A stretch of 64,000 nucleotides of DNA, from assembly GCA_027490575.1 (NCBI GenBank), contig JAIXXV010000032.1, positions 13,211 through 77,210 on the forward strand. The letters are read 5' to 3'. Below, in pieces: positions 1 through 64,000 of the stretch; position 1 is the stretch's first letter; every line of letters begins with the position of its first letter. The notes under the pieces were generated by a model. It was not told where the DNA came from, made no database searches, and saw only the letters and a program-made list of their open reading frames with translations. This stretch comes from a bacterium. Lineage in GTDB: Bacteria > Patescibacteriota > Minisyncoccia > Phycocordibacterales > CAIZLB01. The translations under genes were made by a program, and so were the position numbers.

Positions 1-191
1 TGGCACCTTATCTCCATAAGTGAAATCTTCACCGCCGTTCATATCCGGGTGCTCTAGAGTCTGAAGCACAATATCTGCACCAAACTTATTTATCTTAAAA
101 GGTGAATTTTTAGATGGAGGATTGATAGCTATAGTCAAATCTCCATATTGAATCTTAAAACATTCGTGTCCAAAGTATGTAACAATCATAT
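1..191 (-). CDS. Partial (N-terminal part, truncated by window edge) MBL-fold metal-dependent hydrolase (UPF0173-like)
   Basis: Reverse-strand translation from ATG at 189-191 reads MIVTYFGHECFKIQYGDLTIAINPP..., resembling the N-terminus of UPF0173/MBL-fold hydrolases (MKITYLGHSCF). Truncated by the window edge and absent from the ORF track. Confidence 0.4.
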
Positions 192-292
192 GCCGACTAT
201 TTTACATTAGTTTTGAAAATGGTGCTAGTTGATGCGTATTTACGCATTCTAGATAAACATACTCAAACTGTAAATCAACTGTACATCAACTG

Positions 293-322
293 TACATCCC
301 GCCATTTTTATGTATAATACTG
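293..322 (+). promoter_or_regulatory. Putative sigma70-type promoter for rpsA (TGTACA -35-like, extended TGTATAAT -10)
   Basis: TGTACA, a 16-nt spacer, then TGTATAAT lie about 90 nt upstream of the rpsA ATG. A TGTACA tandem repeat and the 16-bp perfect palindrome ATGCGTATTTACGCAT (232-247) sit just upstream. Confidence 0.35.
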
Positions 323-413
323 GGACAATCTTTTATTAACCGAAAGTACGTGTAATCCCTGCTGTGCCATTCAGTCAATCCATGCAGAAGCTCGTATTTT
401 CAAAAACTAACAA

Positions 414-1541
414 ATGACAAATACAAAAGATTTGGAAAATGTGTCAGTTTCTAAAGAAGAAATGGCTCAGGCTCCCGTAAACCCAACGTACATGGGTAAA
501 CTATTAGCAGATACAGCCAATCCACCTAGTGTTGGAGACCTTGTAGAGGGTCCGGTTATCGCCATCGACAAAAAAGGTGTATTCATAGACCTGAAGCCGT
601 ATGGTACTGGTATTATCTTCGGAAGAGAGTACATCAACGCCAGAGATATCATCAGAAAGGTAAATGTTGGTGACAATATTGCCGCTAAGGTTGTAGAAAT
701 CAGTAATACTGATGGATACGTAGAACTTTCACTTAAAGAAGCTAAACAAGCCCTTATTTGGAATGAGGCTGAAGACGCTATCAAGTCAAAAGTCACATTT
801 GATATACCTGTACTTGAAGCAAACAAAGGAGGTCTACTACTATCATGGCAAGGTATTCACGGATTCCTTCCAGCATCTCAACTTAAAGCTGATCACTACC
901 CACGTGTAGAAGATGGTGATAAAGACAGAATCCTAGAAGAACTAAAAAAGCTTGTAGGCCAAAAGCTTTCAGTTACTATCATTGGTGCATCTCCAAAAGA
1001 AGGTAAACTTATCTTCTCTGAGAAAAACCCTGAGACTAAGGAGAAAGAACAAGCAGCTGGTAAGTACTCTGTAGGTGATGAAGTTGAAGGTACTGTTACA
1101 GGTGCAGTTGATTTCGGAGTCTTTATCAAGATAGAAGAAGGTCTAGAAGGACTTGTTCACATATCTGAGATAGACTGGGCACTTGTTGAGGACCCTAGAC
1201 TTCTATACAAAGTCGGAGACAAAGTTAAAGTTAAGGTTATAGAAATCAAAGACGGCAAGATATCTCTATCTATCAAGGCTCTAAAGGAAAATCCTTGGAA
1301 AGAAGCTGAGAAGAAATACAAGAAAGACGATATCGTTAAAGGTGTTGTTATCAAATTCAACAAGCACGGTGCACTTGCTAGTATCGAAGAAGGTGTTGCA
1401 GGACTTGTACACGTTTCAGAATTCGGTAGTGATATCAAACTTAGAGAAAAACTAGAGCTAGGAAAGATTTACACATTCAAGATCAATCTATTTGATGCAA
1501 AAGATCAAAAGATGGCGCTTGGGTTTGTCGACAAAAAATAA
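414..1541 (+). CDS. rpsA: 30S ribosomal protein S1 (short, multi-S1-domain form)
   Basis: Repeated S1-domain signatures (GDxVxGxVxxIxxxGxFIDL, KVGDKVKVKVIEIK, VKGVVIKFNKHGALASIEEGVAGLVHVSE). A hairpin plus T-run follows. Confidence 0.8.
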   Translation: MTNTKDLENVSVSKEEMAQAPVNPTYMGKLLADTANPPSVGDLVEGPVIAIDKKGVFIDLKPYGTGIIFGREYINARDIIRKVNVGDNIAAKVVEISNTDGYVELSLKEAKQALIWNEAEDAIKSKVTFDIPVLEANKGGLLLSWQGIHGFLPASQLKADHYPRVEDGDKDRILEELKKLVGQKLSVTIIGASPKEGKLIFSEKNPETKEKEQAAGKYSVGDEVEGTVTGAVDFGVFIKIEEGLEGLVHISEIDWALVEDPRLLYKVGDKVKVKVIEIKDGKISLSIKALKENPWKEAEKKYKKDDIVKGVVIKFNKHGALASIEEGVAGLVHVSEFGSDIKLREKLELGKIYTFKINLFDAKDQKMALGFVDKK

Positions 1542-1570
1542 AAATCTTCGCAACTATTTTTAGAGAACAA

Positions 1571-1600
1571 AACCTCGAAACAATCGGGGTTTTTGTTTTT
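1571..1600 (+). terminator. Intrinsic terminator after rpsA
   Basis: Hairpin CCTCGaaacaatCGGGG followed by TTTTTGTTTTT. Confidence 0.5.
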
Positions 1601-1784
1601 CCTAATACTAGTAAATGCTATTTGATGGCCATATTTAAGCCCTATCTTGAGCCACATTTTGTATTTGACAAGCCATATAGTGCTGGTATAATACTATTCC
1701 AGTACAAGGCGCAAGTTTTGTACAACCTCAACAATTTAGAAGGTGTTCATGTGATCACCTTAGCACCCGAATTGAAAGGCGGGT

Positions 1785-1991
1785 TTGAACATTATGGCAG
1801 CCATGTTTAACGACGGAAGACCTATTCAAAACGTCTTCCAAGTAAGTCAGAGAGCATTGCTTTCGGAGGAAAGCCTACTTCTTGAAGAAATGAGAGAAGC
1901 ATCACTTGCTGATTTCCATCCAGTTCACGCTGGATTCGCTGGTGCCCTCGCACTAATTCTGGAGGTAGGTGCCGACGACAACGAACTCTGA
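1785..1991 (+). CDS. Small hypothetical ORF (62-68 aa) in a GC-richer patch, followed by a strong terminator
   Basis: ORF ends ...GADDNEL. The terminator is at 2012-2050. No family recognised; this could instead be an ncRNA. Confidence 0.25.
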   Translation: MNIMAAMFNDGRPIQNVFQVSQRALLSEESLLLEEMREASLADFHPVHAGFAGALALILEVGADDNEL

Positions 1992-2011
1992 GCCTCAAAA
2001 GCTCCCAATAG

Positions 2012-2050
2012 CCGACTCTCACCCTCGTGGTGGCAGTCGGCTTTTTTTAT
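2012..2050 (+). terminator. Intrinsic terminator
   Basis: GCCGACTCTCACCCTCGTGGTGGCAGTCGGC followed by TTTTTTTATTT. Confidence 0.6.
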
Positions 2051-2087
2051 TTCCCAAAGATTGCTACTGGTCAGACTCACACTTAAA

Positions 2088-2699
2088 CTAACCCTGATTA
2101 AACTCACCCATTGCCTTTTCCCTACCTTCACTTATACACATGTAAATTGCTTCTGCGACTTTTTTTGATATTTTCTTTATCTCATCAAACTCAGCTGGCT
2201 TGAACTCACCTACTATAAAATCCATGATTTTATCTGAACCTGGCTTTTTGGGTTTACCAGAAGGAGTTGTTGGACATATGCCGACTTTTATTCTGGCAAA
2301 TGCTTCTGTCTTTATAGCTTTTTTTATTGACTCTATACCCCTGTGCCCACCTGATCCTCGATTGAAAAGTATTTTTATCTTTCCAATGGGCATATCTAGG
2401 TCGTCTTGCACGACTATCAGCTTTTCAGCTTTTTTTGCACTTGTCACCAAGGGTGCGACACTGGCACCAGACTTGTTCATATAGGTCTCAGGTAAAACGA
2501 GAGTGACTTTTTCTACACCTGTTTTTGCGTTTTCTGAATCAATCTCATCTTGAGAAATCATTGCCGAATACTTAGAACTTTTTACAAACTCAGGAAACTT
2601 ATACTTTTTTGCAAATTGTTCAACTCCAATACGACCAGCATTATGTCTGGTATTTTTGTACTCTTCACCTGGGTTTCCTAGTCCAACGACAATATACAT
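2088..2699 (-). CDS. pth: Peptidyl-tRNA hydrolase
   Basis: N-terminus MYIVVGLGNPGEEYKNTRHNAG matches the Pth signature (GLGNPG...RHN). Confidence 0.9.
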   Translation of the reverse strand: MYIVVGLGNPGEEYKNTRHNAGRIGVEQFAKKYKFPEFVKSSKYSAMISQDEIDSENAKTGVEKVTLVLPETYMNKSGASVAPLVTSAKKAEKLIVVQDDLDMPIGKIKILFNRGSGGHRGIESIKKAIKTEAFARIKVGICPTTPSGKPKKPGSDKIMDFIVGEFKPAEFDEIKKISKKVAEAIYMCISEGREKAMGEFNQG

Positions 2700-2751
2700 A
2701 TTATTTTATTTATATTTTGATTATAACATAAAAGTGTAGTATCATGCTGAT

Positions 2752-3303
2752 ATGAGTTTTTTATCAAGACAATTTAAAGAGTGGCGTTATACGATTTTGC
2801 TTTTCATTGTATTGATATCTATCCGACTATTTGTTGCAGAGCCATTTCTAGTTTATGGAAGTTCTATGGATCCCACGTTTACATCCGGTGATTATCTGGT
2901 GGTTGATGAGATAAGTTACAAGCTAGAAAATCCAAAGAGAGGTGAAGTCATAGTTTTCATACCACCATATGACAACACCAGACATTTTATAAAAAGGATT
3001 ATAGGGCTTCCAGGTGAGACAGTTATAGTTGATGGTTCAGTTATAAAGATTATAAATGACCAGAATCCAAAAGGATTTATCTTGGATGAGCCATATGTAA
3101 AGTTCCAGAGCAATAGAAAATCCACAGTAAAACTCAGCGAAAATGAGTATTATGTGGCTGGTGACAACAGAAATGTCAGCTACGACTCTAGAAGCTGGGG
3201 TGCCTTGCCATCTGAGAATATTACTGGTAGAGCATTATTGAGATTGTATCCTTTCCAAAGTATAGGTATACTCCCTGGAAATGAGCACATTACGGCTGAA
3301 TAA
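2752..3303 (+). CDS. lepB: Signal peptidase I
   Basis: N-terminal TM segment, the catalytic Ser motif GSSMDPTF, a Lys-box region and GDNRNVSYDSRSWG. Confidence 0.85.
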   Translation: MSFLSRQFKEWRYTILLFIVLISIRLFVAEPFLVYGSSMDPTFTSGDYLVVDEISYKLENPKRGEVIVFIPPYDNTRHFIKRIIGLPGETVIVDGSVIKIINDQNPKGFILDEPYVKFQSNRKSTVKLSENEYYVAGDNRNVSYDSRSWGALPSENITGRALLRLYPFQSIGILPGNEHITAE

Positions 3304-3432
3304 GGGCCAAATCCTGCATAATAGCCTTACATAGGCCGCAGACAGCTCAATGCAGGGCCAAGGGTCCAGATTTAGACGCAATATCGGACACAGCATATAG
3401 CTGGATTTAGCATAAATAAATCAAACAAAAAA

Positions 3433-4713
3433 ATGGCTGAGAAGAAAACAAAAAGCAAAACTGACCAAAAAAACATTTTGACTGATAAAAACCCAATTTT
3501 CAAAGGACATGAACATGCAAGCCACACTGCAAAACACTATGGCTTTCACCCATTTGCAGGACTACAGGTAGAAAAACAAGACCTGGTAAAAGCTAAAAAC
3601 TTCAAAGATAGTAAGAAAACCGCCTTCAACGACAAGGACTCTCTTTTGAGTTTTGATAAGTTACTTGAAGAGAAGATTGCCATCATGAGAATGTATGTCG
3701 AGAAACAAATGGCTGACATTCATCAACCACCGATGATTTCATACAGTGGTCCTCTTACTGGAAACCCTCATGCATCTGATAAAACTAAACTCAAGACATT
3801 TAACCTTGATATAGTTGCCAATCCAAAAAGTATTGCCGATGCACTAGTTATCGAAACAGCTTTTGTTATTTTGAAAGAGCAGATTGATGCTGATTCTGAG
3901 TTAATGATTGAGATAAACTCTATTGGAGATAAAGAATCATTCCAAAAATTCACTAAAGACTTGATAGTATTTTCAAAAAAGAGAGCGCCGGATATGCCGA
4001 CTAGCATCAGGCAAGCATTTAAGAAAGACCCTTTTACTTTGTACTCATGTAAAGACGAAGAGTGTCTAGCTATACAAGAAGAGGCTCCAAAGCCCATGAG
4101 CTACCTTTCAGAAGAAAGTCGTGATCATTTTAGAGAAGTACTTGAGTATATTGAGTCATTGTCTATCCCCTACACCATCAATCATTCACTTATAGGCAGT
4201 AGACACTATTCTTCTGGGACAATATTTCAAATCGTGAAAGTTCCGAAAGCAGGCAAAGGTCCAAAAGATGGCAAGATAAAAAGAGAGGTATTGGCTATTG
4301 GCGAAAGATACAACAATGTATCAAAGAAAGCTTGGAACAAAAAAGAAGTTCCTGCTGTTGGTGTAACAATGCTAATAGATGAAAAAGCTATAAAGAATCT
4401 ACCACCAAAAAAGATTATCATTGAAGAGGCAAAGTTTTACTTTATACAGCTTGGTTATGATGCAAAGCTAAAGAGTCTTTCTATTATAGAAATGCTTCGT
4501 GTTGCAAATATCCCTGTTCATCAATCTCTATCTAGAGATAAGATAACGAGCCAGCTTGCTGCCGCGGAGAAACTAAACGTACCGTATATCATCTTGCTTG
4601 GCCAAAAGGAGGCTATAGAAAACAGTGTAACTATTAGACATGTCCAGACTAGAGTACAGGAAACAGTAAAACTCCATGAACTAGTGGATTATATAAAGAA
4701 ATTATTAAAATAA
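3433..4713 (+). CDS. Histidyl-tRNA synthetase family protein (divergent HisS/HisZ-like)
   Basis: IGERYNNV...VPAVGVTMLIDE resembles class-II HisRS motif 3 (GGGRYD...vPavG). The C-terminal anticodon-binding-like segment is VPYIILLGQKEAIENSVTIRHV. Motif 2 is not obvious. Confidence 0.55.
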   Translation: MAEKKTKSKTDQKNILTDKNPIFKGHEHASHTAKHYGFHPFAGLQVEKQDLVKAKNFKDSKKTAFNDKDSLLSFDKLLEEKIAIMRMYVEKQMADIHQPPMISYSGPLTGNPHASDKTKLKTFNLDIVANPKSIADALVIETAFVILKEQIDADSELMIEINSIGDKESFQKFTKDLIVFSKKRAPDMPTSIRQAFKKDPFTLYSCKDEECLAIQEEAPKPMSYLSEESRDHFREVLEYIESLSIPYTINHSLIGSRHYSSGTIFQIVKVPKAGKGPKDGKIKREVLAIGERYNNVSKKAWNKKEVPAVGVTMLIDEKAIKNLPPKKIIIEEAKFYFIQLGYDAKLKSLSIIEMLRVANIPVHQSLSRDKITSQLAAAEKLNVPYIILLGQKEAIENSVTIRHVQTRVQETVKLHELVDYIKKLLK

Positions 4714-4833
4714 TATTAAGAAAGGCTCAAATATACCTAAATATATCTTTACGGCGCATTAGGATTGCTAGAATTGGTAATAATTCTATATGATTTGCAA
4801 GAATTAGCCATTCATGATATATTTTGAAACCAT

Positions 4834-5076
4834 ATGATAAACGTTAATATCCAGAAGAACCCAACAGAAAGTGCTGCTTCTATTTTGAGAAGATTTACTA
4901 AGAAAGTACAAGAGTCAGGTGTACTTAACAGAGTTAGATCTATCAAATACGCAGAGAGAAACCTTTCATACTACAAAAAGAAAAAAGGTGCTCTTGAAAA
5001 GCTTAAAAGACAACTTGAAAGAGAGAACTTGATCAAGCTTGGAAAACTCACAGTTGTTACAAGAAAAGGTAGATAG
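4834..5076 (+). CDS. rpsU: 30S ribosomal protein S21
   Basis: SILRRFTKKVQESGVLNRVRS...YAER...RQLERENL parallels bS21 ([21 protein letters not shown]..YEKP..). Confidence 0.75.
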   Translation: MINVNIQKNPTESAASILRRFTKKVQESGVLNRVRSIKYAERNLSYYKKKKGALEKLKRQLERENLIKLGKLTVVTRKGR

Positions 5077-5164
5077 TTGGTCACTAGATAACTAAGTTCA
5101 CTTATCTAGTATAAGTGTCTTCAAGCCTTAGTGCTGTCTAAAAGTCATAGTCAAAGTTACAATT

Positions 5165-5569
5165 ATGAATACTTTATACACACAAGACACATTCGAAATA
5201 TCTACAACCGTAAAAAAGGCGCCTAAGATTGATGGCGCTCTTTTTTATAAGTTAAAAAACCATGTTTTAGGTAAGAACTATGACCTGAGTTTTGTTTTTA
5301 TCGGACAAAAGCGTATGAGACACCTGAATAACACTCATAGACGAAAAGATTATGCGACTGATATTTTGAGTTTTACTATTGATAATGAGAACGGAGAAAT
5401 ATTTATTTATCCAAAAAAAGCAGAACAAAAATCAAAAGATTTTGATAAAACTTTTAAAGAATATTTACCTTTTTTATTTATCCACGGGTTAATGCATTTG
5501 AAAGGATTCGAACATGGTAGTATTATGGATAGTGAAGAAGCTCGAGTTAGAAGCTTGTTCAAAGTTTAA
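5165..5569 (+). CDS. ybeY: Endoribonuclease YbeY (rRNA maturation factor)
   Basis: HGLMHLKGFEH matches the YbeY zinc-binding motif H-x3-H-x5-H. Confidence 0.8.
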   Translation: MNTLYTQDTFEISTTVKKAPKIDGALFYKLKNHVLGKNYDLSFVFIGQKRMRHLNNTHRRKDYATDILSFTIDNENGEIFIYPKKAEQKSKDFDKTFKEYLPFLFIHGLMHLKGFEHGSIMDSEEARVRSLFKV

Positions 5570-5593
5570 ATAATCTTTTCAAGAAATATACAA

Positions 5594-6781
5594 ATGGCAT
5601 TAGGTCGAAATACAGCTGTCGGCATTGACGTAGGAACTCATCAAGTAAAAGTGATCGTCGGTGAATCTGACCCTAAAAATGAAAAATCTATGCCTCGAAT
5701 CATTGGCTCTGGTATCGCAGAATCAAAAGGTATTCGTCATGGATTTGTAACAAACGTTGATGATATTGCAAAGAGTATCAGGACAGCGGTATCTATGGCC
5801 GAGAAATCATGTGGTTCCCCTATCAAAAAAGCCTATATATCAGTAGGTGGTGTAGGACTAGGTGCCATCATATCTTTTGGAAGTGTAGCAACCACCAAAG
5901 CAGACTCAGAGATCACAGAGCTAGATATCAAACGTGCCATAGAGGAGAGCGAAAAGGAGCTACCAAACACATACATACAAAACAGAAAGATTATACATAC
6001 AGTACCGCTCGAGTTTAGAGTAGACGGAAAAAGGATACTGGGCAGACCTGTTGGCCTAAAGGGCGTCAAACTAGAAGTGAAAGTTTTATATATCACATGT
6101 CTATCGCACCACCTCAACGACTTACTATCTGCATTTGACGAAGCAGACATAGAAGTTCTAGACGTCACAGCTTCACCTATAGCAGCAAGTCTTGTCACCC
6201 TAAGTAAAACTCAAAAGATTGCAGGTTGTATACTAGCTAACATTGGCGCTGAGACTACATCTATCATAGTATTTGAAAACAACACACCAGTTTCTATGGA
6301 GGTATTTCAGATAGGTTCAAATGATATAACCAACGACTTGGCATTAGGTCTCAAGATATCAATAGAAGAAGCCGAGGATATAAAGCGAGGTACAGGACGC
6401 ATTGGAGAATTTTCAAAAAGAAAGATTGAGGAAATCATCGTCGCTCGTCTATCAGACATATTTGACCTAATAGAAGATCACCTAAAACGTATAGATAGAA
6501 ACGGCCTACTTCCAGCAGGTATCATCATGACAGGTGGAGGATCAAATATCCACAGTATCGAAGAGTTAGCAAAAGTAACACTTAGACTACCTTCAAAACA
6601 ATCAAGGCTGCGCTTCGAAGGAAACATAAAAAACATGCAAAATGACACTGAATGGGCGGTTTGCTATGGTTTAGCCCTTTTGAACCTTACAGACACTCCA
6701 GGAGACGATTTTAAGCCTTTAAACGAGTTTAAAAAGGTCAGTAGATTCATGATTAGATTCTTTAAGAAGTTTCTACCTTAG
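5594..6781 (+). CDS. ftsA: Cell division protein FtsA
   Basis: Actin-like ATPase N-terminus VGIDVGTHQVKVIVGE, MTGGGSNIHSIEELAK near the C-terminus, and a position directly upstream of ftsZ. Confidence 0.8.
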   Translation: MALGRNTAVGIDVGTHQVKVIVGESDPKNEKSMPRIIGSGIAESKGIRHGFVTNVDDIAKSIRTAVSMAEKSCGSPIKKAYISVGGVGLGAIISFGSVATTKADSEITELDIKRAIEESEKELPNTYIQNRKIIHTVPLEFRVDGKRILGRPVGLKGVKLEVKVLYITCLSHHLNDLLSAFDEADIEVLDVTASPIAASLVTLSKTQKIAGCILANIGAETTSIIVFENNTPVSMEVFQIGSNDITNDLALGLKISIEEAEDIKRGTGRIGEFSKRKIEEIIVARLSDIFDLIEDHLKRIDRNGLLPAGIIMTGGGSNIHSIEELAKVTLRLPSKQSRLRFEGNIKNMQNDTEWAVCYGLALLNLTDTPGDDFKPLNEFKKVSRFMIRFFKKFLP

Positions 6782-7058
6782 TTACATAGGGCTACTTGTT
6801 GCACCTTGGCATATTTAGACGTCCTTTACATGTCTTTTAAAATACTTATATTTTAGGCAATACTTTGCCATTATTGTCGCCTTTTACATTTAAAATGGTA
6901 GTGGTATTATTGTCTCATATTAACCAGTGCGGTTGATTTGTCTGTTTGACTTTTACATGCTAGAAAAAACTTTATAAATAATTCATTATTTATAAGTATC
7001 ATTGTGTATGACAAGTTTAAGACATTGTCCGTAATTATTTCAGAATTTTATAAATACT

Positions 7059-8315
7059 ATGCCTCAAGTAAAACCAGAAATAGAAACATTCGCTAGAATC
7101 AAAGTCATCGGTATCGGTGGCTCAGGAAAAAACGCAACTAATCACATGATTAATGCGAAAGTTAAAAGTGTAGACTTCTTAGCTATCAATACTGATGCTC
7201 AAGATCTACACCACTCACTTGCAAAGAAAAAAATTCACATTGGAAAAAATCTAACACGAGGACTAGGTGCTGGTATGAATCCTGAAGTAGGTAAAAGAGC
7301 TGCTGAAGAAACAAAAGAAGAGATTCAAGAGGCTTTGAAAAACTCTGACATGGTGTTTGTTGCTGGAGGTCTAGGTGGTGGTACTTGTACTGGTGCTTCC
7401 CCTATCGTAGCAAAGATTGCTAGAGAGATGGGTGCTTTGACTATCGGTGTAGTTACAAAACCTTTCATGTTCGAAGGTCAATCTCGTATGAGACTTGCAG
7501 ACCAAGGCCTAGAAGAACTAAGTAAAGCCGTTGACGCTCTAGTAGTTATCCCTAACGACAAGCTTCTAGCCGCAGTTGGCAAAGACACTACTGCAAAGCA
7601 AGCTTTCAGTATGTGCGATGAGGTTCTTAGACAAGCAGTAGAGGGTATTTCAGACCTTATCACTATGCCTGGTACAGTCGGAAACATTGACTTTGCTGAC
7701 ATCAGAGCGGTCCTAGAGGACGCTGGATCAGCACTTATGGGTATTGGTAGTGCTAGTGGTGAAAAGAGAGCTGAGGAGGCCGCTAAAGCCGCTATCAGTT
7801 CCCCACTTATCGATATTTCTATCCATGGTGCCAAAGGAGTACTATTCTCTATCGCATCTGGAGACGACCTCACTATGTGGGAGATCCAGGAAGCTGCCAA
7901 GATCATTACTGACTCAGTTGATCCAAATGCCAAGATTATCTTCGGTACTGTAAAAGACGAAAAGCTCAAGAAAAATGAAATAAAGATCACTGTTATCGCC
8001 GCCAACTTCCCTGATTCATCAGCTTCTAGGAGATCATTTTCTATGAATCCAACTCAAGTAGTAGAGAGAGAAGAGATTGTTGAACCAAAAAGAGGTATAT
8101 TCAACTCATTTGGAGGAGGTTCATCTTCACAACCAGTACAGCAACAACCTCAGCCAGAACAAGCACCTGCTCCAGCTCCAGTGCACACACCTACTCAAGC
8201 AAGCCCTATAGTGGAGACAAAGCGCACTGAGGCTCCTACACCTATACAGACAGTACAAGATGATGACGACGAATGGGGTGCTGTGCCAGCGTTCCTAAGG
8301 AGAAGTAAGAAGTAG
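7059..8315 (+). CDS. ftsZ: Cell division GTPase FtsZ
   Basis: GIGGSGKNATNHMI and the tubulin signature GGLGGGTCTGASPIVAKIARE, with a disordered Q/P-rich C-terminal tail. Confidence 0.92.
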   Translation: MPQVKPEIETFARIKVIGIGGSGKNATNHMINAKVKSVDFLAINTDAQDLHHSLAKKKIHIGKNLTRGLGAGMNPEVGKRAAEETKEEIQEALKNSDMVFVAGGLGGGTCTGASPIVAKIAREMGALTIGVVTKPFMFEGQSRMRLADQGLEELSKAVDALVVIPNDKLLAAVGKDTTAKQAFSMCDEVLRQAVEGISDLITMPGTVGNIDFADIRAVLEDAGSALMGIGSASGEKRAEEAAKAAISSPLIDISIHGAKGVLFSIASGDDLTMWEIQEAAKIITDSVDPNAKIIFGTVKDEKLKKNEIKITVIAANFPDSSASRRSFSMNPTQVVEREEIVEPKRGIFNSFGGGSSSQPVQQQPQPEQAPAPAPVHTPTQASPIVETKRTEAPTPIQTVQDDDDEWGAVPAFLRRSKK

Positions 8316-8321
8316 TATTAA

Positions 8322-8420
8322 TAATAACCTTTTTCAAGAGAACAGAGATTTTCTGCTGAAAATCTCTTCTGTTCGTTACAACTACCAAGTCTCTTGAAAA
8401 AGGTTATTATTTTATATACA
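8322..8420 (+). terminator. Compound (nested inverted-repeat) terminator after ftsZ
   Basis: Outer inverted repeat AATAACCTTTTTCAAGAGA...TCTCTTGAAAAAGGTTATT encloses the inner hairpin GAACAGAGATTTTC...GAAAATCTCTTCTGTTC. Confidence 0.55.
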
Positions 8421-8573
8421 AAAGGAGACAACCGACACTTGCAACTCGCAAGCCTATCTAAAACACTTGTTTATCATTTAATGACAAGAACATTTGAAAC
8501 AACAATATTTACTGAATAAAAAAGAAGCTGGTGGGTTTGATTACCCTACCAGCTTTTTGATTTTGATTTTTGG

Positions 8574-8954
8574 TCAAGTGAAAGAACTTGCTGAGGAGCG
8601 GGATCTTTTGATAAAAACCAGCCTGCTAACAACTTGACCCAAGTACATAGCAGAAAAGGCCAGCATCATCCCTACAAATGAAGATATTGTTCGACTAAAA
8701 GCTATAACAACATCAGAATACGTGTATCCTAACTTGTGATACAAATCAAAAATACCAAGGTCTTTTGTCACCCTCCCGCCTGTCTCCTGCATTATATACA
8801 TGTAGATATACGGGTATCCGATATAGCTTTGGAAAATCCTGTATCCATTGTACCAAAGGCACAAAAATACAAGACAAATAATCACCTTGGCCAAATTGAT
8901 TGTGGTTGCTGTGACAAGTGGTTTATCCTCCATCAGGAATCGATGCTTGCTCAT
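8574..8954 (-). CDS. Hypothetical membrane protein
   Basis: 126-aa ORF with hydrophobic segments; no recognisable family. Confidence 0.3.
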   Translation of the reverse strand: MSKHRFLMEDKPLVTATTINLAKVIICLVFLCLWYNGYRIFQSYIGYPYIYMYIMQETGGRVTKDLGIFDLYHKLGYTYSDVVIAFSRTISSFVGMMLAFSAMYLGQVVSRLVFIKRSRSSASSFT

Positions 8955-9162
8955 ATTATATTAATTTTGGTTTTAATTTTGGTTTTTGAATTAGCGTTGT
9001 TTTTTATATTATTGTTTTTATTATTTTACTTGTGCTTGTTTATAGTTGTCTTTGTATGAAAATGTGCATTTAAATATGCATAGGAACAAAGAACAAAACT
9101 GCAATGAGAGTACATCTGTTATGGTACAAAATCAAGTGACGTGGTGACGAAAAAATTATATA

Positions 9163-10143
9163 ATGTGCTTTATGAATTCTTCAGAAAATATTTATGATCT
9201 TATCATTATTGGTGGTGGTCCTGCAGGCGTTGCAGCAGGTGTTTATGCATCTCGTAAAAAGCTTCGCACGCTCTTTTTGACAACAGACTTTTTAGGACAG
9301 AGCTCTGTTTCAGAAGGCATTGAAAACTGGATTGGTACTATCAAGATTAGTGGCACAGATCTATCAAAAGACCTTGAGGCTCATTTGCGTGCCTATGCTG
9401 GCGATATTGTGGATATAAAGACAGGTATATGGGTTAAGGATATCAAAAATCTCTCAGAACCTTCGCCTGCATCTACCCTATTTGAAGTAACAACAAAAGA
9501 CTATTCAGAAAAAGAAAGCTCGTACAAAGGCAAGACGGTACTTATAACCACTGGTAGTACACGTCGAAAACTTCCAGCTAAAAATGCTGATGTATTTGAG
9601 CATAAAGGTCTTACTTATTGTGCAACTTGTGATGGGCCTATCTTCTCTGGACAAGATGTTGCAGTCATCGGTGGAGGTAACGCTGCTTTTGAAAGTGCGG
9701 CTCAACTCGCTGCTTACTGTAAATCAGTGACTATAGTTAACCGTACTGACAAGTTTAGAGCTGACCCTGTTACAGTTGAGAAAGTTTGTGCTATGCCAAA
9801 CATGAAGGTTGTGACAGGTGTAGTTGTCGAAGAAATACTTGGAGATAAGTTTGTCAGTGGTTTTACATACAAAAAAGACGGATCAGATGTACTCGAGACA
9901 CTAGCGGTTACCGGTATCTTTGTGGAGATAGGACTAATACCAAACACTAGTTTCGCAAAGGAGGTAGTAGAGATAGACGCATATGGAAAGATAGCCGTTG
10001 ACCCTCGAACACAACAGACCAAAACAGCTGGCATATGGGCAGCTGGTGACTGTACAGATGGACTTTACCACCAAAACAACATTGCAGCAGGTGATGCAGT
10101 GAAGGCTTTGGAAGATATATATGTGAATTTGTTTACGAGGTAA
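9163..10143 (+). CDS. trxB: Thioredoxin-disulfide reductase
   Basis: FAD-binding GGGPAG, the redox-active CATCDG motif and the NADPH-binding GGGNAA motif. Confidence 0.88.
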   Translation: MCFMNSSENIYDLIIIGGGPAGVAAGVYASRKKLRTLFLTTDFLGQSSVSEGIENWIGTIKISGTDLSKDLEAHLRAYAGDIVDIKTGIWVKDIKNLSEPSPASTLFEVTTKDYSEKESSYKGKTVLITTGSTRRKLPAKNADVFEHKGLTYCATCDGPIFSGQDVAVIGGGNAAFESAAQLAAYCKSVTIVNRTDKFRADPVTVEKVCAMPNMKVVTGVVVEEILGDKFVSGFTYKKDGSDVLETLAVTGIFVEIGLIPNTSFAKEVVEIDAYGKIAVDPRTQQTKTAGIWAAGDCTDGLYHQNNIAAGDAVKALEDIYVNLFTR

Positions 10144-10361
10144 TTTCAGCACTTCAGAAACTTTAAAAAACAATCTTTATTTTATTTGACACCCCTTTGT
10201 CAAAATGGTTTTATATATCACAGAAACGACTGTCGGGTCGCTAGCGATATGGTATAAAAAGTGGTCTGGCTTTCAGTCAGCTCTCTTAGGGTAGCAATTT
10301 CCCTACCTATCAGGATCATTCAAAAACATAGGGGCCGACAACCCTTAGGAGGATAATAATC

Positions 10362-11222
10362 ATGCAAAGCGAATTAGAAAAACAAGTAGAAGGAGCAGAA
10401 GATGGTGCAGAAAAAGACGAAATCGACTCGAGCATCTCGAGTGAGGTAGTTACCACGACAACAACAGCGCAAGGTGTCAAGCTTACCGAGCGAGAGCTCA
10501 GGATGCTGTTTGTCAGGACAAATCTGATTGACGACCTTGTCATGAGTATCGCAGGGAAAGTCCCTAAGAATGAAAAGGATGCCGGCCGGATCAAGAAACT
10601 CATTATTGCGACTCCTGCACAAATCTTGATCTTTGTTATCATTATGATACTGGCAATATTCACAATTTCGTCAGCGAAACATCTTGATCAACTATTCACA
10701 GGGACTGTGTCCAGTGCACTACTCAGTGTATCAGCAATCATGCTAGTTTTTTCCATCATCTTCACGTTGATTTCTGCGATTCGATGGTGGTATGACTACA
10801 AAAAAGAGCAGATTGACGGTTTGAAGAAGGTTGAACTCTTCATCGAGCACTTCCTCGATTCAATCATCCCAATAGAACGAGTCGATCAGGATAAAGTAAT
10901 CCATGAACTAGATGAGTTCGTCTTGGAAAGACTAACAAAAGTCTATCTTCATCTGCAAGCATATGTGGAATATTGCTCTATAAATCACATGATTTCTGTG
11001 TACGGTGTTCCGGAAAATTACGCTGAGTACGAAGAAGAGTGTGAAGTCATGTTTGATATTGCAATTAAAATTGGATGGAGCGTTGGAAATATTAGCCATT
11101 CAAGAGGTCGAATTGCAGGTGCTATCAAACGTCGAATCGATGAACTTGGAGGAGACGGTCTCTGGTCTAATACCTACTACCAGAGATGTGTTCATGGGCA
11201 CACTTGGATATTCCCAACATAA
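10362..11222 (+). CDS. Hypothetical membrane protein (acidic N-terminal region, 2 central TM helices, C-terminal soluble domain)
   Basis: ORF with an AGGAGG Shine-Dalgarno 9 nt upstream and higher GC (~46%) than neighbours. Shares a leader motif with the next gene. Confidence 0.5.
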   Translation: MQSELEKQVEGAEDGAEKDEIDSSISSEVVTTTTTAQGVKLTERELRMLFVRTNLIDDLVMSIAGKVPKNEKDAGRIKKLIIATPAQILIFVIIMILAIFTISSAKHLDQLFTGTVSSALLSVSAIMLVFSIIFTLISAIRWWYDYKKEQIDGLKKVELFIEHFLDSIIPIERVDQDKVIHELDEFVLERLTKVYLHLQAYVEYCSINHMISVYGVPENYAEYEEECEVMFDIAIKIGWSVGNISHSRGRIAGAIKRRIDELGGDGLWSNTYYQRCVHGHTWIFPT

Positions 11223-11242
11223 GTACATGGTATAACCCGGTT

Positions 11243-11272
11243 TGTTTGATGATCCAGTATGCGCTCCGCCTG
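11243..11272 (+). terminator. Intrinsic terminator
   Basis: GCGCTCCGCCtgaaaatGGCGGAGCGTTTT. Confidence 0.6.
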
Positions 11273-11448
11273 AAAATGGCGGAGCGTTTTAATTATTTAC
11301 CTATTTACTTATAGTACAAAAATGCTTTAATCTACCTAGATTTTGGTTGTCGGACCATATCTCCAAACACGTAGCATGGAGTAACGGCCGAAAACCGTTG
11401 TTTCCTGGACCCGAAAAGTCCCGTTAATTTGGCACATTCAAAATACAA

Positions 11449-12249
11449 ATGAGGGGCCGACACTTCTCGCACTCAAATACAATGAAACTCAGTGAAATCA
11501 ACTACCGCTTTACAGTCGAACCTGTATTGAGACTAATCCAATCCATGATGAAAAATGGCAATTACATCACTCCACAGAGCTCAAGCAGAACTCTGTCGAT
11601 GATGTTTTGGCTAAATTCGTCCATACGAAACGAGCTGATGCAATGGACTTTCAAAATTGGTCCATCGTGGCCAGAAGATCCAAATCCTCTAAAATCAATT
11701 ACAGGCGCAATGATTGCATTCATCATTGCATTAGCAGCAGGAGTGGCGCAGTACTTATTTCCAAATTTAGTACCATTTTTGATCATTTTCTTGCCCTCAG
11801 CAGTACTGTGTATTTACTGGACCACACTGTCTTTAGCCGCTGTGGTAGTCAGAATCAAAAAAGCATGCTTTCTTACTGACTTTATCAACATAGTTGGTAC
11901 AATACCGCTAATAAGGAGGCAGCATCTCATAAACCCTGGACATCGTGAAAGTAGCTATGATTACCTTGTCGTGGTGATGCTTTTGCAACAACTCATGAGT
12001 GTTTCCAAAAAGGTCAAAGGTAATACTGAAGACCCGAAGCTAAAAGATGAAGAGAAAAGGCTATATGACTCAGCCTTCAAACTTGGTGTACTAGGAGATG
12101 ACATCTCGGCCGTATACACGTTGGTATATCGGTTGATTGAGGAAAAGGAGCAAGGTAAACCTATAGGATCGGGTCAAAATAGCGGCGGAGATGGAGACGG
12201 CTTTCCAGAACCTGACCCAGACGCACTCCCGACAAGCGTCCTTGGTTAA
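11449..12249 (+). CDS. Hypothetical membrane protein (2 TM hairpin; probable true start at 11482, MKLSEINY)
   Basis: The ORF track start is 11449. The conserved leader motif AGGGGCCGACA lies exactly 20 nt before ATG 11482, mirroring the arrangement of the upstream gene. Confidence 0.45.
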   Translation: MRGRHFSHSNTMKLSEINYRFTVEPVLRLIQSMMKNGNYITPQSSSRTLSMMFWLNSSIRNELMQWTFKIGPSWPEDPNPLKSITGAMIAFIIALAAGVAQYLFPNLVPFLIIFLPSAVLCIYWTTLSLAAVVVRIKKACFLTDFINIVGTIPLIRRQHLINPGHRESSYDYLVVVMLLQQLMSVSKKVKGNTEDPKLKDEEKRLYDSAFKLGVLGDDISAVYTLVYRLIEEKEQGKPIGSGQNSGGDGDGFPEPDPDALPTSVLG

Positions 12250-12383
12250 AGAGACAACGGAAGAGCGCCTGAGAAATCTGAGTAATAGAACGAGATTCTA
12301 GGACTGTGACCACTGTACCTGATAGCAAAGGTATGGTGGTTTTTTATTTGTAAATTATTAGCACCACCCACCTTTTGCACCCA

Positions 12384-12458
12384 ATTCTTAATCCTTAATT
12401 CTTAATTTGCCGGTTCTGTTAATTCTGCGGGCAATTGTCAATTGCTAATTACTAATTA
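12384..12458. repeat. Heptamer-periodic tandem repeat (ATTAGTA/ATTAGCA type), immediately after the nhaP stop
   Basis: cttaatc cttaatt cttaatt ... tgctaat tactaat tactaat shows 7-nt periodicity. Confidence 0.6.
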
Positions 12459-13832
12459 CTAATTGCTCACCTCCAACTTCCTCGCAACCCATTTAGTCAA
12501 AGGCGGTTGTATCACCAGAGTCATAATTATCACCCACATACCTATTGAGATAAGCATTTCAGGGTTACCAATATCGTATTTTGTCAAAAGACCACTGTAT
12601 GCAACTTGCACAAGAAGTACTGCTGGGATAACGCCAGTCTCTCGGACCCATGACATGAAGAGAAGCTCGCGAGTGTTAAGATCAATCTTCTTTGAAAAGA
12701 AACCGAGTGATAGAAATACTGAGGCAGGACGCACGATGAACATAAAGACAAGTCCGGCGAGTATTCCAAACCAAGCGTATTGTAGTAGCATTTGCACATT
12801 GACCAATGCTCCTAGGAGTATAAAGATACTTGGCTTTGCAATCCCCTCCACCAGCTGATTGAAAAATGTTTCTGTCTTGTGCACTTTTTCGTTCAATACA
12901 ACTAGAAGCCCTGCGATGAATGATGCTAAGTAACCACTTCCGCCAAACAGTACCGCAAATGCATATGCCATAATAGGGATAGCGATGAAGAAACCGATGT
13001 CGGCGTGGCACTCCGCACGCATTACCCTTTGTCTAACAAAAAATCGGATTGCAAAGAATCCGATAATACCAACTATTGACCCTACTACTAGCTCTTTTGA
13101 TAGGAAAATCATTGATTCCATAGAGACTAGTGCGCTAATACCTTGTGACATGTGCGTAAAAGCCCCTGCTCTTTCTACATACGTGATAAATGCCAATGTG
13201 ACCAAAGTACCAACCACGTCCGTCAATGCACTTTCTGAAACCAAGATGTCTTTGATACGGTCTTTCTTGAGCTTAAGCTCTTTGAACACAGGGATGATGG
13301 CTGCTGGATCAGTCGATGCAAGTATTGCCCCCAAAAGTAGTGCTAGCGACACGGACATTGTCATACCTGTCACTGTGCCGAGGACCGATAGACCTTGTGC
13401 CATAAAGAGAGTAGATGCCACAAGTCCGATGAAAGATAGTAGTACGGTAGGTAAAACTATTTTTCTAAATGATGAAAACGATATCTCCAAGCCTCCACCA
13501 AAAAGTATATATACCGCTGATATAGTAACTATCATGTTTAGAGCTGCGCTGTTTTCTATAAGTGGTTCCAACAAGTTGTGCATACTTAAACCTATAAACA
13601 AGGCAACTAGAAACGATGGAAATATTGTCCCCCTAGAGAGCGAGTGACAGATGGTACCCAGAAGAAACATTCCTCCTATCAAAAACAGTGGGGTTATACC
13701 CCCTACATGATCCACAGGAATCATTTCCGAATACTGTACAAACAATGCATTGAATATTGCAAAAACCGTAACACTGGTCAAAAGTATAAATGATGATGAA
13801 TGTCTCTTAAGCTTGCTTAGTTTGGCTATCAT
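12459..13832 (-). CDS. Na+/H+ (cation:proton) antiporter, CPA1/NhaP family
   Basis: About 12 TM helices and a typical CPA1 core (ILFGGGLE...ILASTDPAAIIPV). Confidence 0.8.
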   Translation of the reverse strand: MIAKLSKLKRHSSSFILLTSVTVFAIFNALFVQYSEMIPVDHVGGITPLFLIGGMFLLGTICHSLSRGTIFPSFLVALFIGLSMHNLLEPLIENSAALNMIVTISAVYILFGGGLEISFSSFRKIVLPTVLLSFIGLVASTLFMAQGLSVLGTVTGMTMSVSLALLLGAILASTDPAAIIPVFKELKLKKDRIKDILVSESALTDVVGTLVTLAFITYVERAGAFTHMSQGISALVSMESMIFLSKELVVGSIVGIIGFFAIRFFVRQRVMRAECHADIGFFIAIPIMAYAFAVLFGGSGYLASFIAGLLVVLNEKVHKTETFFNQLVEGIAKPSIFILLGALVNVQMLLQYAWFGILAGLVFMFIVRPASVFLSLGFFSKKIDLNTRELLFMSWVRETGVIPAVLLVQVAYSGLLTKYDIGNPEMLISIGMWVIIMTLVIQPPLTKWVARKLEVSN

Positions 13833-14024
13833 ATTGGTGATTAATTTTTAATATATCTTTTCTAAAAAATCAAAAAACCACATGGCGCGCGGCTTTTGTA
13901 TCTGAGGAGAAAATGATCGATGAGCTGATTTGAGATCAGACCACCAACTTTCTCAAACTGAGTTCTAAACCTTTTAGTTACATCAGTACTCAAGTCGTGG
14001 AGGCTATAATTATATTGATTCTTG

Positions 14025-14046
14025 TGGGCGGTAGAGGATTCGGTCC
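14025..14046 (-). repeat. Partial duplicate of the tRNA-Val 3' end (T-arm/acceptor fragment)
   Basis: TGGGCGGTAGAGGATTCGgtCC here versus TGGGCGGTAGAGGATTCGaaCC at 14181-14202. Confidence 0.6.
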
Positions 14047-14180
14047 TTACAGGACCAGTACAGGTTTCCTATTTTCTCAAAGCTCGACAAATCTCGCTTT
14101 TCAAAAATATAGGATAACCTTTTCGAATCCTCCAGAAGCGATGCTTCTGCCGCCTATAACCGTACTTCGTACGATCACTG

Positions 14181-14253
14181 TGGGCGGTAGAGGATTCGAA
14201 CCTCTGACATCAACAACGTCAATGTTGCGCTCTACCAACTGAGCTAACCGCCC
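14181..14253 (-). tRNA. tRNA-Val (anticodon GAC)
   Basis: Reverse complement GGGCGGTTAGCTCAGTTGGTAGAGCGCAACATTGACGTTGTTGATGTCAGAGGTTCGAATCCTCTACCGCCCA folds as a cloverleaf. The anticodon loop is TTGACGT. CCA is not encoded. Confidence 0.85.
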
Positions 14254-14361
14254 ATGCCCTGTTTTTGTCTAGTTTTACAGCTTTATATCTTACCTTTCAG
14301 TAAATATATCGACTAGTAATTTTTAACAAAACGCATTTTTTAGTGTAGCAAATACACGTAA

Positions 14362-15195
14362 TTATTTCAACATAAATTGACACATTATTGCCATATGATC
14401 TGAAACATTACCTACAACCTTTGCTTTGTCTAGGTAAAACCTATTTCCTGAGAACATACAGTCTACCACTAGCATTAACCCGCCTGCTCTATGCAAGGTT
14501 TTATCAATTGTGGTTTTACAATCTTTTGGAACATTGTCGTTAAGGATACTGGACAAGCTATCGTACAGACACTTCCCTCTTGGTGAATTCAGGTCACCGC
14601 AAAGTATCGTGTTTTCTAAATCTTTTTTTGATAAAAAGTTTATAAGATTTTCATAATGACGCATTTGTTCACCTGTAACCCCCCCTTTACCAGACCAAGT
14701 AAAGTGAATATTTGCTATTGAAAAAGACGTTTCCCTTTCCTTCCCATTTACTACAAAATTTGCCAAAGTTAAATTTCTTCGATAAGTTTCCGAGTGTTTA
14801 TTTTTGTCATGGTAAACAATCTCTTTATCTGGAAAATCTCCATAGGAAAAAATCTCACTTGAGCCTATTTTGTGTTTTGAAAGTATCAATGTCCCTGATT
14901 TTGAGAAATCATACTTTTCTAAAGCACCTTTTTCTTCATTTACTACTATTTCATAATGATTCATCAGCTTACTATAAAGAAAATCACCTGTAGGCGTCAT
15001 GGTCTTTTCCTTGTAAGGTAAAATGGTTGCCGGCGAAAATAAATGGTGATGCATATTCAAGGAATGAGAGAGGTAATCTATATCTTTCTCAAAGACCTCC
15101 TGTAGACAAGCAACGTCTGGGTTTTGCTCTTTTATGAAAGGTATAAATTTGTCAAAATGCTTATCCAGTTCAATGTTTAATGTTATAACTTTCAT
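14362..15195 (-). CDS. Endonuclease/exonuclease/phosphatase (EEP) family protein
   Basis: N-terminus MKVITLNI...NPDVACLQEV and a C-terminal SDHMAI motif are typical of the EEP fold. Flanked by two tRNA genes. Confidence 0.7.
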   Translation of the reverse strand: MKVITLNIELDKHFDKFIPFIKEQNPDVACLQEVFEKDIDYLSHSLNMHHHLFSPATILPYKEKTMTPTGDFLYSKLMNHYEIVVNEEKGALEKYDFSKSGTLILSKHKIGSSEIFSYGDFPDKEIVYHDKNKHSETYRRNLTLANFVVNGKERETSFSIANIHFTWSGKGGVTGEQMRHYENLINFLSKKDLENTILCGDLNSPRGKCLYDSLSSILNDNVPKDCKTTIDKTLHRAGGLMLVVDCMFSGNRFYLDKAKVVGNVSDHMAIMCQFMLK

Positions 15196-15322
15196 AGATT
15201 TATGATTACTAATATATCATAAGTCAGAAAATCACCTTACCTTTATATATTTTGCTTTTTTTAACAAAAATGTTATATTGTTGACCACGCAATGGCTGTA
15301 TAGTACAGCTTGAGCAAACCAT

Positions 15323-15385
15323 GGCCCTATCGTCTAACCTGTTTAGAATATAGCGGACACGGCCTTTTCAATGAAAAGGTAGGTT
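15323..15385 (+). pseudogene. tRNA-Glu 5'-half pseudo-copy (D-arm with insertion plus anticodon arm; no T-arm or acceptor 3' strand)
   Basis: GGCCCTATCGTCTAAC...GGACACGGCCTTTTCAA repeats the first ~40 nt of the downstream tRNA-Glu, then diverges into a CCTTTTCAATGAAAAGG hairpin. Confidence 0.55.
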
Positions 15386-15403
15386 TGGTAAAAAACAATA
15401 TAT

Positions 15404-15475
15404 GGCCCTATCGTCTAACGGTTAGGACACGGCCTTTTCAAGGCTGTAATCGGAGTTCGATTCTCCGTAGGGTCA
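15404..15475 (+). tRNA. tRNA-Glu (anticodon TTC)
   Basis: GGCCCTATCGTCTAACGGTTAGGACACGGCCTTTTCAAGGCTGTAATCGGAGTTCGATTCTCCGTAGGGTCA folds as a cloverleaf. The anticodon loop is TTTTCAA. Confidence 0.85.
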
Positions 15476-15584
15476 CAGATTTTAACGAACAAAGTGAGTA
15501 TAAAATCGTGATGCAGGGGTACTTCATATTTTCGAGCTTGCAATGAAAATATGTTAGTACCAGCTGCGCACAGATTTTAACGAA
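15474..15584 (+). repeat. 16-bp direct repeat CACAGATTTTAACGAA (15474-15489 and 15569-15584) flanking ~79 bp, starting at the tRNA-Glu 3' end
   Basis: Exact 16-nt duplicate. The first copy overlaps the discriminator and 3' end of tRNA-Glu, giving an att-site-like footprint. Confidence 0.5.
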
Positions 15585-15684
15585 ACAGTTCTCAAGCATA
15601 TAAATCTTTTTTTGCTTACATAGCTATCACAATCATAAGTAAAAAGGGGTTGAAAATCAGATTATTTGATATACTTACTTCTAT

Positions 15685-16128
15685 ATGGAAACCAAAAAAG
15701 TAGGAGCTGGTTTTGGAATAATGATACTCCGAGACAATAAAGTATTACTCGGACAAAGACACATTGACCCCGAGAAAGCTGACAGTGAATTAAACGGCGA
15801 AGGCACGTGGACTATGCCCGGAGGAAAACTAGAGTTTGGAGAAAGCTTCGAGGAAGGAGCAGTGAGAGAAGTTCAAGAAGAGACGGGTATAGATTTAGAC
15901 ATAAAGGATGTAAAGGTTATTAGTCTTTCCAATGATATGGTTCCGACTGCTCATTTTGTAACTATCGGTCTTTTGTGTTTAAACTGCCCACAAGATCCGA
16001 AAGTAATGGAACCTGACGAAATAACCCAGTGGAACTGGTTTGACTTAGAAAATCTTCCTGAACCACTTTTCGAGCCAAGTAGAAAGATTATTCAAAATTA
16101 TTTGAGCGGTGTGTTTTATAATGGTTAA
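15685..16128 (+). CDS. NUDIX hydrolase
   Basis: Nudix box GGKLEFGESFEEGAVREVQEETG. Confidence 0.8.
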   Translation: METKKVGAGFGIMILRDNKVLLGQRHIDPEKADSELNGEGTWTMPGGKLEFGESFEEGAVREVQEETGIDLDIKDVKVISLSNDMVPTAHFVTIGLLCLNCPQDPKVMEPDEITQWNWFDLENLPEPLFEPSRKIIQNYLSGVFYNG

Positions 16129-16218
16129 TGTTGACTACATCTTTTTATAATTGTAACATCTTCGGCAGAACCCAGAGTTCCAAATACAAACCTCAAAACA
16201 TGAAAGGAAACGACATAG

Positions 16219-16860
16219 ATGAACATTTCAGAAGAGATTTCAATTAGGGTCAACAGAAACTTGACAGATCGCCTTGGCGGCCTGGAAAGCCAACTGGTTG
16301 AAACAATGAGTAAGGAGAGGGTAAAAATGGCCAAAAGGCAAATGCTTTCAAAGTACACAGCTGCCATTGCAGTCAATTTCACCGATTGGATAGGAAAAAC
16401 CTACCCGTGGACAAGAAGCCTTGAAGCTCAGTTGGCGCTCATGGATCTTCTTAACCAAGAGCAGACTAATGATCGAATCGGGGCGCTGCACAGGCTTGCT
16501 AAACAATGCCAAGCAATGCCACAGGAAGAGCATTTTGCCGTCGTTGAAGAAAAAGTTTCTGCTGTTCGCCACCTACTCACGAACATCAAGACAGTAGGTA
16601 TTAGTGGTTTAGCCGTAATAGCAATACTTGAAAATGCATCTGAGGTTTTTATGCCCACACTTGAAAGTTGGGCTATATCACTTGGTTGCATCGACTTTGA
16701 GTATTTTGAAGTGAAGGAAAAGCCAAACGGCAAACATGCTAGTTCCCTGCTAAATGGTCTAGAAATCGAATTGTCTCGGAATTATCGCAACTTGGACCAA
16801 CTTCTCAGTACTGCAGAAGCTCACAGTCTCAAGCTATTATCCAGCATCTTCAGTATCTAG
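16219..16860 (+). CDS. Hypothetical protein
   Basis: 213-aa ORF, mostly helical by composition; no family recognised. Confidence 0.4.
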   Translation: MNISEEISIRVNRNLTDRLGGLESQLVETMSKERVKMAKRQMLSKYTAAIAVNFTDWIGKTYPWTRSLEAQLALMDLLNQEQTNDRIGALHRLAKQCQAMPQEEHFAVVEEKVSAVRHLLTNIKTVGISGLAVIAILENASEVFMPTLESWAISLGCIDFEYFEVKEKPNGKHASSLLNGLEIELSRNYRNLDQLLSTAEAHSLKLLSSIFSI

Positions 16861-16943
16861 ATTGTGGCCAAAGTCCTGTTTATCGTACCCCTACCCTGCC
16901 ACTTCACGGTGCGCAGGGCTTTTATATAAAGAAGCAACATGCA

Positions 16944-17237
16944 TTAGGCCTTGGACATATACTCAGTATTAAATATTTCTAGCATTTCAGACTCAGTAAA
17001 ATCTTCTTGTTTGTAACAATCATCGTGGTTCTCATTTGCGAAAGCCAGAGTATATTTTCCATCATCTTGTTTTTTCACACCATACAAACTTATAGCACCG
17101 TACTCTATTGAGTGAATGATTTGAGACATAGTACCAATCAACTCTTCCTTATCCTCCTGATACTCATGATCATGAAAATGATACATAAGCAGCGCTTTGT
17201 CGATTGGTGGGTTTTCACCTTGGTGTGGATTTTCCAT
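16944..17237 (-). CDS. Hypothetical small acidic protein
   Basis: 97-aa ORF. Confidence 0.35.
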   Translation of the reverse strand: MENPHQGENPPIDKALLMYHFHDHEYQEDKEELIGTMSQIIHSIEYGAISLYGVKKQDDGKYTLAFANENHDDCYKQEDFTESEMLEIFNTEYMSKA

Positions 17238-17296
17238 TTGTTTTGATTATAACATTATCTGACAACTACTACACGTTAACATATATCTGCTACTTG

Positions 17297-18016
17297 CTAA
17301 CACCCTCCCCACAACCCAACTCCCGCACTCTTTGCAACTCCCTCAGCCGTCCTAAACACATTTTGCATCTTTGTATCTGGCTTATATGCCTTAGCACGAG
17401 CGTAACCACCCTCAACTAGTTTTAGGTTTACAAAACCGACATCAACGTACTCACCTGTCACATTATCTTTTTCGACTACATAAACATAACGAAGCAGTCT
17501 TCCAAAACGGTCCTTGTCGCTGACATCTTTTTCTAACCTAACTACTTTTCCAAAAACCAACTCTTCGTTTTTCAACTTCGCATTCAGACCATAGCACTGT
17601 ACCTCCTCAGTCGGATGCGCCGTCTCAGGTGCATCGATACCGATATATCGAACCTTCCACTCACCTTCTCTGTTTCGTACCTCTACAGTGTCACCATCGA
17701 CAATCCTAGTCACTAGATATTGCCCTGCTTGAAGTTGATTTAAAGTATTTTGAACAAATGATTCGTCCAAGACGCGCACATTTGGAGTATCTACTTCTGT
17801 GCCTTTATTATTCTCCGCTTCAGAATCATTAAGCTGTGTTGATTGATTTAGAGATTTATTTCCAATATTAAAATTTTCAGAAAGTATGTTGTTCGCAAGG
17901 ATGTCATAACCAAAAAACACCAAAAGTAAGGCGACTATCAAATACAGTATTTTTTTGGTGTTTTTAGAGCTCATTATGTTTAGTGAAGGTATTATATTAT
18001 AATCAGACCAGAACAT
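17297..18016 (-). CDS. Membrane-anchored/secreted thermonuclease (staphylococcal nuclease-like, SNase)
   Basis: N-terminal TM/signal segment (KKILYLIVALLLVFFGY), then DGDTVEV...VRYIGIDAPE and YGRLLRYVY, the SNase catalytic core pattern. Confidence 0.8.
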   Translation of the reverse strand: MFWSDYNIIPSLNIMSSKNTKKILYLIVALLLVFFGYDILANNILSENFNIGNKSLNQSTQLNDSEAENNKGTEVDTPNVRVLDESFVQNTLNQLQAGQYLVTRIVDGDTVEVRNREGEWKVRYIGIDAPETAHPTEEVQCYGLNAKLKNEELVFGKVVRLEKDVSDKDRFGRLLRYVYVVEKDNVTGEYVDVGFVNLKLVEGGYARAKAYKPDTKMQNVFRTAEGVAKSAGVGLWGGC

Positions 18017-18086
18017 GAAACTCGGTCAGGTAAAAAACAGTTAAAAAAACCGACATATTAGTACAAATCATTAACTACACAAAATC

Positions 18087-18443
18087 ATGCCACTACCTAT
18101 GCCAAATGCTGTTCCTGAACCAGGATACTACTATCACTACAAACATGACGCAGAGGGTTCTGTAGACAACTACGCCTACTATGTTGTTGGAGTCGGATTC
18201 CACACTGAGGATGATCCACGTGAAGGAGAGGCTCATTTCTTGATTTACCAACCTCTTTATCCTGCCGCTGTCTATACAGCATCTACAGAACTTGGACTAC
18301 CTTGCTTTGACGCTCGGCCACTGAGTATGTGGATGGAATCTGTTGAGTACAAAGGTCAAACATTGCCAAGATTTAGCAAAATCACTGACCCAGCAGTGCT
18401 GTCACAGTTGGAAGCAAAGCGTGCGGAGATGTATGGTGTTTAG
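18087..18443 (+). CDS. DUF1653 domain protein
   Basis: YYHYKHD...YYVVGVGFHTEDD...FLIYQPLY...RPLSMWMESVEYKGQTLPRF matches the DUF1653 consensus (YRHYKG..Y.V.G.A.H.ET...VVY..LY...W.RP..MF...V...G..VPRF). Confidence 0.6.
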   Translation: MPLPMPNAVPEPGYYYHYKHDAEGSVDNYAYYVVGVGFHTEDDPREGEAHFLIYQPLYPAAVYTASTELGLPCFDARPLSMWMESVEYKGQTLPRFSKITDPAVLSQLEAKRAEMYGV

Positions 18444-18487
18444 TTGTATTGAATGATTAAGAAGCTCTATTATTAAATATTGAAACG

Positions 18488-18976
18488 ATGACACCAGAAA
18501 TAAAAAGCAGGAAAGATTACCTCAAAAAGCTCAACTATTTAAACAAGGAAAAAATCTGCGGATTTTGTAATATTAAAAAAGAATTTATCATTAAAGAGTT
18601 CAAAAATTGGATATGGGTATTTAGTGAGTTTCCGTACTGGAAGTACAATACGATTATCATCTCAAAAAAGCATAAGACCAATTTTTCAGAACTAACATCT
18701 AGAGAAGTATCTGAATTAAAAGATATTTTTGTATTTGCTGAAAATAGTTACAAAAAAGCAGATATAGTAAAAGACGATTCTACTTGGGGAATGGATATAT
18801 TGTGGAGACAAAGAGCAAAGACCAATGGTTACGAGACAAGGTCACATATTCATATACATTTATGCCCACAACCCGAAGGCAGGTTTAATCCTATTCTAGA
18901 CAACAAATCACATAAAATAAAGCCAGAACTACTAATTAGCGCTGCAAAAACATTGAGAACAAAGCAGATAAAGTAG
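18488..18976 (+). CDS. HIT (histidine triad)-like nucleotide-binding protein
   Basis: C-terminal SHIHIHLCP resembles the HxHxHxx triad. Assigned to the HIT superfamily only. Confidence 0.5.
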   Translation: MTPEIKSRKDYLKKLNYLNKEKICGFCNIKKEFIIKEFKNWIWVFSEFPYWKYNTIIISKKHKTNFSELTSREVSELKDIFVFAENSYKKADIVKDDSTWGMDILWRQRAKTNGYETRSHIHIHLCPQPEGRFNPILDNKSHKIKPELLISAAKTLRTKQIK

Positions 18977-18978
18977 AC

Positions 18979-19509
18979 CTAAACCAAACTCCCCCACCTC
19001 TCCACATGACACGTATACCCACCTGGATTCTTCTGTAGGTAGTCTTGGTGATAATCCTCAGCTGACCAAAACTTTTTAAATGGTTCTAGTGTAGTGACGA
19101 CTGGATCTTTCCAAAGACCACTTTCATTTACAATCTTTATCATTTTTTCAGCATCTTGTTTTTCTTCTTCATCTTGATAGAAAATTGCGGATCTGTATGA
19201 AGAACCGATATCATTTCCCTGACGATTGACCGTAGTTGGATTATGAATTCTGAAGAAATAATCAAGTATTTTTAAATAACTCGTAACTGCTGGGTCGTAT
19301 GTTATTTCCATTGCCTCAGCGTGCGATTCTGCAGAATCGTGTCGCGCAATGTCCATTGAAGCGCGACCGTGACGCTCGTATGTAGGATTATCATTTTGTC
19401 CACCACTATAACCTACCTCAGAATCAATCACACCTTCTTGCTTTCTAAATAGCTCTTCCATTCCCCAGAAACATCCACCTGCAATATATGCTTTTTTATA
19501 GTTGTTCAT
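18979..19509 (-). CDS. msrA: Peptide methionine sulfoxide reductase MsrA
   Basis: [15 protein letters not shown] matches the MsrA active site GCFWG. Confidence 0.9.
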
Positions 19510-19542
19510 AATTACTAATTGTTAACTACCAATTGATAATTG
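19510..19542. repeat. Heptamer-periodic repeat filling the msrB-stop to msrA-start gap exactly
   Basis: taattac taattgt taactac caattga taattgc. Confidence 0.5.
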
Positions 19543-19947
19543 CTATTCCTCCTTTTTAAAATCCAAAGAAATACTATTGATACAGTACCTATCACACACT
19601 CCGCCACTTGCTTTCACGGGACCATCTGGAAAAACATGACCTAGGTGTGCTCCGCATTTTTTACACAAAACCTCAGTCCTTCTCATACCATGCGTATCAT
19701 CTGGCACCAAAGTCACAGCTTCTACATCAGCAGGGTCTGTAAATGATGGCCATCCCGAACCACTGTCAAACTTTGTATTCGAAGAAAAAAGCTCAGTACC
19801 GCATACGGCACAGTGATACATACCGTTACCTTTCTCATTTACATGTTTCCCTACAAAAGGCGCCTCGGTTCCTTTTTCAAATGCGACTTTGTATAGTTCC
19901 GGATTTTTTTCTTTTAATTCCTCATGATTAGTGTTGGTGTTATTCAT
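19543..19947 (-). CDS. msrB: Peptide methionine sulfoxide reductase MsrB
   Basis: Two CxxC zinc motifs ([21 protein letters not shown]) and GWPSF. Confidence 0.9.
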
Positions 19948-19975
19948 GTACTAATTATACTCCTATTGATCGAAA

Positions 19976-21379
19976 TTGTTATTAAGTAATAAATATGGCA
20001 TTATGTTTTATCTAAATAAATTGGCTTTTGCCGTAGCCTGTAAGCACCAAATGACTAAAAACAAGGATAAATTGAGAATATTATCAATAGAAACCAGCTG
20101 TGACGAGACAGCAGTTTCAATAATAGACGCTGAAGGAGGTGTTGATACACCTGTTTTCAAAGTTCTTGGAAATGCACTCTACTCACAAATAGACTTACAT
20201 GCCGAATACGGTGGTGTATTCCCGATGCTTGCCAAAAGAGAGCATGGTAAAAATCTGGTTCCACTACTTGATCAAGCAGTTGATATTGCTTTAAAATCAG
20301 CTGACATAACTGACAGTACTGCACAATCCACAGAATCACAAAACTCATTCACAAACCTCACCGAGCAAACTACTCTCATCACAAGCATCCTAGAGAAAGA
20401 GCAAGGTCTATCAGAGACTCTACTAAAATACCTTGAAGAAAATATAAATAAATTATCAAGTTTAAATATAGATTATATTGCGGTAACAAAAGGACCAGGG
20501 CTTGAACCCGCTCTTTGGGTAGGTATTAGTTTTGCAAAAGCACTTTCTATAGCTGTGCAAAAACCATTGATACCTATAAATCACATGGAAGGTCATATTG
20601 TTTCTGTTTTGACTGACGATACTCTGAACGGAGCCCCTAGCGACTCGGTAGAGCACAGAGTAAACTTCCCCGCTCTCGCATTACTAATCTCTGGTGGCCA
20701 CACCGAGCTAGTAGAATGCAAAAACTGGAATGAATACAAGATAATCGGACACACTGTGGATGATGCTATAGGTGAAGCCTTCGACAAAGTAGCTAGACTC
20801 ATCGGTATACCATATCCCGGTGGACCAGTCATATCAAAGCTTGCAAAGGAAAGTCGAGATCAAGACACAACTGCTGAATACGAAAGAACTCATGGAAACA
20901 GACCATGGTCACTCCCTCGACCAATGATACATAGTAAGGATTTAAACTTTTCGTTTTCAGGTATCAAGACCGCTGTTCTATACGCTGTTAGGGAAAAAAC
21001 AGCACAATCAAAGGGTGCAGAACTATCGGACACTGACAAAAAAACATTAGCAGAAGAATTTGAAAATGCTGTAACTGAAGTTATTATCAAAAAAACTGAA
21101 AGGGCCATTGAACAAACTCACTCCGAAACACTCATAGTGGGTGGCGGTGTTATTGCAAATACATACATACGAAATGAACTGAAAAAAATGATTTCAGAAA
21201 AGTTCTCACATGTATCACTTTTGATACCGACCCTTGATATGACAACAGATAACTCAGTCATGATTGGAGTTGCTGGGTATTTGAAAGCTATTTCTAAACC
21301 TGAAAACATCATCCTGCCTGGTGATATAGAAAAACTCACTGCACTTGGTGCCAAAGGTAGTCTTGGACTAGAAGAATAA
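19976..21379 (+). CDS. tsaD: tRNA N6-adenosine threonylcarbamoyltransferase TsaD (Kae1/Gcp family), with a ~60-aa low-complexity insertion
   Basis: RILSIETSCDETAVSIID...FPMLAKREHG...GPGLEPALWVGISFAKALS...LISGGHT. The true start is probably at MTKNKDKLRILSIE. Q/S/T-rich insert lies around residues 110-165. Confidence 0.85.
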   Translation: MLLSNKYGIMFYLNKLAFAVACKHQMTKNKDKLRILSIETSCDETAVSIIDAEGGVDTPVFKVLGNALYSQIDLHAEYGGVFPMLAKREHGKNLVPLLDQAVDIALKSADITDSTAQSTESQNSFTNLTEQTTLITSILEKEQGLSETLLKYLEENINKLSSLNIDYIAVTKGPGLEPALWVGISFAKALSIAVQKPLIPINHMEGHIVSVLTDDTLNGAPSDSVEHRVNFPALALLISGGHTELVECKNWNEYKIIGHTVDDAIGEAFDKVARLIGIPYPGGPVISKLAKESRDQDTTAEYERTHGNRPWSLPRPMIHSKDLNFSFSGIKTAVLYAVREKTAQSKGAELSDTDKKTLAEEFENAVTEVIIKKTERAIEQTHSETLIVGGGVIANTYIRNELKKMISEKFSHVSLLIPTLDMTTDNSVMIGVAGYLKAISKPENIILPGDIEKLTALGAKGSLGLEE

Positions 21380-21429
21380 TCCGACTTGCGTTCAATCACA
21401 CCGTGAGTTTTCAGGTGGGATTTTCTAAT

Positions 21430-21771
21430 CTACATCACAAACTCAATACTCAAAGTACAAGTATCTCCTTGTTGCAAACCTTCAGCTCTCCGTATTTTCG
21501 CATTTATAGGTAAAATGTATTCTGTGACACCTTTAGTATTTAAAGTCTTAGTCGGAAATACTGATGATGACCATGTCGACTTTCCCACCAAAACATTTAC
21601 CTTTACAGTACCAAAATCTCTACCAACTTTCTTTATCTCTTTTCTACGATTGTTAATGATCTCCGAATACCCGCTCGGCAAAGTCACAAAATGCCAACTC
21701 GCCGATTCACTCGGATATATCCATATTTGAGCTGTGAATGGTTTTAACTTCACTTTCACATATTTTGCCAC
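21430..21771 (-). CDS. DUF1905 domain protein
   Basis: WHFVTLP...GTVKVNVLVGKSTWSSSVFP...ILPINAKIRRAEGLQQGDTCTLSIE fits the DUF1905 pattern. Confidence 0.5.
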   Translation of the reverse strand: MAKYVKVKLKPFTAQIWIYPSESASWHFVTLPSGYSEIINNRRKEIKKVGRDFGTVKVNVLVGKSTWSSSVFPTKTLNTKGVTEYILPINAKIRRAEGLQQGDTCTLSIEFVM

Positions 21772-21970
21772 ATATTCTATTAATTATGTAATAAATCTAT
21801 CTATTTACAAATATATGTATTAATGATATAATATAGGCACTTTTGGTTTAGTTAAAAGCTTCCCTTTTGTCTAAAGGTGAGCTCATAAGCCCAAGGTATT
21901 GTTCATTGAAAAGTATAAGGTGGCGCATTAGTCATCTTTACCAAAAAACAAAAAAGAAAGGATTAGAAAA

Positions 21971-23038
21971 GTGAAATCATTAAGGCAACTAAGTGTTGAG
22001 GTGAAAAAAATGGGCCGTGAACTCAGAGTGGTCACCCACGACGGCATGAGCCATCCAGATGAAGCATTTGTACTCGCCATGATCAAGTGGCTCTGTATCA
22101 ATGTTTTGAATGTCAAATACAAATTCAAACGCACACGGGATCCAGGCCTCATAAATGCTGCGGACATTGCAATCGATGTCGGCAACGTTTATGACCCTGA
22201 GCATTTCCGGTACGATCATCACGGTCCAGAAGGTGCTGGAAGGCGTCCTGAAAAGGCAGGTCACCAAGGAATCAGCTACTCTTCTTTCGGGATCTTTTGG
22301 AAAGATCATGGTCTAGAATTCGTATCAGGTGTCGTAAAAAAGCTTACTGATTACGAAATTCCAACATGGATACTTGAAAAAGCCGTTGGAGAAGTCGACA
22401 GAAATCTGGTTGAAGGGACATGCGCCTTAGATACCGGAGAAGCGAAGGTCAGGTCAAACAACATCAGAGTACCTTCGTTGCATTCAGCTTTTTCAGTAAT
22501 AAACCCGACGTGGATTGAGGCTTCCGGAAAAGATGCACGTGACAACGCGCTCTGGAACTCTCTTCCTATGATGGGTGACATACTGATTGGCTACATCATG
22601 AGGTCGGTCGAACATCACTACTCCGAAAGCTACGTGATGCAAGGAATCAATTCATGTCGTGACGGGATCTTGGTACTCAAAACACCGACCCAGGCATGGA
22701 GAAGACTTGTCAACAAATCAAGACGAGGGAATGAAATCCTTACTGTGGTTCAGCCACAGATGGATGACGCTCAAACTTGGTGTGTTCATGCGGTAGAGGA
22801 TGGAGAAGGTACTCTGAGGATTCGCTTTCCTGAAGAGTGGGGTGGTCTGGAGCAAGATAGCTTGCGTAGTGTCACTGGTAACGAAAAAGTAACCTTTGTA
22901 CACACAGCGGGTTTTATCGCTGCAGCTGAAGACAAACAAAGCGCGATTATGTTAGCAAAGCTGGGTATCGCCAAGTATCAAAAAGAAGACGAATACGAAG
23001 GGGCAGGTTTGGATTCAGAAACTGCTACCGTAAACTAA
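21971..23038 (+). CDS. MYG1/UPF0160 family metal-dependent hydrolase
   Basis: VVTHDGMSHPDEAFVLAMIKWL parallels the MYG1 N-terminal motif IGTHxGxFHCDEalAcxlLr. The likely start is MGRELRVV at ~22010. Confidence 0.65.
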   Translation: MKSLRQLSVEVKKMGRELRVVTHDGMSHPDEAFVLAMIKWLCINVLNVKYKFKRTRDPGLINAADIAIDVGNVYDPEHFRYDHHGPEGAGRRPEKAGHQGISYSSFGIFWKDHGLEFVSGVVKKLTDYEIPTWILEKAVGEVDRNLVEGTCALDTGEAKVRSNNIRVPSLHSAFSVINPTWIEASGKDARDNALWNSLPMMGDILIGYIMRSVEHHYSESYVMQGINSCRDGILVLKTPTQAWRRLVNKSRRGNEILTVVQPQMDDAQTWCVHAVEDGEGTLRIRFPEEWGGLEQDSLRSVTGNEKVTFVHTAGFIAAAEDKQSAIMLAKLGIAKYQKEDEYEGAGLDSETATVN

Positions 23039-23072
23039 CAATCTCACTGACATAAGTCAGTCGAGGTCGTAG

Positions 23073-23100
23073 GGCTCCCCCAGTGGGAGCCCTATATTTT
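23073..23100 (+). terminator. Intrinsic terminator
   Basis: GGGCTCCCCCAGTGGGAGCCC followed by TATATTTTTTT. Confidence 0.6.
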
Positions 23101-23251
23101 TTTATATAAAACTTGCTTAAATAGATAGATGCATAAATAAAAACCCACCGGCGAAACAAGTCGCTCGGTGGGCACACTAACTTGTTGATACACTTGTGGA
23201 CAGACAAATGCATGCAAGCAGGTAGCAAAGCTAACGAGACTGGCCAACTCT

Positions 23252-23878
23252 TCAAGGTACAGGATTCGCAAGTACAGTTAAGAGCCAAATTAGACCCACA
23301 ACACTAGCGAGGACAGAACCTACTGTAAGTACGAGTACCCATCTGAACCTTGAAGATTTGCTTTCCTTCATCTCCAATATCAAGGATTTTCTTTTCACCA
23401 GTCTTTCAGCAAGAAGCTTGCAAAAAGTATCCATCAGCTTTGTTCCACTGCCTGCCAATCTCAACTCTTCAGATGTTGGCTTAGGTACCTTGATTGAATC
23501 ATTGAAAAATGTCCAATCTTTTGAGAAGAGATGAGAATGAGAGTAAAGCCTGATCAAACTCGACAACCTCGGCACATCCCCCCAAGTAAGATTGTTCCAA
23601 AAAGAAGCAATGTGACTTGAATGCATGCTTCCTGGACCGAAAGGATCGGTGACCATATCAACAATCTTCTCGTAGACATAGTCAAAACTCGAATTCATCG
23701 TGCGAGGGATTTCCTGATCTGGATTGAATGGTCTTTTCTTACCCCTACGACCCAGTACTCTTCTTATCGCATTGTTACGACGACGTAACTTTTCCCTTCG
23801 TCTCGCTTCCTCTTTCTTTGCCAGTTTTCTTTGTTCCGACACCGCCTTTTCACTGTGCTTAATTCCACTAAGATTCAT
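23252..23878 (-). CDS. Hypothetical tail-anchored membrane protein with an Arg/Lys-rich N-terminus
   Basis: A single C-terminal TM helix (WVLVLTVGSVLASVVGLIWLLTVL) and a basic N-terminal 50 aa. Confidence 0.4.
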   Translation of the reverse strand: MNLSGIKHSEKAVSEQRKLAKKEEARRREKLRRRNNAIRRVLGRRGKKRPFNPDQEIPRTMNSSFDYVYEKIVDMVTDPFGPGSMHSSHIASFWNNLTWGDVPRLSSLIRLYSHSHLFSKDWTFFNDSIKVPKPTSEELRLAGSGTKLMDTFCKLLAERLVKRKSLILEMKESKSSRFRWVLVLTVGSVLASVVGLIWLLTVLANPVP

Positions 23879-24082
23879 AAACAGCCTCCTTTTTTATTGG
23901 TTTAGTTTTGACTTGAGAATGAGCTATACCGACGGACATGTGTAGCCGAGGTAACTGTATTTTCCTGACTACATATTACATAATATCTAGACATTATCAA
24001 TGTGTCCGCTATCTACTAACGGCACCCCTACTCCTACTATCTGCAAACTGACAACCCCTTAAAAATCTGATAATATCTACCT

Positions 24083-26560
24083 ATGACCAATAATACAAAT
24101 AGTGGTGGTCCTGGTTTTGAACATAACCAAGAGCCTGCCACTCAAAACAATCCTAAAAACAATATCCGAGACACAGACAAGCCTATTTACAAAGAGCCTA
24201 ATATCCCTGCGCCACTACTCTCACCTTACAACCCTGCATTATCAGAACCTGTTGCCATATCTATCAACGAGAAAAGTGGACTTGCTAATCCTGATAAATG
24301 CATAGAGCTTGGACTGACATCAACAGACGCACCGCACTACTCCATAGTACTTCCCCCACCAAATGTTACAGGCACACTTCACTTAGGACATGGTCTGATG
24401 GCGACTCTACAAGATATCAGTATTCGTTTTGAGCGTATGCGTGGCAAGCAGGCACTTTGGATACCAGGTACCGACCACGCTGCCATTGCTACTCAATCAA
24501 AAGTAGAAAAAGATATTTCAAAGAAAGAAGGTAAAAGCCGTTATGACCTTGGTCGCGATGAGATGCTTAAGCGCATAGACGCATTTGCAACTGAAAGTCA
24601 TGACACTATAGTCACTCAGATAAAGAGAATGGGTGCATCTTTGGATTGGTCACGAGAAGCATTTACACTCGATGAAGCTCGTAACAAAGCAGTGAGAACA
24701 GTTTTCAAAAAAATGTACGACGATGGTTTGATATATCAAGGATCGCGCATAGTAAACTGGGACCCAAAAGGACAGACTACGATTTCTGATGATGAGATTG
24801 TGCATGAAGAGAGGAAAGCAAAGCTATACACATTTAAATACAGCAAAGATTTCCCTATCTCTATCTCAACGACTAGACCTGAGACAAAGGTTGGAGATAC
24901 AGCAGTAGCAGTACACCCAGAAGATGAAAGATATGCAGAGTATGTTGGTAAAACATATGACCTAGATTTTTGTGGGTCAAAGATTTCTGTAAAGATTATT
25001 GCTGATCATGCAGTTGAAAAAGACTTCGGTACAGGTGCTCTCGGAGTAACACCTGCCCACAGTATGGTTGACTGGGAAATGTCTCGTAGACATGACTTGC
25101 CAGTTGTACAGGTCATAGATGAAAAGGCTCGAATGATTGTTTCTCAAGACTCCCCTCTCTATGACAAAGAAAAAAATATCGGTATGAAGACTACTGATGC
25201 ACGCGAAAAGGTCGTCGAGTGGTTACGTGAGCAAGGTCTTCTAGAAAAAGAAGAAGATATTATACAAAGAATCGGTACAGCAGAGAGAACAGGTGGTATC
25301 ATCGAGCCTCTTCCGAAGAAACAATGGTGGGTAGCTGTTACAAAACCATTTACAATCAAACACTCAAATATCAGTGGTGTACAAAGCGGTCAACAAACAA
25401 CTCTAAAAGAGATAATGCAAAAAGCTGTTTCAGAAGGACAGATTGCTATTATGCCCGAGCATTACAATAAGACTTATTTCCACTGGATAGATAACCTCAA
25501 CGACTGGTGTATTTCTAGACAGATTTGGTATGGGCATAGGATACCTGTTTGGTACAAGATGGGTTCAAGCGACCAAAGTTCAGGTGCGATTTCTAGCTCA
25601 GCAAAAAGCGAAGTGTACTGCGATGTTCTATCACCTACCGAAGCTGGTCTACCTGATGCTGACATGTATGTACAAGATGAAGACACCCTAGACACTTGGT
25701 TCTCATCTGGTCTTTGGACTTTCTCGACGCTTGGATGGCCAGACAACATTGACGCTAAAACTGGAGAAACAATGGCTGGCTCTGACCTTTCTCGTTTTCA
25801 CCCTACAAACCTGCTTATCACTGGACCTGACATACTTTTCTTCTGGGTTGCACGAATGATCTTGATGACAGGATACGCACTTGGTGAAATACCATTTTCA
25901 AAAGTATACCTAAACGGTATCGTTCGAGATATCAAGGGTCAAAAGATGAGTAAGTCACTTGGAAACGGTGGAGACCCGGTAGAGATATCTGAAAAGTACG
26001 GCGCGGATGCACTTCGTATGTTCTACGCTATGAGTACAGCGCCAGGAACTGATTCTAGGCTAGATGAAAACAAGATAAAGGGCTTTAAGCATTTTGCAAA
26101 TAAGATTTGGAATATCGTAAGGTTCGTGCTGACTGCAACAGAAAACCATACATATGATAAAAGCTTCAGTGGATGGACAGAAAAAGACTCAGTACTGCGC
26201 GCAGAGAGAGATGATATTTTCAAAGCTGTAACCAGAGAGATAGAAGAGAGCAAATACCACCTAGCATCTGAAAAAGTTTATCAATATACATGGAGTACCC
26301 TTGCTGATGTAATACTTGAGGATAGCAAGTTCGTATTCGCAGGTAATGACGAGGAGGCAAAATTATCTCGAGCAAAGTTTCTACTTGAGACAATCAGACT
26401 TATCACGATAGTCGCGCACCCTTTCATGCCACATGTCACTGAAGAAGTTTGGTCATTGTTAACCACAGGTAAAAGTCTAATAGAGCGAGTACAAAACGAT
26501 ACTTCACATGCTACAATAAATCCAAGCGATCTATTGATGGCACAAAAATGGCCTTTTTAA
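24083..26560 (+). CDS. valS: Valyl-tRNA synthetase (short form lacking the long C-terminal coiled coil)
   Basis: PPPNVTGTLHLGHGLM (HIGH region), WIPGTDHAAIATQ and KMSKSLGN. Confidence 0.9.
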   Translation: MTNNTNSGGPGFEHNQEPATQNNPKNNIRDTDKPIYKEPNIPAPLLSPYNPALSEPVAISINEKSGLANPDKCIELGLTSTDAPHYSIVLPPPNVTGTLHLGHGLMATLQDISIRFERMRGKQALWIPGTDHAAIATQSKVEKDISKKEGKSRYDLGRDEMLKRIDAFATESHDTIVTQIKRMGASLDWSREAFTLDEARNKAVRTVFKKMYDDGLIYQGSRIVNWDPKGQTTISDDEIVHEERKAKLYTFKYSKDFPISISTTRPETKVGDTAVAVHPEDERYAEYVGKTYDLDFCGSKISVKIIADHAVEKDFGTGALGVTPAHSMVDWEMSRRHDLPVVQVIDEKARMIVSQDSPLYDKEKNIGMKTTDAREKVVEWLREQGLLEKEEDIIQRIGTAERTGGIIEPLPKKQWWVAVTKPFTIKHSNISGVQSGQQTTLKEIMQKAVSEGQIAIMPEHYNKTYFHWIDNLNDWCISRQIWYGHRIPVWYKMGSSDQSSGAISSSAKSEVYCDVLSPTEAGLPDADMYVQDEDTLDTWFSSGLWTFSTLGWPDNIDAKTGETMAGSDLSRFHPTNLLITGPDILFFWVARMILMTGYALGEIPFSKVYLNGIVRDIKGQKMSKSLGNGGDPVEISEKYGADALRMFYAMSTAPGTDSRLDENKIKGFKHFANKIWNIVRFVLTATENHTYDKSFSGWTEKDSVLRAERDDIFKAVTREIEESKYHLASEKVYQYTWSTLADVILEDSKFVFAGNDEEAKLSRAKFLLETIRLITIVAHPFMPHVTEEVWSLLTTGKSLIERVQNDTSHATINPSDLLMAQKWPF

Positions 26561-27333
26561 GCACACTAAATAATCTAGCATCGACACCGGTTGAGAGTCT
26601 GATAAGTACTCCTAGTATTTTTAGCCTGGAAGTTTTCGGTATTGCACTTATAGGAGGACTCCTACCCGCACTGGTATGGCTTTGGTTCTGGATGCATGAA
26701 AGTCATGACCACCATGAGCCAAAAAGCGTGCTTTGGAGTGTATTCATACTTGGCATGGCCAGTGTTTTTTTAGTACTACCAATACAAGCACTTTTGTCTA
26801 GGTATATGGACTTACCAATGGTGCCCGATAACTCATTCAGCATTATACTTTGGGCTGGTATTGAAGAAATTATAAAATACTCAGTTGCATTTGCTGCAGC
26901 ACTTAGATTTAAACCTGATGTATTTGATGAGCCTATAGACGCATTTGTCTATTTGATGACGGCGGCACTTGGCTTTGCTGCTATGGAAAATATACTTTTC
27001 TTGATTGGGCCACTACTACAAGGCGAGACAATCCTGACTATCATGACAGGTAATATGCGCTTTATGGGTGCCAACTTATTGCATGTTGCTTCATCAGGTG
27101 CACTGTCTATATTTATAGCCTATGGATATTACAAATCAAAAACTGCTCAACTTGGATACTTGATATCAGGACTTGCTGCGGCTACTCTATTGCATGCATT
27201 GTTTAATTTTCTTATAATACTATTAACAGAAATACAAAAGGAAATGATCTTTGTTGCATTCTCATACGTTTGGGTCACTCTGATCATTCTGATTCTGGCA
27301 CTTGAAAAGGTGAAAAAGATAAAACAATTTTAG
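26548..27333 (+). CDS. PrsW-like intramembrane protease family protein
   Basis: Multi-TM protein carrying GIEEIIKYS, GFAAMENILF and a LHVASSG...GYY region, resembling the PrsW EExxK / FxxxE / H motifs. Overlaps the valS stop by 13 nt. Confidence 0.5.
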   Translation: MAFLSTLNNLASTPVESLISTPSIFSLEVFGIALIGGLLPALVWLWFWMHESHDHHEPKSVLWSVFILGMASVFLVLPIQALLSRYMDLPMVPDNSFSIILWAGIEEIIKYSVAFAAALRFKPDVFDEPIDAFVYLMTAALGFAAMENILFLIGPLLQGETILTIMTGNMRFMGANLLHVASSGALSIFIAYGYYKSKTAQLGYLISGLAAATLLHALFNFLIILLTEIQKEMIFVAFSYVWVTLIILILALEKVKKIKQF

Positions 27334-27392
27334 TCAGTTAGCAGGTATCAGATGACAGATATCAGTTGTCAGATAGCAGGTATCAGTTAGGG
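27331..27392 (+). repeat. Heptamer-periodic (NNTANCAG)n repeat immediately after the prsW-like stop
   Basis: tagtcag ttagcag gtatcag atgacag atatcag ttgtcag atagcag gtatcag. Confidence 0.65.
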
Positions 27393-27447
27393 GCAAAAAA
27401 AGGCGGGCAAATTAATAATTAGTAACTTCAAGCATTAAGCAAAAACC

Positions 27448-27933
27448 ATGAAAAAAAGATCATTTTTTGAAAGACTGACAGGTAGTGTAAATCTCGATGA
27501 TGACGATTTCATCTTGGACGAAGATGCAGAGGCTAGCGAACCAAAAGAGATCCGTCGAACAATACAACCAGGCGCGTCTTCATGGATGGATGAGCAGGCT
27601 GGTGAAGGTGAGCTTTCTGTAGATGTGTACCAAACTCCTGATGAAATAATTGTAAAAGCCCTTATACCTGGTGTTAGAAAAGATGATGTTGATATATCTA
27701 TATCTCGAGACTCTATAACTATTCGCGGTAGCAGAAAAGAAGAAAAAACTATCTCAGACGATAACTACATTGTTCAAGAGCTATATTGGGGAGCATTTTC
27801 AAGAACTGTTAGACTTCCCCATGAAGTAGACATCGAGCACTCAGATGCTACTGAAAGCCAAGGGGTGCTTACGATAAAACTTCCTCGAGTAGACAAGGAC
27901 AGACAAGCGAAGCTTAGGGTGAAGTCTGTTTAG
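27448..27933 (+). CDS. Hsp20/alpha-crystallin small heat-shock protein
   Basis: Alpha-crystallin domain: ELSVDVYQTPDEIIVKALIPGVRKDDVDISI...GVLTIKLPR. Confidence 0.85.
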   Translation: MKKRSFFERLTGSVNLDDDDFILDEDAEASEPKEIRRTIQPGASSWMDEQAGEGELSVDVYQTPDEIIVKALIPGVRKDDVDISISRDSITIRGSRKEEKTISDDNYIVQELYWGAFSRTVRLPHEVDIEHSDATESQGVLTIKLPRVDKDRQAKLRVKSV

Positions 27934-27986
27934 GTTTAGGGTTGATGTTGAGCTCTTTGGATAAGTTAAATATATACACAAGAAAA

Positions 27987-28011
27987 AAGACCCTAAACGG
28001 GTCTTTTTTAC
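27987..28011. terminator. Bidirectional intrinsic terminator between hsp20 (+) and rpsP (-)
   Basis: AAGACCCtaaacGGGTCTT with an A-run before and a T-run after. Confidence 0.6.
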
Positions 28012-28029
28012 ATCTCTTTATATCTTTGA

Positions 28030-28353
28030 CTATGCAGCTACCGCTTCTTCTTTCTTTGCAACAGTCTTCTTTGGAAGTACGTTTTTCTTTTTAGCATCTA
28101 GAACCTTGCTAGTAACTAGTAGGTTGTGAGCAGTATCAGAAACTTGGGCTCCTTTTGAAATCCAATGCTTAATCCTATCAGCTTTTATAATAGTACCATC
28201 CTTTCTAAAGTTGTGAGAACCTAGGATCTCAAGAAACTTACCGCTTTTTGTAGAGTTTTGAGATTCAGTCAAAACAAGTCTAAAAGACGGCTCGTTTTTC
28301 TTCCCTACTCTTTGTAGTCGTATTTTTAACATAAGTGGCTTAGATAGTATCAA
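28030..28353 (-). CDS. rpsP: 30S ribosomal protein S16
   Basis: MLKIRLQRVGKKNEPSFRLVL is the canonical bS16 N-terminus. Confidence 0.85.
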   Translation of the reverse strand: MILSKPLMLKIRLQRVGKKNEPSFRLVLTESQNSTKSGKFLEILGSHNFRKDGTIIKADRIKHWISKGAQVSDTAHNLLVTSKVLDAKKKNVLPKKTVAKKEEAVAA

Positions 28354-28448
28354 AAAAGCCCCTAAGCGTCAATGACCATTATGAAATTGGCCTGTTTTCT
28401 GGTAGCATATACACAATAAACGCCCGATAAACATAAAATCAATACAAT

Positions 28449-30569
28449 ATGAACAATAAAAGAATAGGTACAATATCCCTAAACTCCAAGGGAAAAGGCT
28501 TCGTCGAGATAGAGGGTCAGGAGCTAGATATACCGGTAGAGCCTAGGGACATATCTACAGCGCTTCCAAGCGACACAGTTGAGATAGAGCTATACAGCGG
28601 TTTTAGAGGCGCTGAATACGGCAAAGTACTTCGGGTGATAGAGCGCAAGAAAACCCAGTACGTAGGGACGATCATAAAGGGTGAAAATACGTCTTGGTAC
28701 AACCAGGACCCTGAAAGCTATGCCGACCTAAAAGATGTTTTGGTTTTGGCACCAGATGACAAGAGGGCTAATATAATCATTAAGATAGATCAAGATGGTT
28801 TCGAAGACGAATCTCATGACAAAGACATCGCGCTTACGGGTGCTGGCGCAGTCATAAACAATGTCACCAAGCACGAGATACGTGAGAGCTTTAAAGCTAT
28901 AGCAAAAATAGACCTTGAGACATGGTCAGATAGAGATGGTCGAGTTCCTCATGGATACATCACTAGGGTTATTGGAGAAAAAGGCGAAAACAATGCCGAA
29001 ATGGAGTCTATAGTACTAGAAAGAGGTTTTGATACGACTTTCTCATCAGAGGTTATCAGAGAGGCCGAGGAAGCTGCCAAGGACTATAGTTCTCTATCCC
29101 CTTCTGCAGAAGAGCTGTCTTCGAGAAGAGACATGCGAGGAGTATTCACATGTACTATCGACCCATTTGATGCAAAAGACTTCGACGATGCTCTTTCCAT
29201 AAGAGTTCTTTCTGACTCAGAGAAAAAGGCTTGGTCTGACGAGACGAAGAGTTATAGTGGTACGGACTTACCTGAGGCTCATTTTGAAATAGGTATACAC
29301 ATCGCTGACGTTGCACACTATGTACGTCCCGGGACTGCACTTGATATGGAAGCAAGACGTAGAGCTTTTTCTGTGTACTTAGTAGATAGAACTATCCCTA
29401 TGCTTCCATCAGTACTTTCAAATGGTATGTGTAGTCTAAACCCGCATGAGGATAGATTCGCATTTTCTACTATTTTCCTGATGACAAAAGACGGGCGTAT
29501 TTTGGACAAATGGTTTGGGCGGACAATCATTTACTCAGATAGACGTTTTTCATACGAAGAGGCCCAAGATGTTTTAAATGGCAAACTAGAAAGTGAATAT
29601 GCACAGCAGATAAAAGATTTTGACCATATTGCAAAGATAATGCAAAAGCAAAGAAAAGATAAAGGTTCTATCGACTTTGAGACAACTGAGATAAAGTTCA
29701 AACTAGACGAGCAAGGTCGCCCTATAGCTGTATACAAAAAAGAAAGACTTGATGCTCACAGACTTGTAGAAGAATACATGCTCTTGGCCAACAGAGAAGT
29801 TGCCGAGTATATCTCAAAGAAAAATAAAGAAATAAAAACTGAAAAAGCTGGAGTATACCGTGTCCACAATTCACCAGACTTTGAAAGACTTACTGACCTT
29901 GGTATCTTTGTGAGAGCACTAGGATTTGAATTTCATCCAACCAAAAACATTACCCCTAAGGACGTACAGAAGCTTCTCAGTGACGTTGAAGGTTCGCCTG
30001 CCGAAGCCGTCATCAAAGTAGCAACTCTACGCTCTATGGCAAAGGCCACTTATGCTACTTCCAACACTGGTCACTTTGGACTAGCTTTTGATTTCTACAC
30101 CCAGTTCACTTCACCTATCAGACGTTACCCTGACTTGATGGTTCACCGTATTCTTGCCCTGCTACTAGAAGGTAAAGTTGTACCGCACCAGATGGCTATA
30201 ACACTTGAAAAGATATGTCTCGACTCATCAAAACGTGAAGTAGAGGCCGCCGATGCAGAACGCGCATCTGTAAAGTACAAACAAGTAGAGTTTATGATGA
30301 ATAAGATTGGTCAGACTTTCGAAGCAACAGTTTCTGGTATCTCTGATTGGGGTATGTATGTTGAGGAGCCTGAGTCAAAAGCAGAAGGTCTCATAAGACT
30401 TAAGGACCTAAAACCTGACGACTTCTACAGCGTAGATCAAAAGAACTACAAGATCATTGGTCAAAATACTAAAAAGGAATTCAATATTGGTGACAAGATA
30501 ACTGTAAAATTAGTTAGTGCTGACTTGGATGCGAAGATGTTGGATTTTCAGGTTGTGACTCAAAGCTAA
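28449..30569 (+). CDS. rnr: Ribonuclease R / exoribonuclease II family (RNB domain plus C-terminal S1)
   Basis: RNB catalytic region (CTIDPFDAKDFDDALS, HIADVAHYV), a following NSPDFERL region and a C-terminal S1-like domain. Confidence 0.85.
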   Translation: MNNKRIGTISLNSKGKGFVEIEGQELDIPVEPRDISTALPSDTVEIELYSGFRGAEYGKVLRVIERKKTQYVGTIIKGENTSWYNQDPESYADLKDVLVLAPDDKRANIIIKIDQDGFEDESHDKDIALTGAGAVINNVTKHEIRESFKAIAKIDLETWSDRDGRVPHGYITRVIGEKGENNAEMESIVLERGFDTTFSSEVIREAEEAAKDYSSLSPSAEELSSRRDMRGVFTCTIDPFDAKDFDDALSIRVLSDSEKKAWSDETKSYSGTDLPEAHFEIGIHIADVAHYVRPGTALDMEARRRAFSVYLVDRTIPMLPSVLSNGMCSLNPHEDRFAFSTIFLMTKDGRILDKWFGRTIIYSDRRFSYEEAQDVLNGKLESEYAQQIKDFDHIAKIMQKQRKDKGSIDFETTEIKFKLDEQGRPIAVYKKERLDAHRLVEEYMLLANREVAEYISKKNKEIKTEKAGVYRVHNSPDFERLTDLGIFVRALGFEFHPTKNITPKDVQKLLSDVEGSPAEAVIKVATLRSMAKATYATSNTGHFGLAFDFYTQFTSPIRRYPDLMVHRILALLLEGKVVPHQMAITLEKICLDSSKREVEAADAERASVKYKQVEFMMNKIGQTFEATVSGISDWGMYVEEPESKAEGLIRLKDLKPDDFYSVDQKNYKIIGQNTKKEFNIGDKITVKLVSADLDAKMLDFQVVTQS

Positions 30570-30730
30570 TATTTTCCAAGAAGAGATACTAGCTTGACGA
30601 TTTTATGCCGTTGAGTATTATGTAGGTGTAAAGCTAGTATATTTTGATTGGGGCGAAGAGCAGAAAATCGGCTCGGCTGCCAGCGACTCATTCATGAGTT
30701 ATGCGATGGAGGAATTGCCGACCTCCCACC

Positions 30731-31015
30731 TCAATCAATCTGTATTAGCTTTTTGAATTTCCTACGTGTATATTTTATATCGACAATCATTGCAGTTACA
30801 GCGCTGTTTATTCCATTTACTTCGATTACCACACCTACGTACCTGTCATTCACTCTAGACACCAGTATAAACCTTCTTTTGGCTAGGTCTTTTAAACTTT
30901 TTTTATCACTTATATATATTTCACTACAATTGTTTAATGTGTTTTGAATATTGTTAATTAAATATTCATGTACAACATGTTTACACATAATATGATTCAG
31001 TGTTCTACCAGACAT
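30731..31015 (-). CDS. Hypothetical small protein, possibly a DUF4258-like toxin remnant
   Basis: 94-aa ORF in a ~30% GC degenerate stretch. The C-terminal RRFILVSRVNDRYVGVVIEVNGINSAVTAMIV weakly resembles the DUF4258 beta-core. Confidence 0.25.
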   Translation of the reverse strand: MSGRTLNHIMCKHVVHEYLINNIQNTLNNCSEIYISDKKSLKDLAKRRFILVSRVNDRYVGVVIEVNGINSAVTAMIVDIKYTRRKFKKLIQID

Positions 31016-31252
31016 GTATAAACTATGCCTTTTAATTTTAAACTTTAATTACACTGGTTGACAACTCAAACTCACTATCATTTTCTTTACACATCAAAAA
31101 ATACTACCGCCATGTGTATTAAGAAAACTTGAAGGAAATATAAATAAAAAAGCAGATACTAGAGGATCCAACAGACTGGAGCCTATTGTTTCTTAGTATC
31201 CGCCTTGGGCGAGGGTTGTTAGTGTTGGGATGACTGCTCCACCTATGTGGAT

Positions 31253-31666
31253 TTAGATCCGTTGCAGAACTGACTTGGATGTTACTTTACCAGCTAATCC
31301 GAGAGAGAACCAGCGGTCAATTTTCAACGCCGCCTCGTGAGTGTCGCATTTTTCCATCACGGCAACGAAATCAAGTTGGTTACCACGGCACCTACATGCA
31401 TGGTTGTGACAGACCCAGCGATTCCTGGAGAGAGTCACTTTAAATACGTTTCCGCTATCGCCTGGGTGAATAGGACAAGGACCAACCAGACTACTGCCAT
31501 TGCGAGTTGGCTGCATTTTTGATTTGAAGCCGTAGTATCCCAACAACCTCTCTAGGGATACAGCGGCCTTAACCGCTTTAAGATCAATAGATATTCTCTT
31601 CATATACAGAACGAACAATTTGAGTTTATTGGGTATCTGCACTTTACAGACACTTCCACTACTCAT
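31253..31666 (-). CDS. Stand-alone CHC2-type zinc-finger protein (primase/TraC-like zinc-binding domain only)
   Basis: GPCPIHPGDSGNVFKVTLSRNRWVCHNHACRCRGNQLDFV matches the CHC2 zinc finger (CP.H.e.tpSf.v......w.CfgC...GD.i.F). GC is ~50% against ~38% background. The start overlaps the nudix stop by 4 nt (ATGA). Confidence 0.6.
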   Translation of the reverse strand: MSSGSVCKVQIPNKLKLFVLYMKRISIDLKAVKAAVSLERLLGYYGFKSKMQPTRNGSSLVGPCPIHPGDSGNVFKVTLSRNRWVCHNHACRCRGNQLDFVAVMEKCDTHEAALKIDRWFSLGLAGKVTSKSVLQRI

Positions 31667-32151
31667 ATTACCAGACCGTTGGCTTTATGTAAATTTGACA
31701 CCGGAGAAATGGATTGAAGGATTAACTCTTTATGTGATGGAATTAATCCGTCAGGAAGGTTGTTTAAGTTGAAAAATTCCGCTTCGATTATTTCCTTAGG
31801 ATCAAGCAATTGTGTTCCACCGGTGAGCCGTGCAACGAATGTAATCTCCAGACGCAATTTAAAGCCACTTTTAATTCGTAGTAATCGCTCCACATGAACC
31901 TCGTACCCAGTTTCTTCCTTTAACTCTCGTTGGACAGTCTGTTCTATTGTTTCGCCGGAAATTGCATACCCACTCGGTAACCCCCAAGAACCGGATTTCC
32001 AAAAACGGTGCCTTAAAAGTAAAATCCGACCATCATTATCAAACACCACTGCCGATGTACCTAAAATAAATTTTGAATGGAAAATCCAAAGTATTCTCCA
32101 CTGAAGATATCCTCCCATTTTTCTCCAAAAAGTTGCTAGTGTTGAATACAT
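31663..32151 (-). CDS. NUDIX hydrolase
   Basis: Nudix box GYAISGETIEQTVQRELKEETG. Confidence 0.75.
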   Translation of the reverse strand: MYSTLATFWRKMGGYLQWRILWIFHSKFILGTSAVVFDNDGRILLLRHRFWKSGSWGLPSGYAISGETIEQTVQRELKEETGYEVHVERLLRIKSGFKLRLEITFVARLTGGTQLLDPKEIIEAEFFNLNNLPDGLIPSHKELILQSISPVSNLHKANGLVI

Positions 32152-32160
32152 GGTGGTAAT

Positions 32161-34539
32161 TTATTTAGCAACCGCCACCGCCTCATCAAAAGCTATAGAC
32201 AACAACTTAGAGTATCCCTCACCTCCCATCGTCACTCCGTATATAACACCAGCACGTGACATTGTCTCTCTATTGTGAGTTATAAGTATAAGCTGTGAAT
32301 GTTTAGACAAAGCCTCAATCATATCTCCATACTTTCTAGAGTTAGCCTCGTCGAGCGCTGCGTCTGTTTCATCTAGTATTACAAATGGTGGTGGATTTAC
32401 CTGTGACATTGCAAAGAGTAGTGCAATAGATGTTAGCGCTCGTTCACCTCCTGAGAGCATTGTAAGTCCCTTTATGCGTTTATGTGGCAAAGAAACATTG
32501 ATCTCAATACCTTCTTCGGCCGGTTCGTCACCATCTAGCTCTTCAGCAAGAGCAACTGACAAGTCACCACTGTCATCCTCCAGGTCACCCTTCTTTTTCT
32601 TTCGCTTTATTTCTTTTATGAGTTTAAGCTCGGCTGTACCACCTCCAAACATTAGTCCAAAAAACTTTCCAAACTCTTTATTGATTTTAGAAATACCATC
32701 CTTGAAAAGTTCACTGAGTTTTTGATTTAACTCATCTATCAGAAGTTTCAATGATTCTGAAGAAGTTATCAAATCTTGTAGCTCTTTCGCCAAGAAAATA
32801 TCCCTTTCCTCCGCATCTTTGTATTCTCGAACTATATCGTCGCCTCCACCGCCACCCATTTCCTCAAGTCTGATCTTTGATTTTTCCACAGCACGTCTTC
32901 TATCCACTTGGGCATGTCTATCTTCGACAACAGAGAAGTCAACTTCGGCGTTTTCATAATCCACAGCGTCTCTACCAACAAGCATGTGCGCCTCTTGTAT
33001 TTCACTTTTAAATTCTTCCTCCTCAACTCGAAGTCTTTCTTCTTTGGCCTTTACGGTCTCTATATGAGAATGTAACTCATTTTGCTTGGACATTATCACA
33101 AGTACAGCCTTTTCACTTTCAACATTCTTATCACGTTCTTTGTCTATATCCACTTTTATCTGTGTATATCTTTCTGATTGCTTTAATTCTTCTTCAGAAA
33201 ATGTTCTGAGTTTTTCCTCAAGAGTTTTCATTTCCTCGGATATGCGCTTTATCTCAGCTTCCTCTGTCTCAGTGCTGTTTTGCGGCTTCTCAACGTGATC
33301 TGATTCTTTGTGATAATTTACAAAACTACTAATACGCTCATGAATATCTTGGATAGATTGTTTTACGTAAGCCAATCTTTGTTCTGGAGATGCATTTGCA
33401 TGATCACCAATGCCGTCTATGGCTTCCAGAGCAACAGTTGCTTTGACGTCTATATCTTTTTGAATGAGCTCCACATCTTTCAAGTAGACTTGCTTAGTAC
33501 TTTGCACATCAATGTGGTTTTCTGACTCCTTTATCTTTTTATCTATAACTCTTTTTAGATATGAAATCTCACCTTCTAGTCGCCCTATCTCCCTGGTGCA
33601 AGAGTCTTTCTTGGCTCTAGTATCTCGCATCTCTTGCTCAAGTGACAAGAGTCCAGACATACTACTGCTTTGCCCTAGGTTGGCCTTTGCTTCATCCAGT
33701 ATAGACTTGTGGTGAACTAGCTCTTGGTGCAACTTTTCTAGCTCTTCTTGCGGAGCTTTCTTTTCATTTGACAGTCTAGCTTTCTCCATTTTTATATAAT
33801 GATTTTCACGAGCAAAATACTCTTTGTACATACCAACCAACTCTTGGCGCAAAACCACAGCCTTTTCAATCTTCTCCACCTGCTTCTTCAAAAATTTTAT
33901 ATGTGGTGCGATCTCACGCCTAAGTGACTCAATCTCTTTGATGTGATTACCCGTTTTCTCTAGCTTCTTTTCACTTTCTTGTTTTTTGTATTGATACACC
34001 TTTAGACCTAGTGCATCCTCTATCATCTCTCGCCTATCTTTTGGTTGAGCTGACAAAAGTCTATCAGCTTCACCTTGCGAAATGATATGGTGACCAGACG
34101 AGCCTATATTGGCATAAGCCAAAAGCTCCACGACATCTTTTAGTCGCACAAGCGTGCCGTTTATAAAATACTCATTAACACCATCTCTATGGACCACACG
34201 CTCTATAGAAATCTCATCGAAGTCCATGTTGAACATCCGGTTCGTATTATCGAAAACAACTTTCACTGACGCCCTGTTTGCACGCGCACTGTCCTTACCT
34301 CCGTTGAAGATAAGATCCTCGCCTTTTTTCCCTCTCATAGACTTGAGTGATTGCTCACCAAGCACAAAACGAAAAGACTCCGCCACATTTGACTTACCCG
34401 AGCCGTTTGGACCAACAATAGATGTTATAGGAGAAGTGAAGGTCAAAGATCCCTTTTTTGAAAATGATTTGAATCCGTTTATTTCTAGGGATTTTAGACG
34501 TGAGACGAAGGACATGGTTTTACAGTTATCAGTTAGCAA
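32161..34539 (-). CDS. smc: Short SMC-family chromosome segregation ATPase (probable true start at Met 34516, MSFVSRLKSLEINGFKSF)
   Basis: N-terminal Walker A GPNGSGKSN, long coiled coils, and a C-terminal signature LSGGERALTSIALLFAM with Walker B FVILDETDAALD. The rnc-smc gene order is as in Firmicutes. The ORF-track start is an in-frame TTG. Confidence 0.75.
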   Translation of the reverse strand: MLTDNCKTMSFVSRLKSLEINGFKSFSKKGSLTFTSPITSIVGPNGSGKSNVAESFRFVLGEQSLKSMRGKKGEDLIFNGGKDSARANRASVKVVFDNTNRMFNMDFDEISIERVVHRDGVNEYFINGTLVRLKDVVELLAYANIGSSGHHIISQGEADRLLSAQPKDRREMIEDALGLKVYQYKKQESEKKLEKTGNHIKEIESLRREIAPHIKFLKKQVEKIEKAVVLRQELVGMYKEYFARENHYIKMEKARLSNEKKAPQEELEKLHQELVHHKSILDEAKANLGQSSSMSGLLSLEQEMRDTRAKKDSCTREIGRLEGEISYLKRVIDKKIKESENHIDVQSTKQVYLKDVELIQKDIDVKATVALEAIDGIGDHANASPEQRLAYVKQSIQDIHERISSFVNYHKESDHVEKPQNSTETEEAEIKRISEEMKTLEEKLRTFSEEELKQSERYTQIKVDIDKERDKNVESEKAVLVIMSKQNELHSHIETVKAKEERLRVEEEEFKSEIQEAHMLVGRDAVDYENAEVDFSVVEDRHAQVDRRRAVEKSKIRLEEMGGGGGDDIVREYKDAEERDIFLAKELQDLITSSESLKLLIDELNQKLSELFKDGISKINKEFGKFFGLMFGGGTAELKLIKEIKRKKKKGDLEDDSGDLSVALAEELDGDEPAEEGIEINVSLPHKRIKGLTMLSGGERALTSIALLFAMSQVNPPPFVILDETDAALDEANSRKYGDMIEALSKHSQLILITHNRETMSRAGVIYGVTMGGEGYSKLLSIAFDEAVAVAK

Positions 34540-34560
34540 TTAACAGTTAAAGAATTAAGA
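34521..34560. repeat. Heptamer-periodic repeat immediately upstream of smc
   Basis: cagttat cagttag caattaa cagttaa. Confidence 0.5.
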
Positions 34561-34655
34561 AATCAATAGTTAATCCAATGTTGATTGTTGGCTATATTTT
34601 AGCATCTTTGAAGGAGGATACAAAGGAGGGTTTGCGCTAATTTAAAAGTTAATGA

Positions 34656-35348
34656 CTACACCTCCCATCCCTTCAACTGTATAGCCTTCTGCGCCGCATC
34701 TTGTTCAGCCTCTTGTTTAGATTTACCCTCACCTGTTGTCACTAAGTCATCTTTCAAGTAAACACCAACTGTAAAAACTTTGTTGTGGTCTGGACCGATT
34801 TCTTTGATGATTTTATAAGATGGTGTTATAGCTGTTTTTTCTTGAGCTAATTCTTGGAAAAAACTTTTTGAGTCTATGAACTTTCTCTCAGCAATCATAT
34901 CGTCTGTAAGATCAAATAGCTGGCTGGCAACGAAGTCACGAGCTTTGTCATAACCACTGTCTATATATATGGCACCAATGATAGCCTCGAAAGCATTTGC
35001 AAGTATAAACTGCCTAGCGCGTCCCGTATCTTTTGCCTCACCTTTTGAAAGCATCATGAAAGAGTTCACGCCAAGCTTTTCAGCTGCAGTTGCCAATGTA
35101 TTTGAGTTAACCAGAGCCGATCTGTACGCAGTCAAATCACCTTCTGGCTTATCAGGGTACTTGTTGTATAGATAATCAGTGATGACGAGTTCGAGTACAG
35201 CATCACCCAAAAACTCCAGACGCTCATTGTGCTCCAGCTTTGTGTTTTTATTTTCGTTTAGATATGAACGATGGATAAATGCTTGCCTAAGCAAGTCTTT
35301 ATTGTTGAATTCTATAGCTATACTTTTTTCGAATATATTGAAATCCAT
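34656..35348 (-). CDS. rnc: Ribonuclease III
   Basis: RNase III signature ERLEFLGDAVLELVITDYLY and a C-terminal dsRBD. Confidence 0.9.
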   Translation of the reverse strand: MDFNIFEKSIAIEFNNKDLLRQAFIHRSYLNENKNTKLEHNERLEFLGDAVLELVITDYLYNKYPDKPEGDLTAYRSALVNSNTLATAAEKLGVNSFMMLSKGEAKDTGRARQFILANAFEAIIGAIYIDSGYDKARDFVASQLFDLTDDMIAERKFIDSKSFFQELAQEKTAITPSYKIIKEIGPDHNKVFTVGVYLKDDLVTTGEGKSKQEAEQDAAQKAIQLKGWEV

Positions 35349-35395
35349 TTTGTTAATTCGTATTTATATTTTTGTTTGTTTTTGTCTTTTGTCGG

Positions 35396-35438
35396 GCCAA
35401 CTGTTAACTGCTATCTGATATCTGTCATCTGACACCTG
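35396..35438 (-). repeat. Heptamer-periodic (NNTANCAG)n repeat between the nusB-nudix stop and the rnc start
   Basis: On the minus strand: gtgtcag atgacag atatcag atagcag ttaacag. Confidence 0.6.
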
Positions 35439-36362
35439 TTAAGCTACCACGTTCTGTTTTTTAAGCAATATCTGTACCGCCTTCGTAACTATTGGCAAAA
35501 TGTCATTATAAAAATTGAGCGTTAGTAGATCTTTTGCATTAAACCACCTTGCATCTGTTAGTCCTCCACTGGTTCCAAGTGTAAGCGGTATAAAGTCGGA
35601 CTTTGCCAGGTAGTAACAAACTTGCTTTCGAATCTTGCCATCTTCTGGATGAGATGCAATGTACTCATTGTTAGCCAACTCTTCCTCTATCTCAATATCT
35701 ATACCCATCTCCTCCTTAATCTCACGCATGATGCCATCTTTCATATCTTCGTCACCTTCTAATTTACCTTTTGATAGAGTCCAGTGCCCAAAAACATCAT
35801 GAACTAGAGCGAACTGCATCTCACCATCGTGCATGGCATATACCACAGCACCTCCTAGTTTTTGTATTGGCATTTCTTCATAAGGAACTTCCTTTTTCTC
35901 CTTTTTTTGCTTTTTTGTAGAAACCTCCTCCTTTCCTGGCTCGCCCATCTCTTTGTAGACAGCACCGAGTACTCCGTTTACGAACTTGCCGGATGTTTCC
36001 CCTCCGAAAGACTTCGCCAGCTCAATAGCCTCGTTGATGGCCACTTTAGCTGGTACCTCCTTCCTATCGCCAAAAATTAGCTCAAAAAGGCCTATTCTGA
36101 GCACATTTCGATCAACTATCGCAATCTTGGGTATTGGCCACTCAGGAGCTGCTTTTTCAATGATTAGGTCTATTTCAGGGTTCTTTTTAACCACACCATC
36201 TACAATGTTTTTAATAAACGAAAAATCGCCCATACCAGGAGCGAATTCTTCAACATTTCTTTGAACAATTTCACCAACAACAGCAGAGTCTGAAATACCT
36301 CGAAAGTCTCTTTCGAAAAGTGATTGTAGTGCTATTGATCGTGAAAGGTGCCTATTTGCCAT
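35439..36362 (-). CDS. nusB: NusB (transcription antitermination) and NUDIX hydrolase fusion protein
   Basis: N-terminal ~140 aa is NusB-like (SRSIALQSLFERDF...AINEAIELAK). C-terminal ~150 aa carries a Nudix box (GKLEGDEDMKDGIMREIKEEMG). Confidence 0.7.
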   Translation of the reverse strand: MANRHLSRSIALQSLFERDFRGISDSAVVGEIVQRNVEEFAPGMGDFSFIKNIVDGVVKKNPEIDLIIEKAAPEWPIPKIAIVDRNVLRIGLFELIFGDRKEVPAKVAINEAIELAKSFGGETSGKFVNGVLGAVYKEMGEPGKEEVSTKKQKKEKKEVPYEEMPIQKLGGAVVYAMHDGEMQFALVHDVFGHWTLSKGKLEGDEDMKDGIMREIKEEMGIDIEIEEELANNEYIASHPEDGKIRKQVCYYLAKSDFIPLTLGTSGGLTDARWFNAKDLLTLNFYNDILPIVTKAVQILLKKQNVVA

Positions 36363-36447
36363 ATCAAAGATATATTTTTGTAACCAACCGAATATACTTT
36401 TAGTATATATTAAGTCGTATTGTTTATCAACCGTCTATATCAACCGC

Positions 36448-36678
36448 TTACTTTGTCTTTGTAGTCTTTTTAGCTTTACTTGTGACTTCTGCTTTGTCAG
36501 CTTTAGCTTGAATACCTAGAATATCTTTCCCTTTGTAAAAACCACAATGAGAACATGCGAGGTGTTTCTTCTTCGGCTGACCACATTTTTCACATAGGAT
36601 AAAGCCTACTCCAGAAAGGGCGTGGTGACTTCTTCGGTTCCGAGTGTGACCTCGGGTATGTCGCATTTGATTTACCAT
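36448..36678 (-). CDS. rpmF: 50S ribosomal protein L32
   Basis: RNRRSHHALS...CEKCGQPKKKHLACSHCGFYKG matches bL32 (RR.H.AL....C..CGe.k..HrvC..CGyY.G). Confidence 0.75.
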   Translation of the reverse strand: MVNQMRHTRGHTRNRRSHHALSGVGFILCEKCGQPKKKHLACSHCGFYKGKDILGIQAKADKAEVTSKAKKTTKTK

Positions 36679-36784
36679 AGATGACTATTATACTGATTTT
36701 AAGAAGGTTTGCAACAGGGCCAATGCGCTTGGTATTACGCGCGCATTTCCACGAGTTTTTCAGCGTACTTAGGAGTATTTGCAT

Positions 36785-36817
36785 AAAAAAAGGCTCTCCG
36801 GTACTGGACCGGGAGCC
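36785..36817 (-). terminator. Intrinsic terminator (minus strand) ending the GC-rich unit
   Basis: Minus-strand GGCTCCCGGTCCAGTACCGGAGAGCC followed by TTTTTTTATGC. Confidence 0.55.
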
Positions 36818-36898
36818 TAGGGGTTGATTAGGGCGAAATTCAATCATTATTTGTGAGACTTGGCTCAATGATTGGTTTCTATGTTCTTAGAAAAACTA

Positions 36899-37051
36899 TC
36901 AGCTTGCTCGGCCAGGCCTGCGACGAATGTGCCCGCCTGGGTTATCACGTTCGTCCAGGTAGTGAACCACCCTGTCGTGCTCGTTTCTTGGTGTACGCGG
37001 CCGCTTGTGGCCGTTTCTTGGATTCCGCTTTAACTGACGTCCTTGTGCCAT
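36899..37051 (-). other. GC-rich (~57%) unit encoding a 50-aa extremely Arg/Lys-rich ORF (MAQGRQLKRNPRNGHKRPRTPRNEH...) with an SD-like AAGGAAA, or alternatively a structured ncRNA
   Basis: Compositional outlier between rnhB and rpmF. An ATG at 37049-37051 is preceded by AAGGAAAtcgt. The terminator lies at 36785-36817. No confident match to a known ribosomal protein or RNA family. Confidence 0.3.
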
Positions 37052-37114
37052 ACGATTTCCTTTTTTTTCGATTTTATGTGTGACCATTGTCGACTCCTGC
37101 TACCAAGCAGAAAT

Positions 37115-37888
37115 TTAGATGGATTTACGTATATTACGACAATAACTCTCTCTATGCAAGTCAGATAATCCATGTTGTGATATAAGGCGCCGGTGAGACT
37201 CCGTACCGTACCCTTTGTGCTTTTCAAAGCCATATTTTCCGTATTCTGGATTATTCGCACATTTGGCCATATTTAGATCCCTTTTCACCTTTGCATAGAT
37301 AGAAGCAAATGATATGACCATCTCTTTTTCATCACCTTTTGTAAATGTTTCCTGGTTTTCGAAATCCGCCGGAGCTTTCAGTCCACCGTCGAGTAAAATG
37401 CAATATTCAGATTCAGTTGATCCAGTATCTCTCATGTGTTTTTGAAGACCGTCACCGATGCAACTTTTTATACACATACTTATACCTTGGTTATCAATTT
37501 GCCTAGCTGTTTTTGATAGGTAAATGAAACTTGCAGAGGAGCCTAGCTCTGCGTCCTTAAAAAATCTTGACCAAGATTCCCTCAGCGCTGATGAAAGTTT
37601 TTTTGAATCTTTTTCATACACATATGAGAGTTTATGCTTTTTAAGATTCTCTTTGTTTTTCTTTAAAAATTCTTTATATGAATTTGAGACATTCTTCACA
37701 AAGGGCATGAAGCAGATACCTACACCTACTGGACCTGCCAGAGGCCCTCTTCCTACCTCATCTATACCTACGAGCCACTTTGGTTTATGACTTTTCAGTG
37801 TGTTTTTTGGTGTACTTTTTCTCGCCCGTATTTGCACAGGTTTTTGCGCAGGTCTTTTCACGATCATTTGTTTAGCCATTAGTGTCAT
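37115..37888 (-). CDS. rnhB: Ribonuclease HII with a basic N-terminal extension
   Basis: LVGIDEVGRGPLAGPV matches the RNase HII catalytic motif. The first ~45 residues are Lys/Arg-rich. Confidence 0.8.
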   Translation of the reverse strand: MTLMAKQMIVKRPAQKPVQIRARKSTPKNTLKSHKPKWLVGIDEVGRGPLAGPVGVGICFMPFVKNVSNSYKEFLKKNKENLKKHKLSYVYEKDSKKLSSALRESWSRFFKDAELGSSASFIYLSKTARQIDNQGISMCIKSCIGDGLQKHMRDTGSTESEYCILLDGGLKAPADFENQETFTKGDEKEMVISFASIYAKVKRDLNMAKCANNPEYGKYGFEKHKGYGTESHRRLISQHGLSDLHRESYCRNIRKSI

Positions 37889-37962
37889 TATTTACCCATT
37901 ATACAACACACAAACCTTATCCACTTCTTTATGTTTCTTAATAAAAATTTTATAATAGCTTC

Positions 37963-40900
37963 ATGACTTCTAAGGACCCTATCGTTCCCGACAATGAAAC
38001 AGCAAAAAAGAGATTTGTGCACTTGCACACTCACACTCACTATAGTCTACTCCAAGCACTACCAAAGATCCCGGATTTGATAAAAAAAGCAAAAGAGTCA
38101 GGTATGGACGCATTGGCAATCACTGACAATGGAAACATGTATGCAACTATCGAGTTCGTAAAAGAAGTTGATGGGAAAGATATCAAACCAATCATCGGTG
38201 TAGACTTTTTCGTGGCAGTCAGAACAAGACATGACAAAGAGCCTCGCATAGACAATCGTAGTAAAAAACTTTTATTGTTGGCAAAAGATTCTGTTGGTTA
38301 TCAAAGTCTAAAGATGCTTGTGACTCGTTCAAACTTTGAAGGTTTCTATTATCGTCCACGTATTGATAAGGAACTTATAGAAGAGTACAAAGATGGTGTG
38401 ATTGCTATCATGCCGTCTTTCGGTGGTGAAGTCGCGTCTTTAGCTAGCACAGGTAACATAGATGAAGCCAAGAAAGTATTAGAATATTATAAAGAAGTAT
38501 ATGGTTCATCAAAAGACCCTAAAGAGAGTAACCTATTCATAGAAATCACAAAACATGATGATGTGGAAGATCATAAAGTGACTATGGAACGCATGATAGA
38601 GATTGCGAGAGACTGTGATGTACCTATAGTTGCTGCTCATAACATTTTCTATACAAATCCTGACGATAAAAAAGCACGTACGACCCTACTCTCAGTTCAG
38701 AAAAGCTTTTCAAGTGGCCCGGTTGAAGATGCTGAGGGAGATTTTTCATTTCAAAGTACAGATCAAATGCTTGAGCATTTCAAAGACTTACCTGAAGCTA
38801 TAGAAAACACTGGTATCATAGCTGACAGATGCAACCTTGAGATACCACTTGGAAACTGGGTTTTTCCAAAACTAGAAGTAAGTGATCATCATAAAAATTC
38901 TGAAAAACCATATGATGAGGAGTTGCGCGAAGTTGTATATAAAGGATTCGCCAGAAGAAAAGTAGAAAAAACTGAAGAAGTTATAAAGAGAGTTGAATAC
39001 GAATTGGAAGTTATACGAAATAAAGGTTATGCACCTTACTTCTTGGTGGTAGCCGACCTTCTAAGGTATGCAAAAGAAAATGGCATACTCTCAAATATTA
39101 GAGGATCTGTATCTGGTTCGATGGTGACTTACCTTTCTGGTATTACAAATATTGACCCTATTGAGTACGAAATACCATTTGAAAGATTCCTAAACCCCGA
39201 TCGTCCATCAGCTCCCGATATCGATATGGACTATGCCGATAACCGTAGAGATGAGATGGTGGAATACACAAGACAAAAATACGGTAGAGACAAAGTGGCA
39301 CAGATTGGAACTTTCGGTACGATGGCAGCCCGCGGATCAGTTAGAGATGTGACACGTGCACTTGGCTTTCCTATCTCACTTGGAGATCAAGTCGCCAAAC
39401 TTATACCTATGGGTAAGCAAGGTTTTCCTATGACTATAGAGTTAGCGCTTGCGACAGTTCCAGAGCTAGCTGACTTGTACAAAGAAAATGCTGATGTAAA
39501 GCAAGTGATAGACATGGCAAAAAAGATTGAAGGTTGTGCAAGACATATCTCTATCCACGCAGCAGGTGTAGTTATTTCCCCAACTGATATCACTGACTAT
39601 ACACCTTTGCAATACGACCCTAAAGGTGAGATGAAAATCATTACTCAATACGATATGTACTCTATCGAGGATGCAGGTCTTTTGAAGTTTGACTTCCTCG
39701 GCTTGAAAAACCTCTCTATCATCGCCGATGCCATAGAGATTGCCGAGGCTCGTAACAAAGATAAAAACTTGCACATTGATATAGACACGATACCTCTCGA
39801 TGATGTTAAGACTTTTGAAATGCTTCAGCGTGGTGAGACGGAAGACTTGTTCCAATTAAACGGCGATGGTATGACACGTTTCCTAAAAGAGCTAAAACCC
39901 AACTCTATCCACGACATCAATGCGATGGTGGCACTATATCGTCCCGGACCACTTCAGTTCATCCCAGACTATATCGAGAGAAAGCATGATCCGAAAAAGA
40001 TTCCTGACATGGACCCTGATGTTTATGAAATCTTGAAGAAAACTTTTGGTGTACTAGTGTATCAAGATGACCTTTTGATGATGGCGCACAAGCTAGCTGG
40101 ATATAGTTGGGGCGAAGTAGATAAGTTCCGTAAAGCTGTAGGAAAGAAGATTCCAGAGGAAATGGCAAAGCAGAGAGAGAAGTTTATCCAGGGCTGTATA
40201 GAACACAGTGGTTGGGACAAAAAGCGTGCAGAGGAAGTGTGGGTAAAGATAGAACCATTTGCATCATACGGTTTCAACAAAGCTCACTCTGTATCATACG
40301 GACGAGTTGCGTATATCACGGCATATCTAAAAGCCAACTATCCCGCTGAGTATATGAGTGCTGTACTTACTCATGAATCAGGTGACGTTGAAAAGATTGC
40401 AGTATCTGTACAGGATTGTAAAAGAATGAAGATAGAGGTATTGCCTCCAAATGTAAATGAGAGTTATGGAAACTTTGGTGTGGTCGAAGATAAGATAATA
40501 CGTTTTGGACTATACAGTGTGAAAAACTCTGGTGAAGGCATAGCGGATGCGATTATCGCTGAGCGTAAGAAAAATGGAAAATATAAAACTCTTGAAGATT
40601 TTCTAAAGAGAGTTAAGGACCGAAACCTCAACAAGAAGTCTATGGAATCTTTGATCAAGGCTGGTGCTTTTGATGAGTTTGGAGACAGAGGAATCCTACT
40701 TGCCAACCTCCCTGACCTTCTCGAATACAACAAGGAACTTGCAAAGATGCCAGAAAACCAAGATTCACTCTTTGGCGCATTTGGCATGGATGACTCCGAC
40801 GGCTTGAGTACAGATGCAAATCATCTAAAACTTCAAGATGCACAGCCCGCCGATCCTACAGAAAAACTTCTTTGGGAAAAAGAGCTTCTCGGTTTGTACA

Positions 40901-41517
40901 TCTCAGGTCACCCTCTCGACAAACATCGCGCAACTTTGGACCAGCGTGAGCACAACATCGCTCGAGTAAAGCGAATGATTATGGAAGACGCTGAAGCCTT
41001 TGAGGCAAAGCAACAACGCGATGCTGAAAAAGCAGCTTTCCGACTGGCTCAAATGATACAGTATCGAAAAGAGCGAGGTCTACCTATAGAAGACATGGAC
41101 ATTGATGCAAGTGATGATGGAAAGTTGGCAGCGAGCGCTGGTAACAACGGTGTTGCGGAGGCAAACGGATCGGCGGAAAAAGGTAATGAACCAAAACCAA
41201 CAAAACCTGCTAAAAAAATGACACGTGAAGAAATACGAAAACAACAAGAAGCATCTCGTCCGAAAGAAAGAGTCTTGGTTATTGCAGGTATCATTGAATC
41301 AGTAAAAGAAATCCCTACCAAAAAAGATCCTACTCAAAAAATGATGTTCCTAAACGTCGCCGACTTCACTGGTTCTATAGAAGTAGTGGTCTTTCCAAAA
41401 TCATATGAACTCCATAAAGCCATGTTAAAACCTGATGCATGTGTAGCCATAAAAGGCAGGACTTCTAGTAGAAATGGTACACCGAGTTTGATGTTGGAGA
41501 ATATTAAGGTTTTGTAA
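37963..41517 (+). CDS. dnaE: DNA polymerase III alpha subunit (DnaE type)
   Basis: PHP domain FVHLHTHTHYSLLQA, a polymerase core and a C-terminal OB region; 1184 aa. Confidence 0.9.
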   Translation: MTSKDPIVPDNETAKKRFVHLHTHTHYSLLQALPKIPDLIKKAKESGMDALAITDNGNMYATIEFVKEVDGKDIKPIIGVDFFVAVRTRHDKEPRIDNRSKKLLLLAKDSVGYQSLKMLVTRSNFEGFYYRPRIDKELIEEYKDGVIAIMPSFGGEVASLASTGNIDEAKKVLEYYKEVYGSSKDPKESNLFIEITKHDDVEDHKVTMERMIEIARDCDVPIVAAHNIFYTNPDDKKARTTLLSVQKSFSSGPVEDAEGDFSFQSTDQMLEHFKDLPEAIENTGIIADRCNLEIPLGNWVFPKLEVSDHHKNSEKPYDEELREVVYKGFARRKVEKTEEVIKRVEYELEVIRNKGYAPYFLVVADLLRYAKENGILSNIRGSVSGSMVTYLSGITNIDPIEYEIPFERFLNPDRPSAPDIDMDYADNRRDEMVEYTRQKYGRDKVAQIGTFGTMAARGSVRDVTRALGFPISLGDQVAKLIPMGKQGFPMTIELALATVPELADLYKENADVKQVIDMAKKIEGCARHISIHAAGVVISPTDITDYTPLQYDPKGEMKIITQYDMYSIEDAGLLKFDFLGLKNLSIIADAIEIAEARNKDKNLHIDIDTIPLDDVKTFEMLQRGETEDLFQLNGDGMTRFLKELKPNSIHDINAMVALYRPGPLQFIPDYIERKHDPKKIPDMDPDVYEILKKTFGVLVYQDDLLMMAHKLAGYSWGEVDKFRKAVGKKIPEEMAKQREKFIQGCIEHSGWDKKRAEEVWVKIEPFASYGFNKAHSVSYGRVAYITAYLKANYPAEYMSAVLTHESGDVEKIAVSVQDCKRMKIEVLPPNVNESYGNFGVVEDKIIRFGLYSVKNSGEGIADAIIAERKKNGKYKTLEDFLKRVKDRNLNKKSMESLIKAGAFDEFGDRGILLANLPDLLEYNKELAKMPENQDSLFGAFGMDDSDGLSTDANHLKLQDAQPADPTEKLLWEKELLGLYISGHPLDKHRATLDQREHNIARVKRMIMEDAEAFEAKQQRDAEKAAFRLAQMIQYRKERGLPIEDMDIDASDDGKLAASAGNNGVAEANGSAEKGNEPKPTKPAKKMTREEIRKQQEASRPKERVLVIAGIIESVKEIPTKKDPTQKMMFLNVADFTGSIEVVVFPKSYELHKAMLKPDACVAIKGRTSSRNGTPSLMLENIKVL

Positions 41518-41563
41518 TGAAAACACCCTCCCAAAACCCCAAAAATCTGCTATCATAGACACC

Positions 41564-43405
41564 ATGAATAAAGATAACCAAGAAGCGCAAAGCGCTCAAA
41601 ACATAGAACATATTCGCCATTCCCTAGCCCACCTATTGGCGACGGCGACCTTGGAAATCTTTCCTGACACTCTTTTGACTATAGGCCCTGCCGTGGACGA
41701 TGGATTCTACTATGATATGGATTTTCAAAAACCTCTTGTTGAGAGTGACCTAAAAAGTATAGAGGAAAAGATGGGGGATATTTTGAAACAATGGTCTAAA
41801 CTACCCGATGGAGAAAGAGGTTTCAGACACAAGGAGGTTTCAGTCGATGAGGCTCGAGCACTTTTTGCCAACAACCATTACAAGCTAGAGCTTATAGAAG
41901 ACATCGCCAAAAAAGGTGAAGCTATCACTTTATATACATGTGGTCACAGTATAGATACTTCTGCGCAACCAACGCATCCTAAAAATCACATTCCCGAATT
42001 TACAGACTTATGCCGTGGAGGACATGTTGAAGACTTGTCAGAGATTGATCCAAAATCATTTAAGCTAACTCGTATTGCAGGAGCATACTGGCGAGGTGAT
42101 GAAAAGAACAAGATGTTAACTAGAGTTTACGGTATTGCTTTTGGAAGTAAAGACGAACTTCAAGCGTATATAACTCAACAAGAAGAAGCTAAAAAGAGAG
42201 ATCATAGAAAACTCGGACGCGAACTAAAACTTTTCACTATATCTGATCTTGTAGGATCTGGCCTTCCCCTTTTCCAACCAAAAGGTACAGTGCTCAGAAA
42301 AGCACTTGAGGATTATCTATGGGAACTACATGAACCTAGAGGCTACAGCAGAGTATGGACACCTCACCTTGCAAAAGCTGACCTATATATGACATCAGGT
42401 CACGGTATGCACTATCTTGCGGATATGTTCTCAGTACATGGTGGTACTAGTAAAGAAGACTTCTATGTAAAACCTATGAACTGTCCTCACCACATGCAGT
42501 TGTTTGCTGACAATCAGTTTTCATACAGAGATATGCCTGTAAGATACTTCGAACCTGCTACAGTATATAGAGACGAAAAAACGGGACAACTAGGAGGTCT
42601 TACTCGTGTGCGTTCAATCACCCAAGACGATGGCCACCTTTTCTGCAGAGTATCTCAACTTCACGAAGAAGCGTCTAGTATAGTTGATATCATTAAAACT
42701 TTTTATGGGACTATGGGAATGCTCGATGGTTACAAAGTCCGTCTATCACTACGAGGCGACGACAAAGAAAACTATTTAGGGAGCGATGCGGTTTGGGAAA
42801 CAGCTGAAAACGCACTGACTGAAGTATGTAAAAGCAAAGACCTTCCTTATTTCGAAGGTAAAGGTGAGGCGGCTTTCTACGGACCAAAGCTAGACTTCAT
42901 GTTCAAAGATGCTATCGGCCGTGAGCACCAACTGGCAACTGTACAGTGTGATTTCAACTTACCTGAGAGGTTCGATTTGTCATTTGTTAACGAGAAAGGC
43001 GAAAAAGAAAGACCTGTCGTTATCCACCGAGCAATATCAGGTTCACTAGAGAGATTCTTAGGAGTAATGATAGAGCACTTTGCAGGAGCATTCCCACTTT
43101 GGATGTCACCCGTTCAAACAAAAGTCGTACCTATTGGCGAAAGACAATTTGAGTATGCACAAGAAGTTCAACAGCAACTGCGTGCGAAAGGTATCAGATC
43201 AGAAGTAGATCTGTCTGGAGACTCATTAGGTAAAAAAATCCGTAATGCAAAAACTGAAAAAATTCCATATGTACTCGTACTAGGAGACAAAGAGGTTGAA
43301 ACAAAAACTGTGACTATCGAAAGTAGAACTGGCAATGAAGGTGCTGTTTCTGTTGAAGACTTTTTGGTGAGATTGAAGAGTGAGATTGATGGCAGGGAGT
43401 TATAA
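41564..43405 (+). CDS. thrS: Threonyl-tRNA synthetase (N-terminal TGS domain absent)
   Basis: Editing domain HSLAHLLA and a class-II core (RDHRKLGREL, FRxE-like VYRDEKTGQLGGLTRVR, GREHQLATVQCDF), plus an anticodon-binding domain. Confidence 0.9.
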   Translation: MNKDNQEAQSAQNIEHIRHSLAHLLATATLEIFPDTLLTIGPAVDDGFYYDMDFQKPLVESDLKSIEEKMGDILKQWSKLPDGERGFRHKEVSVDEARALFANNHYKLELIEDIAKKGEAITLYTCGHSIDTSAQPTHPKNHIPEFTDLCRGGHVEDLSEIDPKSFKLTRIAGAYWRGDEKNKMLTRVYGIAFGSKDELQAYITQQEEAKKRDHRKLGRELKLFTISDLVGSGLPLFQPKGTVLRKALEDYLWELHEPRGYSRVWTPHLAKADLYMTSGHGMHYLADMFSVHGGTSKEDFYVKPMNCPHHMQLFADNQFSYRDMPVRYFEPATVYRDEKTGQLGGLTRVRSITQDDGHLFCRVSQLHEEASSIVDIIKTFYGTMGMLDGYKVRLSLRGDDKENYLGSDAVWETAENALTEVCKSKDLPYFEGKGEAAFYGPKLDFMFKDAIGREHQLATVQCDFNLPERFDLSFVNEKGEKERPVVIHRAISGSLERFLGVMIEHFAGAFPLWMSPVQTKVVPIGERQFEYAQEVQQQLRAKGIRSEVDLSGDSLGKKIRNAKTEKIPYVLVLGDKEVETKTVTIESRTGNEGAVSVEDFLVRLKSEIDGREL

Positions 43406-43488
43406 TTAGGAACTAACAATTGAAAATTGTCGATTGACACAAAGTCTGTCCGTGATAAAATACAATCACAATGGACTACAAAATGTAG

Positions 43489-43926
43489 TCAGTCGAGGAA
43501 GCCATCTCTAGTAAATAGAGATGGCTTTCGATCTTTTAGGGCTGCTATTATAAGGTTCTTGATATTTTTAAAGTCTAGGTTTGAAATCCTACTTATATTA
43601 TTAACTTGCCTAAGAAATCTCTTTGAGCTCATCATCTTAATCTGTGATATCAGAACAGTATAAGGTTTATTATCAATGTGAATCCTGTAATCAAATATTC
43701 CGAGATTAGTTTTTGAGGACAAAGGTAAAACCCAAGCCATATTTTTGCTAAACTTCCTAAGGATTAATATCGGCCACTCAAAGTTTTGATTTTTTCCATC
43801 TTGTTCATGGCCAACATTCAAACCAATGGAAGACCACCAAATTTCTCTTTCTCTAAAAAAAATCAGGGAGTCATCTCTCTGATTAATTACTGACTTTAAA
43901 TCACCCCAATCTGAAAAATCCTTCAT
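43489..43926 (-). CDS. Hypothetical protein, possibly a solitary MazF/PemK-like toxin
   Basis: RPILILRKF...WVLPLSSK...TVLISQIKMMSSKRF...ISNLDFKNIKNLIIAALK loosely follows the PemK/MazF beta-barrel pattern (RPavVlS...v.PlTs...tvvl.dQiRtid..Rl......l....i..i..al). No adjacent antitoxin ORF. Confidence 0.35.
   Translation of the reverse strand: MKDFSDWGDLKSVINQRDDSLIFFREREIWWSSIGLNVGHEQDGKNQNFEWPILILRKFSKNMAWVLPLSSKTNLGIFDYRIHIDNKPYTVLISQIKMMSSKRFLRQVNNISRISNLDFKNIKNLIIAALKDRKPSLFTRDGFLD
43499..43525. terminator. Hairpin (bidirectional terminator candidate) after thrS, overlapping the last codons of the minus-strand ORF
   Basis: GCCATCTCTAgtaaaTAGAGATGGC followed by a T-rich tract. Confidence 0.4.
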
Positions 43927-43983
43927 GTATACAATTTAGCACTTAAACACTTAAGAAATATTAAATTTTTTATAAATTAAACA

Positions 43984-44727
43984 TTGATGTATAGTTACAG
44001 GACCAAAGCAATGACACCCTTAAACCTCGACATATCATGGAAAAACCCTCTCTCTGCCGAACTACAAAAGCCCTATTTCATAGATCTTATGAAAGTTGTA
44101 GATGACCTGTACGAACAAAACCCAGACAGTGTATTCCCCTCCCACCAAAACCTATTTAAGGCTTTTGAGGAGTGCTCATTTGATAATGTGAAAGTGGTAA
44201 TACTTGGCCAAGACCCATATCACCGCACTGACAGCAAAGGAGCGCCTCAGGCAACAGGTCTAGCATTTGCTGTGCCCTGCGACCAAAAGCTACCGCCATC
44301 TCTTAAGAATATCTTTAAGGAAATTTCATCTGACTTGTGCATAGACACTAGCGACAACACCAAAAACCAGACTAATGGTGACCTAACTCGCTGGGCAAAG
44401 CAAGGGGTGCTTTTGCTAAACTCCACACTGGCTGTCGAGCATGCGAAGCCTGGTTCACATTATGGATATGGTTGGGAAACATTTACAGACTCAGTCATAA
44501 AAGTACTTTCAGACCAAAGAGAAAACTTAGTCTTTATGCTTTGGGGAAATTATGCAAGGGAAAAGTCACAGCTTATAGACAAAACAAAGCACCTAGTCCT
44601 AGAGTCATCTCATCCATCTCCTTTCTCGGCACATAACAAGATAGATGGATTTATCGGATGCAAGCATTTCAGTAAAGCAAATGATTATCTGGTACAGCAC
44701 GGCAAGCGAATTATAGACTGGCGCTAG
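43984..44727 (+). CDS. ung: Uracil-DNA glycosylase (family 1)
   Basis: VVILGQDPYH, GLAFAV/GVLLLN and HPSPFSA are UNG family motifs. Confidence 0.85.
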   Translation: MMYSYRTKAMTPLNLDISWKNPLSAELQKPYFIDLMKVVDDLYEQNPDSVFPSHQNLFKAFEECSFDNVKVVILGQDPYHRTDSKGAPQATGLAFAVPCDQKLPPSLKNIFKEISSDLCIDTSDNTKNQTNGDLTRWAKQGVLLLNSTLAVEHAKPGSHYGYGWETFTDSVIKVLSDQRENLVFMLWGNYAREKSQLIDKTKHLVLESSHPSPFSAHNKIDGFIGCKHFSKANDYLVQHGKRIIDWR

Positions 44728-44817
44728 AACAAAACACGAATCACTACACGCACAAAAAGACCGCACACAAGGCGCGGTCTTTTGTTTGAAAATTGTAGAT
44801 ATTTTCTCAGCAGATTA

Positions 44818-46161
44818 TTAACCGATAATCCCCTTTTTCAACATGTTTTGTCTTTTGAATTCAGCAATTCTATTGTCGATACTTGGTTTGTTGTATTTGT
44901 AGAATGCATAACCAGCGATCGAACTCCACAGTATCATTGCCAATGTTATAACTATCATCTTTGGACCAAAGTCTATACCTGTTGCAGGTACTTGGTTTAG
45001 GAATACTCCAGATACAGGTACACCAGTTACAGGTGTTTGATCTCTGATAACTGTTACGTTAGAAGCTACAGTGTTTGCAAAGATGGTTGTAGCACAAGTA
45101 GCGCTTACACTTTGACCATTTACAAATGCAGTAACACTCGCTGTCTTGTATCCAGGTATGTTGTAAGATCTAGTTAACTGAGCAGAATTTCCGAAAAGTC
45201 CATCAGTTCCTGACCAGTTGTATGAAGTTGCACCCCAGATATTTCCATTTACATACATAGTCCATGTAACGTTTTGGTTTATGAATGCAGTTGCAGGTGT
45301 AGCTACACAGTAAGCTCCGATAGGATTTACAGGTGGTACATAAGTGTCTTGTATAAGAACATTACATGATCTAGTGATTGATTGATTACCAGATGTGATA
45401 GTTACATAAGCTGTCTTGTATCCAAGTGATGCAAATCTTCCCGTAAATGATTGACCTGATGCACTTATACCATCACTTCCTGACCATACGTATGTGTAGT
45501 TTCCAGAACCTCCAGAAGCAGTTGCCATGAAAGTTAGGTTTTGATTAACAAATGCAGTTGAAGGACTAATGATACAGTTACCATTTAGAGTAGGTTCGGA
45601 AGGAGTGTTTGTATTTGAACCACCGCCACCTAGTACAACTAGACTGATGTTGTTGTTGTTTACAGGGTTAAATGTGTTTGAGTTGTTGTTTGTTGCACTA
45701 GCTGTACTGTTGTTTGTGTTAGTGTTTGTATTTCTGTTGGTATTTGTGTTTGTATTAGTATTTGAAGTATATACATACGAAAGCTGAGGGGCAGGTGTAA
45801 ATCCAAAACCTCCTCCACCACCTACATTGTTGTAGACATATCTTTGAGCTGGGGCCGCAACGAATCCTCCACCTACACGGTTTTGAACAGGTTGTACGTA
45901 TCTTTGCGTAGGGGCTGAAAATACAGGGTTTGAATATGTTGTATTCAATCTATATCCTGAAGAAGGACTTGAGTATACAGGGTTAGAGTAAGTTGTATTC
46001 AATCTATACCCAGAACCCGTTGTTCCAACACCTGACAAGCCAGAGCTTGTTTTAGATGCAAAAGTAACTCCTGGAAACAGCGTCACAGAAGAGACCAAAA
46101 TGGCTAGAAATATGAATTTCCCCGCTTTTTGTAGACTTTTTATATTTGTAATTGTTTTCAT
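44818..46161 (-). CDS. Secreted surface protein with an NT-repeat low-complexity linker, two Ig-like repeats and the C-terminal module PVSGVFLNQVPATG + TM + charged tail (candidate sortase substrate)
   Basis: Signal peptide (FIFLAILVSSVTLFPGVTFA), a TNTNTNTNRNTNTNTN linker, and two ~90-aa repeats (YTYVWSGSDGISASGQ... and SYNWSGTDGLFGNSAQ...). The C-terminal motif is shared with ORF 62616-63764. Confidence 0.6.
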   Translation of the reverse strand: MKTITNIKSLQKAGKFIFLAILVSSVTLFPGVTFASKTSSGLSGVGTTGSGYRLNTTYSNPVYSSPSSGYRLNTTYSNPVFSAPTQRYVQPVQNRVGGGFVAAPAQRYVYNNVGGGGGFGFTPAPQLSYVYTSNTNTNTNTNRNTNTNTNNSTASATNNNSNTFNPVNNNNISLVVLGGGGSNTNTPSEPTLNGNCIISPSTAFVNQNLTFMATASGGSGNYTYVWSGSDGISASGQSFTGRFASLGYKTAYVTITSGNQSITRSCNVLIQDTYVPPVNPIGAYCVATPATAFINQNVTWTMYVNGNIWGATSYNWSGTDGLFGNSAQLTRSYNIPGYKTASVTAFVNGQSVSATCATTIFANTVASNVTVIRDQTPVTGVPVSGVFLNQVPATGIDFGPKMIVITLAMILWSSIAGYAFYKYNKPSIDNRIAEFKRQNMLKKGIIG

Positions 46162-46202
46162 AATGTCAAAACTATATATTATATTTAAATAAAGTCAAGT
46201 AA

Positions 46203-46228
46203 AAAGGCCGACGTCCTGGGACGCCGAC
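46203..46228 (-). terminator. Intrinsic terminator (minus strand)
   Basis: GGCCGACGTCCtggGACGCCGACC hairpin (two mismatches), with a T-run on the minus strand. Confidence 0.45.
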
Positions 46229-46250
46229 CTTGTTGCTCTTTTTGTTTTTT

Positions 46251-46817
46251 TCACCTTCGTGCATCGGGAGGTGGTTGGTAGAGCGAACCAACCGTCCTGC
46301 CTGCCTGTGGAATCATCTGCGGAGGTCCATTTTGACCCTGAAGGTCACCGGGTGCGTAGATCATGCCAGTGGCATGATCCATGAACCATGGTTTGGAATC
46401 GTCCAGTGTCACCTTACTTTCGCGAGGAGCTCCGTGGGTCCTTTGGAACTCACGGAGTTGCTCGTCGTTGAAGTGATGGACGGTGCCGTCGTCCATAGTG
46501 ACGGTGTGTGTACGCGTAGCATAGCCGAGCAGACGTCTACCGTCTGGCATAGCCTGGCCGACATGATTGTCGGCTGAGCCTTGGACCACTTGTCCATGGC
46601 CCCACTGGTGATTTGGAGGTTGACCTCCGTTTTCTACAGTTTGACCATTGAATGCCATGGGCGCTTGACCCATAACCACCCCAGGTTGTTGGACAACTTG
46701 GCGCCGCTGTGGAACAGCAATGCAAGAGACGAAGCTGATCATGGTGACCAGTGCCAATACTAACAATTTCACTTTTTTCATGATAATGAACGATTTTAGG
46801 GTTTGCTGAATGTACAC
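46251..46817 (-). CDS. Hypothetical secreted/lipoprotein (signal peptide plus Cys), Pro/Gly/Gln-rich, high-GC gene
   Basis: Begins MKKVKLLVLALVTMISFVSCIA. GC is ~55% against a ~38% background. Confidence 0.5.
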   Translation of the reverse strand: MYIQQTLKSFIIMKKVKLLVLALVTMISFVSCIAVPQRRQVVQQPGVVMGQAPMAFNGQTVENGGQPPNHQWGHGQVVQGSADNHVGQAMPDGRRLLGYATRTHTVTMDDGTVHHFNDEQLREFQRTHGAPRESKVTLDDSKPWFMDHATGMIYAPGDLQGQNGPPQMIPQAGRTVGSLYQPPPDARR

Positions 46818-46975
46818 TTTCGGTGCTTTACCGTGTGTAGTTGACTAGTATAATAGTATATTATGTCATATTTGTCAATAGTAATAATTGACTTTTATTA
46901 AAAATAGTGATATTAATATAAGCAGACAGATTCATTCTGAAATACCCTCAACCCAAAAATCCAAGACAAAACGAG

Positions 46976-47728
46976 ATGTCAGAAAACATGAAAAGCGCGT
47001 TCCTTACATACATCATGCTAGGTTTTACCAGCTTGATGGCCCAATACAACATCATAGTAGACGCAAGTCTGCAGATGGCCACCCTCTTCCAGGATGGCAA
47101 AATAGTTCAAGGTTTTGCCGAAATACCCATTGCCACCGGCATGCTAGGGCACGAGACCCCGGAGGGTACATGGAGTGTGCTGTCAGCTAAAGCCAGCGAC
47201 CGATCCAACAAATTTGGAGTGAATATGCCTTACTGCTTCAGAACCAACGCGATTGGTGGTGGTATCTGCATGCATGAAGGGCCGGTTTATCCAGGAGCAG
47301 CATCACACGGGTGCATTCGTATTCGTCACGACTTCGCCAAAAATCTTTTTGATAAAGTTGGCGATAACTGGAAATCTATGAAGATTGTAGTGGTTGGGTC
47401 AATTAAGGATTACATCAAGACAAGACTTGGTGGACTGGTGAGCTTTGACAAAGACGGTAGACCTGTAAAGTTTATCAGGGATTCGTCAGGTAGGCTTCCA
47501 GATGAGTTCCTAAAAGCTCTACATGACGGAAGAGTTACGCTCTTCTGCGAGAATAAAAGTGGTACGATTTCATTTGACCAAAATCAATGGTTCATATCGC
47601 TTGAATTTTGGCAAGACAAGAGGTTAAAAGGAGTGACTCTATCAGAGCTACAATCAAGATTTGGCCAAAGGGTTAACCTCACTGAGAACCAAATCAAAGA
47701 ACTTCACAGGAGAGTTGAAAGGTATTAG
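46976..47728 (+). CDS. L,D-transpeptidase (YkuD domain)
   Basis: GHETPEGTWSV...HGCIRIRHD matches the catalytic His/Cys of the YkuD fold. Confidence 0.75.
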   Translation: MSENMKSAFLTYIMLGFTSLMAQYNIIVDASLQMATLFQDGKIVQGFAEIPIATGMLGHETPEGTWSVLSAKASDRSNKFGVNMPYCFRTNAIGGGICMHEGPVYPGAASHGCIRIRHDFAKNLFDKVGDNWKSMKIVVVGSIKDYIKTRLGGLVSFDKDGRPVKFIRDSSGRLPDEFLKALHDGRVTLFCENKSGTISFDQNQWFISLEFWQDKRLKGVTLSELQSRFGQRVNLTENQIKELHRRVERY

Positions 47729-47744
47729 TTACCAAATCAACCCT

Positions 47745-47775
47745 CAGAGGCGCCGCCCAAAAGGTGGCGCTTTTT
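47745..47775 (+). terminator. Intrinsic terminator after the L,D-transpeptidase gene
   Basis: GCGCCGCCcaaaaGGTGGCGC followed by TTTTTTT. Confidence 0.55.
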
Positions 47776-47903
47776 TTAATGCACTGATTTTTATCTCGTA
47801 CGATTTATATAAAAAACCTATTGATAAATATAAAAAACCGCCCACTCCACGAATGGAGCAGACGGGCTTTGAGGGTATCTAAAGTCCTCACACCTAGAGA
47901 CAA

Positions 47904-48356
47904 CTACCAGAACCCTGGCTGGCACCCGCCACCAATACCACTACGGTCTGGATTCTGGTTGTAGATGTACTGCAGCTGGCCATAAGGATTCTGTGACCCG
48001 ATATGCGGTATAGGTCCACCACCGTGTAGATAGATAGGGTGACCAGATCTGGAGAATCCTCCGAATACCTGACCGCCTCCCCATCCACCAAAGCCTTGGT
48101 TGAAACCTTGGTTGATCCAAGGGTCAGCACAAGCACCGACAGGTGCAAGGCCTACACCGTCAAAGACAGGAAACCCGTCATCACAGATGACTGCACCTCC
48201 TCCGAAGCCATCGTCTAGAACGAGACAACTCGGCAAAGCCAAGCTACACACCAAAGCCATCAAGACAAGCTTGATTGCCTTTAGGAAGCGCACTGACCGC
48301 GAGACCAAGGGTAGCCGAGCTCCAGTGACAACACAACTGACTGATTTGTTTTTCAT
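47904..48356 (-). CDS. Hypothetical secreted glycine-rich, Cys-containing protein, high-GC (probable start MKNKSVS at 48356; the track ORF extends to 48443)
   Basis: Signal peptide (AIKLVLMALVCSLALPSC), then G-rich repeats (GFGGGAV, GFGGWGGGQVFGG). A minus-strand hairpin terminator lies at 47838-47870. Confidence 0.45.
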   Translation of the reverse strand: MKNKSVSCVVTGARLPLVSRSVRFLKAIKLVLMALVCSLALPSCLVLDDGFGGGAVICDDGFPVFDGVGLAPVGACADPWINQGFNQGFGGWGGGQVFGGFSRSGHPIYLHGGGPIPHIGSQNPYGQLQYIYNQNPDRSGIGGGCQPGFW

Positions 48357-48581
48357 ACTGACAACCCGCCTTTCAACCGGGTTCGAGCAAGGTTTTTTAG
48401 ACCCACTCTTTTGGTTTGGTTTTTGATTTCGATTTGATACCAATGTCTGACATTTTCACGCCAAATAAAGTTGGTATATTTCAAGCGAACACTGCCCCTA
48501 AAGAAGAATGCTCGTAACTAACCTGTAAAAATATTGCATTAGTTGAGACTAACTGTCAACCCCAACTTAGCCTGACACCGA

Positions 48582-48863
48582 TTATTTAAAACCGCCCATC
48601 ACAGCACCCTCCTCTTTCAATATCTCAATCTTCTTTTCCTTTCCCCTATTGTACCCGCCCGCCTTACCATCCGACCTGACAACTCTATGACACGGTACAG
48701 CAGTATTGTAGTTTTTGTTTAATATATTTCCCACAGCACGAAAAGCATTTGGACTTCCAGCACGAAGAGCCACCTCTTTATAAGTCAAAGTCTTGCCTTT
48801 TGGTATGGACCTGACAGCATCGTATACGCTTTCAGAAAAAGTTTTTATTGTTTGAGACTTCAT
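48582..48863 (-). CDS. ogt: Methylated-DNA-protein-cysteine methyltransferase (MGMT/Ogt, DNA-binding C-terminal domain only)
   Basis: TYKEVALRAGSPNAFRAVGNILNKN...PCHRVV carries the PCHRV active-site motif. Confidence 0.75.
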   Translation of the reverse strand: MKSQTIKTFSESVYDAVRSIPKGKTLTYKEVALRAGSPNAFRAVGNILNKNYNTAVPCHRVVRSDGKAGGYNRGKEKKIEILKEEGAVMGGFK

Positions 48864-48979
48864 CGTTATTATTTTTTATAAAATTATCTCATTGTTTCGC
48901 GAGGGTTTGGCACAGCCCGCCCTTTTTTCTCTCACATACAGTCATCCTTTTTTTCTTTCGCCTTTTTTCTTTCGCTCAT

Positions 48980-49804
48980 TTACCCCCTAGTCCCAACATA
49001 ATCCGCCTCCACCACATATCTATCATTCTTTGTTCCAAAACTATCACATGTCGATATGGTTAGCATATTTCTTGTTGTATCAAACTTTATCAAAGCTTCG
49101 TTTTTGTCTACCTTATTAACACTTTTTACTTTGTATACAAAAGTAGTACTACCTGATTGCAAAAGTATCTCGTCGCCAGCTCTCACTTTGTGGAGCTCAT
49201 TGAAAACCCTATATGCTTGGTTTTGCACAACTCTAAAACCAGTACTATGCCCGAAGATAAACATATTACCTTTTCCTATAGACCCTGATCCAGGATATCG
49301 CACAGCTCCCTTTTTAAGCTCATTATCAAGTACGGTAATACTAGTTGAGCTAGGATTTTTTACTATAGTGTTTATATCAAGTGAAGGTACTATCAATCTA
49401 TCTGGCACAATGATTTTTCCGTCACCAATACCTGGGCCACTTGTTCCACCAGAACTATTGGCGTCTGAAGATTGAGCAGATGGATTTGTTGAGTTTAGTA
49501 TTCCCAAGGCTGAATGACCCGGTCTATCACCCGCCAAAGGCTCCTGTCCTGAAGTAGGATTATTGAAAAGAGTGTCTACGATGCCGCCATCGGAGCTTTG
49601 TCTAAGTTCACTCGGCAATAAGCCTGTGACAGCCAATAACAAAGCCGATCCTAAAAATACCATGGCAAAAAAACCGATAAATCGGACCTCATTAGTTGAA
49701 AATATATTTTTGAACCATTTTTCCATATTATTTATATGTATTTTATATGAGCTATGTTTATACAAGTATTTTAAACAAGCGTTTATAAGAGTATTATAGC
49801 CCAA
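48980..49804 (-). CDS. Sortase family transpeptidase
   Basis: N-terminal TM anchor, a His motif (FIFGHSTGF), a TLxTC-like catalytic Cys (LTISTCDS) and a downstream Arg. Confidence 0.75.
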   Translation of the reverse strand: MGYNTLINACLKYLYKHSSYKIHINNMEKWFKNIFSTNEVRFIGFFAMVFLGSALLLAVTGLLPSELRQSSDGGIVDTLFNNPTSGQEPLAGDRPGHSALGILNSTNPSAQSSDANSSGGTSGPGIGDGKIIVPDRLIVPSLDINTIVKNPSSTSITVLDNELKKGAVRYPGSGSIGKGNMFIFGHSTGFRVVQNQAYRVFNELHKVRAGDEILLQSGSTTFVYKVKSVNKVDKNEALIKFDTTRNMLTISTCDSFGTKNDRYVVEADYVGTRG

Positions 49805-49873
49805 CCTTTACCTGTATTATAGCCCGAATCCCAAAGATTGACAATATATCTATATATGATATAATTTATTTAT

Positions 49874-51127
49874 ATGAAAAACTTTATTAAAATCATTATC
49901 ATAGTAGCAATACTGGTTATACTGGTATTTCTAAGTGTTGGTATAGTGCGTATTGTACCTAGAGTAGTGTCTTCCCTAGCCTCAGCTACGGTGTCACTTG
50001 GCTCATTTTTTACTGGTGGTTCAGACAGCAATGCCACTTCAACTTCAAGTAGTGGTAACAGTACTAACAATAATGGTACTCAAACATCTACATCTACAAG
50101 TGGAAATGGTTTTGTAGTGATTAATGGAACATCAACAAATTCTAGCAATGAAGATGATAGATCATTGGTCAATATACTTAGACCAAACAATACTTCAGGG
50201 CAACCTACTCAAGGTTCAAACAATTCAAACACTTCGAATGTAAAGAACTCTGTAAACAATTCTGCAAACGCAGGTACAGGCAACGTCTCTTATGTTGCAA
50301 ATACATGTACTAACGGTCGTGTATCTGATCTTGCCGTGAGAGTGCTTTCTCGTGGTGTTATGAACAAGGCTACAGGTCAATACATAGAGACCAACTCATT
50401 TACATCAGCTGACACTGTCATCGTAAAGTTTATAGCTGAAAACAGAGGAAGCTGTCCTACGGGCACATGGAGTCTAAGAGTAGACATGCCATCACAAAAC
50501 ACAGCTGATAGAGTTAGAAATATAGTAAACGTAGCTAGTCTTCCTGCTGGTTCTACAGTAACAGGTGAAGTTAACTTCACTACACCTGTAGTTGGAAATT
50601 CAAATGTAACTCTAACAGTAACTGATAACTCAGGTAGAGATTCAAATCTTTCAAACAATACAGTACCGACTTCGATTACGACTATTGCTACTAACACAGG
50701 TACAAATCCTGGAACACCTATCACAGGTGATGGAAGACCTGACCTGGCAGTGCGAATACTTAGAATGGGTACACTTGGATTCAATAACCAATTCGTCCCT
50801 ATCGCAAATACTTCATCTAACTTCGGCGGTAACTTCAGAGTTGGTGAAAGAGTTGCAGTACAATTTGAAGTCATTAACCAAGGACAAACACCTACTGGTG
50901 CATGGACATGGAGAGCTGACTCTGTAGCATTTCAAAATGGAAGCTATACAAACAATCAGTATGAAAATTCAATCCCTGCAGGAGGCAGACTTGTATACAC
51001 TATTGGATTTGATAGTCAGACTATAGGTACAAACAATATCTCTGTCACAGCAGATCATTTGAACCAAGTAAATGAGTTCAATGAATCAAACAATATCGCT
51101 GGTGTTAGTTTCAATGTTGGATACTAA
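49874..51127 (+). CDS. Membrane-anchored extracellular protein with an S/T/N-rich linker and two CARDB-like domains
   Basis: N-terminal TM segment, a low-complexity N/S/T region and a two-fold repeat containing (R)PDLAVR(V/I)L...GxW(S/T)(L/W)R. Confidence 0.55.
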   Translation: MKNFIKIIIIVAILVILVFLSVGIVRIVPRVVSSLASATVSLGSFFTGGSDSNATSTSSSGNSTNNNGTQTSTSTSGNGFVVINGTSTNSSNEDDRSLVNILRPNNTSGQPTQGSNNSNTSNVKNSVNNSANAGTGNVSYVANTCTNGRVSDLAVRVLSRGVMNKATGQYIETNSFTSADTVIVKFIAENRGSCPTGTWSLRVDMPSQNTADRVRNIVNVASLPAGSTVTGEVNFTTPVVGNSNVTLTVTDNSGRDSNLSNNTVPTSITTIATNTGTNPGTPITGDGRPDLAVRILRMGTLGFNNQFVPIANTSSNFGGNFRVGERVAVQFEVINQGQTPTGAWTWRADSVAFQNGSYTNNQYENSIPAGGRLVYTIGFDSQTIGTNNISVTADHLNQVNEFNESNNIAGVSFNVGY

Positions 51128-51193
51128 TTTACAGGTAAACATCTTCTCCATAAGTACGGCGCTATAAAAATCCAATATCTTACATAAAAAATA

Positions 51194-51232
51194 AGTAAAC
51201 CTCAGTAGAAATACTGGGGGTTTACTTTTTTG
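51194..51232 (+). terminator. Intrinsic terminator
   Basis: GTAAACCtcagtagaaatactgGGGGTTTAC followed by TTTTTT. Confidence 0.55.
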
Positions 51233-51416
51233 TATCTGTATGACAACATTATGTTCAGAAAGCGACTGAAAAGTTGCAATCTCTGAGCATAGCCTTATGG
51301 GCCGTATCCTCAGGGGTATAGCTTAAATGGTCAAATGTTCTGTTAAAAGTTCAACAAATTCAACAAAAATCAAACCGAGCGAAAGCTCACGGCCTTTAGA
51401 AAGGGGCCTTTAGTAT

Positions 51417-52052
51417 ATGAGCAATGACAATGTTACTGGTATTGATTGTACAAATTGTGCTAAGGCCAAGCTAGCCGCTTGGTTTATGCAACAGTGGATA
51501 AACGAACATGTAGGTCACTACATCTCGTGTGATCCAATGCAACTTGAAGGCAGGGTTTGGTGGCAACAACTGTCATCGAAGACAGCAATCATTTCGTTTA
51601 TAATTCTTGTGGCATTTTGTTTAGTGACCGCATTTATTGGACCCGAGGAGACTGAAAAGCTGCGCTTTTTGGTAACTTACGGATTGTTCGTATTGTGCTT
51701 GCTAGCAGTGTCATTCATCGGCAACCTTGCCTTCATGACCTCTCAAGAACACATTGCAATGACATTGGCTTGGATGAAACACTTCAAGCACCTGTCTAAG
51801 ACCAGGGCATACTTGTTCTTGGTCCAACAAATGAAAGTACCGAAAGCGAATAGGCAACCGGGTTTCTGCAGGGAAACTCAGAACAAGTTCGAAGAACGGT
51901 TGCGTGCTGAGTTAGCCGATCTTGCAGGCAGATCCAGAAAAGGTAAACCAGGTTCAGCTGGACCATGCCACAAAACAAGCAAAGAGTTCAGGCACAAGCG
52001 AGAGGCCGCTGAAGCATTCGGTATTGTGGCGCGCTCTACTGGTACACCCTGA
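51417..52052 (+). CDS. Hypothetical membrane protein
   Basis: Two or three TM helices and a basic C-terminus. A terminator follows (ATGCCGTGTGGaaaacCCACACGGCAT TTTTAT at ~52070-52100). Confidence 0.4.
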   Translation: MSNDNVTGIDCTNCAKAKLAAWFMQQWINEHVGHYISCDPMQLEGRVWWQQLSSKTAIISFIILVAFCLVTAFIGPEETEKLRFLVTYGLFVLCLLAVSFIGNLAFMTSQEHIAMTLAWMKHFKHLSKTRAYLFLVQQMKVPKANRQPGFCRETQNKFEERLRAELADLAGRSRKGKPGSAGPCHKTSKEFRHKREAAEAFGIVARSTGTP

Positions 52053-52179
52053 GTAAGTAATGGTACGACATGCCGTGTGGAAAACCCACACGGCATTTTT
52101 ATGTATTTAAAACTTGTGTATAAATAGTATTTTTAGTGGTGCAACATTATTACACAACTATGCCAGTCTATGGATCAAA

Positions 52180-54363
52180 CTAGAAATCAATATTAGCCAT
52201 CTTGGCATTTGTTTGGATGAATGTTTTTCTTGAAGGAACGTCATTACCCATCAACACTTCGATGATTTTGTCAGCATCAACCGCATCTTCAACAGTAACC
52301 TGCTTCAATACTCTCTGTTTGATGTCCATAGTAGTTTCTCCAAGCTCTTCGGCATTCATTTCTCCAAGACCCTTGTAACGTTGGATATGAATCTTTGATG
52401 ATTTTACCTTTTCCTTATCACCTTTACCTTTTTTCTTTGCAGAAGTTTCTCCTTCCTCACCCTCTTCTTCTGATTCTTCTTCGTCACCTTCATTTTCACC
52501 AGACCCATCCTCCACTTCTTGGACCTCACTGATATCTACTCCCTCCTTTTTCAAGAAAGTATTTTTTTCATCATCGTTGTAGAAATAGTGAACCTCTTTA
52601 CCTTTCTTAACCTTGTACAAAGGTGGTTGAGCAATATATACAAAACCTCCGTCGATAAGTGGTCTGAAATATCTGTACATCAAAGTAAGGATAAGTGTAC
52701 GAATGTGTGCACCGTCAACGTCGGCATCGGTTGCTATGATGATCTTGTGGTATCGAAGTCTCGATATATCAAATGTGTCACCAATAGCAGTACCAAGTGC
52801 GATGACTAAGTTTCGGATCTGCTCTGAAGCAAGCATCTTGTCGAGTCTGGCTCTCTCGATGTTTAGGATCTTACCTCGCAAAGGCAAGACCGCTTGAGTA
52901 CGTCTGTCACGTCCCATCTTTGCTGTACCACCCGCTGAGTCTCCCTCCACTATGAAGAGCTCTGACTCCTCTGCTCGTTTACTTTGGCAGTCTGCGAGCT
53001 TACCAGGGAGTGTCATGCCTTCTAGTGCACCCTTTCTAAGAACTGAGTCCTTTGCAGCTTTAGCAGCCTTTCTAGCTCTTAGGGCAAGAAGTCCTTTGTT
53101 AATGATAGCCTTAGCATCGTCTGGATTCTCCTCCATGAACTCACTAAATGCTTCTGCGAATACAGACGCTGTAGCAGCTTGTGCCTCAGTCGATCCAAGC
53201 TTGGCTTTTGTCTGACCTTCGAATTGGATTTCAGGTAGTTTTACAGAAACAACAGCAACCAAGCCTTCCAGTACGTCTTCACCCGCTAGGTTATCTTCTG
53301 ACTCTTTTATCAGATTATTTTTCTTTGCGTACTGGTTGATAGTACGAGTAAGTGCTGTACGAAAACCTGCTATATGAGTACCCCCCTCTGAGTTGTATGT
53401 ATTGTTGGCGAATGCAACTATCTTTGTATTGATATCGTCTACATACTGAAGTGCTACCTCTACAAACACACTAGCGTTTCGAGCTTGATTGGCATCAGCA
53501 GAACCTTTCTCAAGTACGTACTCTTTGTCTGTATGGAAAATGTTTTTATGGACCGCCTTTTGAGTTCGGTTATAAAAAGCCACAAGCGATCGTAGTCCTC
53601 CTTCAAAGAAGAATGTCATAGACGGAACATCAAGACCTGCTTCTTTTACAAAATATGCATCGTCTTCTTTTGGATCCAAAATCTTTTCTATAGCTTTTGC
53701 ATCATATCCACGTGCATCAACGACGTTTATCTCAACACCTCTCACAAGGTACGCTTGCTGTCGCAGGTGGTTAACAATCTTACTCCAGTCAAAGTTTATA
53801 CCTTCTTTGAAAATCTCAACGTCTGGCTTAAACATCACAACTGTTCCATGTCTCTTTGATGTACCAATCTTCTTAGTAGGAGCTTTAGGCTTACCTATAT
53901 TGTACTCTTGCATGTGAAGACCTCCGTCTTGGTGAACTACAACTTTTGTATGCACTGACAAAGCATTTACAACCGATGCACCTACACCGTGAAGACCTCC
54001 AGAAACCTTGTATGCATTGTTATCGAACTTACCTCCGGCGTGAAGAACGGTCATGATTGTCTCCAGTGCAGAAACTTTTGTCTTTGGGTGAATACCTACG
54101 GGAATACCGTTACCATTGTCAGCAACACGAACATAACCATCCGGCAAAAGCGCTACCTCTATATGACTACATCTACCTGCCATAGCCTCATCTCTGGCAT
54201 TGTCAAAAATCTCCCAGATCAAGTGGTGAAGACCCTCAGGACCTGTTGTACCAATGTACATACCAGGACGCTTTCGTACGGGTTCTAGGCCCTCTAGGAC
54301 CGTGATCGACGATGCGTCATATACGTCCTCTTTCTTTGTTTTTTTGGTTTCTTCTTTTGCCAT
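52180..54363 (-). CDS. gyrB: DNA gyrase subunit B (type IIA topoisomerase B subunit) with an acidic low-complexity insertion
   Basis: GHKL ATPase (EIFDNARDEAMAG...DNGNGIP), TOPRIM (EGDSAGG) and a C-terminal region; includes an EGDEEESEEEGEEGE insert. Confidence 0.85.
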   Translation of the reverse strand: MAKEETKKTKKEDVYDASSITVLEGLEPVRKRPGMYIGTTGPEGLHHLIWEIFDNARDEAMAGRCSHIEVALLPDGYVRVADNGNGIPVGIHPKTKVSALETIMTVLHAGGKFDNNAYKVSGGLHGVGASVVNALSVHTKVVVHQDGGLHMQEYNIGKPKAPTKKIGTSKRHGTVVMFKPDVEIFKEGINFDWSKIVNHLRQQAYLVRGVEINVVDARGYDAKAIEKILDPKEDDAYFVKEAGLDVPSMTFFFEGGLRSLVAFYNRTQKAVHKNIFHTDKEYVLEKGSADANQARNASVFVEVALQYVDDINTKIVAFANNTYNSEGGTHIAGFRTALTRTINQYAKKNNLIKESEDNLAGEDVLEGLVAVVSVKLPEIQFEGQTKAKLGSTEAQAATASVFAEAFSEFMEENPDDAKAIINKGLLALRARKAAKAAKDSVLRKGALEGMTLPGKLADCQSKRAEESELFIVEGDSAGGTAKMGRDRRTQAVLPLRGKILNIERARLDKMLASEQIRNLVIALGTAIGDTFDISRLRYHKIIIATDADVDGAHIRTLILTLMYRYFRPLIDGGFVYIAQPPLYKVKKGKEVHYFYNDDEKNTFLKKEGVDISEVQEVEDGSGENEGDEEESEEEGEEGETSAKKKGKGDKEKVKSSKIHIQRYKGLGEMNAEELGETTMDIKQRVLKQVTVEDAVDADKIIEVLMGNDVPSRKTFIQTNAKMANIDF

Positions 54364-54516
54364 TGATTTGAAAGTTTTCTTGAAAGTGTTGATAATTTAT
54401 ACCGTTATATTATAACAGATTGCGGACATTTGGTGGTTATTGACATGATGGTGGTTTGTTGTACTATGTCGTAGGTTCTCAATAATGTTCCTAAAAATCT
54501 AACCCGGGAGGTATTT

Positions 54517-55074
54517 ATGCCGATTAATACGAATTATAGAGTTTATGACAGTTTTTCTCAAGGTGACAGGAGGTTGTTCTCAATGATATTAAGGTTTTGT
54601 CTGGAAATACAAAACAATCTGATTGAAAAGTCTAAGTCTGGTAAGGAAATTCCTAGCTGGGAGTGTCACACAATGGCAAGATTGGTCCACCTAGCCTATC
54701 CTTCTACAATTGTTACCGATGGAAGAATGGTCGGCTTCAAAAGGATTGAAATGTTTTCAAAGCCTGGCGAACCTGAGGGTGAACTTGTACCGAGTATGTC
54801 AGCTGAATTCTCTGTACCAAGAACGACATTGAGAATGTTTACATGTGCTCACTCTTGGTTAAAAACACCGGATGGGAACATTATTGATGTCTATCCATGC
54901 GGTATCTATGCAATAGGACCTATAATGGTTACCGCCGACGATACTTACGGACATTTTGGTGCAAACCAGTACCAAGAGCTTGCTGAAGCAAAAGGCCAGT
55001 TCGATGAAGAGGGATCCCTTAGCACAGCAAAGAAATTGCTAGAAATTGCAGGGATTACTTATCCAGTCGTCTGA
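54517..55074 (+). CDS. Hypothetical protein with a papain-like Cys...His...Asp arrangement
   Basis: WECHTMARLV, then CAHSWLKTPDGNIIDVYP. Followed by the strong terminator GCCGCACTCCACCCGGAGTGCGGTTTTTT at ~55108-55140. Confidence 0.4.
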   Translation: MPINTNYRVYDSFSQGDRRLFSMILRFCLEIQNNLIEKSKSGKEIPSWECHTMARLVHLAYPSTIVTDGRMVGFKRIEMFSKPGEPEGELVPSMSAEFSVPRTTLRMFTCAHSWLKTPDGNIIDVYPCGIYAIGPIMVTADDTYGHFGANQYQELAEAKGQFDEEGSLSTAKKLLEIAGITYPVV

Positions 55075-55329
55075 TAGCATTCCTAAGTATACAGCCCCGA
55101 TGAGCAAATCGGCCGCACTCCACCCGGAGTGCGGTTTTTTAATTCAGTATTTTTAAAATTGTTACTGGTATCGGGACTCAAGATGATGCAAAAGACCTTT
55201 GGTTCACAGGTCAATACAAAACATACCTCTTTTAGAAAATCATGCTAAAATAACAATTGCTAGATCTTTTCACTAAAACATTCTCAGTAGAATACAAAAT
55301 AAACATCGAAACAAAAGGAGGACTAAATA

Positions 55330-55992
55330 ATGAAATCAAAAAAGTACCCTTATTTGATCACACAGGCACAACAATGCATTGTATTCATGGCAATCCCGAA
55401 AAGCCGTGAAGGTGGCAGTCTAACTGAAATCGATCAAAATAGATTGCAGGCTGTTACCAGAAGGGTTGTTGCAGACATCCTAATTCGGACAGTTTTAGGG
55501 ACTGACAGCTACGCATTGCGCAAAAATCTGCTCATGAGGCAATCACGGATAGTCGATACCTGCGGCGGACCGGATATCAGCACCACCTGCGGCATCGTTT
55601 GCATGGAGGTTGCAAAATCAGAATCCCAAATATTTCAATTTGAACCTTGCGGTGAAGGTCTGAGTGATAACCCTGAACATTTTGCTGCACTTGAAGAGTT
55701 TATCAAAGGCTGCTTTTCAACCGGGTCGATTGCTGAAGGGTCACTAGCTATGTTTACATGGATCCCCGTCAAAATGCGAACAGAAGAGCGAGGTACACTG
55801 ACAGATGGTATCTACAGCTATCCAGTACACAGCTTTCTCAAGGAAGTCTTCCCTGACGCAAGCAAAGGCATGGATTTCATTAAGCTGATGAGGCTCTGTT
55901 ACGCTGATGACCCGCATGCGATAGTCGTCTACCCAGACACAGAGCGAGTAGCATTGATGACAGAGTTTACCACCGAAAGGCTTTCATACTGA
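55330..55992 (+). CDS. Hypothetical Cys-rich protein
   Basis: 220-aa ORF with an SD GGAGG, GC ~46%, and its own terminator GCCGGTCACCaatcacacGGTGACCGGC TTTTT at ~56012-56045. Confidence 0.4.
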   Translation: MKSKKYPYLITQAQQCIVFMAIPKSREGGSLTEIDQNRLQAVTRRVVADILIRTVLGTDSYALRKNLLMRQSRIVDTCGGPDISTTCGIVCMEVAKSESQIFQFEPCGEGLSDNPEHFAALEEFIKGCFSTGSIAEGSLAMFTWIPVKMRTEERGTLTDGIYSYPVHSFLKEVFPDASKGMDFIKLMRLCYADDPHAIVVYPDTERVALMTEFTTERLSY

Positions 55993-56119
55993 TTTCAATC
56001 TACCCCTTGCCGGTCACCAATCACACGGTGACCGGCTTTTTATTTTATTTTTATTTTATCTAGAACATGTAGTCCTGCATATAGACGGGTGCATTCTGCG
56101 CACATTTATAAGAATAAGA

Positions 56120-56920
56120 CTAGGCCTTAGTCGCCTCAATACACATAAACAATGGGATCTCCTTTCTTGCCAAATCTTCTATCTTTGCCTTTGGGCCACT
56201 TTGACTCTTTTTATGTGATGACCATTCTTCAAGCTTTGTTATTGAAAAGCCGTTCTTTGTAAGCCATTTTACAAAAACCTGTAGAGGTCTGTGATATGAC
56301 ACTGTGTATTGTTTTAAGTCTTTCTTGTGAGAAGGCACGCTTGGATTCATATCTATCTTTATCATTCCTTCACTTAGATATCTGTATACTACCCTGCCTT
56401 GTTTGCCGATATTTGGATCATCGCCCACTCTTTTGCTTTCATTGAAATACCAATCAGAACTTTGGGGTATGCGAAACGATGGATGGTTTAGAACCAAAAC
56501 AAGTCTTCCACCTTTAGCTAATACACGTGAAGTTTCTTTAAAAACAATATCAAGCTCTTGGATATTTTGAGCAGCTAGTATGCAAATTGCCACATCCATT
56601 GAGCCTGTTGCGATCTTTGATAGATCATGAGCTGGAGAAACTAAAAATCTAGCGTTCTTGTGATTCATCTTTATGGACTGCTCTTTTGCCATAGATACCA
56701 ACTCAGATGATATATCTAACCCTACCAGACTTTTAACCTCAGGTGCGAATTGCATACTAAAAAAACCTTGTCCACAGGCAATATCTAACAATGACTGATT
56801 CTTGTTCAGAGAAAGTATCCTCTTTAGATTCGGAAGGATTACCTTGTTTTGATAAGAGTCCTCATCTTTTAAATACTGATCGTACCAATTCGCTACACCA
56901 CCCCATGAAGTTTTTGACAT
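56120..56920 (-). CDS. Class I SAM-dependent methyltransferase
   Basis: SAM-binding motif I LLDIACGQGFF and VGLDIS. Confidence 0.75.
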   Translation of the reverse strand: MSKTSWGGVANWYDQYLKDEDSYQNKVILPNLKRILSLNKNQSLLDIACGQGFFSMQFAPEVKSLVGLDISSELVSMAKEQSIKMNHKNARFLVSPAHDLSKIATGSMDVAICILAAQNIQELDIVFKETSRVLAKGGRLVLVLNHPSFRIPQSSDWYFNESKRVGDDPNIGKQGRVVYRYLSEGMIKIDMNPSVPSHKKDLKQYTVSYHRPLQVFVKWLTKNGFSITKLEEWSSHKKSQSGPKAKIEDLARKEIPLFMCIEATKA

Positions 56921-56968
56921 TAATTCTTAATTGCTATCTGATAACTGTTATCTGCTACCTGTAACCGT
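56921..56968 (-). repeat. Heptamer-periodic (NNTANCAG)n repeat filling the intergenic gap exactly
   Basis: On the minus strand: acag gtagcag ataacag ttatcag atagcaa ttaagaa, abutting the methyltransferase ATG. Confidence 0.6.
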
Positions 56969-56972
56969 TTTG

Positions 56973-57422
56973 TTATTTTACTGCGTTGACTGCTTTGTTT
57001 GCTACTTTCTTGGCAACCTTAGTAGCCTTTTTTACTGTCTTCTTGGCAACTTTAGAACCTACAGAAAGTTCTTTTTTAATATTTTTCCAGTGACTCTTAA
57101 GCTCATTTGCAATAGACTGAACCTCAGTTGTATCAATGTTTTTAACATTTTGATAACGAGTCATAACGGCATCTACAGCTTTGTTGTACAAGTCTTCATT
57201 CACCTCCTTTAGAGATTCTACTTTTTGAAGAACCTCGCCCTTAGCTTTTAGGGCCCATCCTTTTACTTGTTTTATCTTCTTTTGAGCTGGTTTGTTGCCG
57301 TGTATAAAGTAAGCACCTGCAATAGCTGCAGCGGCAAGTCCCCCTAGTATTGCTAGACCGTGACCAGAACCATTATCTGAAGCTTTTGCTGTCTTGTTTG
57401 TTTTTGAATTATTTTTTGGCAT
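56973..57422 (-). CDS. Hypothetical membrane-anchored coiled-coil protein with a Lys/Ala-rich tail
   Basis: A TM segment near the N-terminus (LAILGGLAAAAIAGAYFI) and a C-terminal KKTVKKATKVAKKVANK tail. Confidence 0.4.
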   Translation of the reverse strand: MPKNNSKTNKTAKASDNGSGHGLAILGGLAAAAIAGAYFIHGNKPAQKKIKQVKGWALKAKGEVLQKVESLKEVNEDLYNKAVDAVMTRYQNVKNIDTTEVQSIANELKSHWKNIKKELSVGSKVAKKTVKKATKVAKKVANKAVNAVK

Positions 57423-57499
57423 ATGTTTATTTGTTTATGAGTTTATTATATCACATATAAAAAGCATACACCGCAAACTCCCACTATCAGACCGACACA

Positions 57500-57799
57500 T
57501 TAATCCTCCTTCTTTTTCCGAGCCTTCTTGTAAACTGCTTGTCCGAAAAGAAATGCTGATATCCATTTACCAAGACCTGAAACCTTTTGACCTTCCTCCT
57601 TTATACGCGTCCTGAGGTTTTCGATATCGTCTGCCACTTTTTCACTTTCTAACTCTATTCTTTTTACAATACGACTCATTGATCTGGCAACTTTAGCTAC
57701 GTAAAACAAGACTATTGCTAAAATAATAGCCATTACCACAAATCCAATCGATGCAATGAAGAAAAATATGTCTGCTTGTATAATATTTGATGTATTCAT
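57500..57799 (-). CDS. DUF948-like small membrane protein
   Basis: N-terminal TM segment plus a coiled coil. Confidence 0.4.
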   Translation of the reverse strand: MNTSNIIQADIFFFIASIGFVVMAIILAIVLFYVAKVARSMSRIVKRIELESEKVADDIENLRTRIKEEGQKVSGLGKWISAFLFGQAVYKKARKKKED

Positions 57800-57841
57800 T
57801 TTATAATTTTAAATGATGTTTATAGATACTAACTATCTGTA

Positions 57842-58609
57842 CTATAGGTTGAATATACGTCTGAAAAAAGATCCTTTACTCTCCGGATGAGCGCCGTGTA
57901 AGTTGGGTTCTGGATGACCTTTTTTTGTTATCATAAGTACAAATAAAACCACCATAGCCAAGTAAAGCGCAAGTATCAATGGATCAGCTACCACAAAAGA
58001 TGTAGGTAAGAAAAATACTAGAAATAGCCAACTAAGATTGCCTGGTAGCTCAAGGTTGTGTAGCCTCCTAGTAATCATTGACATCATCATAAGCGTAACT
58101 GGCGCAAGTATAAATGGGATGGTTGTGATAAAGAGCCCTTCTTGGTCTGACTCAATAGCCGTAGTGATTGCTTCCCAAAGATTTGGAGAAAGTACAGATA
58201 TAGCAACAGCTCCTATGACGAGCGATAGATAGCCGACACTAAAGAAAAACAGAAAACCTAATATGAAGTCCTTTCTGCGAAGTCTACCGGCAAAAAGACC
58301 TTCGTGCTTTGCCACATGAGCGATTTTGCTCTTAGATACGCCTTCGATATGCCTAGTATCAACACGCCCTGATTCACTTGGTACACTGGATGCACTAGGT
58401 GTACCAGGCATACTTAGCGGTGGCAAGAAATCATTTTGAGCAACTAGGTCTTGATGGATATTTTTGTGCTGTCTCCTAACCTCATTGAATCCGTCCGTAA
58501 TATCTGCTTCTGAAAAACCAGCTCTTAGAAGCATCTGCTTTATATGCTCAGGAGATGTTGAATGCTCTAACTTTAGTCTTATAAAAGAAACTATTCCTTG
58601 TTCAGTCAT
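57842..58609 (-). CDS. DUF805 family inner membrane protein with an N-terminal cytoplasmic extension
   Basis: GRLRRKDFILGFLFF...ITRRLHNLELPGNLSWLFLVF resembles the DUF805 pattern (GRIgRkeFW...RRLHD.G.SGWW.LL). Confidence 0.5.
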   Translation of the reverse strand: MTEQGIVSFIRLKLEHSTSPEHIKQMLLRAGFSEADITDGFNEVRRQHKNIHQDLVAQNDFLPPLSMPGTPSASSVPSESGRVDTRHIEGVSKSKIAHVAKHEGLFAGRLRRKDFILGFLFFFSVGYLSLVIGAVAISVLSPNLWEAITTAIESDQEGLFITTIPFILAPVTLMMMSMITRRLHNLELPGNLSWLFLVFFLPTSFVVADPLILALYLAMVVLFVLMITKKGHPEPNLHGAHPESKGSFFRRIFNL

Positions 58610-58645
58610 GTAAAAATTATATCACAGAAAAATTATTCAACTACA

Positions 58646-59173
58646 CTAAACAATACTTAGGATGTGATTAAAGTGCTTTTCTGAAACTGGTTGTATGGAA
58701 AGTCTGCTACCTTTTTGACAAACAATCATATCTTTCAACACAGGATCCATTTTTAAATGTTTTAAACTTATCGGCTTGTTAAACTTTTTGACGAACTTAA
58801 AATCAACCAGTACCCAAATTGGCACAAAATTATTTCCATCTTTTTCTGCTTGCTTTTTAAGCTTAAGTGACCTGGGATCAAAGTGCTCATCTTTTGCATC
58901 AAGAGCACTTGGGTCACCGTACGGTGAAGATGCAACCTTTGCCAAGCCATATATACCGGTGGGGTTATCTATATATTTTGAGTTTGAATGATAAAACAAA
59001 GCCAAATCACCAATCTTCATGCTATCCCTCATAAAGTTTCTTGCTTGAAAATTTCTAACACCTGTCCACGGAGAAACACTTTCTCTTTTTAGGTCGTCTA
59101 TTGAAAAGCAATCTGCCTCTGACTTTATCAGCCAAAATGATTTTGCAGGGGTTTTACTCATCTTTTCTACCAT
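58646..59173 (-). CDS. EVE (PUA-like) domain protein
   Basis: FWLIKSEADCFSIDDLKRE...WTGVRNFQARNFMRDSMKIGDLALFYHS is the EVE domain signature. Confidence 0.6.
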   Translation of the reverse strand: MVEKMSKTPAKSFWLIKSEADCFSIDDLKRESVSPWTGVRNFQARNFMRDSMKIGDLALFYHSNSKYIDNPTGIYGLAKVASSPYGDPSALDAKDEHFDPRSLKLKKQAEKDGNNFVPIWVLVDFKFVKKFNKPISLKHLKMDPVLKDMIVCQKGSRLSIQPVSEKHFNHILSIV

Positions 59174-59188
59174 TCTTTATCGTCCTTA

Positions 59189-60058
59189 TTATTTAGTTAA
59201 TAGGGTAAATTCAGTAACTGAGATGTTTGATCCGCTTACCGCATAGCTTACCGCTGCATTATAAGTAGAACGTCCGTCCGTGTATGTAACCACAGCTCTG
59301 TTTGTACCATCGAATCTAATACTTGCTATTGTGAATGGAGAAGCAGATTTTACTGGAGACAAAGAATTAATGTTTTGCTTTATAAATGCATTAAACAACT
59401 CTCTTGCTGTAGGCGCTCTTGATGGTTGATTTGTAGTAGTGTCAACCGGTCTGTTCTGAATAGGATTAGCAGTTACAGCACTAGGGAAAGCTGATCTGTT
59501 ATTTTCATCAACAACAACTTCAGCTTCAGGTATAGTACTCATTGAATAAAAATAATATCCTACTCCAGCTAATGCAAGAATGACGAATATAGAAATAATA
59601 GTCCACCATACCTTGGCCATACTGTGAGGAGTGGTACTAACATGGGTATTAGTATGAGTAACTGGAGTGAATGCAGAAACTGAAGGCGTGGAATTTGAAA
59701 AAGTAGTACTTGTTACTGAAGGCTGTGGCTTGAGAGCCGAATAGCTAGATGCAGGTTTTGGTGAGTCTTGAACAGGTGTTTGAACTGGTGATTGAACAGA
59801 TGTAACTGGTATATGTTGAGGTGCAACACGAGAAGAAGATGTATTCATACCGATAAATGCAGGTGTTGTTTCTACAGTCGCTTTGTCATTGTGATCTGCC
59901 ACAGGCATAGCACCTGGTAAAACCACATCGCTCTTAGTAACTGGTTCGTGAGAAAACCCAGTAGATTGCCCTTGGTTCTGTATAGTATTAATTTGACCCA
60001 GACCAGTTGTATTACCAGCTAAATTTCCGTCTTGTTTAGGTATTAAATTATCATTCAT
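59189..60058 (-). CDS. Hypothetical single-pass membrane protein (S/T/P/Q-rich N-terminal region, central TM, C-terminal extracytoplasmic domain)
   Basis: Central TM segment WWTIISIFVILALAGVGYYFY. Adjacent to lexA. Confidence 0.4.
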   Translation of the reverse strand: MNDNLIPKQDGNLAGNTTGLGQINTIQNQGQSTGFSHEPVTKSDVVLPGAMPVADHNDKATVETTPAFIGMNTSSSRVAPQHIPVTSVQSPVQTPVQDSPKPASSYSALKPQPSVTSTTFSNSTPSVSAFTPVTHTNTHVSTTPHSMAKVWWTIISIFVILALAGVGYYFYSMSTIPEAEVVVDENNRSAFPSAVTANPIQNRPVDTTTNQPSRAPTARELFNAFIKQNINSLSPVKSASPFTIASIRFDGTNRAVVTYTDGRSTYNAAVSYAVSGSNISVTEFTLLTK

Positions 60059-60080
60059 GATACGACAATTGTAACATAAA

Positions 60081-60656
60081 CTATAATTTACGTATAACCG
60101 CTTTAACTACAGCAGCAATTTTGAGGTCATACTCAGGGTATATATTTTTAAATTTTTTATTTGCCGGTTCAAGGTATATCTGACCTTTTTTATCTCTCCT
60201 AAAATACTTCATCGTCCAACCTCCGTCGACTTCTGCGATTACAATATCTCCCACCTTTGCATTTTCAGTTCTCTCAACAAGAACAAGGTCACCTTCAGCT
60301 ATGTGAGCTTCTATCATTGATTCCCCTTTCACTTCGAGCATATACGTTGAGCCTTTTGTACCTTCCAAAAGGAGCTCGTCTATAGAAGTAGAATCAAGTA
60401 CATCTTCTTCTGCCACTGTTGGCATACCAGCTTCTACTAGTCCAAGTAAAGGAATCTCATTTGAAAGCTTTTGGGGTGTAAGCTTGCCCCTCGAGTCCTT
60501 GTTGAATACACCTTCCTCTACAAGTTTGTTAATGAGTTTATAGACAGCATTTTTGGACTTGAATCCAAGCATATCCATAATCTCATTATACCCAGGCACA
60601 CGCCTATTGGTCTTATAGAAATTAAGTATTTTTTGTTTGTAATCTTGGTAAGTCAT
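60081..60656 (-). CDS. lexA: LexA repressor (S24 peptidase)
   Basis: N-terminal wHTH, the Ala-Gly cleavage region (VEAGMP) and Ser/Lys catalytic motifs (VKGESM...). Confidence 0.85.
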   Translation of the reverse strand: MTYQDYKQKILNFYKTNRRVPGYNEIMDMLGFKSKNAVYKLINKLVEEGVFNKDSRGKLTPQKLSNEIPLLGLVEAGMPTVAEEDVLDSTSIDELLLEGTKGSTYMLEVKGESMIEAHIAEGDLVLVERTENAKVGDIVIAEVDGGWTMKYFRRDKKGQIYLEPANKKFKNIYPEYDLKIAAVVKAVIRKL

Positions 60657-60661
60657 TTTTT

Positions 60662-60755
60662 GCAGTTATCAGGTGGTGGTTAGCAGATATCAGGTATCAG
60701 ATGACAGATATCAGGTATCAGGTATCAGGTATCAGATGACAGATATCAGGTATCC
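60662..60755 (+). repeat. Longest heptamer-periodic (NNTANCAG)n tandem array (about 13 units), directly upstream of lexA
   Basis: cagttat caggtgg tggttag cag atatcag gtatcag atgacag atatcag gtatcag gtatcag gtatcag atgacag atatcag gtatcc. Confidence 0.7.
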
Positions 60756-61100
60756 ATTAAATGCTAATGCTTAGATGCTGGAGTCTATTAAAACATGAAT
60801 GAGGCGAGTGAGAATGTTCTAGCTAATGAAGCCTCACTTTCAAGTCTTCTCAATTGTAGCATGAGGTTCTTATGCTTTCGAGATTCCTTTTCATATGATT
60901 CTCCTTTTATGATTTTAAAATCTATTCTTTTGTTGATTGAGTTAAGCTCTCTTCTTATTGCAAACATAATTGTCATTTTTCTCATGGTATTTATTTTGTT
61001 ATTTTTTAATGTTCTTTGTCTTTCCTTGTATGTTTATATAATAGGTGAACTATAGTTCACTGTCAAACATTTAGTATAAAAATACTGTGGATAAGTCTTA

Positions 61101-61140
61101 AACAGATAACAGTTGGTAATTATCAGGTGACAGTTAGCAG
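61101..61140 (+). repeat. Heptamer-periodic repeat abutting the helicase stop codon
   Basis: aacagataacag ttggtaa ttatcag gtgacag ttagcag. Confidence 0.55.
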
Positions 61141-62610
61141 TTAGGTGCTTATCAAAAAATCAACAACTCTCTGGTCTACTTGTATATCTCTTCTCGTTAT
61201 AGGTTTGGTGAGCTGAATCCCCTCGAGACTTCTAACGCGACTTAGCGCCACATAAGCTTGTCCATGTGCAAAAGTCCCCTTTCCAAAATCTATGATTGCA
61301 TTATCGAACGTTTTACCTTGACTCTTGTGTATAGTAACTGCCCAAGCAAGTTTTACCGGTATTTGTATGTACTTTCCAACAACCTCAGAAGAAACTCTGT
61401 TTTGCTTTGAGTCAAATTCATATCTAACTGATTCCCAACTTTCACTTTCAACTTCCTCGGTCTTGCCATTACGAAGTTGTACATTGATGGAAGTTGAGTT
61501 TAGCTTTTTTACAATACCAAGATCTCCATTGACCCATCTGCCCATAGGATCATTTCTAAGCATCATGACTTGTGCGCCAACTTTCAGCACCAGAGCTTCA
61601 GGCGCTGGTGTAGTTTTTCTATCAAAAGCTCCTTGTACATGACCTTTGTATGTTTTAGCGGCACCATATATTTCAGTTAGCTTTTTGTTATTGATTACCT
61701 CAGCTGATGCATTGGTAGAAACTAGATATATGGCATCACTTGGCATTTTTTTCTTTTTATTTAAACTGCTTTTGCCTGCATTTTTTGAATGAGCGCCAGA
61801 CTTAGTTTTTCCACCAATCCCCTCACTACTATCATTGTCCATATCAATCACTAGCTCATAATCACCTCCGAATTGATAGTCAGACTCTGATTGAAATCCA
61901 CCTGAATCTGACACGGAGTCTTGATTGAAATTTTGTGAAAAATCTAGACAGCACACTGAATTGATTTTATAAAGATCATTTTCATCCATACGACCTGTAC
62001 GAATCCTATCAAGGATAGAGACGAACTCAGTATCACTTTGTCTATAAACTTCTGTAAGCTCAGCTATCTGGAAATTGCCCTTGGGATATGACTTTGAATC
62101 AAAAAAGTATGGGCTCTGATAATGATCTATGAAGACGTACTGTTCATGTGGAGCAACTACCGGAGGCAACTGAAACATGTCTCCAATAGCCACCATTTGT
62201 ACACCACCAAAAAACTCACCAGGCTTTGGACCGTTGAGTCTAAGGAATCTCTCAACACAATCAAAAAGATCTGCACGGACCATAGATATTTCATCTATTA
62301 CAAGTGTGTCTAGCTTTTTGTAAAGCTTAGATAAGGTCTCATCTGAGATAATGCTTATATCTCTATCTATCACACCTATCTTAAACTTAAAGAAGCTGTG
62401 TATGGTCTGACCTTTGATATTTAGTGCTGCTATGCCTGTGGGTGCAACTACGGCTATGTTTTTCTTGGTGGTATCTCGAAAATGTTGCAGCAAAGTAGAT
62501 TTACCAGTACCAGCTCTACCAGTAATGAATATGTTTTGGCTAGAATTTTCAAGCAAATCTAATATATCTTTTGACTCGTCAGATAATTTCATATCTGAAT
62601 AATACTCCAA
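61141..62610 (-). CDS. Pif1/RecD-like SF1 DNA helicase with an internal low-complexity insertion
   Basis: Walker A GRAGTGKST, then VVAPTGIAALNIKGQTIHSFF...DEISMV, then the C-terminal VTIHKSQGKTFD and AYVALSRVRSLEGI motifs typical of the Pif1 family. A S/D/G-rich insert lies at ~residues 225-290. Confidence 0.75.
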   Translation of the reverse strand: MEYYSDMKLSDESKDILDLLENSSQNIFITGRAGTGKSTLLQHFRDTTKKNIAVVAPTGIAALNIKGQTIHSFFKFKIGVIDRDISIISDETLSKLYKKLDTLVIDEISMVRADLFDCVERFLRLNGPKPGEFFGGVQMVAIGDMFQLPPVVAPHEQYVFIDHYQSPYFFDSKSYPKGNFQIAELTEVYRQSDTEFVSILDRIRTGRMDENDLYKINSVCCLDFSQNFNQDSVSDSGGFQSESDYQFGGDYELVIDMDNDSSEGIGGKTKSGAHSKNAGKSSLNKKKKMPSDAIYLVSTNASAEVINNKKLTEIYGAAKTYKGHVQGAFDRKTTPAPEALVLKVGAQVMMLRNDPMGRWVNGDLGIVKKLNSTSINVQLRNGKTEEVESESWESVRYEFDSKQNRVSSEVVGKYIQIPVKLAWAVTIHKSQGKTFDNAIIDFGKGTFAHGQAYVALSRVRSLEGIQLTKPITRRDIQVDQRVVDFLIST

Positions 62611-62615
62611 TCAAT

Positions 62616-63764
62616 CTAACCCTGCATCTTCTTTTTTGTCTTTTGTTGTTGCATTAGTTTAAATGCAGTAGCTATGTCTGAAACAGAGGCTTGTGCATTG
62701 GCACTAGATGATACAGTTGACGCATCAGACGCATTTGAGAAAGACACGAGTCTCTGATTTCCAAATGAGTAATATTTATGGAATACAAGTGCACCCAGTA
62801 AACTACTTAGCATTAAGCCCGTAAGCAAGATTGCGCTTTTTACGCCAGGAGTTACTCCTGTTGCAGGAACTTGGTTTAGGAATACACCCGAGACCGGCTG
62901 TCCAGAAACACCAGAAGTGTACTGGTACGTAGGTTGAACATAAGTATAAGTAGTCGGTTGTGTATATACAGGTTGTGTATATGTTTGTTGGTAGTTGTAG
63001 TCGTAAGGATAATAGTATTGATTTGGATTTTGATATTGCCAATTCCAAGTTTGATTTTGCCAAGTATTGTTCCAACTACTATTATTCCAGCCATTATTCC
63101 ATGTATTGTTCCAATTATTATTCCAGTTGTTATTTGTTCCATAACCAACTTGTACAAATAAACTTGCACAAGAAGTATTATTAAATGATGAGCAAATTGT
63201 GTAAGACATTGTACCTAATTGATTACCTGTAACTGTTATCTGGCTACCACTTATATAAGCACTAGCAATACTTGAGTTATTGTTATTTGAAATAAAATAT
63301 CCTCCGCCAGTACCTGAGATATTTACAGATTGAGTTTGCCCCACATTCAGAGTAAGACTTGTCTGACTTAAGCTTATGGTTTGATTATTCCATGTTCCAC
63401 CTGTCACATTGACCTGAAGCGTTGCACAAGGAGCCATAGACGCTTGCGAACATATAGTTAGACTTGATGTTCCTTGAGATAGACCTTGAACTTGCACTAG
63501 TCCACTTGATGATCCTGCACTTACCACGGTACTGTTTGAGTTTGCTGATACGTAGTAGTTACCTGATCCACCTGACACATTTACAGTAACTGTTTGACCT
63601 GAGTTTATATTTATAAATGACTGACTAAGATATATTGGTCCGTAGTAAGGGGTTGACTGTGCACTAGCAAAACCACCTGGCACCAAAAAAGATAGTGCAG
63701 ATAGGCATACTGAAACTGCGAAAATGGTGCTTTTTATAGCTATTTTTTTAGATATATTTGTCAT
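62616..63764 (-). CDS. Secreted surface protein with two Ig-like repeats, an N/W-rich low-complexity region and the C-terminal module PVSGVFLNQVPATG + TM + long tail
   Basis: Signal peptide, repeats (NYYVSANSNSTVVSAGSSS...; GYFISNNNNSSIASAYISGSQ...), an NNWNN repeat tract, and a C-terminal motif identical to that of ORF 44818-46161. Confidence 0.55.
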   Translation of the reverse strand: MTNISKKIAIKSTIFAVSVCLSALSFLVPGGFASAQSTPYYGPIYLSQSFININSGQTVTVNVSGGSGNYYVSANSNSTVVSAGSSSGLVQVQGLSQGTSSLTICSQASMAPCATLQVNVTGGTWNNQTISLSQTSLTLNVGQTQSVNISGTGGGYFISNNNNSSIASAYISGSQITVTGNQLGTMSYTICSSFNNTSCASLFVQVGYGTNNNWNNNWNNTWNNGWNNSSWNNTWQNQTWNWQYQNPNQYYYPYDYNYQQTYTQPVYTQPTTYTYVQPTYQYTSGVSGQPVSGVFLNQVPATGVTPGVKSAILLTGLMLSSLLGALVFHKYYSFGNQRLVSFSNASDASTVSSSANAQASVSDIATAFKLMQQQKTKKKMQG

Positions 63765-64000
63765 AATGAGCCTATAGTACGCTTATTATTTATAATTTCA
63801 AGTAAAAAACACCGTATTTAATCGGTGCTTTTTACTTAATTTAGACCCAATAAACCATTTACACGGAGATCTGTGGAGGAAATGATTGAGCTTATATCTC
63901 AAATACTACTTGCTCTTTTGGATATCTAACTTTTGCATACTTTGCTGATTCATCACTTTCGTCTCTATAACCTAAAGCAATAACTACTTTAGACTTTAGA

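What the first reader, a model, noticed from the sequence alone, without database searches (positions are those of the whole stretch)
36785..37090. GC-rich (~57%) segment between rnhB and rpmF with a tiny Arg/Lys-rich ORF or a structured RNA, with its own terminator
A ~300-bp segment of strikingly high GC sits in a ~38% GC genome. It is on the same strand as its neighbours. A plausible SD (AAGGAAAtcgtATG) precedes a 50-codon ORF (MAQGRQLKRNPRNGHKRPRTPRNEHDRVVHYLDERDNPGGHIRRRPGRAS), of which about 24 residues are Arg, Lys or His. A clean rho-independent terminator follows at 36785-36817. The codon usage (CGG, CGT, GGC) is unlike the rest of the genome. High-GC islands in AT-rich reduced genomes are usually structured RNAs such as RNase P, SRP, tmRNA or 6S. 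I could not match consensus boxes of any of these by eye, nor a known small ribosomal protein. The content is either an unannotated small basic protein (a ribosome- or nucleic-acid-binding peptide) or a novel ncRNA.
Basis: partly seen in the sequence, partly recalled or inferred. Interest (0 to 1): 0.55.

Follow-up and report, generated by a model that had tools for sequence, protein, structure and literature searches.

The report
Fast-evolving tiny basic protein gene
The GC-rich patch between rnhB and rpmF is most likely an unannotated gene for a 50-residue, strongly positively charged protein that one small group of Patescibacteria keeps in this position while its sequence changes very fast; it is not a known structured RNA.

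Summary
The ORF, its Shine-Dalgarno site and the terminator are real. The high GC (58%) is confined to the 153-nt ORF at 36899-37051 (-).

Rfam finds nothing at any threshold, here or in relatives. The GC-rich part folds no better than shuffles (z -0.6).

Every relative that keeps a gap over 300 nt with one ORF between rnhB and rpmF has an SD + ATG ORF of 48-59 codons there. These ORFs are on the gene strand and carry net charge +8 to +16. That is 7 of 11 clade relatives and 0 of 77 more distant rnhB loci.

SD + ATG + ORF length beats shuffles (Fisher P about 6e-6). Window versus its nearest homologue shows frame-specific amino-acid similarity (P<0.0002) and codon-position conservation 2>1>3.

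The sequence itself is hypervariable: 33-47% nt identity where flanks are 80-100%. Only one other lineage is detectably homologous. Codon usage is atypical (P=0.0004), and no family in Pfam, NCBIfam, PDB or 1.8 billion representatives matches.

Best reading: a clade-restricted, mostly disordered polycationic microprotein constrained in composition rather than sequence, probably a nucleic-acid or ribosome binder. Function is inferred, not shown. Interest is modest.

The parts
37115..37888 (-). rnhB (RNase HII), the upstream gene. The small ORF is probably co-transcribed with it.
   Evidence: Pfam PF01351 E=7.6e-20 and NCBIfam ribonuclease HII models. No consensus promoter was found between its stop and the small ORF.
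37093..37114 (-). Hairpin A, directly after the rnhB stop codon (9 bp, loop UUGG).
   Evidence: -10.0 kcal/mol, z -3.4, 0 of 200 shuffles fold as well. My reading of alignment A1 shows a compensatory C-G to U-A change in L100-L102. A hairpin sits at the same place in L103, L104, L106 and L109.
37052..37092 (-). Unstructured A/C-rich leader carrying the Shine-Dalgarno site AAGGAAA (37056-37062).
   Evidence: Sequence. The equivalent A/C-rich leader plus SD (AAGGAAAG, AAGGAG, GGAGAA, AAGGAGG, GGAGG) is present in L100-L104, L106 and L109.
36899..37051 (-). Small ORF of 50 codons plus stop. It encodes a polycationic peptide (12 R, 2 K, 4 H; net charge +9), is 58% GC, and is the core of the finding.
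   Evidence: (the exact peptide was called as a gene on 3 Logan contigs).
36835..36879 (-). Hairpin B in the 3' UTR, conserved by covariation in the window and L100-L102 subclade.
   Evidence: RNAalifold and pair counting: helix 1 has 12 pairs, 6 of them changed on both sides, and 95.8% of cells are paired. Slid controls give 0 such pairs, and 0 of 500 shuffles reach the observed values. z -2.4 for the single sequence.
36819..36837 (-). Conserved C-rich stretch UUCGCCCUAAUCAACCCCU just upstream of the terminator. The AAACCCC(C/U)AGG part is kept even in L104 and L106.
   Evidence: Alignment A1 and the sequences of L104 and L106. Its role is unknown.
36784..36818 (-). Intrinsic terminator that ends the rnhB/small-ORF transcript.
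   Evidence: Stem 36791-36818 plus U7 tract; -18.3 kcal/mol, z -3.85. It is nearly invariant in L100-L103, and an equivalent terminator is present in L104 and L106.
36687..36714 (-). rpmF promoter (TTGCAA, 16 nt, TATAAT), which marks the start of the next transcription unit.
   Evidence: Promoter scan, 10 of 12 matches. It is 100% conserved in L100-L103.

Best explanation
The GC-rich segment is a real but unannotated protein-coding gene. It follows rnhB on the same strand. The order is: a short hairpin, an unstructured A/C-rich leader with a Shine-Dalgarno site, a 50-codon ORF, a conserved 3' UTR hairpin, and an intrinsic terminator.

The product is a very basic peptide (net charge +9), largely disordered, with one short predicted helix over the only conserved motif (RVVHYxD...NPG).

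A small clade of Patescibacteria (Paceibacteria-like) keeps such a gene in the rnhB-rpmF slot. What it keeps is the gene's existence, start context, length (48-59 codons) and charge. The amino-acid sequence is not kept; it turns over at or above the neutral rate and is also exchanged by recombination.

Inferred mechanism (not shown): the peptide acts through bulk positive charge on a polyanionic partner. rRNA or the ribosome, or DNA, are the obvious candidates. This would resemble lineage-specific small ribosomal proteins or protamine-like proteins, in which composition rather than sequence is under selection.

About half of the GC excess follows from the Arg/Gly/Pro/His-rich composition. The other half, GC-rich synonymous codons, remains unexplained.
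For: 1. Same-strand SD + ATG ORFs of 48, 48, 48, 50, 48, 49 and 59 codons lie 45-94 nt after the rnhB stop in L100, L101, L102, L103, L104, L106 and L109.
2. SD + ATG + ORF at least as long as observed occurs in 1-3.5% of dinucleotide shuffles of each intergenic region. Fisher combined P is about 6e-6, and no such ORF exists on the opposite strand.
3. Among 88 rnhB loci, an SD-ATG ORF of 30-75 aa with net charge >= +7 within 500 nt downstream occurs in exactly the 7 closest relatives and in none of the other 81.
4. For window versus L100 (43% nt identity, ungapped), the BLOSUM score is +54 in the ORF frame and -21 to +14 in the other five frames. None of 5000 column shuffles reach it. Identity by codon position is 0.41/0.55/0.34, i.e. 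2>1>3. Peptide similarity has z=6.6.
5. Net charge of +8 to +16 and about +10 GC points over the local background are seen in all lineages.
6. Only five intergenic SD-ATG small-ORF entries exist in the whole 64-kb window, and two of them are the 50- and 62-aa versions of this ORF.
7. A gene caller called this exact 50-aa product on 3 contigs and the 59-aa one in L109.
8. The RNA alternative fails: no Rfam match, and z -0.6 for the GC-rich part.
Against: - ORF length alone is not significant (P 0.11-0.28 per lineage, Fisher 0.087), and the reverse strand has equally long ATG ORFs in five of the six lineages.
- Synonymous codon usage is unlike the genome (P=0.0004).
- pN/pS among L100-L102 is about 0.6-1 on only 5-19 changes, so purifying selection on the protein is not demonstrated.
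- Apart from window versus L100-102, the positional equivalents show no sequence similarity beyond composition, so one gene family is an inference from position.
- The slot is empty in L107, holds three unrelated genes in L105, and holds 110-119-aa ORFs in L110 and L111.
- No homologue was found in 5.8 billion clustered or 1.84 billion representative proteins.
- No Pfam, NCBIfam, PHROGs, PADLOC or PDB match.
- The AlphaFold single-sequence model has low confidence (pLDDT 65).
- There are no expression data of any kind.
Confidence: 0.62

Rival explanations
1. The ORF is incidental or only marginally functional. On this reading the rnhB-terminator spacer is a hypervariable, recombination-prone 3' UTR, and its GC-rich composition keeps reading frames open. 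Any peptide made has no selected function (a proto-gene or a translated spacer).
For: - ORF length alone is not above shuffles, and the antisense strand has equally long ORFs in five of the six lineages.
- nt identity is 33-47% where flanks are 80-100%.
- A 385-nt patch was replaced between L101 and L103, whose flanks are 95-100% identical.
- pN/pS is about 0.6-1.
- Codon usage is atypical.
- The slot is empty or differently filled in L105, L107, L110 and L111.
- There are no homologues anywhere.
Against: - A neutrally drifting spacer in a 40% GC genome should decay toward AT and accumulate stops. Instead, SD + ATG + 48-59 codons + net charge >= +8 recur on the sense strand in all 7 close relatives and in 0 of 81 other rnhB loci.
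- Similarity between window and L100 is frame-specific, with the 2>1>3 codon-position pattern.
Confidence: 0.22
2. It is a novel structured non-coding RNA of about 330 nt, running from the rnhB stop to the terminator, whose GC-rich core is needed for folding. On this reading the ORF is a by-product.
For: - The whole 336-nt stretch folds somewhat better than shuffles (z -2.4).
- Hairpin A, hairpin B and the terminator are real and conserved, and hairpin B has 6 compensatory pairs.
- GC3 is raised beyond what the peptide needs.
- The conserved RVVHY...NPG codons can also be drawn as an 11-bp hairpin.
Against: - No Rfam family matches at gathering score or at E<=10, in the window or in five relatives.
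- The GC-rich 150 nt fold no better than shuffles on either strand (z -0.6 and -1.3).
- The consensus fold of the ORF part is weak (-21 kcal/mol over 226 columns) and has many broken pairs. The putative core hairpin has no pair changed on both sides.
- The primary sequence of this part is the least conserved in the locus, and frame-specific amino-acid conservation is present.
Confidence: 0.08
3. It is a known small ribosomal protein (bL33, bL34, bL36, bS21, Sra/bS22-like) that has diverged beyond recognition in Patescibacteria.
For: Its size, its charge, its MAK/MAQ N-terminus and its position next to rpmF. By eye, QLKRNPRNGHKRPR resembles the bL34 N-terminal motif, and VV..NPxG..RRP resembles E. 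coli Sra. Both resemblances rest on sequences recalled from memory, so they are leads only.
Against: - No Pfam or NCBIfam hit at E<=10 for any of six lineage peptides.
- No PDB chain matches the profile of the family. For the single peptides the only matches at E<=10 are weak: a squalene-cyclase-type protein (E 0.75) and uS17 (E 0.4). The PDB holds all structurally known ribosomal proteins.
- Known ribosomal proteins are slowly evolving, whereas this ORF is the fastest-evolving piece of the locus.
Confidence: 0.04

Closest known systems
Lineage-specific small basic ribosomal or ribosome-associated proteins (bTHX in Thermus, bS22 and bL37 in mycobacteria, Sra in enterobacteria); from my own knowledge and PMC5876184 (title only)
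   Same: They are tens of residues long, very basic, largely disordered off the ribosome and taxonomically restricted. They were missed by annotation until found experimentally. Here the gene also sits next to a ribosomal protein gene.
   Different: No sequence match to any of them was found. This ORF evolves at about the neutral rate and is exchanged between strains. Ribosome association is untested.
Protamine-like or histone-like polycationic proteins, whose Arg/Lys content rather than sequence is conserved (my own knowledge)
   Same: Net charge and length are conserved across lineages, while the sequence is unalignable outside the closest relatives.
   Different: This is a bacterial, 50-residue protein. 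No DNA-binding evidence exists and there is no homology.
Structured housekeeping RNAs that form GC-rich islands in AT-rich genomes (RNase P RNA, SRP RNA, tmRNA, 6S RNA)
   Same: A local GC peak in a low-GC genome, on the gene strand, ending in a terminator.
   Different: No covariance-model match at any threshold. There is no excess folding energy in the GC-rich part, and the sequence shows coding signatures.

Membership tests
Known RNA families (Rfam 15: RNase P, SRP, tmRNA, 6S, riboswitches, r-protein leaders and others) | Covariance-model score at or above the family's gathering score | tested here: not met
   The whole window at gathering score gives only two tRNAs elsewhere. For 36600-37250 at E<=10, the only match is a 12.8-bit suhB hit that is the terminator. 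Five relatives' loci at E<=5 give nothing in the equivalent region.
Structured non-coding RNA (generic) | Folding energy well below shuffles, and compensatory base-pair changes across relatives within the GC-rich segment | tested here: not met
   z -0.6 (minus strand) and -1.3 (plus strand) for 36902-37051. The consensus fold of the ORF region is weak, and its conserved core hairpin has no pair changed on both sides. The feature is met only for the flanking hairpin B.
Protein-coding gene | Conserved start with a ribosome-binding site and an open frame of conserved length on the sense strand across relatives | tested here: met
   Six lineages have SD + ATG + 48-59 codons. Fisher P is about 6e-6 against dinucleotide shuffles, with none on the antisense strand. 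The feature is present in 7 of 7 syntenic close relatives and 0 of 81 other rnhB loci.
Protein-coding gene | Frame-specific amino-acid conservation and a codon-position substitution pattern (2nd > 1st > 3rd) | tested here: met
   Window versus L100: score +54 in frame against -21 to +14 in the other five frames, 0 of 5000 column shuffles as high, and identity 0.41/0.55/0.34 by codon position. Only one independent comparison is possible.
Protein-coding gene | Purifying selection (dN/dS clearly below 1) and genome-typical codon usage | tested here: inconclusive
   pN/pS is 0.56-0.66 (L100 or L101 versus L102) and about 1 (L100 versus L101), on 5-19 changes. rnhB gives 0.2-0.39 for the same genomes. 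Codon usage is atypical, P=0.0004.
Small ribosomal proteins (bL32-bL36, bS21, bTHX, bS22, bL37, Sra) | Sequence match to the family HMM or to a solved ribosomal chain | tested here: not met
   Pfam and NCBIfam give 0 hits at E<=10 for six peptides. PDB sequence searches give no credible ribosomal hit; the only ribosomal chain listed is uS17 at E=0.4 for the L109 peptide.
Small ribosomal proteins | Physical presence in the ribosome | not testable with these tools
   This needs ribosome purification with mass spectrometry, or cryo-EM, from a Paceibacteria culture or enrichment.
Intrinsic (rho-independent) terminator | G+C-rich stem-loop immediately followed by a U-tract on the transcribed strand | tested here: met
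   11-bp bulged stem 36791-36818 plus U7 tract, -18.3 kcal/mol, z -3.85. It is conserved in relatives.
Diversity-generating retroelement target or template repeat | A second copy that differs mainly at adenines, and a nearby reverse transcriptase | tested here: not met
   No second copy exists in the 64-kb window by blastn (word size 7) or by an adenine-masked scan, where the best non-self match is 57%.
Type I toxins and leaderless bacteriocins (small cationic membrane-active peptides) | A hydrophobic or amphipathic membrane-active segment | tested here: not met
   The sequence has only 2 L, 2 V, 1 I, 1 Y, 2 A and 1 M among 50 residues and, by inspection, no hydrophobic stretch. There are no PADLOC or PHROGs hits.

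The most novel reading that the evidence does not exclude
The rnhB-rpmF slot of this Paceibacteria clade encodes a new class of ribosome- or nucleoid-associated polycationic microprotein. It would evolve under composition-only constraint, as protamines do, and be swapped between strains by recombination. It might compensate for ribosomal proteins or rRNA segments that Patescibacteria have lost. The extra GC at synonymous sites and the covarying 3' UTR hairpin would then reflect a second, mRNA-level layer of selection.
Probability: 0.2. Interest if true: 0.55.

Novelty: new member of a known kind. Interest (0 to 1): 0.3.

Why it matters
If translated, this is one more small protein that standard annotation misses. 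Gene callers skipped it in most of the relatives examined here. It also shows that a GC spike in an AT-rich reduced genome need not be a structured RNA.

A gene kept by position, length and charge, while its sequence is free to change, is a useful test case. It bears on how microproteins are maintained and on what the minimal translation or nucleoid apparatus of Patescibacteria contains.

The effect is limited to a narrow clade and no function is shown, so the wider importance is modest.

Tried and rejected
- **Rfam.** Whole window at gathering score, the local region at E<=10, and five relatives' loci at E<=5 gave nothing relevant.
- **Protein family libraries.** Pfam, NCBIfam, PHROGs and PADLOC on the window peptide and five positional equivalents gave 0 hits.
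- **PDB sequence searches.** A single sequence, a 4-sequence profile and four other lineages gave nothing credible.
- **Large protein collections.** The 5.8-billion-cluster word-index search and the 1.84-billion-representative phmmer search found only the peptide itself, plus one low-complexity 335-aa protein at E=1e-4.
- **Searches of fetched loci.** tblastn, nhmmer and an HMM of the family against all fetched loci found nothing beyond L100-L102.
- **Mobile origin.** Viral contigs, phage records and plasmid records gave no match, so a mobile origin is rejected.
- **DGR idea for the hypervariability.** No adenine-biased repeat was found.
- **ORF length alone as evidence for coding.** This is not significant and was abandoned as an argument.
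- **Resemblance to bL34, bL33 or Sra.** This was noticed by eye from memory and got no support from any HMM.
- **AlphaFold single-sequence model.** Low confidence (pLDDT 65) with one helix at residues 24-36. It was not used for a fold search because matches would be meaningless.
- **A separate sigma-70 promoter for the small ORF.** None reached the scan threshold. By eye, a weak TTGCAT-17-TAATAT lies inside the rnhB 3' end; this was not pursued.
- **Conserved 5'-3' UTR pairing enclosing the ORF.** It is seen in L103 and L100 folds but is not consistent across lineages.

Full report
**1. What is in the sequence**

All genes around the finding lie on the minus strand.
- rnhB is at 37115-37888 (Pfam RNase_HII, E=7.6e-20).
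- rpmF is at 36448-36678 (Ribosomal_L32p).
- A NusB-NUDIX fusion is at 35439-36362, and rnc is at 34656-35348.

The 436-nt gap between rnhB and rpmF contains, in transcription order:
- hairpin A at 37093-37114, right after the rnhB stop (-10 kcal/mol, z -3.4);
- an A/C-rich leader with AAGGAAA at 37056-37062;
- an ATG at 37051-37049 that opens a 50-codon ORF ending at 36899;
- hairpin B at 36835-36879;
- a C-rich conserved stretch;
- an intrinsic terminator (stem 36791-36818, U7 tract at 36784-36790, -18.3 kcal/mol, z -3.85);
- the rpmF promoter TTGCAA-16-TATAAT at 36714-36687.

**2.

The window is 39.8% GC. So the GC island is the ORF and nothing else.

It is one of the two GC-richest 150-nt stretches in the window. 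The other lies inside a 188-aa Gln/Gly/Pro-rich ORF at 46251-46817.

The peptide has 12 Arg, 2 Lys and 4 His, which is 18 basic residues rather than about 24.

The codon-usage remark is right. The synonymous choices are improbable under the window's own usage (P=0.0004). The same peptide written in genome-typical codons would be 49.3 +/- 2.4% GC, against 58.7% observed. Amino-acid composition therefore explains about half of the GC excess, and GC-rich synonymous codons explain the rest.

**3. Is it a known or novel structured RNA?**

- Rfam 15 finds only two tRNAs in the window at gathering score.
- At E<=10 on 36600-37250, the only match is a 12.8-bit hit that is simply the terminator.
- The equivalent regions of five relatives give nothing.
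- The whole 336-nt unit folds modestly better than shuffles (z -2.4). That signal comes from the flanking hairpins. The 150 GC-rich nucleotides fold no better than shuffles on either strand (z -0.6 and -1.3).
- The consensus fold of the ORF part across the four alignable sequences is weak and has many broken pairs. The one hairpin over the conserved core has no pair changed on both sides.

The structured-RNA reading is therefore not supported for the GC-rich part.

**4. Relatives**

The organism is a Patescibacteria (Paceibacteria-like) bacterium. The best rnhB matches among GTDB species representatives and JGI metagenomes are only 42-43% identical. Closer relatives were reached through rnhB and rpmF homologues in the large protein collection and their contigs.

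The rnhB-gap-rpmF arrangement is kept in L100-L104, L106, L107, L109, L110 and L111.

Positional equivalents of the ORF, each on the gene strand, preceded by an SD and starting 45-94 nt after the rnhB stop:

| Locus | rnhB identity | Peptide | Length |
|---|---|---|---|
| L100-L102 | 79-87% | MALKGKNTGHPRHHHEPRKGGRRPKRRVVHYTDKSGNPGKEKVEKSSG | 48 aa |
| L103 | 75% | MAKSFFSGKK... | 50 aa |
| L104 | 54% | MAQKSRTLPPK... | 48 aa |
| L106 | 54% | MAKPKKPSQPR... | 49 aa |
| L109 | 46% | MSKKGKRHSRK... | 59 aa |

Every one has net charge +8 to +16, and the sampled lineages are about 10 GC points above their local background.

Other relatives differ:
- L110 and L111 carry 119-aa and 110-aa ORFs in the slot.
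- L105 has three inserted genes.
- L107 has only a 108-nt gap.

**5. Is the ORF more than chance?**

ORF length alone is not. An ATG ORF as long as the observed one appears in 11-28% of dinucleotide shuffles of each intergenic region (Fisher P=0.087), and the antisense strand carries equally long ORFs in five of the six lineages.

The combination of SD, ATG and length is significant. It occurs in 1-3.5% of shuffles per lineage, with Fisher P about 6e-6 over six lineages and none on the antisense strand. Window and L100 are not independent of each other, so the true value is somewhat weaker.

A natural control agrees. Among 88 fetched loci with an rnhB stop, an SD-ATG ORF of 30-75 aa with net charge >= +7 within 500 nt downstream occurs in exactly the seven close relatives and in none of the other 81. 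In the whole 64-kb window there are only five intergenic SD-ATG small-ORF entries, two of which are this ORF.

**6. Coding signature**

The window and L100 ORFs align without gaps over 132 nt at only 43% nt identity.
- The translated similarity is +54 (BLOSUM62) in the ORF frame, against -17, -17, +14, -21 and -16 in the other five frames.
- None of 5000 column shuffles reach +54.
- Identity by codon position is 0.41/0.55/0.34, the 2>1>3 order expected of coding sequence.
- The peptides are significantly similar (z=6.6) and share RVVHYxD...NPG. The other lineages are not similar beyond composition.
- A single-sequence AlphaFold model is of low confidence (pLDDT 65). It shows one helix over residues 24-36, the conserved core, and nothing else.

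**7. Mode of evolution**

- Between the window and L100 the flanking genes are 80-100% identical in DNA. The stretch from the rnhB stop to just before the terminator (about 37115-36855) is 33-47% identical. That is at or beyond the synonymous-site divergence of rnhB (pS 0.43).
- rpmF, its promoter and the terminator are almost identical in all five genomes (pS 0.02-0.10).
- L101 and L103 are 95-100% identical on both sides but differ over a 385-nt patch. The patch covers the last 100 nt of rnhB (62-65% identity) and the whole small-ORF unit (15-57% identity). This is an imported recombination patch.
- Within L100-L102, pN/pS of the small ORF is about 0.6-1 on 5-19 changes, against 0.26-0.36 for rnhB among the same three genomes. 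Purifying selection on the sequence is therefore not shown.

What is conserved is existence, start context, length and charge.

**8. RNA elements that are real**

Hairpin B has 12 pairs, 6 of them changed on both sides between the window and the L100 group, with 95.8% of cells paired. Slid controls give none, and 0 of 500 shuffles reach the observed values. This rests on two effective lineages.

Hairpin A is kept, with a compensatory change by my reading of alignment A1. A hairpin sits at the same place in all lineages.

These elements look like mRNA features (stability, processing, termination) of a small coding unit rather than parts of one large RNA.

**9. What it is not**

- No hit in Pfam, NCBIfam, PHROGs or PADLOC for six lineage peptides.
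- No credible PDB chain by single sequence or by profile, so no sequence link to any structurally known ribosomal protein.
- No relative among 5.8 billion clusters or 1.84 billion representatives.
- No phage, plasmid or viral-contig match.
- No DGR-like repeat.
- The peptide is too hydrophilic for a type I toxin or a leaderless bacteriocin (composition).
- Two literature searches found nothing on such a gene in Patescibacteria.

**10. Verdict**

The most likely reading (about 0.6) is an unannotated, clade-restricted gene for a polycationic, mostly disordered microprotein of about 50 residues. It is transcribed with or just after rnhB and closed by its own terminator.

That it binds a polyanion (ribosome or rRNA, or DNA) through charge is an inference from composition, from the conserved charge and length, and from the neighbourhood. 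It is not shown.

The main rival (about 0.2) is that the ORF is an incidental feature of a hypervariable, recombination-prone spacer. A novel ncRNA (under 0.1) and a disguised known ribosomal protein (about 0.04) are unlikely.

The excess GC at synonymous sites is unexplained under every reading. The finding is a sound catch of a probable missed small gene, of modest general interest.

Noticed in passing
window 36676-36714 (-); also L100-L104, L106, L107, L109 upstream of rpmF: rpmF appears to be leaderless. The -10 box TATAAT (36692-36687) is followed by only 8 nt and then the ATG (36678), with no Shine-Dalgarno site. The same arrangement of -10 box, then 8-10 nt, then ATGG is kept in all relatives, including those with 46-54% rnhB identity.
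   Followed up: partly
window 36197-36800 versus L100-L103: The divergence is mosaic. The terminator, rpmF and the 5' part of nusB are 95-100% identical between genomes (rpmF pS 0.02-0.10), while their rnhB has pS 0.42-0.47. This points to a recent recombination sweep or to unusually strong constraint on this block.
   Followed up: partly
window 35439-36362 (-): NusB is fused to a C-terminal NUDIX hydrolase domain (307 aa; PF01029 plus PF00293). The fusion is conserved in all close relatives.
   Followed up: no
window 46251-46817 (-): This is the other GC-richest spot of the window (56-59% GC). It is a 188-aa ORF rich in Gln, Gly and Pro with a hydrophobic N-terminus. It has no Rfam hit. It lies next to a 447-aa Asn/Thr/Gly-rich low-complexity ORF (44818-46161).
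   Followed up: no
window 36819-36830 (-); L104 4032-4046; L106 3999-4012: The motif AAACCCC(C/U)AGG immediately 5' of the terminator stem is kept in lineages whose small ORFs are unalignable. Its role is unknown.
   Followed up: no
L105 3862-6199: In one relative the rnhB-rpmF slot holds three tandem genes of 204-271 aa with no Pfam hit. By eye, two of them look paralogous to each other. This suggests the slot is a general insertion or variation hotspot.
   Followed up: no
window 37087-37085 (-): An in-frame upstream ATG with an AGGAG site (inside the 3' arm of hairpin A) would give a 62-aa version of the peptide. The frame is also open upstream in L100-L102, but there it starts with GTG or TTG, so the 50-aa start is taken as the conserved one.
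   Followed up: partly

Follow-up and report, generated by a model that had tools for sequence, protein, structure and literature searches.

Two exported surface proteins, ORF A and ORF B, encoded in the 64,000-nt stretch of the patescibacterial contig analyzed here (hereafter the window), probably end in an extended sortase sorting signal specific to the Paceibacterota (Patescibacteria/CPR), as judged from comparative sequence analysis, and the [VI]PxTG core of this signal would be the site at which an adjacent sortase cuts. What has been directly established is that the module exists, how it is conserved and distributed, that it is coupled to a sortase in the genome, and that this enzyme has the fold and catalytic triad of sortases.

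The initial annotation of this DNA had described two otherwise different ORFs with an identical stretch of 14 amino acids, PVSGVFLNQVPATG, followed by a TM helix and a tail, and this description was confirmed. Its interpretation, in which the shared end is a sorting signal of LPXTG type whose pentapeptide is a variant and on which the nearby sortase acts, agrees with every computational test that we ran. Of the tail lengths that it gave past the TM helix, the 26 aa of ORF A were right, whereas the tail of ORF B measures 54 aa and not ~60. A second conserved motif at the end of both tails, EFKRQNMLKKGIIG in ORF A and AFKLMQQQKTKKKMQG in ORF B, had been overlooked. The features of both proteins and of the genes around ORF A are listed in Table 1.

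Table 1. Position and description of the features considered in this work. Nucleotide positions are those of the window.
Feature	Position (nt)	Strand	Description
ORF A	44818..46161	-	Exported surface protein, 447 aa
ORF A signal peptide			aa 1-35
ORF A N/T-rich low-complexity region			aa 28-185, disordered
ORF A PKD-type beta-sandwich domains (two)			aa 193-271 and 282-361, invariant Cys pair in each
ORF A C-terminal sorting module			aa ~377-447
ORF A signature PVSGVFLNQVPATG	44977..45018	-	aa 382-395
ORF A pentapeptide VPATG	44977-44991	-	Predicted sortase scissile bond between T394 and G395
ORF A C-terminal TM helix	44899..44958	-	aa 402-421, holds family-conserved W412-S413
ORF A cytoplasmic tail motif EFKRQNMLKKGIIG	44821..44862	-	aa 428-442 predicted helical
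YkuD-type L,D-transpeptidase	46976..47728	+	Between sortase and ORF A
Sortase, longest ORF	48980..49804	-	274 aa, 2.8 kb from ORF A
Sortase, likely CDS	48980-49726	-	248 aa, start ATG at 49726
CARDB protein	49874..51127	+	N-terminal membrane anchor, two CARDB domains; divergent from sortase
ORF B	62616..63764	-	Exported surface protein, 382 aa, signal peptide first
ORF B Ig-like repeats (two)			Weak PF13629 matches in two stretches (Pfam)
ORF B N/W- and Q/Y-rich spacer			Between Ig-like repeats and C-terminal sorting module
ORF B signature PVSGVFLNQVPATG	62856..62897	-	aa 290-303, VPATG at 62856-62870
ORF B C-terminal TM helix	62781..62837	-	aa 310-328
ORF B tail motif AFKLMQQQKTKKKMQG	62619..62666	-

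The C-terminal module and its carriers

In both proteins, sequence reading and a hydropathy scan revealed a signal peptide in which a basic n-region is followed by a hydrophobic core and an A-x-A-like site (TFA/SK in ORF A, ASA/QS in ORF B). The two PKD-type domains of ORF A were detected with Pfam as two PKD_4 stretches and both are modeled by AF2 with pLDDT >90; the motif stretch, located between the last of these domains and the TM helix, is unstructured in the AF2 model (pLDDT <50), and is predicted to form an exposed flexible linker. The spacer that separates motif and helix is IDFGPK in ORF A and VTPGVK in ORF B, and the residues that follow the helix (KYNK and HKYY, respectively) are weakly basic in both. 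Within the window, [LVI]PxTG occurs only in ORF A and ORF B when ORFs of at least 60 codons are considered, and these are also the only ORFs of at least 100 aa that combine an N- and a C-terminal hydrophobic segment in the hydropathy scan. A third module protein, P0057, is encoded on another contig of the same sequencing sample. In distant homologues of ORF B, PG_binding_1 domains are found at the end of the protein in place of the module, an exchange suggesting that the module serves to attach proteins to the wall.

A profile of 40 C-termini searched against 1.84e9 representative proteins matched 460 cluster representatives at E <= 1e-3, defining a module of ~75 residues that is attached to unrelated ectodomains (PKD, SpaA prealbumin-like, dockerin, FN3 and Ig-like). 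The initial proposal had presumed that further proteins would carry the motif and that it would lie at the C-terminal TM region. Hundreds of additional carriers were found, and the TM helix comes directly after the motif in every case, with L-x-x-[VILM]-P-x-T-G immediately preceding it in 133 of the 133 newly listed profile matches. Across 190 module sequences, L, P, T and G of the motif reach 100%, figures that rest on the best 150 of the 460 profile matches. The X position is occupied by Y (41%), A (39%), D (10%), S (5%) or E (3%), and also by N, Q or F, and position 1 by V (75%), I (19%) or L (6%). The ~10 residues before the pentapeptide are conserved as well (G-T-P-V-S-G-V-[FY]-L-[SN]-Q). 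The suggestion that VPATG is the recognition motif of the lineage is supported as regards its sortase type but not as a fixed pentapeptide, and the motif is better written as SGV[FY]L[SN]Q[VI]PxTG, with X being Y/A/D/S/E.

Conservation extends beyond the pentapeptide. A hydrophilic spacer of 5-6 residues ending in a conserved Lys leads into a TM helix in which F (88%), G (76%), W (93%), S (96%), A (78%) and Y (67%) are conserved, together with an L and a further F position, and the family consensus after the helix is a basic cluster, [RK][KR][RK]. The tails, of 26-80 aa, consist of a linker that varies between members and, at the C-terminus, a helix with an FK motif, for which the family consensus is [AE]FKxxN[ML]xKKG[IL][IL], its F and K being invariant across the family. 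In 21 of the 190 listed members (~11%), 120-390 aa follow the TG, including a conserved cytoplasmic domain of ~70 aa, and these long cytoplasmic tails had no match in Pfam. The caution voiced in the initial annotation over the unusual length of the tails was therefore justified, as the tail holds a conserved motif of its own and some members carry entire cytoplasmic domains.

Full-length ORF A and ORF B gave no match in NCBIfam at E <= 1, the LPXTG-anchor model TIGR01167 included, so neither this nor any other curated sorting-signal model matches them. The isolated modules gave no relevant NCBIfam match at E <= 10, and no Pfam model was found for the module. A literature search on CPR/Patescibacteria/Parcubacteria sortases and V/I-P-x-T-G motifs found no definition of the module, returning only general statements on CPR "sortase motifs" and the pneumococcal VPDTG.

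The near-identity of the DNA over ~40 nt that had been reported for the two genes is real, although the positions given for it were ~10 nt off: 36 of the 42 nt that encode PVSGVFLNQVPATG agree between the genes, and one run of 29 nt contains a single mismatch. Such identity would favor a recent duplication or gene conversion, in which case the shared 14 amino acids would be functionally meaningless. To this explanation we give practically no credence. Identical codons number 8 of 14 versus 5.15 expected from the codon usage of the window (P = 0.09), and therefore the DNA similarity follows from the conservation of the protein; in addition, third-position differences affect four consecutive codons, and the same module is conserved across many MAGs, in hundreds of proteins. 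Recent gene conversion was thus ruled out as the source of the identity, which is no greater than protein constraint plus codon bias would give.

The sortase and its gene neighborhood

The gene at 48980-49804 had been described as a sortase with a TM anchor and His and TxxTC motifs, all of which was confirmed (Pfam PF04203, 76.4 bits versus a cut-off of 26.6, E = 2e-21; NCBIfam TIGR01076, 41.6 bits versus a cut-off of 39.35). The 248-aa product of the likely CDS is identical to the database protein P0081. It begins with a TM anchor that bears a conserved stripe of Phe residues and, next to the membrane, the motif GLLPSE; a disordered tether of ~55 aa then leads to the catalytic beta-barrel. 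The triad (FGH160S, T-I-S-T-C227 and R236) aligns with the catalytic residues of B. anthracis SrtA and is invariant in 57 homologues. In the AF2 model, mean pLDDT values are 84-98 in most 10-residue blocks of the catalytic domain, and Foldseek matched it with probability 1.00 to structures of classes A, C, D and E, with target-normalized TM scores of 0.6-0.8 and a class C structure as the best match, tied with class A. The enzyme thus has the eight-stranded beta-barrel fold of sortases and the His/Cys/Arg triad. On the other hand, it scored below every NCBIfam cut-off for classes A-F and GN, the best being class D (41.8/165 bits), with E at 35.7/160, C at 32.2/160, F at 19.1/166 and GN (TIGR03784) at 22.5/158 bits. 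The enzyme is therefore unassigned to a class, with class models and Foldseek placing it at an equal distance from A, C, D and E.

Homologues of the sortase and of ORF A occur together on 13 contigs, three of them 2.5-3.8 kb long. The neighborhood of the module gene was compared in 33 loci from species-representative MAGs, 26 of which extend upstream by 3.7 kb or more and were informative. The sortase gene is located upstream and on the same strand as the module gene in 19 of these 26 loci, and the gap between sortase and substrate genes is at most 140 nt in 8 representative loci; a member with a long tail, L038, is among those with an upstream sortase. No sortase was found in the flanks of the remaining 7 informative loci, as expected for dispersed paralogues, co-distribution being judged here from these loci.

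The order of the cassette is a CARDB protein gene divergent from that of the sortase, followed on the other side by the module protein gene. In all 19 species-representative loci with a sortase, the CARDB protein gene is found in this position, which makes it probably the third component of the cassette. The YkuD gene is a variable insert, present in the cassette in four other loci (L004, L010, L014 and L019) and adjoining the module gene in L006. Regarding peptidoglycan enzymes, this YkuD protein is present in the window and Ddl is encoded on another contig of the same sample.

Three positional orthologues of ORF A were found beside ThrRS, two of them also near DnaE and/or GyrB. These proteins have a different anchor (SLxNVPWGW-TM-NxxKI), and neither a sortase nor a CARDB gene was detected within 8 kb. 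The genomic link between enzyme and module is strong when the absence of the sortase from the locus where the ORF A orthologue has another anchor is taken together with the conserved gene order and with the exchange of the module in distant ORF B homologues. Among the window ORFs scanned with Pfam, no exosortase-like or rhombosortase-like protein was detected as another candidate sorting enzyme. A PrsW-family intramembrane protease is encoded at 26548-27333, 18 kb away, with no evident link to the module.

Proposed mechanism and its alternatives

The extended signal would consist of five parts: the motif SGV[FY]L[SN]Q[VI]P-x-T-G, the spacer of 5-6 residues, the TM helix, the basic cluster, and the linker with the FK helix. 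ORF A and ORF B would be exported through Sec, after which the TM helix and the basic residues would hold them in the membrane. The membrane-tethered sortase (48980-49726) would then cut between T and G through a thioester on Cys227; this predicted cut lies within the peptide GVFLNQVPATGIDFG, and in the peptide SGVFLNQVPATGIDFG it falls after the Thr. The amine that accepts the ectodomain would most likely belong to a peptidoglycan precursor, and the G-spacer-TM-tail fragment would stay in the membrane. ORF A would be the cassette substrate, and ORF B and P0057 dispersed substrates of the same enzyme. Our guess for the conserved TM residues and the FK tail is that they may act as extra recognition or retention determinants for this sortase.

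Docking of the TM helix and tail of the substrate onto the anchor of the sortase, with its Phe stripe and GLLPSE motif, might contribute in part to the choice of substrates. A helical-moment test gave a modest signal for the sortase anchor (0.19 versus 0.09, P = 0.02), and it was not significant for one conserved face on the substrate TM helix (0.10 versus 0.10, P = 0.47); therefore, docking between TM helices stays a speculation. The conserved tail motif, the conserved TM residues and the extensions of 120-390 aa would be unexpected for a throw-away signal and, like the weak basic cluster of ORF A and ORF B, the 7 informative loci with no sortase in the flanks, and the lack of a match to any curated LPXTG-anchor or other sorting-signal model, count against a plain sorting-signal reading. 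It is conceivable, if rather doubtful, that the module is more than disposable and that the membrane fragment left behind by cleavage has a function of its own, perhaps reporting the flux of surface proteins to the cytoplasm or marking the site of sorting. This fragment would comprise G-spacer-K, the TM helix and either the FK helix or, in ~11% of members, a cytoplasmic domain of ~70-390 aa. If so, each module gene would give rise to two products, separated by the sortase.

The same conservation of the TM residues and of the FK motif, the conserved domain within the long cytoplasmic extensions, and the failure of curated LPXTG models to match would also be in agreement with an anchoring or signaling module that is never cleaved, whose conserved juxtamembrane segment, TM helix and tail would tether the ectodomain to the membrane and perhaps couple it to a cytoplasmic partner; in this case, either the likeness to LPXTG would be a coincidence or the sortase would have another role. 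We consider this improbable in view of the invariant P, T and G around a free X, which is the signature of sortase substrates, and of the predicted location of the motif in a disordered linker with a spacer ahead of the TM helix. The conserved upstream sortase, often in operon-like adjacency and even beside a long-tail member, its absence where the anchor type differs, and the peptidoglycan-binding domains that take the place of the module at the end of ORF B homologues argue in the same direction. Cleavage between T and G could, on the other hand, serve to ligate proteins to each other, the released end being joined to a Lys of the CARDB protein or of another module protein to build a pilus-like or fibril-like structure, as class C sortases do. 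A dedicated sortase encoded between two surface proteins recalls pilus islands, with the CARDB protein being so constant in the cassettes; VPDTG and IPQTG are the signals of the S. pneumoniae pilins RrgC and RrgB, respectively (PMC5640630); some family members contain SpaA-type domains, typical of pilins and adhesins; and the best Foldseek match was a class C sortase, even if tied with class A. However, neither YPK nor [YFW]PK pilin motifs were found in ORF A, ORF B or the CARDB protein, and a search for an acceptor candidate found no Lys at 90% conservation in the CARDB alignment. There is one sortase per locus, which reaches 32 bits with the NCBIfam class C model against its cut-off of 160 bits, and the fact that ORF B homologues have peptidoglycan-binding domains instead of the module favors the wall as the destination. 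Ligation between proteins thus seems to us improbable, and sorting to the wall by the adjacent sortase is the reading that we retain.

Patescibacteria (CPR) constitute a large and almost wholly uncultured radiation in which surface anchoring is largely inferred; many of its members are thought to be host-attached, so their surface proteins probably mediate the contact with the host. In this context, the module profile provides a computable tag with which the surface proteins that are probably anchored by sortase can be listed for Paceibacterota genomes, and the sortase and a module peptide make a concrete pair that can be tested in vitro without culturing the organism. As a natural sortase signal the module would have conserved determinants past the pentapeptide, in the TM helix and the cytoplasmic tail, which is relevant to the choice of substrates by sortases and perhaps also to protein engineering with these enzymes. 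That sortases are frequent in CPR had been known before (PMC6744442); with respect to what they recognize, we found no defining paper in the literature and no Pfam or NCBIfam model.

Comparison with known sorting systems

The module shares with the LPXTG/sortase A system of Firmicutes, for which S. aureus protein A is the paradigm (TIGR01167, TIGR01076), the succession of signal peptide, [L/V/I]-P-x-T-G with a free X, spacer, TM helix and basic residues, as well as a membrane-tethered sortase with the His/Cys/Arg triad in a sortase beta-barrel. In contrast to the classical signal, it is longer and more strongly conserved. Position 1 of the module is mostly V or I, ~10 upstream residues and specific TM residues are conserved, and the tail, of 26-80 aa, ends in [AE]FKxxN[ML]xKKG instead of being short, charged and non-conserved. 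The systems also differ in that no curated LPXTG-anchor model matches the module and the sortase is below the class A-F cut-offs. With regard to pilin signals and class C sortases, V/I-P-x-T-G falls within the variation known for them and the sortase gene likewise lies beside substrate genes, whereas module proteins lack the YPK motif, a single sortase is present per cassette, the substrates are PKD and Ig-like proteins, and the additional conservation of TM helix and tail belongs to the module and not to pilin signals.

A hydrophilic spacer is typical of LPXTG-type signals and absent from those cut by intramembrane proteases, as pointed out by Haft (10.1101/2023.06.07.544157, PMC3237569). The PEP-CTERM/exosortase, GlyGly-CTERM/rhombosortase and MYXO-CTERM/myxosortase systems resemble the module in consisting of a signature, a TM helix and a basic cluster, in being found within one lineage on unrelated exported proteins, and in being discoverable in silico through co-occurrence with the processing enzyme. 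They differ in that their signatures abut the TM helix and their enzymes are polytopic intramembrane proteins, whereas the module has a spacer and a single-pass sortase; no NCBIfam CTERM model was matched by ORF A, ORF B or the isolated modules. Finally, dedicated sortase-target pairs are exemplified by SrtB and IsdC (NPQTN) and by the class GN "marine" sortase (TIGR03784) with its adjacent target. As in these pairs, one sortase adjoins one cognate substrate that bears an idiosyncratic, family-specific signal. Unlike in them, the module is also present on the dispersed and unrelated ORF B and P0057, and therefore the relation between substrates and sortase would be few-to-one and not one-to-one.

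A C-terminal module common to ORF A and ORF B

Close homologues of the window's proteins carry the database labels Candidatus Paceibacterota, Parcubacteria, Taylorbacteria or "Patescibacteria group", so the window derives from a CPR bacterium. Among all window ORFs of at least 60 codons, only the surface proteins ORF A and ORF B contain [LVI]PxTG, and a hydropathy scan of the window ORFs of at least 100 aa found hydrophobic segments at both N- and C-terminal ends in these two alone. The long N/T-rich region following the ORF A signal peptide is disordered in the AlphaFold2 model, and each PKD-type domain carries an invariant Cys pair. The Ig-like repeats of ORF B match PF13629 weakly, and an N/W- and Q/Y-rich spacer leads to a C-terminus of the ORF A kind. 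The initial annotation had reported an identical 14-residue stretch in both proteins, encoded by near-identical DNA; PVSGVFLNQVPATG is indeed present in both, with 36 of 42 nucleotides matching. Codons are the same at only 8 of 14 positions, against 5.15 expected from window codon usage (P = 0.09), so the nucleotide similarity is a by-product of protein constraint and not of a recent recombination.

The common piece extends beyond these 14 residues to a module of about 75. [VIL]PxTG lies near the C-terminus in 57 of 80 ORF A homologues, and in 53 of the 57 its distance from the end is 45-100 residues, like that of ORF A and ORF B; all 53 have the same terminal arrangement. Alignment of 40 such C-termini gave invariant L, P, T, G, K, S, F and K residues. 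The protein ends carry a conserved tail that had been overlooked, [AE]FKxxN[ML]xKKG[IL][IL] (EFKRQNMLKKGIIG in ORF A, AFKLMQQQKTKKKMQG in ORF B), preceded by a variable A/S/G/T-rich linker.

A profile of the 40-sequence alignment, searched against 1.84 billion representative proteins, gave 460 matches at E <= 1e-3 and 161 at E <= 1e-10. As the proposal of a sorting signal had anticipated, further proteins thus carry the motif ahead of a C-terminal TM helix: L-x-x-[VILM]-P-x-T-G is followed directly by spacer and TM helix in 133/133 newly listed matches. Across 190 sequences the consensus reads G-T-P-V-S-G-V-[FY]-L-[SN]-Q-[VI]-P-x-T-G-I-x-x-x-L-K, continuing x-x-L-F-x-x-G-L-x-x-W-S-x-F-x-A-Y-x-x-x-[RK][KR][RK], with Y (41%), A (39%), D (10%), S (5%) or E (3%) as the x of PxTG and TM positions conserved as K 90%, F 88%, G 76%, W 93%, S 96%, A 78% and Y 67%. 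The ectodomains joined to the module are unrelated (PKD, SpaA prealbumin-like, dockerin, FN3, Ig-like). The FK tail ends 142 of the 190 proteins, 23 have a short basic tail, 21 have more than 100 residues after TG, and 4 fall outside these classes.

Features of the window and of related loci (L, loci from database genomes; P, database proteins)
Feature	Position	Strand	Description
PrsW-family intramembrane metalloprotease	26548-27333	+	Pfam E = 5e-24
ORF A	44818-46161	-	447 aa, N-terminal signal peptide
ORF A PKD-type beta-sandwich domains (two)	aa 193-271, 282-361		pLDDT >90 (AlphaFold2)
ORF A C-terminus	aa 400-423, 428-442		TM helix and short terminal helix after unstructured linker (AlphaFold2)
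14-mer PVSGVFLNQVPATG	44977-45018 (ORF A), 62856-62897 (ORF B)		Identical in both
G+C islands	46200-46800, 47800-48400		50-55% G+C
Small exported G/P/Q-rich ORF	46251-46817	-	188 aa, lipoprotein-like N-terminus; coincides with G+C island
YkuD-type L,D-transpeptidase	46976-47728	+	Inside the sortase-substrate cassette
Small exported G/P/Q-rich ORF	47904-48443	-	179 aa; coincides with G+C island
Ogt-like DNA_binding_1 protein	48582-48863	-	93 aa, immediately downstream of sortase
Sortase	48980-49804	-	Probable start ATG at 49726, giving 248 aa, identical to database protein
CARDB protein	49874-51127	+	N-terminally anchored, two CARDB domains, divergent from sortase
PIF1/RecD-like helicase	61141-62610	-	Ends 6 nt from ORF B stop codon
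ORF B	62616-63764	-	382 aa, signal peptide, then two Ig-like repeats
P0057	L043/L044 6001-7395		Third module protein, PKD/SprB-type; 81 aa from VPATG to C-terminus
Long-tail gene	L038 7760-10972		1071-aa protein, 311 residues after TG; 140 nt downstream of sortase
Second anchor type	L039 7926-9278, L040 7995-9497		...SAAALFSLQNVPWGW, TM helix, C-terminal IFN[RK]xKI

The sortase and its gene neighbourhood

The window enzyme was confirmed as a sortase with a TM anchor and catalytic motifs: it scores 76.4 bits with Pfam Sortase (threshold 26.6) and 41.6 with TIGR01076 (threshold 39.35), H160, C227 and R236 are invariant among 57 homologues, and its AF2 model comprises an N-terminal TM helix, a disordered tether of ~55 residues and a confident sortase barrel. 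No class-specific sortase model reaches threshold with it, and the modelled barrel resembles structures of classes A, C, D and E to about the same degree; among solved relatives, SrtA of B. anthracis and of Listeria comes nearest in sequence, and the His, Cys and Arg residues align. Conservation extends into the TM and juxtamembrane region of the enzyme, which is unusual among membrane anchors (F9, F16, F20, F24 and G35 at least 93%; L31 and P38 invariant; E40 98%). The TM and juxtamembrane region of the CARDB protein is conserved as well.

Sortase and ORF A homologues have 13 contigs in common (paired on identical size), 3 of them merely 2.5-3.8 kb long. The sortase lies upstream of the module gene in maps of three relatives, directly adjoining it in one, and another of the three shows the synteny of the window (GyrB ... 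CARDB <> sortase ... YkuD ... PKD-module protein < UDG < ThrRS < DnaE). In species-representative genomes, a scan found 33 module loci, each in a Patescibacteria-type MAG; the six-frame ORFs of these loci were searched with sortase and module profiles. A same-strand upstream sortase was found in 19 of the 33, which amounts to 19 of the 26 loci whose upstream DNA reaches 3.7 kb or more. The chance of such placement was estimated at ~1% per gene (~0.7-Mb genome, one sortase). The sortase-substrate gap is at most 140 nt in 8 of these 19 species-representative loci, and a divergent CARDB protein precedes the sortase in all 19. Several sortase-less loci hold ORF B-type paralogues (L012 = P0338 and L026 = P0337, both ORF B homologues), and others are second copies, with the cassette beside the other copy in the same genome. 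P0057 and the window sortase share one sequencing sample (SRR30952586), in which P0057 lies on a different contig with no sortase nearby; the source genome probably holds at least three module substrates. The predicted substrates thus follow a pattern of one in the cassette and others dispersed.

The YkuD gene recurs within the cassette in L004, L010, L014 and L019 and adjoins the module gene in L006, a recurrence suggestive of a small gene cluster for cell wall and surface. Both G/P/Q-rich ORFs lie between ORF A and the sortase, in islands that stand out from the window mean of 39.8% G+C, and small ORFs are similarly placed in L002. The scanned window ORFs include no intramembrane protease other than PrsW, which shows no evident connection with the module. 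The Ogt-like protein and the helicase are probably unrelated housekeeping neighbours.

Anchor swaps

Three positional ORF A orthologues, PKD proteins beside ThrRS (two also near DnaE and/or GyrB), carry another terminal anchor, …LFSLxNVPWGW-TM-IFNxxKI, and neither a sortase nor a CARDB gene was found within 8 kb of them. This second anchor type, seen on PKD proteins that are positional ORF A orthologues in other Paceibacterota (P0060-P0062, P0064-P0066, P0068-P0075), had no meaningful match in NCBIfam and may represent a separate, so far undescribed signal for sorting or anchoring. Close ORF B homologues retain the module; more distant homologues that share the Ig-like N-terminus have PG_binding_1 domains or another C-terminal domain in its place, an exchange suggesting that what the module supplies is wall attachment.

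Predicted sorting and known systems

The initial annotation had proposed an LPXTG-type signal served by the nearby sortase, and motif conservation, cassette coupling, anchor swaps and spacer placement all agree with it. The linker that holds [VI]PxTG is predicted to be unstructured, and 5-6 residues separate the motif from the TM helix; according to Haft, such a spacer is typical of LPXTG signals and missing from those cut by intramembrane proteases. We consider it likely that Sec exports the module proteins and that the C-terminal TM helix holds them until the membrane-tethered sortase cuts between Thr and Gly and passes them to an amine acceptor. Directly observed are the module with its conservation pattern and distribution, its genomic coupling and the identity of the enzyme; from these we infer cleavage, acceptor and any role of TM helix or tail. 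Peptidoglycan precursors would be the obvious candidate; the peptidoglycan enzymes found are YkuD in the cassette and Ddl on another contig of the same sample. Ligation to another protein in the manner of pili, for instance to the CARDB neighbour, appears improbable, as no pilin motif was found in ORF A, ORF B or the CARDB protein and the latter has no Lys conserved at 90% or more.

If the sorting peptide were simply discarded, there should be no need for nine conserved positions in the TM and juxtamembrane region, for a conserved terminal helix or, in ~11% of members, for a whole cytoplasmic domain. The listed proteins of this last group (21/190) run on for 120-390 aa past the TM helix (P0242, P0251, P0260, P0283, P0294, P0298-P0300, P0306, P0311, P0313, P0315, P0317-P0320, P0324, P0325, P0327, P0329), and most share a conserved domain of ~70 aa (LE.RARE...LIS.DGLE.I ... 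W..LN..KI); Pfam gave no match to the extension in the members scanned. As the L038 protein adjoins a sortase, sortase-coupled members include long-tail ones. The conserved TM and tail and the long cytoplasmic extensions are the only features that favour an uncleaved anchor, which we regard as unlikely. For sorting by the sortase, TM helix and tail might have some role of their own. A single conserved helical face was not found on the substrate TM (P = 0.47) and is modest on the sortase anchor (P = 0.02), so that docking of one TM helix onto the other is offered as a hypothesis.

The extended module, the FK tail and the conserved CARDB-sortase-substrate cassette had no description in the literature searched, nor in Pfam/NCBIfam. 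The module can serve as a computable tag by which the anchored surface proteins of Paceibacterota could be listed, and sortase and module peptide form a testable enzyme-peptide pair, with a larger upside if the membrane fragment left behind turns out to be functional. More than half of CPR genomes were reported to encode sortases (PMC6744442), and one paper mentions "sortase motifs" on surface proteins of CPR bacteria (PMC5220378). Pneumococcal VPDTG and IPQTG (PMC5640630) place V/I-P-x-T-G inside known motif variation, and the module with its sortase would be the functional equivalent of LPXTG/sortase systems.

What the first reader, a model, noticed from the sequence alone, without database searches (positions are those of the whole stretch)
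60662..60755. Genome-specific family of 7-nt-periodic tandem repeats, (NNTANCAG)n, placed exactly between stop and start codons
At least eight intergenic gaps are occupied by short tandem arrays with strict 7-nt periodicity, whose units end in CAG or the AT-rich variant ATTAGTA/CAATTA. The loci are 12384-12458, 19510-19542, 27331-27392, 34521-34560, 35396-35438, 56921-56968, 60662-60755 and 61101-61140. Several arrays fill the spacer exactly: msrB stop to msrA start, the prsW-like stop, the nusB-nudix stop to rnc, the gap ending at the methyltransferase ATG, and the Pif1 stop. The 60662-60755 array is the longest (about 13 units) and lies directly upstream of lexA. The arrays have no hairpin potential and no obvious SD, and they occur in both orientations relative to the flanking genes. 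They are not CRISPR (no spacers) and not typical REP or MITE elements. They could be protein-binding arrays, slipped-strand variable-number loci, or nucleoid-organisation sites. I am not aware of this being described.
Basis: seen in the sequence. Interest (0 to 1): 0.65.

Follow-up and report, generated by a model that had tools for sequence, protein, structure and literature searches.

The report
Variable 7-base repeat arrays between genes
Eight gaps between genes in this tiny-genome (Patescibacteria) bacterium hold tandem arrays of a 7-base unit (CAG-D-T-R-N); these change copy number between close relatives and belong to a repeat type already described in cyanobacteria and sulfur bacteria, of unknown function.

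Summary
All eight loci hold head-to-tail heptamer arrays with the unit C-A-[G/A]-[not C]-T-[A/G]-N. They are far beyond chance and lie only in intergenic DNA.

The window comes from a Paceibacteria (Patescibacteria/CPR) genome. The arrays are not genome-specific. Sister species (about 83-86% nucleotide identity in lexA and rnc) carry arrays in the same spacers and the same orientation, but with different unit numbers (5, 6, 8-9 or 13 upstream of lexA) and different unit variants. A contig 96% identical to the window differs by exactly one 7-nt unit. More distant relatives (about 546 kb examined) have none.

The focal array is not in a promoter. It lies inside an operon, between a conserved 65-aa ORF and lexA, downstream of an SOS-box promoter.

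This kind of element is already described: TAACTGA direct repeats (reverse complement CAGTTAT) in Beggiatoaceae, Cyanobacteria and Bacteroidetes; cyanobacterial STRR; and intergenic heptamer simple repeats in Xanthomonas and Nostoc.

Best reading: slippage-driven, hypervariable heptamer satellites. They are tolerated in transcribed spacers because this organism rarely uses Shine-Dalgarno sites. Function is unproven. It is a new member (new phylum, new unit set) of a known kind.

The parts
60663..60755 (+). Focal array, about 13 heptamer units (CAGTTAT CAGGTGG TGGTTAG CAGATAT CAGGTAT CAGATGA ...). CAG is on the + strand, so the minus-strand lexA mRNA would carry the CUG strand. It starts 32 nt after the small-ORF stop and ends 6 nt before the lexA ATG.
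   Evidence: Orthologous arrays of 5, 6 and 8-9 units are present in L184, L182 and L183/L185.
61103..61144 (+). Array of 6 units overlapping the Pif1 stop codon (TAA inside CCTAACTG). It ends 37 nt before the -35 box of the SOS-box promoter.
   Evidence: L183/L185 have 2 units and L182 has 3 units here.
56920..56968 (-). Array of about 6 units (CAGGTAG CAGATAA CAGTTAT CAGATAG CAATTAA GAATTAA). It nearly fills the 52-nt gap from the stop of ORF 56973-57422 to the methyltransferase ATG.
35397..35438 (-). Array of 6 units that begins immediately after the NusB-NUDIX stop codon. A further 48 nt follow before the rnc start.
   Evidence: L186 and L187 have CAGAATT AAGAATT AAGAATT at the same place.
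34523..34550 (+). Array of 4 units. CTG is on the sense (minus) strand and reads ...CTAACTGATAACTG. It ends 7 nt before the smc ATG (34515).
   Evidence: L188 has 5 TAACTGA-like units just before its smc ATG.
27334..27390 (+). Array of 8 units that starts 1 nt after the PrsW stop codon and ends 57 nt upstream of the HSP20 start.
   Evidence: It is identical in L153 and L154. L164 has 7 units through an exact 7-nt indel. L188 has 9 units, and L186 has an AAGAATT-type array.
19508..19542 (-). AT-rich variant array (CAATTAT CAATTGG TAGTTAA CAATTAG TAATT). It exactly fills the 33-nt msrB stop to msrA start gap.
12384..12465 (-). Two AT-rich sub-arrays: AATTCTT x3.6 at 12383-12407 and CAATTAG TAATTAG TAATTAG CAATTGA CAATTGC at 12431-12465. 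The first unit of the second sub-array supplies the TAG stop of the K+/H+ antiporter gene.
60788..60985 (-). Context: a conserved 65-aa ORF, the first gene of the lexA operon.
61038..61066 (-). Context: promoter TTGACA-17-TATTAT with the SOS-box palindrome GTGAACTATAGTTCAC in its spacer.
60081..60656 (-). Context: lexA-like gene (S24 peptidase, 191 aa), downstream of the focal array.

Best explanation
The arrays are a clade-specific family of hypervariable heptanucleotide satellites. They are of the same kind as the cyanobacterial, Beggiatoaceae and Bacteroidetes heptamer repeats.

Shown:
- The arrays sit at fixed intergenic positions, starting at stop codons or ending a few bases before start codons, in a genus-level group of Paceibacteria.
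- They keep position and orientation between species.
- They gain and lose whole units and swap unit variants quickly.
- They are absent from more distant relatives with the same gene order.

Inferred mechanism:
- Arrays grow and shrink by replication slippage or unequal exchange in register of 7 nt or multiples of it.
- Blocks are occasionally copied between loci. Three loci share the order CAGGTRT-CAGATGA-CAGATAT.
- Cytosine-to-thymine transitions turn CAG units into CAA and TAG units, giving the AT-rich variants.
- Arrays are excluded from genes because 7 is not a multiple of 3 and the units carry stop codons in nearly every frame.
- They can fill whole spacers, including the bases just before start codons, because this organism initiates translation mostly without Shine-Dalgarno sites.
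- Seven of the eight lie between genes on the same strand, so most are probably co-transcribed with their neighbours.
- Any effect on expression is probably modest and in cis. No function is demonstrated.
For: - Periodicity and excess over chance.
- Exclusively intergenic.
- Exact 7-nt indel against a 95.8%-identical contig with near-identical flanks.
- Orthologous lexA-spacer arrays of 5, 6, 8-9 and 13 units in species with 83-85% lexA nucleotide identity, always with CTG on the sense strand.
- Orthologous arrays at the PrsW stop, the nusB-nudix stop and smc upstream in L186 and L188 (rnc about 85% nucleotide identity), with different unit variants.
- Absent from L156, L155, L122 and about 546 kb from 31 relatives.
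- A 35-nt (5-unit) duplication inside the focal array.
- Stop codons in almost every frame on both strands.
- Only 8 of 62 genes have a Shine-Dalgarno motif.
- The only strong promoter near the focal array lies upstream of the small ORF.
- Mixed arrays contain both CAG and CAA/TAA units.
- Literature precedent for the same behaviour (7-nt indels between strains, placement in operon spacers, polymerase-slippage proposal): PMC4679880, PMC4692102.
Against: - Variation is confined to positions 4, 6 and 7. A at position 2 (52 of 53 units) and T at position 5 (53 of 53) are essentially invariant. The motif GATAACTG is kept 4-7 nt before the lexA ATG in four species. Plain neutral slippage does not predict this, and it hints at a sequence constraint. 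This statistic is partly circular, because the scan used the same pattern.
- Persistence of arrays at the same spacers across species, in a streamlined genome expected to delete junk DNA, argues for some benefit or a strong mutational drive.
- Slippage alone does not explain why independent loci share one unit family.
- No transcript data are available.
Confidence: 0.6

Rival explanations
1. The arrays are cis-acting binding platforms on the mRNA or the DNA for a specific factor, such as ribosomal protein S1, a cold-shock-type protein, or a lineage-specific binder. Such a factor would tune translation initiation or mRNA fate in an organism that lacks Shine-Dalgarno sites. MacGregor proposed this for TAACTGA repeats.
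For: - Positions 1-3 and 5 of the unit are nearly invariant while positions 4, 6 and 7 vary.
- Arrays end 0-7 nt before four start codons: msrA, the methyltransferase, lexA and smc.
- GATAACTG is kept just before the lexA ATG in four species, and TAACTG-type units are kept before smc in two.
- Position and orientation are conserved across species despite sequence turnover.
- The placement matches BOGUAY, where most repeats lie just upstream of starts lacking an RBS (PMC4679880).
Against: - Orientation relative to transcription is mixed among loci: CUG sense at lexA, smc and Pif1, but CAG or CAA sense at the five other loci.
- Half of the arrays sit after stop codons, far from any start.
- The same genes in L156, L155 and L122 work without arrays.
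- Copy number is free to vary from 5 to 13 units.
- Lack of a Shine-Dalgarno site is genome-wide, so it is not specific to array genes.
- No candidate binder was identified.
Confidence: 0.2
2. The arrays act at the DNA level, as nucleoid-protein sites, flexible or curved DNA, or recombination hot spots that promote rearrangement. Their sequence matters on double-stranded DNA, so orientation would be irrelevant.
For: - Both orientations occur.
- Three units make 21 bp, or two helical turns, and TRF finds 21-nt and 35-nt higher-order periods.
- In L188 gene order changed between rnc and smc, next to an array.
- MacGregor suggested a rearrangement role for long arrays (PMC4679880).
Against: - There is no evidence of a binder.
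- The arrays are short (28-93 bp).
- None lies in a divergent promoter region, and 7 of 8 lie in co-directional spacers.
- Synteny around most arrays is conserved.
Confidence: 0.08
3. The arrays are contingency (phase-variation) switches, where a change in copy number turns the neighbouring genes on or off.
For: Copy number varies between strains and species.
Against: - The arrays are not inside ORFs and not between the -35 and -10 boxes.
- The flanking genes are housekeeping genes (lexA, smc, rnc, msrA, hsp20), not surface or virulence genes.
- The units are degenerate rather than perfect.
Confidence: 0.05
4. The arrays are a chance low-complexity feature or an assembly artefact.
For: Short-read contigs break inside the focal array, so its exact length is uncertain.
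Against: - Shuffles give about 0 hits.
- Independent assemblies from several studies contain the arrays.
Confidence: 0.01

Closest known systems
TAACTGA direct repeats of marine Beggiatoaceae, some Cyanobacteria and Bacteroidetes (MacGregor 2015, PMC4679880)
   Same: - The unit is a heptamer, and TAACTGA is the reverse complement of CAGTTAT, one of the units here.
- Arrays are split by related heptamers.
- They are almost entirely intergenic.
- Many end a few nucleotides before start codons that lack an RBS.
- Some overlap the end of the upstream ORF.
- Related strains differ by 7-nt indels.
- The phylogenetic distribution is sporadic, and close relatives lack them.
- Contigs break at the arrays.
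   Different: - No exact TAACTGA doublet occurs in the window; the best match has 1 mismatch.
- The dominant units here are CAGGTAT, CAGATAT, CAGTTAG and CAGATGA.
- Orientation is mixed, as in Microcystis and unlike BOGUAY.
- The host is a Patescibacteria genome of roughly 1 Mb.
STRR (short tandemly repeated repetitive) heptamers of heterocystous cyanobacteria
   Same: Both are dispersed tandem heptamer arrays in non-coding DNA, and both are variable enough for strain fingerprinting (PMC5088731; the Calothrix heptamers are cited in PMC4692102).
   Different: - The STRR units (CCCCAGT, TTGGTCA, CAACAGT, recalled from memory) do not occur in tandem here.
- The phylum is different.
G-rich heptameric intergenic SSRs of Xanthomonas (GGGAATC) and Nostoc (GGGGAYT) (Rehm 2015, PMC4692102)
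   Same: - Both are intergenic heptamer SSR families.
- They lie between the same genes in related species, with extensive length and sequence variation.
- Some lie in operon spacers.
- A polymerase-slippage origin has been proposed.
   Different: Those units are G-rich and can form quadruplexes. The units here are A/T-rich with a CAG core and cannot form G-quadruplexes.
Phase-variation SSRs (contingency loci) of Haemophilus, Neisseria and Moraxella
   Same: Copy number changes by slippage.
   Different: Those have 1-5 nt units, are perfect repeats, lie inside ORFs or core promoters, and are linked to surface genes. None of this holds here.

Membership tests
Intergenic heptanucleotide simple-sequence-repeat families (LSSR sense of Mrazek 2007, as summarised in PMC4679880 and PMC4692102) | Head-to-tail repeats of a 7-nt unit, longer than expected by chance | tested here: met
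Intergenic heptanucleotide simple-sequence-repeat families (LSSR sense of Mrazek 2007, as summarised in PMC4679880 and PMC4692102) | Strong bias to non-coding DNA | tested here: met
   8 of 8 arrays are intergenic at a coding fraction of 0.88
Intergenic heptanucleotide simple-sequence-repeat families (LSSR sense of Mrazek 2007, as summarised in PMC4679880 and PMC4692102) | Length polymorphism in whole units between close relatives | tested here: met
   7-nt indel; 5, 6, 8-9 and 13 units at one locus; 7, 8 and 9 units at the PrsW locus
TAACTGA direct repeats (MacGregor 2015) | Exact TAACTGA unit repeated at least twice in tandem | tested here: not met
   There are 0 exact doublets in the window and one doublet with 1 mismatch at 34522-34535. 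An exact doublet is present in sister species L188 upstream of smc.
TAACTGA direct repeats (MacGregor 2015) | Forward orientation (TAACTG on the sense strand) ending a few nt before a start codon that lacks an RBS | tested here: inconclusive
   Met for lexA and smc. Not met for the methyltransferase and msrA, which are in reverse orientation, nor for the four arrays placed after stop codons.
STRR of heterocystous cyanobacteria | STRR1-3 unit sequences in tandem, in a heterocystous cyanobacterial host | tested here: not met
   No tandem copies of these units. The host is a Paceibacteria genome.
Contingency-locus SSR | Repeat inside an ORF or between the -35 and -10 boxes, so that unit changes switch expression | tested here: not met
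CRISPR array | Repeats of 24-48 nt separated by unique spacers | tested here: not met
   The units are contiguous 7-mers with no spacers.
REP/BIME or MITE | Palindromic hairpin unit or terminal inverted repeats | tested here: not met
   Folding z-scores are -0.6 to -0.9 for most spacers. No Rfam family matches.

The most novel reading that the evidence does not exclude
The CAG-core heptamer arrays could be the cis-elements of a transferable post-transcriptional or DNA-binding system. A specific binding factor and its heptamer sites would have spread horizontally into scattered lineages (Cyanobacteria, Beggiatoaceae, Bacteroidetes, a Desulfobacteraceae-like organism, and now a Patescibacteria genus). 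In this Shine-Dalgarno-poor organism the arrays would set translation or mRNA processing at operon junctions.
Probability: 0.12. Interest if true: 0.7.

Novelty: new member of a known kind. Interest (0 to 1): 0.4.

Why it matters
Patescibacteria genomes are small and streamlined, so a dense family of hypervariable satellites is unexpected. Here it amounts to about 1 array per 8 kb, occupying 8 of roughly 57 spacers of at least 25 nt. The arrays persist at the same gene junctions across species.

The finding adds a fifth phylum to the sporadic distribution of CAG-core heptamer arrays, whose origin and function remain unsolved.

It also provides a compact comparative data set: the same spacers in several sister species, plus a 772-kb contig of one of them. 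This could be used to test slippage against selection, or to find a co-occurring binding protein.

Practically, the arrays break short-read assemblies and could serve as strain markers.

Tried and rejected
It shows only that such arrays are widespread and says nothing on origin.
- Scans of viral contigs for the window's higher-order motif found nothing, and CAGGTAT x3 found 12 unrelated contigs. There is no evidence for a phage vector.
- Contigs found by exact protein match from the same study carry identical arrays, so they give no information on variation.
- Looking up the plus-strand 86-aa ORF found nothing. That ORF is probably spurious.
- RNA folding gave no convincing structure, and Rfam gave only two tRNAs.
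- PMC177437 and PMC1895974 are not held. Statements about Mazel 1990 and Mrazek 2007 therefore rest on citing papers and on memory.
- I noted post hoc that native stop codons fall in phase with the T-R-N positions of the unit in 3 of 5 cases. I do not rely on this.
- CRISPR, REP/MITE, iteron, terminator and contingency-locus readings were considered and rejected (see the membership rows).
- The Desulfobacteraceae assignment of L163 rests on about 60% identity of one protein and is weak.

Full report
**Observation**

The focal segment 60663-60755 reads, in heptamers: CAGTTAT CAGGTGG TGGTTAG CAGATAT CAGGTAT CAGATGA CAGATAT CAGGTAT CAGGTAT CAGGTAT CAGATGA CAGATAT CAGGTAT. TRF reports period 7 with 10.1 copies. 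It also reports a 35-nt higher-order period with 2.0 copies at 97% matches.

The periodicity is specific to 7 nt:
- CAG or CTG three times in a row at period 7 occurs 15+6 times in the window, against 0-2 at any other period from 4 to 12.
- A six-unit CAG pattern with up to two mismatches gives 16 hits, against none in 100 shuffles.
Markov shuffles give 0.27 on average.

All eight arrays lie between ORFs, although 88% of the window is coding.

The AT-rich arrays (CAATTRN and TAATTRN units at 12431 and 19508) belong to the same family. They differ from CAG units only by C-to-T and G-to-A transitions. Three arrays (34523, 56920, 61103) mix both types.

**Organism and gene context**

The window is chromosomal: DnaE, GyrB, ValS, ThrS, FtsZ and RNase R are present. 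It comes from a Patescibacteria (Paceibacteria/Parcubacteria) genome. The best GyrB matches among species representatives are Paceibacterota/Taylorbacteria-type MAGs at 83-88% identity. LexA and RNase III homologues carry the same names.

One correction matters. The gene between Pif1 and lexA is a conserved 65-aa ORF on the minus strand (60985..60788), not the plus-strand ORF 60795-61055. Upstream of it lies a near-consensus promoter, TTGACA-17-TATTAT. Its spacer is the palindrome GTGAACTATAGTTCAC, a GAAC-N4-GTTC SOS box. This is the only such box in the window, and it is conserved in relatives.

The focal array therefore lies inside the small-ORF-lexA operon, 32 nt after one stop codon and 6 nt before the lexA ATG. 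The mRNA would carry the CUG strand, reading ...CCUGAUAACUGCAAAAAAUG.

**Placement**

- Six of eight arrays start within 4 nt of a stop codon.
- Four end 0-7 nt before a start codon: msrA, the methyltransferase, lexA and smc.
- The Pif1 protein aligns with its orthologues to the last residue, so that array begins at the native stop rather than truncating the gene.
- The antiporter gene ends at a TAG supplied by the first unit of its array.
- In contig L165 the last seven codons of an ORF are array-encoded.
- The arrays contain stop codons in nearly every frame on both strands.
- Seven arrays are in co-directional spacers, one is in a convergent spacer and none is in a divergent spacer. The background is 29, 14 and 14. 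This bias is only marginal.
- Shine-Dalgarno motifs are rare in the whole window (8 of 62 genes), and many starts sit just after a TATAAT-like box. 'No SD' is therefore not special to array genes. It may explain why arrays can occupy the bases in front of start codons.

**Comparative evidence**

This is the most informative part.

*Distant relatives lack arrays.*
- Thirty-one GyrB loci from species representatives (about 546 kb) contain no such arrays and almost no period-7 repeats.
- L122, L124, L125 and L155 keep the gene order Pif1 - small ORF - lexA ... methyltransferase - GyrB. Their spacers are ordinary. The small-ORF-lexA gap is 20 nt in L122 and 112 nt in L155.
- L156 (LexA 88% amino-acid identity) has no clear array either.

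*Closer relatives have arrays at the lexA locus.* Contigs encoding the identical 65-aa protein, with lexA at 83-85% nucleotide identity, all carry an array in the same spacer and the same orientation, filling it from stop to start:
- 5 units in L184 (38-nt gap);
- 6 units in L182 (45 nt);
- 8-9 units in L183 and L185 (67 nt);
- 13 units in the window (131 nt).

All four keep GATAACTG 4-7 nt before the ATG. The Pif1-stop array has 6, 3 or 2 units in the same contigs.

*Closer relatives also have arrays at other loci.* Sister species found through RNase III (93-94% amino-acid and about 85% nucleotide identity) show the same pattern:
- L188 has 9 CAG-type units after the PrsW stop.
- L188 has five TAACTGA-like units immediately before smc, even though two genes were inserted between rnc and smc.
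- L186 and L187 have AAGAATT/GAATTAA-type heptamer arrays at the PrsW and nusB-nudix stops, between conserved flanks.
- L186 and L187 have no array before smc.

*A near-identical strain differs by one unit.* A contig 95.8% identical to the window (L164) differs in the PrsW array by exactly one 7-nt unit, with near-identical flanks.

*Assembly caveat.* Short-read contigs from the window's own study end inside the focal array. Its exact copy number is therefore uncertain.

**Unit anatomy**

Among 53 units of 25 types:
- position 2 is A in 52;
- position 5 is T in all 53;
- position 1 is C in 46;
- positions 3 and 6 are purines only;
- position 4 is never C;
- position 7 is free.

This count is partly circular, because the scan used that pattern. 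However, T at position 5 also holds in all 32 units of arrays defined by the CAG criterion alone.

All four CAGATGA units are preceded by CAGGTRT and followed by CAGATAT, at three separate loci. This suggests that blocks, not single units, are shared between loci.

Predicted RNA structure of the spacers is unremarkable.

**Comparison with what is known**

[quoted passage not shown] TAACTGA is the reverse complement of CAGTTAT. The features reported there match this window:
- the repeats are almost all intergenic;
- most end a few nucleotides upstream of start codons without an RBS;
- some overlap the upstream ORF end;
- some are split by related heptamers;
- related strains differ by 7-nt indels;
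- close relatives often lack them;
- contigs break at them.

That paper also summarises Mrazek 2007: heptamers are the most abundant long simple repeats in prokaryotes, possibly because of polymerase slippage.

Rehm 2015 (PMC4692102) found heptameric SSRs over-represented in intergenic regions of Xanthomonas and Nostoc. They lie between the same genes in related species, with extensive length variation. That paper cites the three Calothrix heptanucleotides (STRR).

A preprint (10.1101/2022.06.06.494920) reports modest effects of heptamer repeats on recF and recO expression in Nostoc. The binding partner is unidentified.

I found no paper linking such repeats with Patescibacteria.

Arrays with the window's own block (CAGATGA CAGATAT) also occur in metagenome contigs of unrelated organisms with GC content of 0.44-0.61. 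One such contig has six arrays in 15 kb, and its MocR-type protein best resembles Desulfobacteraceae. General CAG-N-T heptamer arrays are common in viral contigs.

**Interpretation**

The data fit a satellite life cycle:
- arrays are seeded at a spacer;
- they expand and contract in 7-nt register or multiples (the 7-nt indel, the 35-nt duplication, the 5-13-unit series);
- unit variants turn over (CAG-type versus GAATTAA-type at orthologous sites);
- they decay by transitions;
- they are excluded from coding DNA.

Slippage does not explain three things: the near-invariance of A2 and T5, the shared unit family at all loci, and the persistence of arrays at the same junctions across species in a streamlined genome. 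These leave room for a binding-factor model on RNA or DNA, which I rate at about 0.2.

Against that model:
- orientation relative to transcription is mixed;
- copy number is free to vary;
- orthologous operons in slightly more distant relatives function without arrays.

Phase-variation, CRISPR, REP/MITE and artefact readings fail their defining features.

**Verdict**

The finding is real and well delimited, but it is not a new kind of element. It is a new member (new phylum, new unit set, unusually dense) of the known and still unexplained class of intergenic heptamer repeats. The comparative series across sister species is the most useful product of this analysis.

Noticed in passing
window 61038-61066 (-), with ORF 60985..60788 (-) and lexA 60656..60081 (-): A near-consensus promoter, TTGACA-17-TATTAT, has the palindrome GTGAACTATAGTTCAC as its spacer. 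This is a GAAC-N4-GTTC box of the Gram-positive SOS type and the only one in the window. It precedes a conserved 65-aa ORF with no Pfam match, followed by lexA. The arrangement is conserved in L122, L155 and L182-L185, so it is probably an autoregulated small-ORF-lexA operon in Paceibacteria.
   Followed up: partly
window, all gene starts: Only 8 of 62 genes have a GGAG, GAGG or AGGA motif upstream. Many have a TATAAT-like box 10-15 nt before the ATG. This suggests widespread Shine-Dalgarno-independent or leaderless translation.
   Followed up: partly
window 266-298: An 11-bp unit, AACTGTACATC, is repeated three times (95% matches) just upstream of a TATAAT-like box and gene 414-1541. It could be an operator-like site.
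   Followed up: no
window 35439-36362 (-): A NusB-NUDIX fusion protein of 307 aa. It is also present in sister species L186.
   Followed up: no
window 45711-45764 and 63079-63134: In-frame tandem repeats (periods 6/12/18 and period 12) lie inside ORFs 44818-46161 and 62616-63764. They indicate low-complexity repeat proteins.
   Followed up: no
L163 6041-12463; also L157, L159, L160-L162, L166-L168: Unrelated metagenome contigs (GC 0.44-0.61) carry many CAGATGA, CAGAGGA and CAGATGT heptamer arrays. L163 has six arrays in 15 kb, and its MocR-type protein is about 60% identical to Desulfobacteraceae proteins. This may be another array-rich lineage.
   Followed up: partly
L186 16908-16937 and 9906-9925: The sister species uses a different heptamer (AAGAATT/GAATTAA) at the orthologous PrsW and nusB-nudix stops. 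The PrsW-side array is bracketed by a short inverted repeat (CCGAC...GTCGG).
   Followed up: partly
L156 around 165-235: The closest array-lacking relative has two adjacent CAG heptamers (CAGAATT CAGTTGT) and a GATAATTGAT motif in the orthologous small-ORF-lexA spacer. This could be a proto-array, a decayed array, or chance.
   Followed up: no
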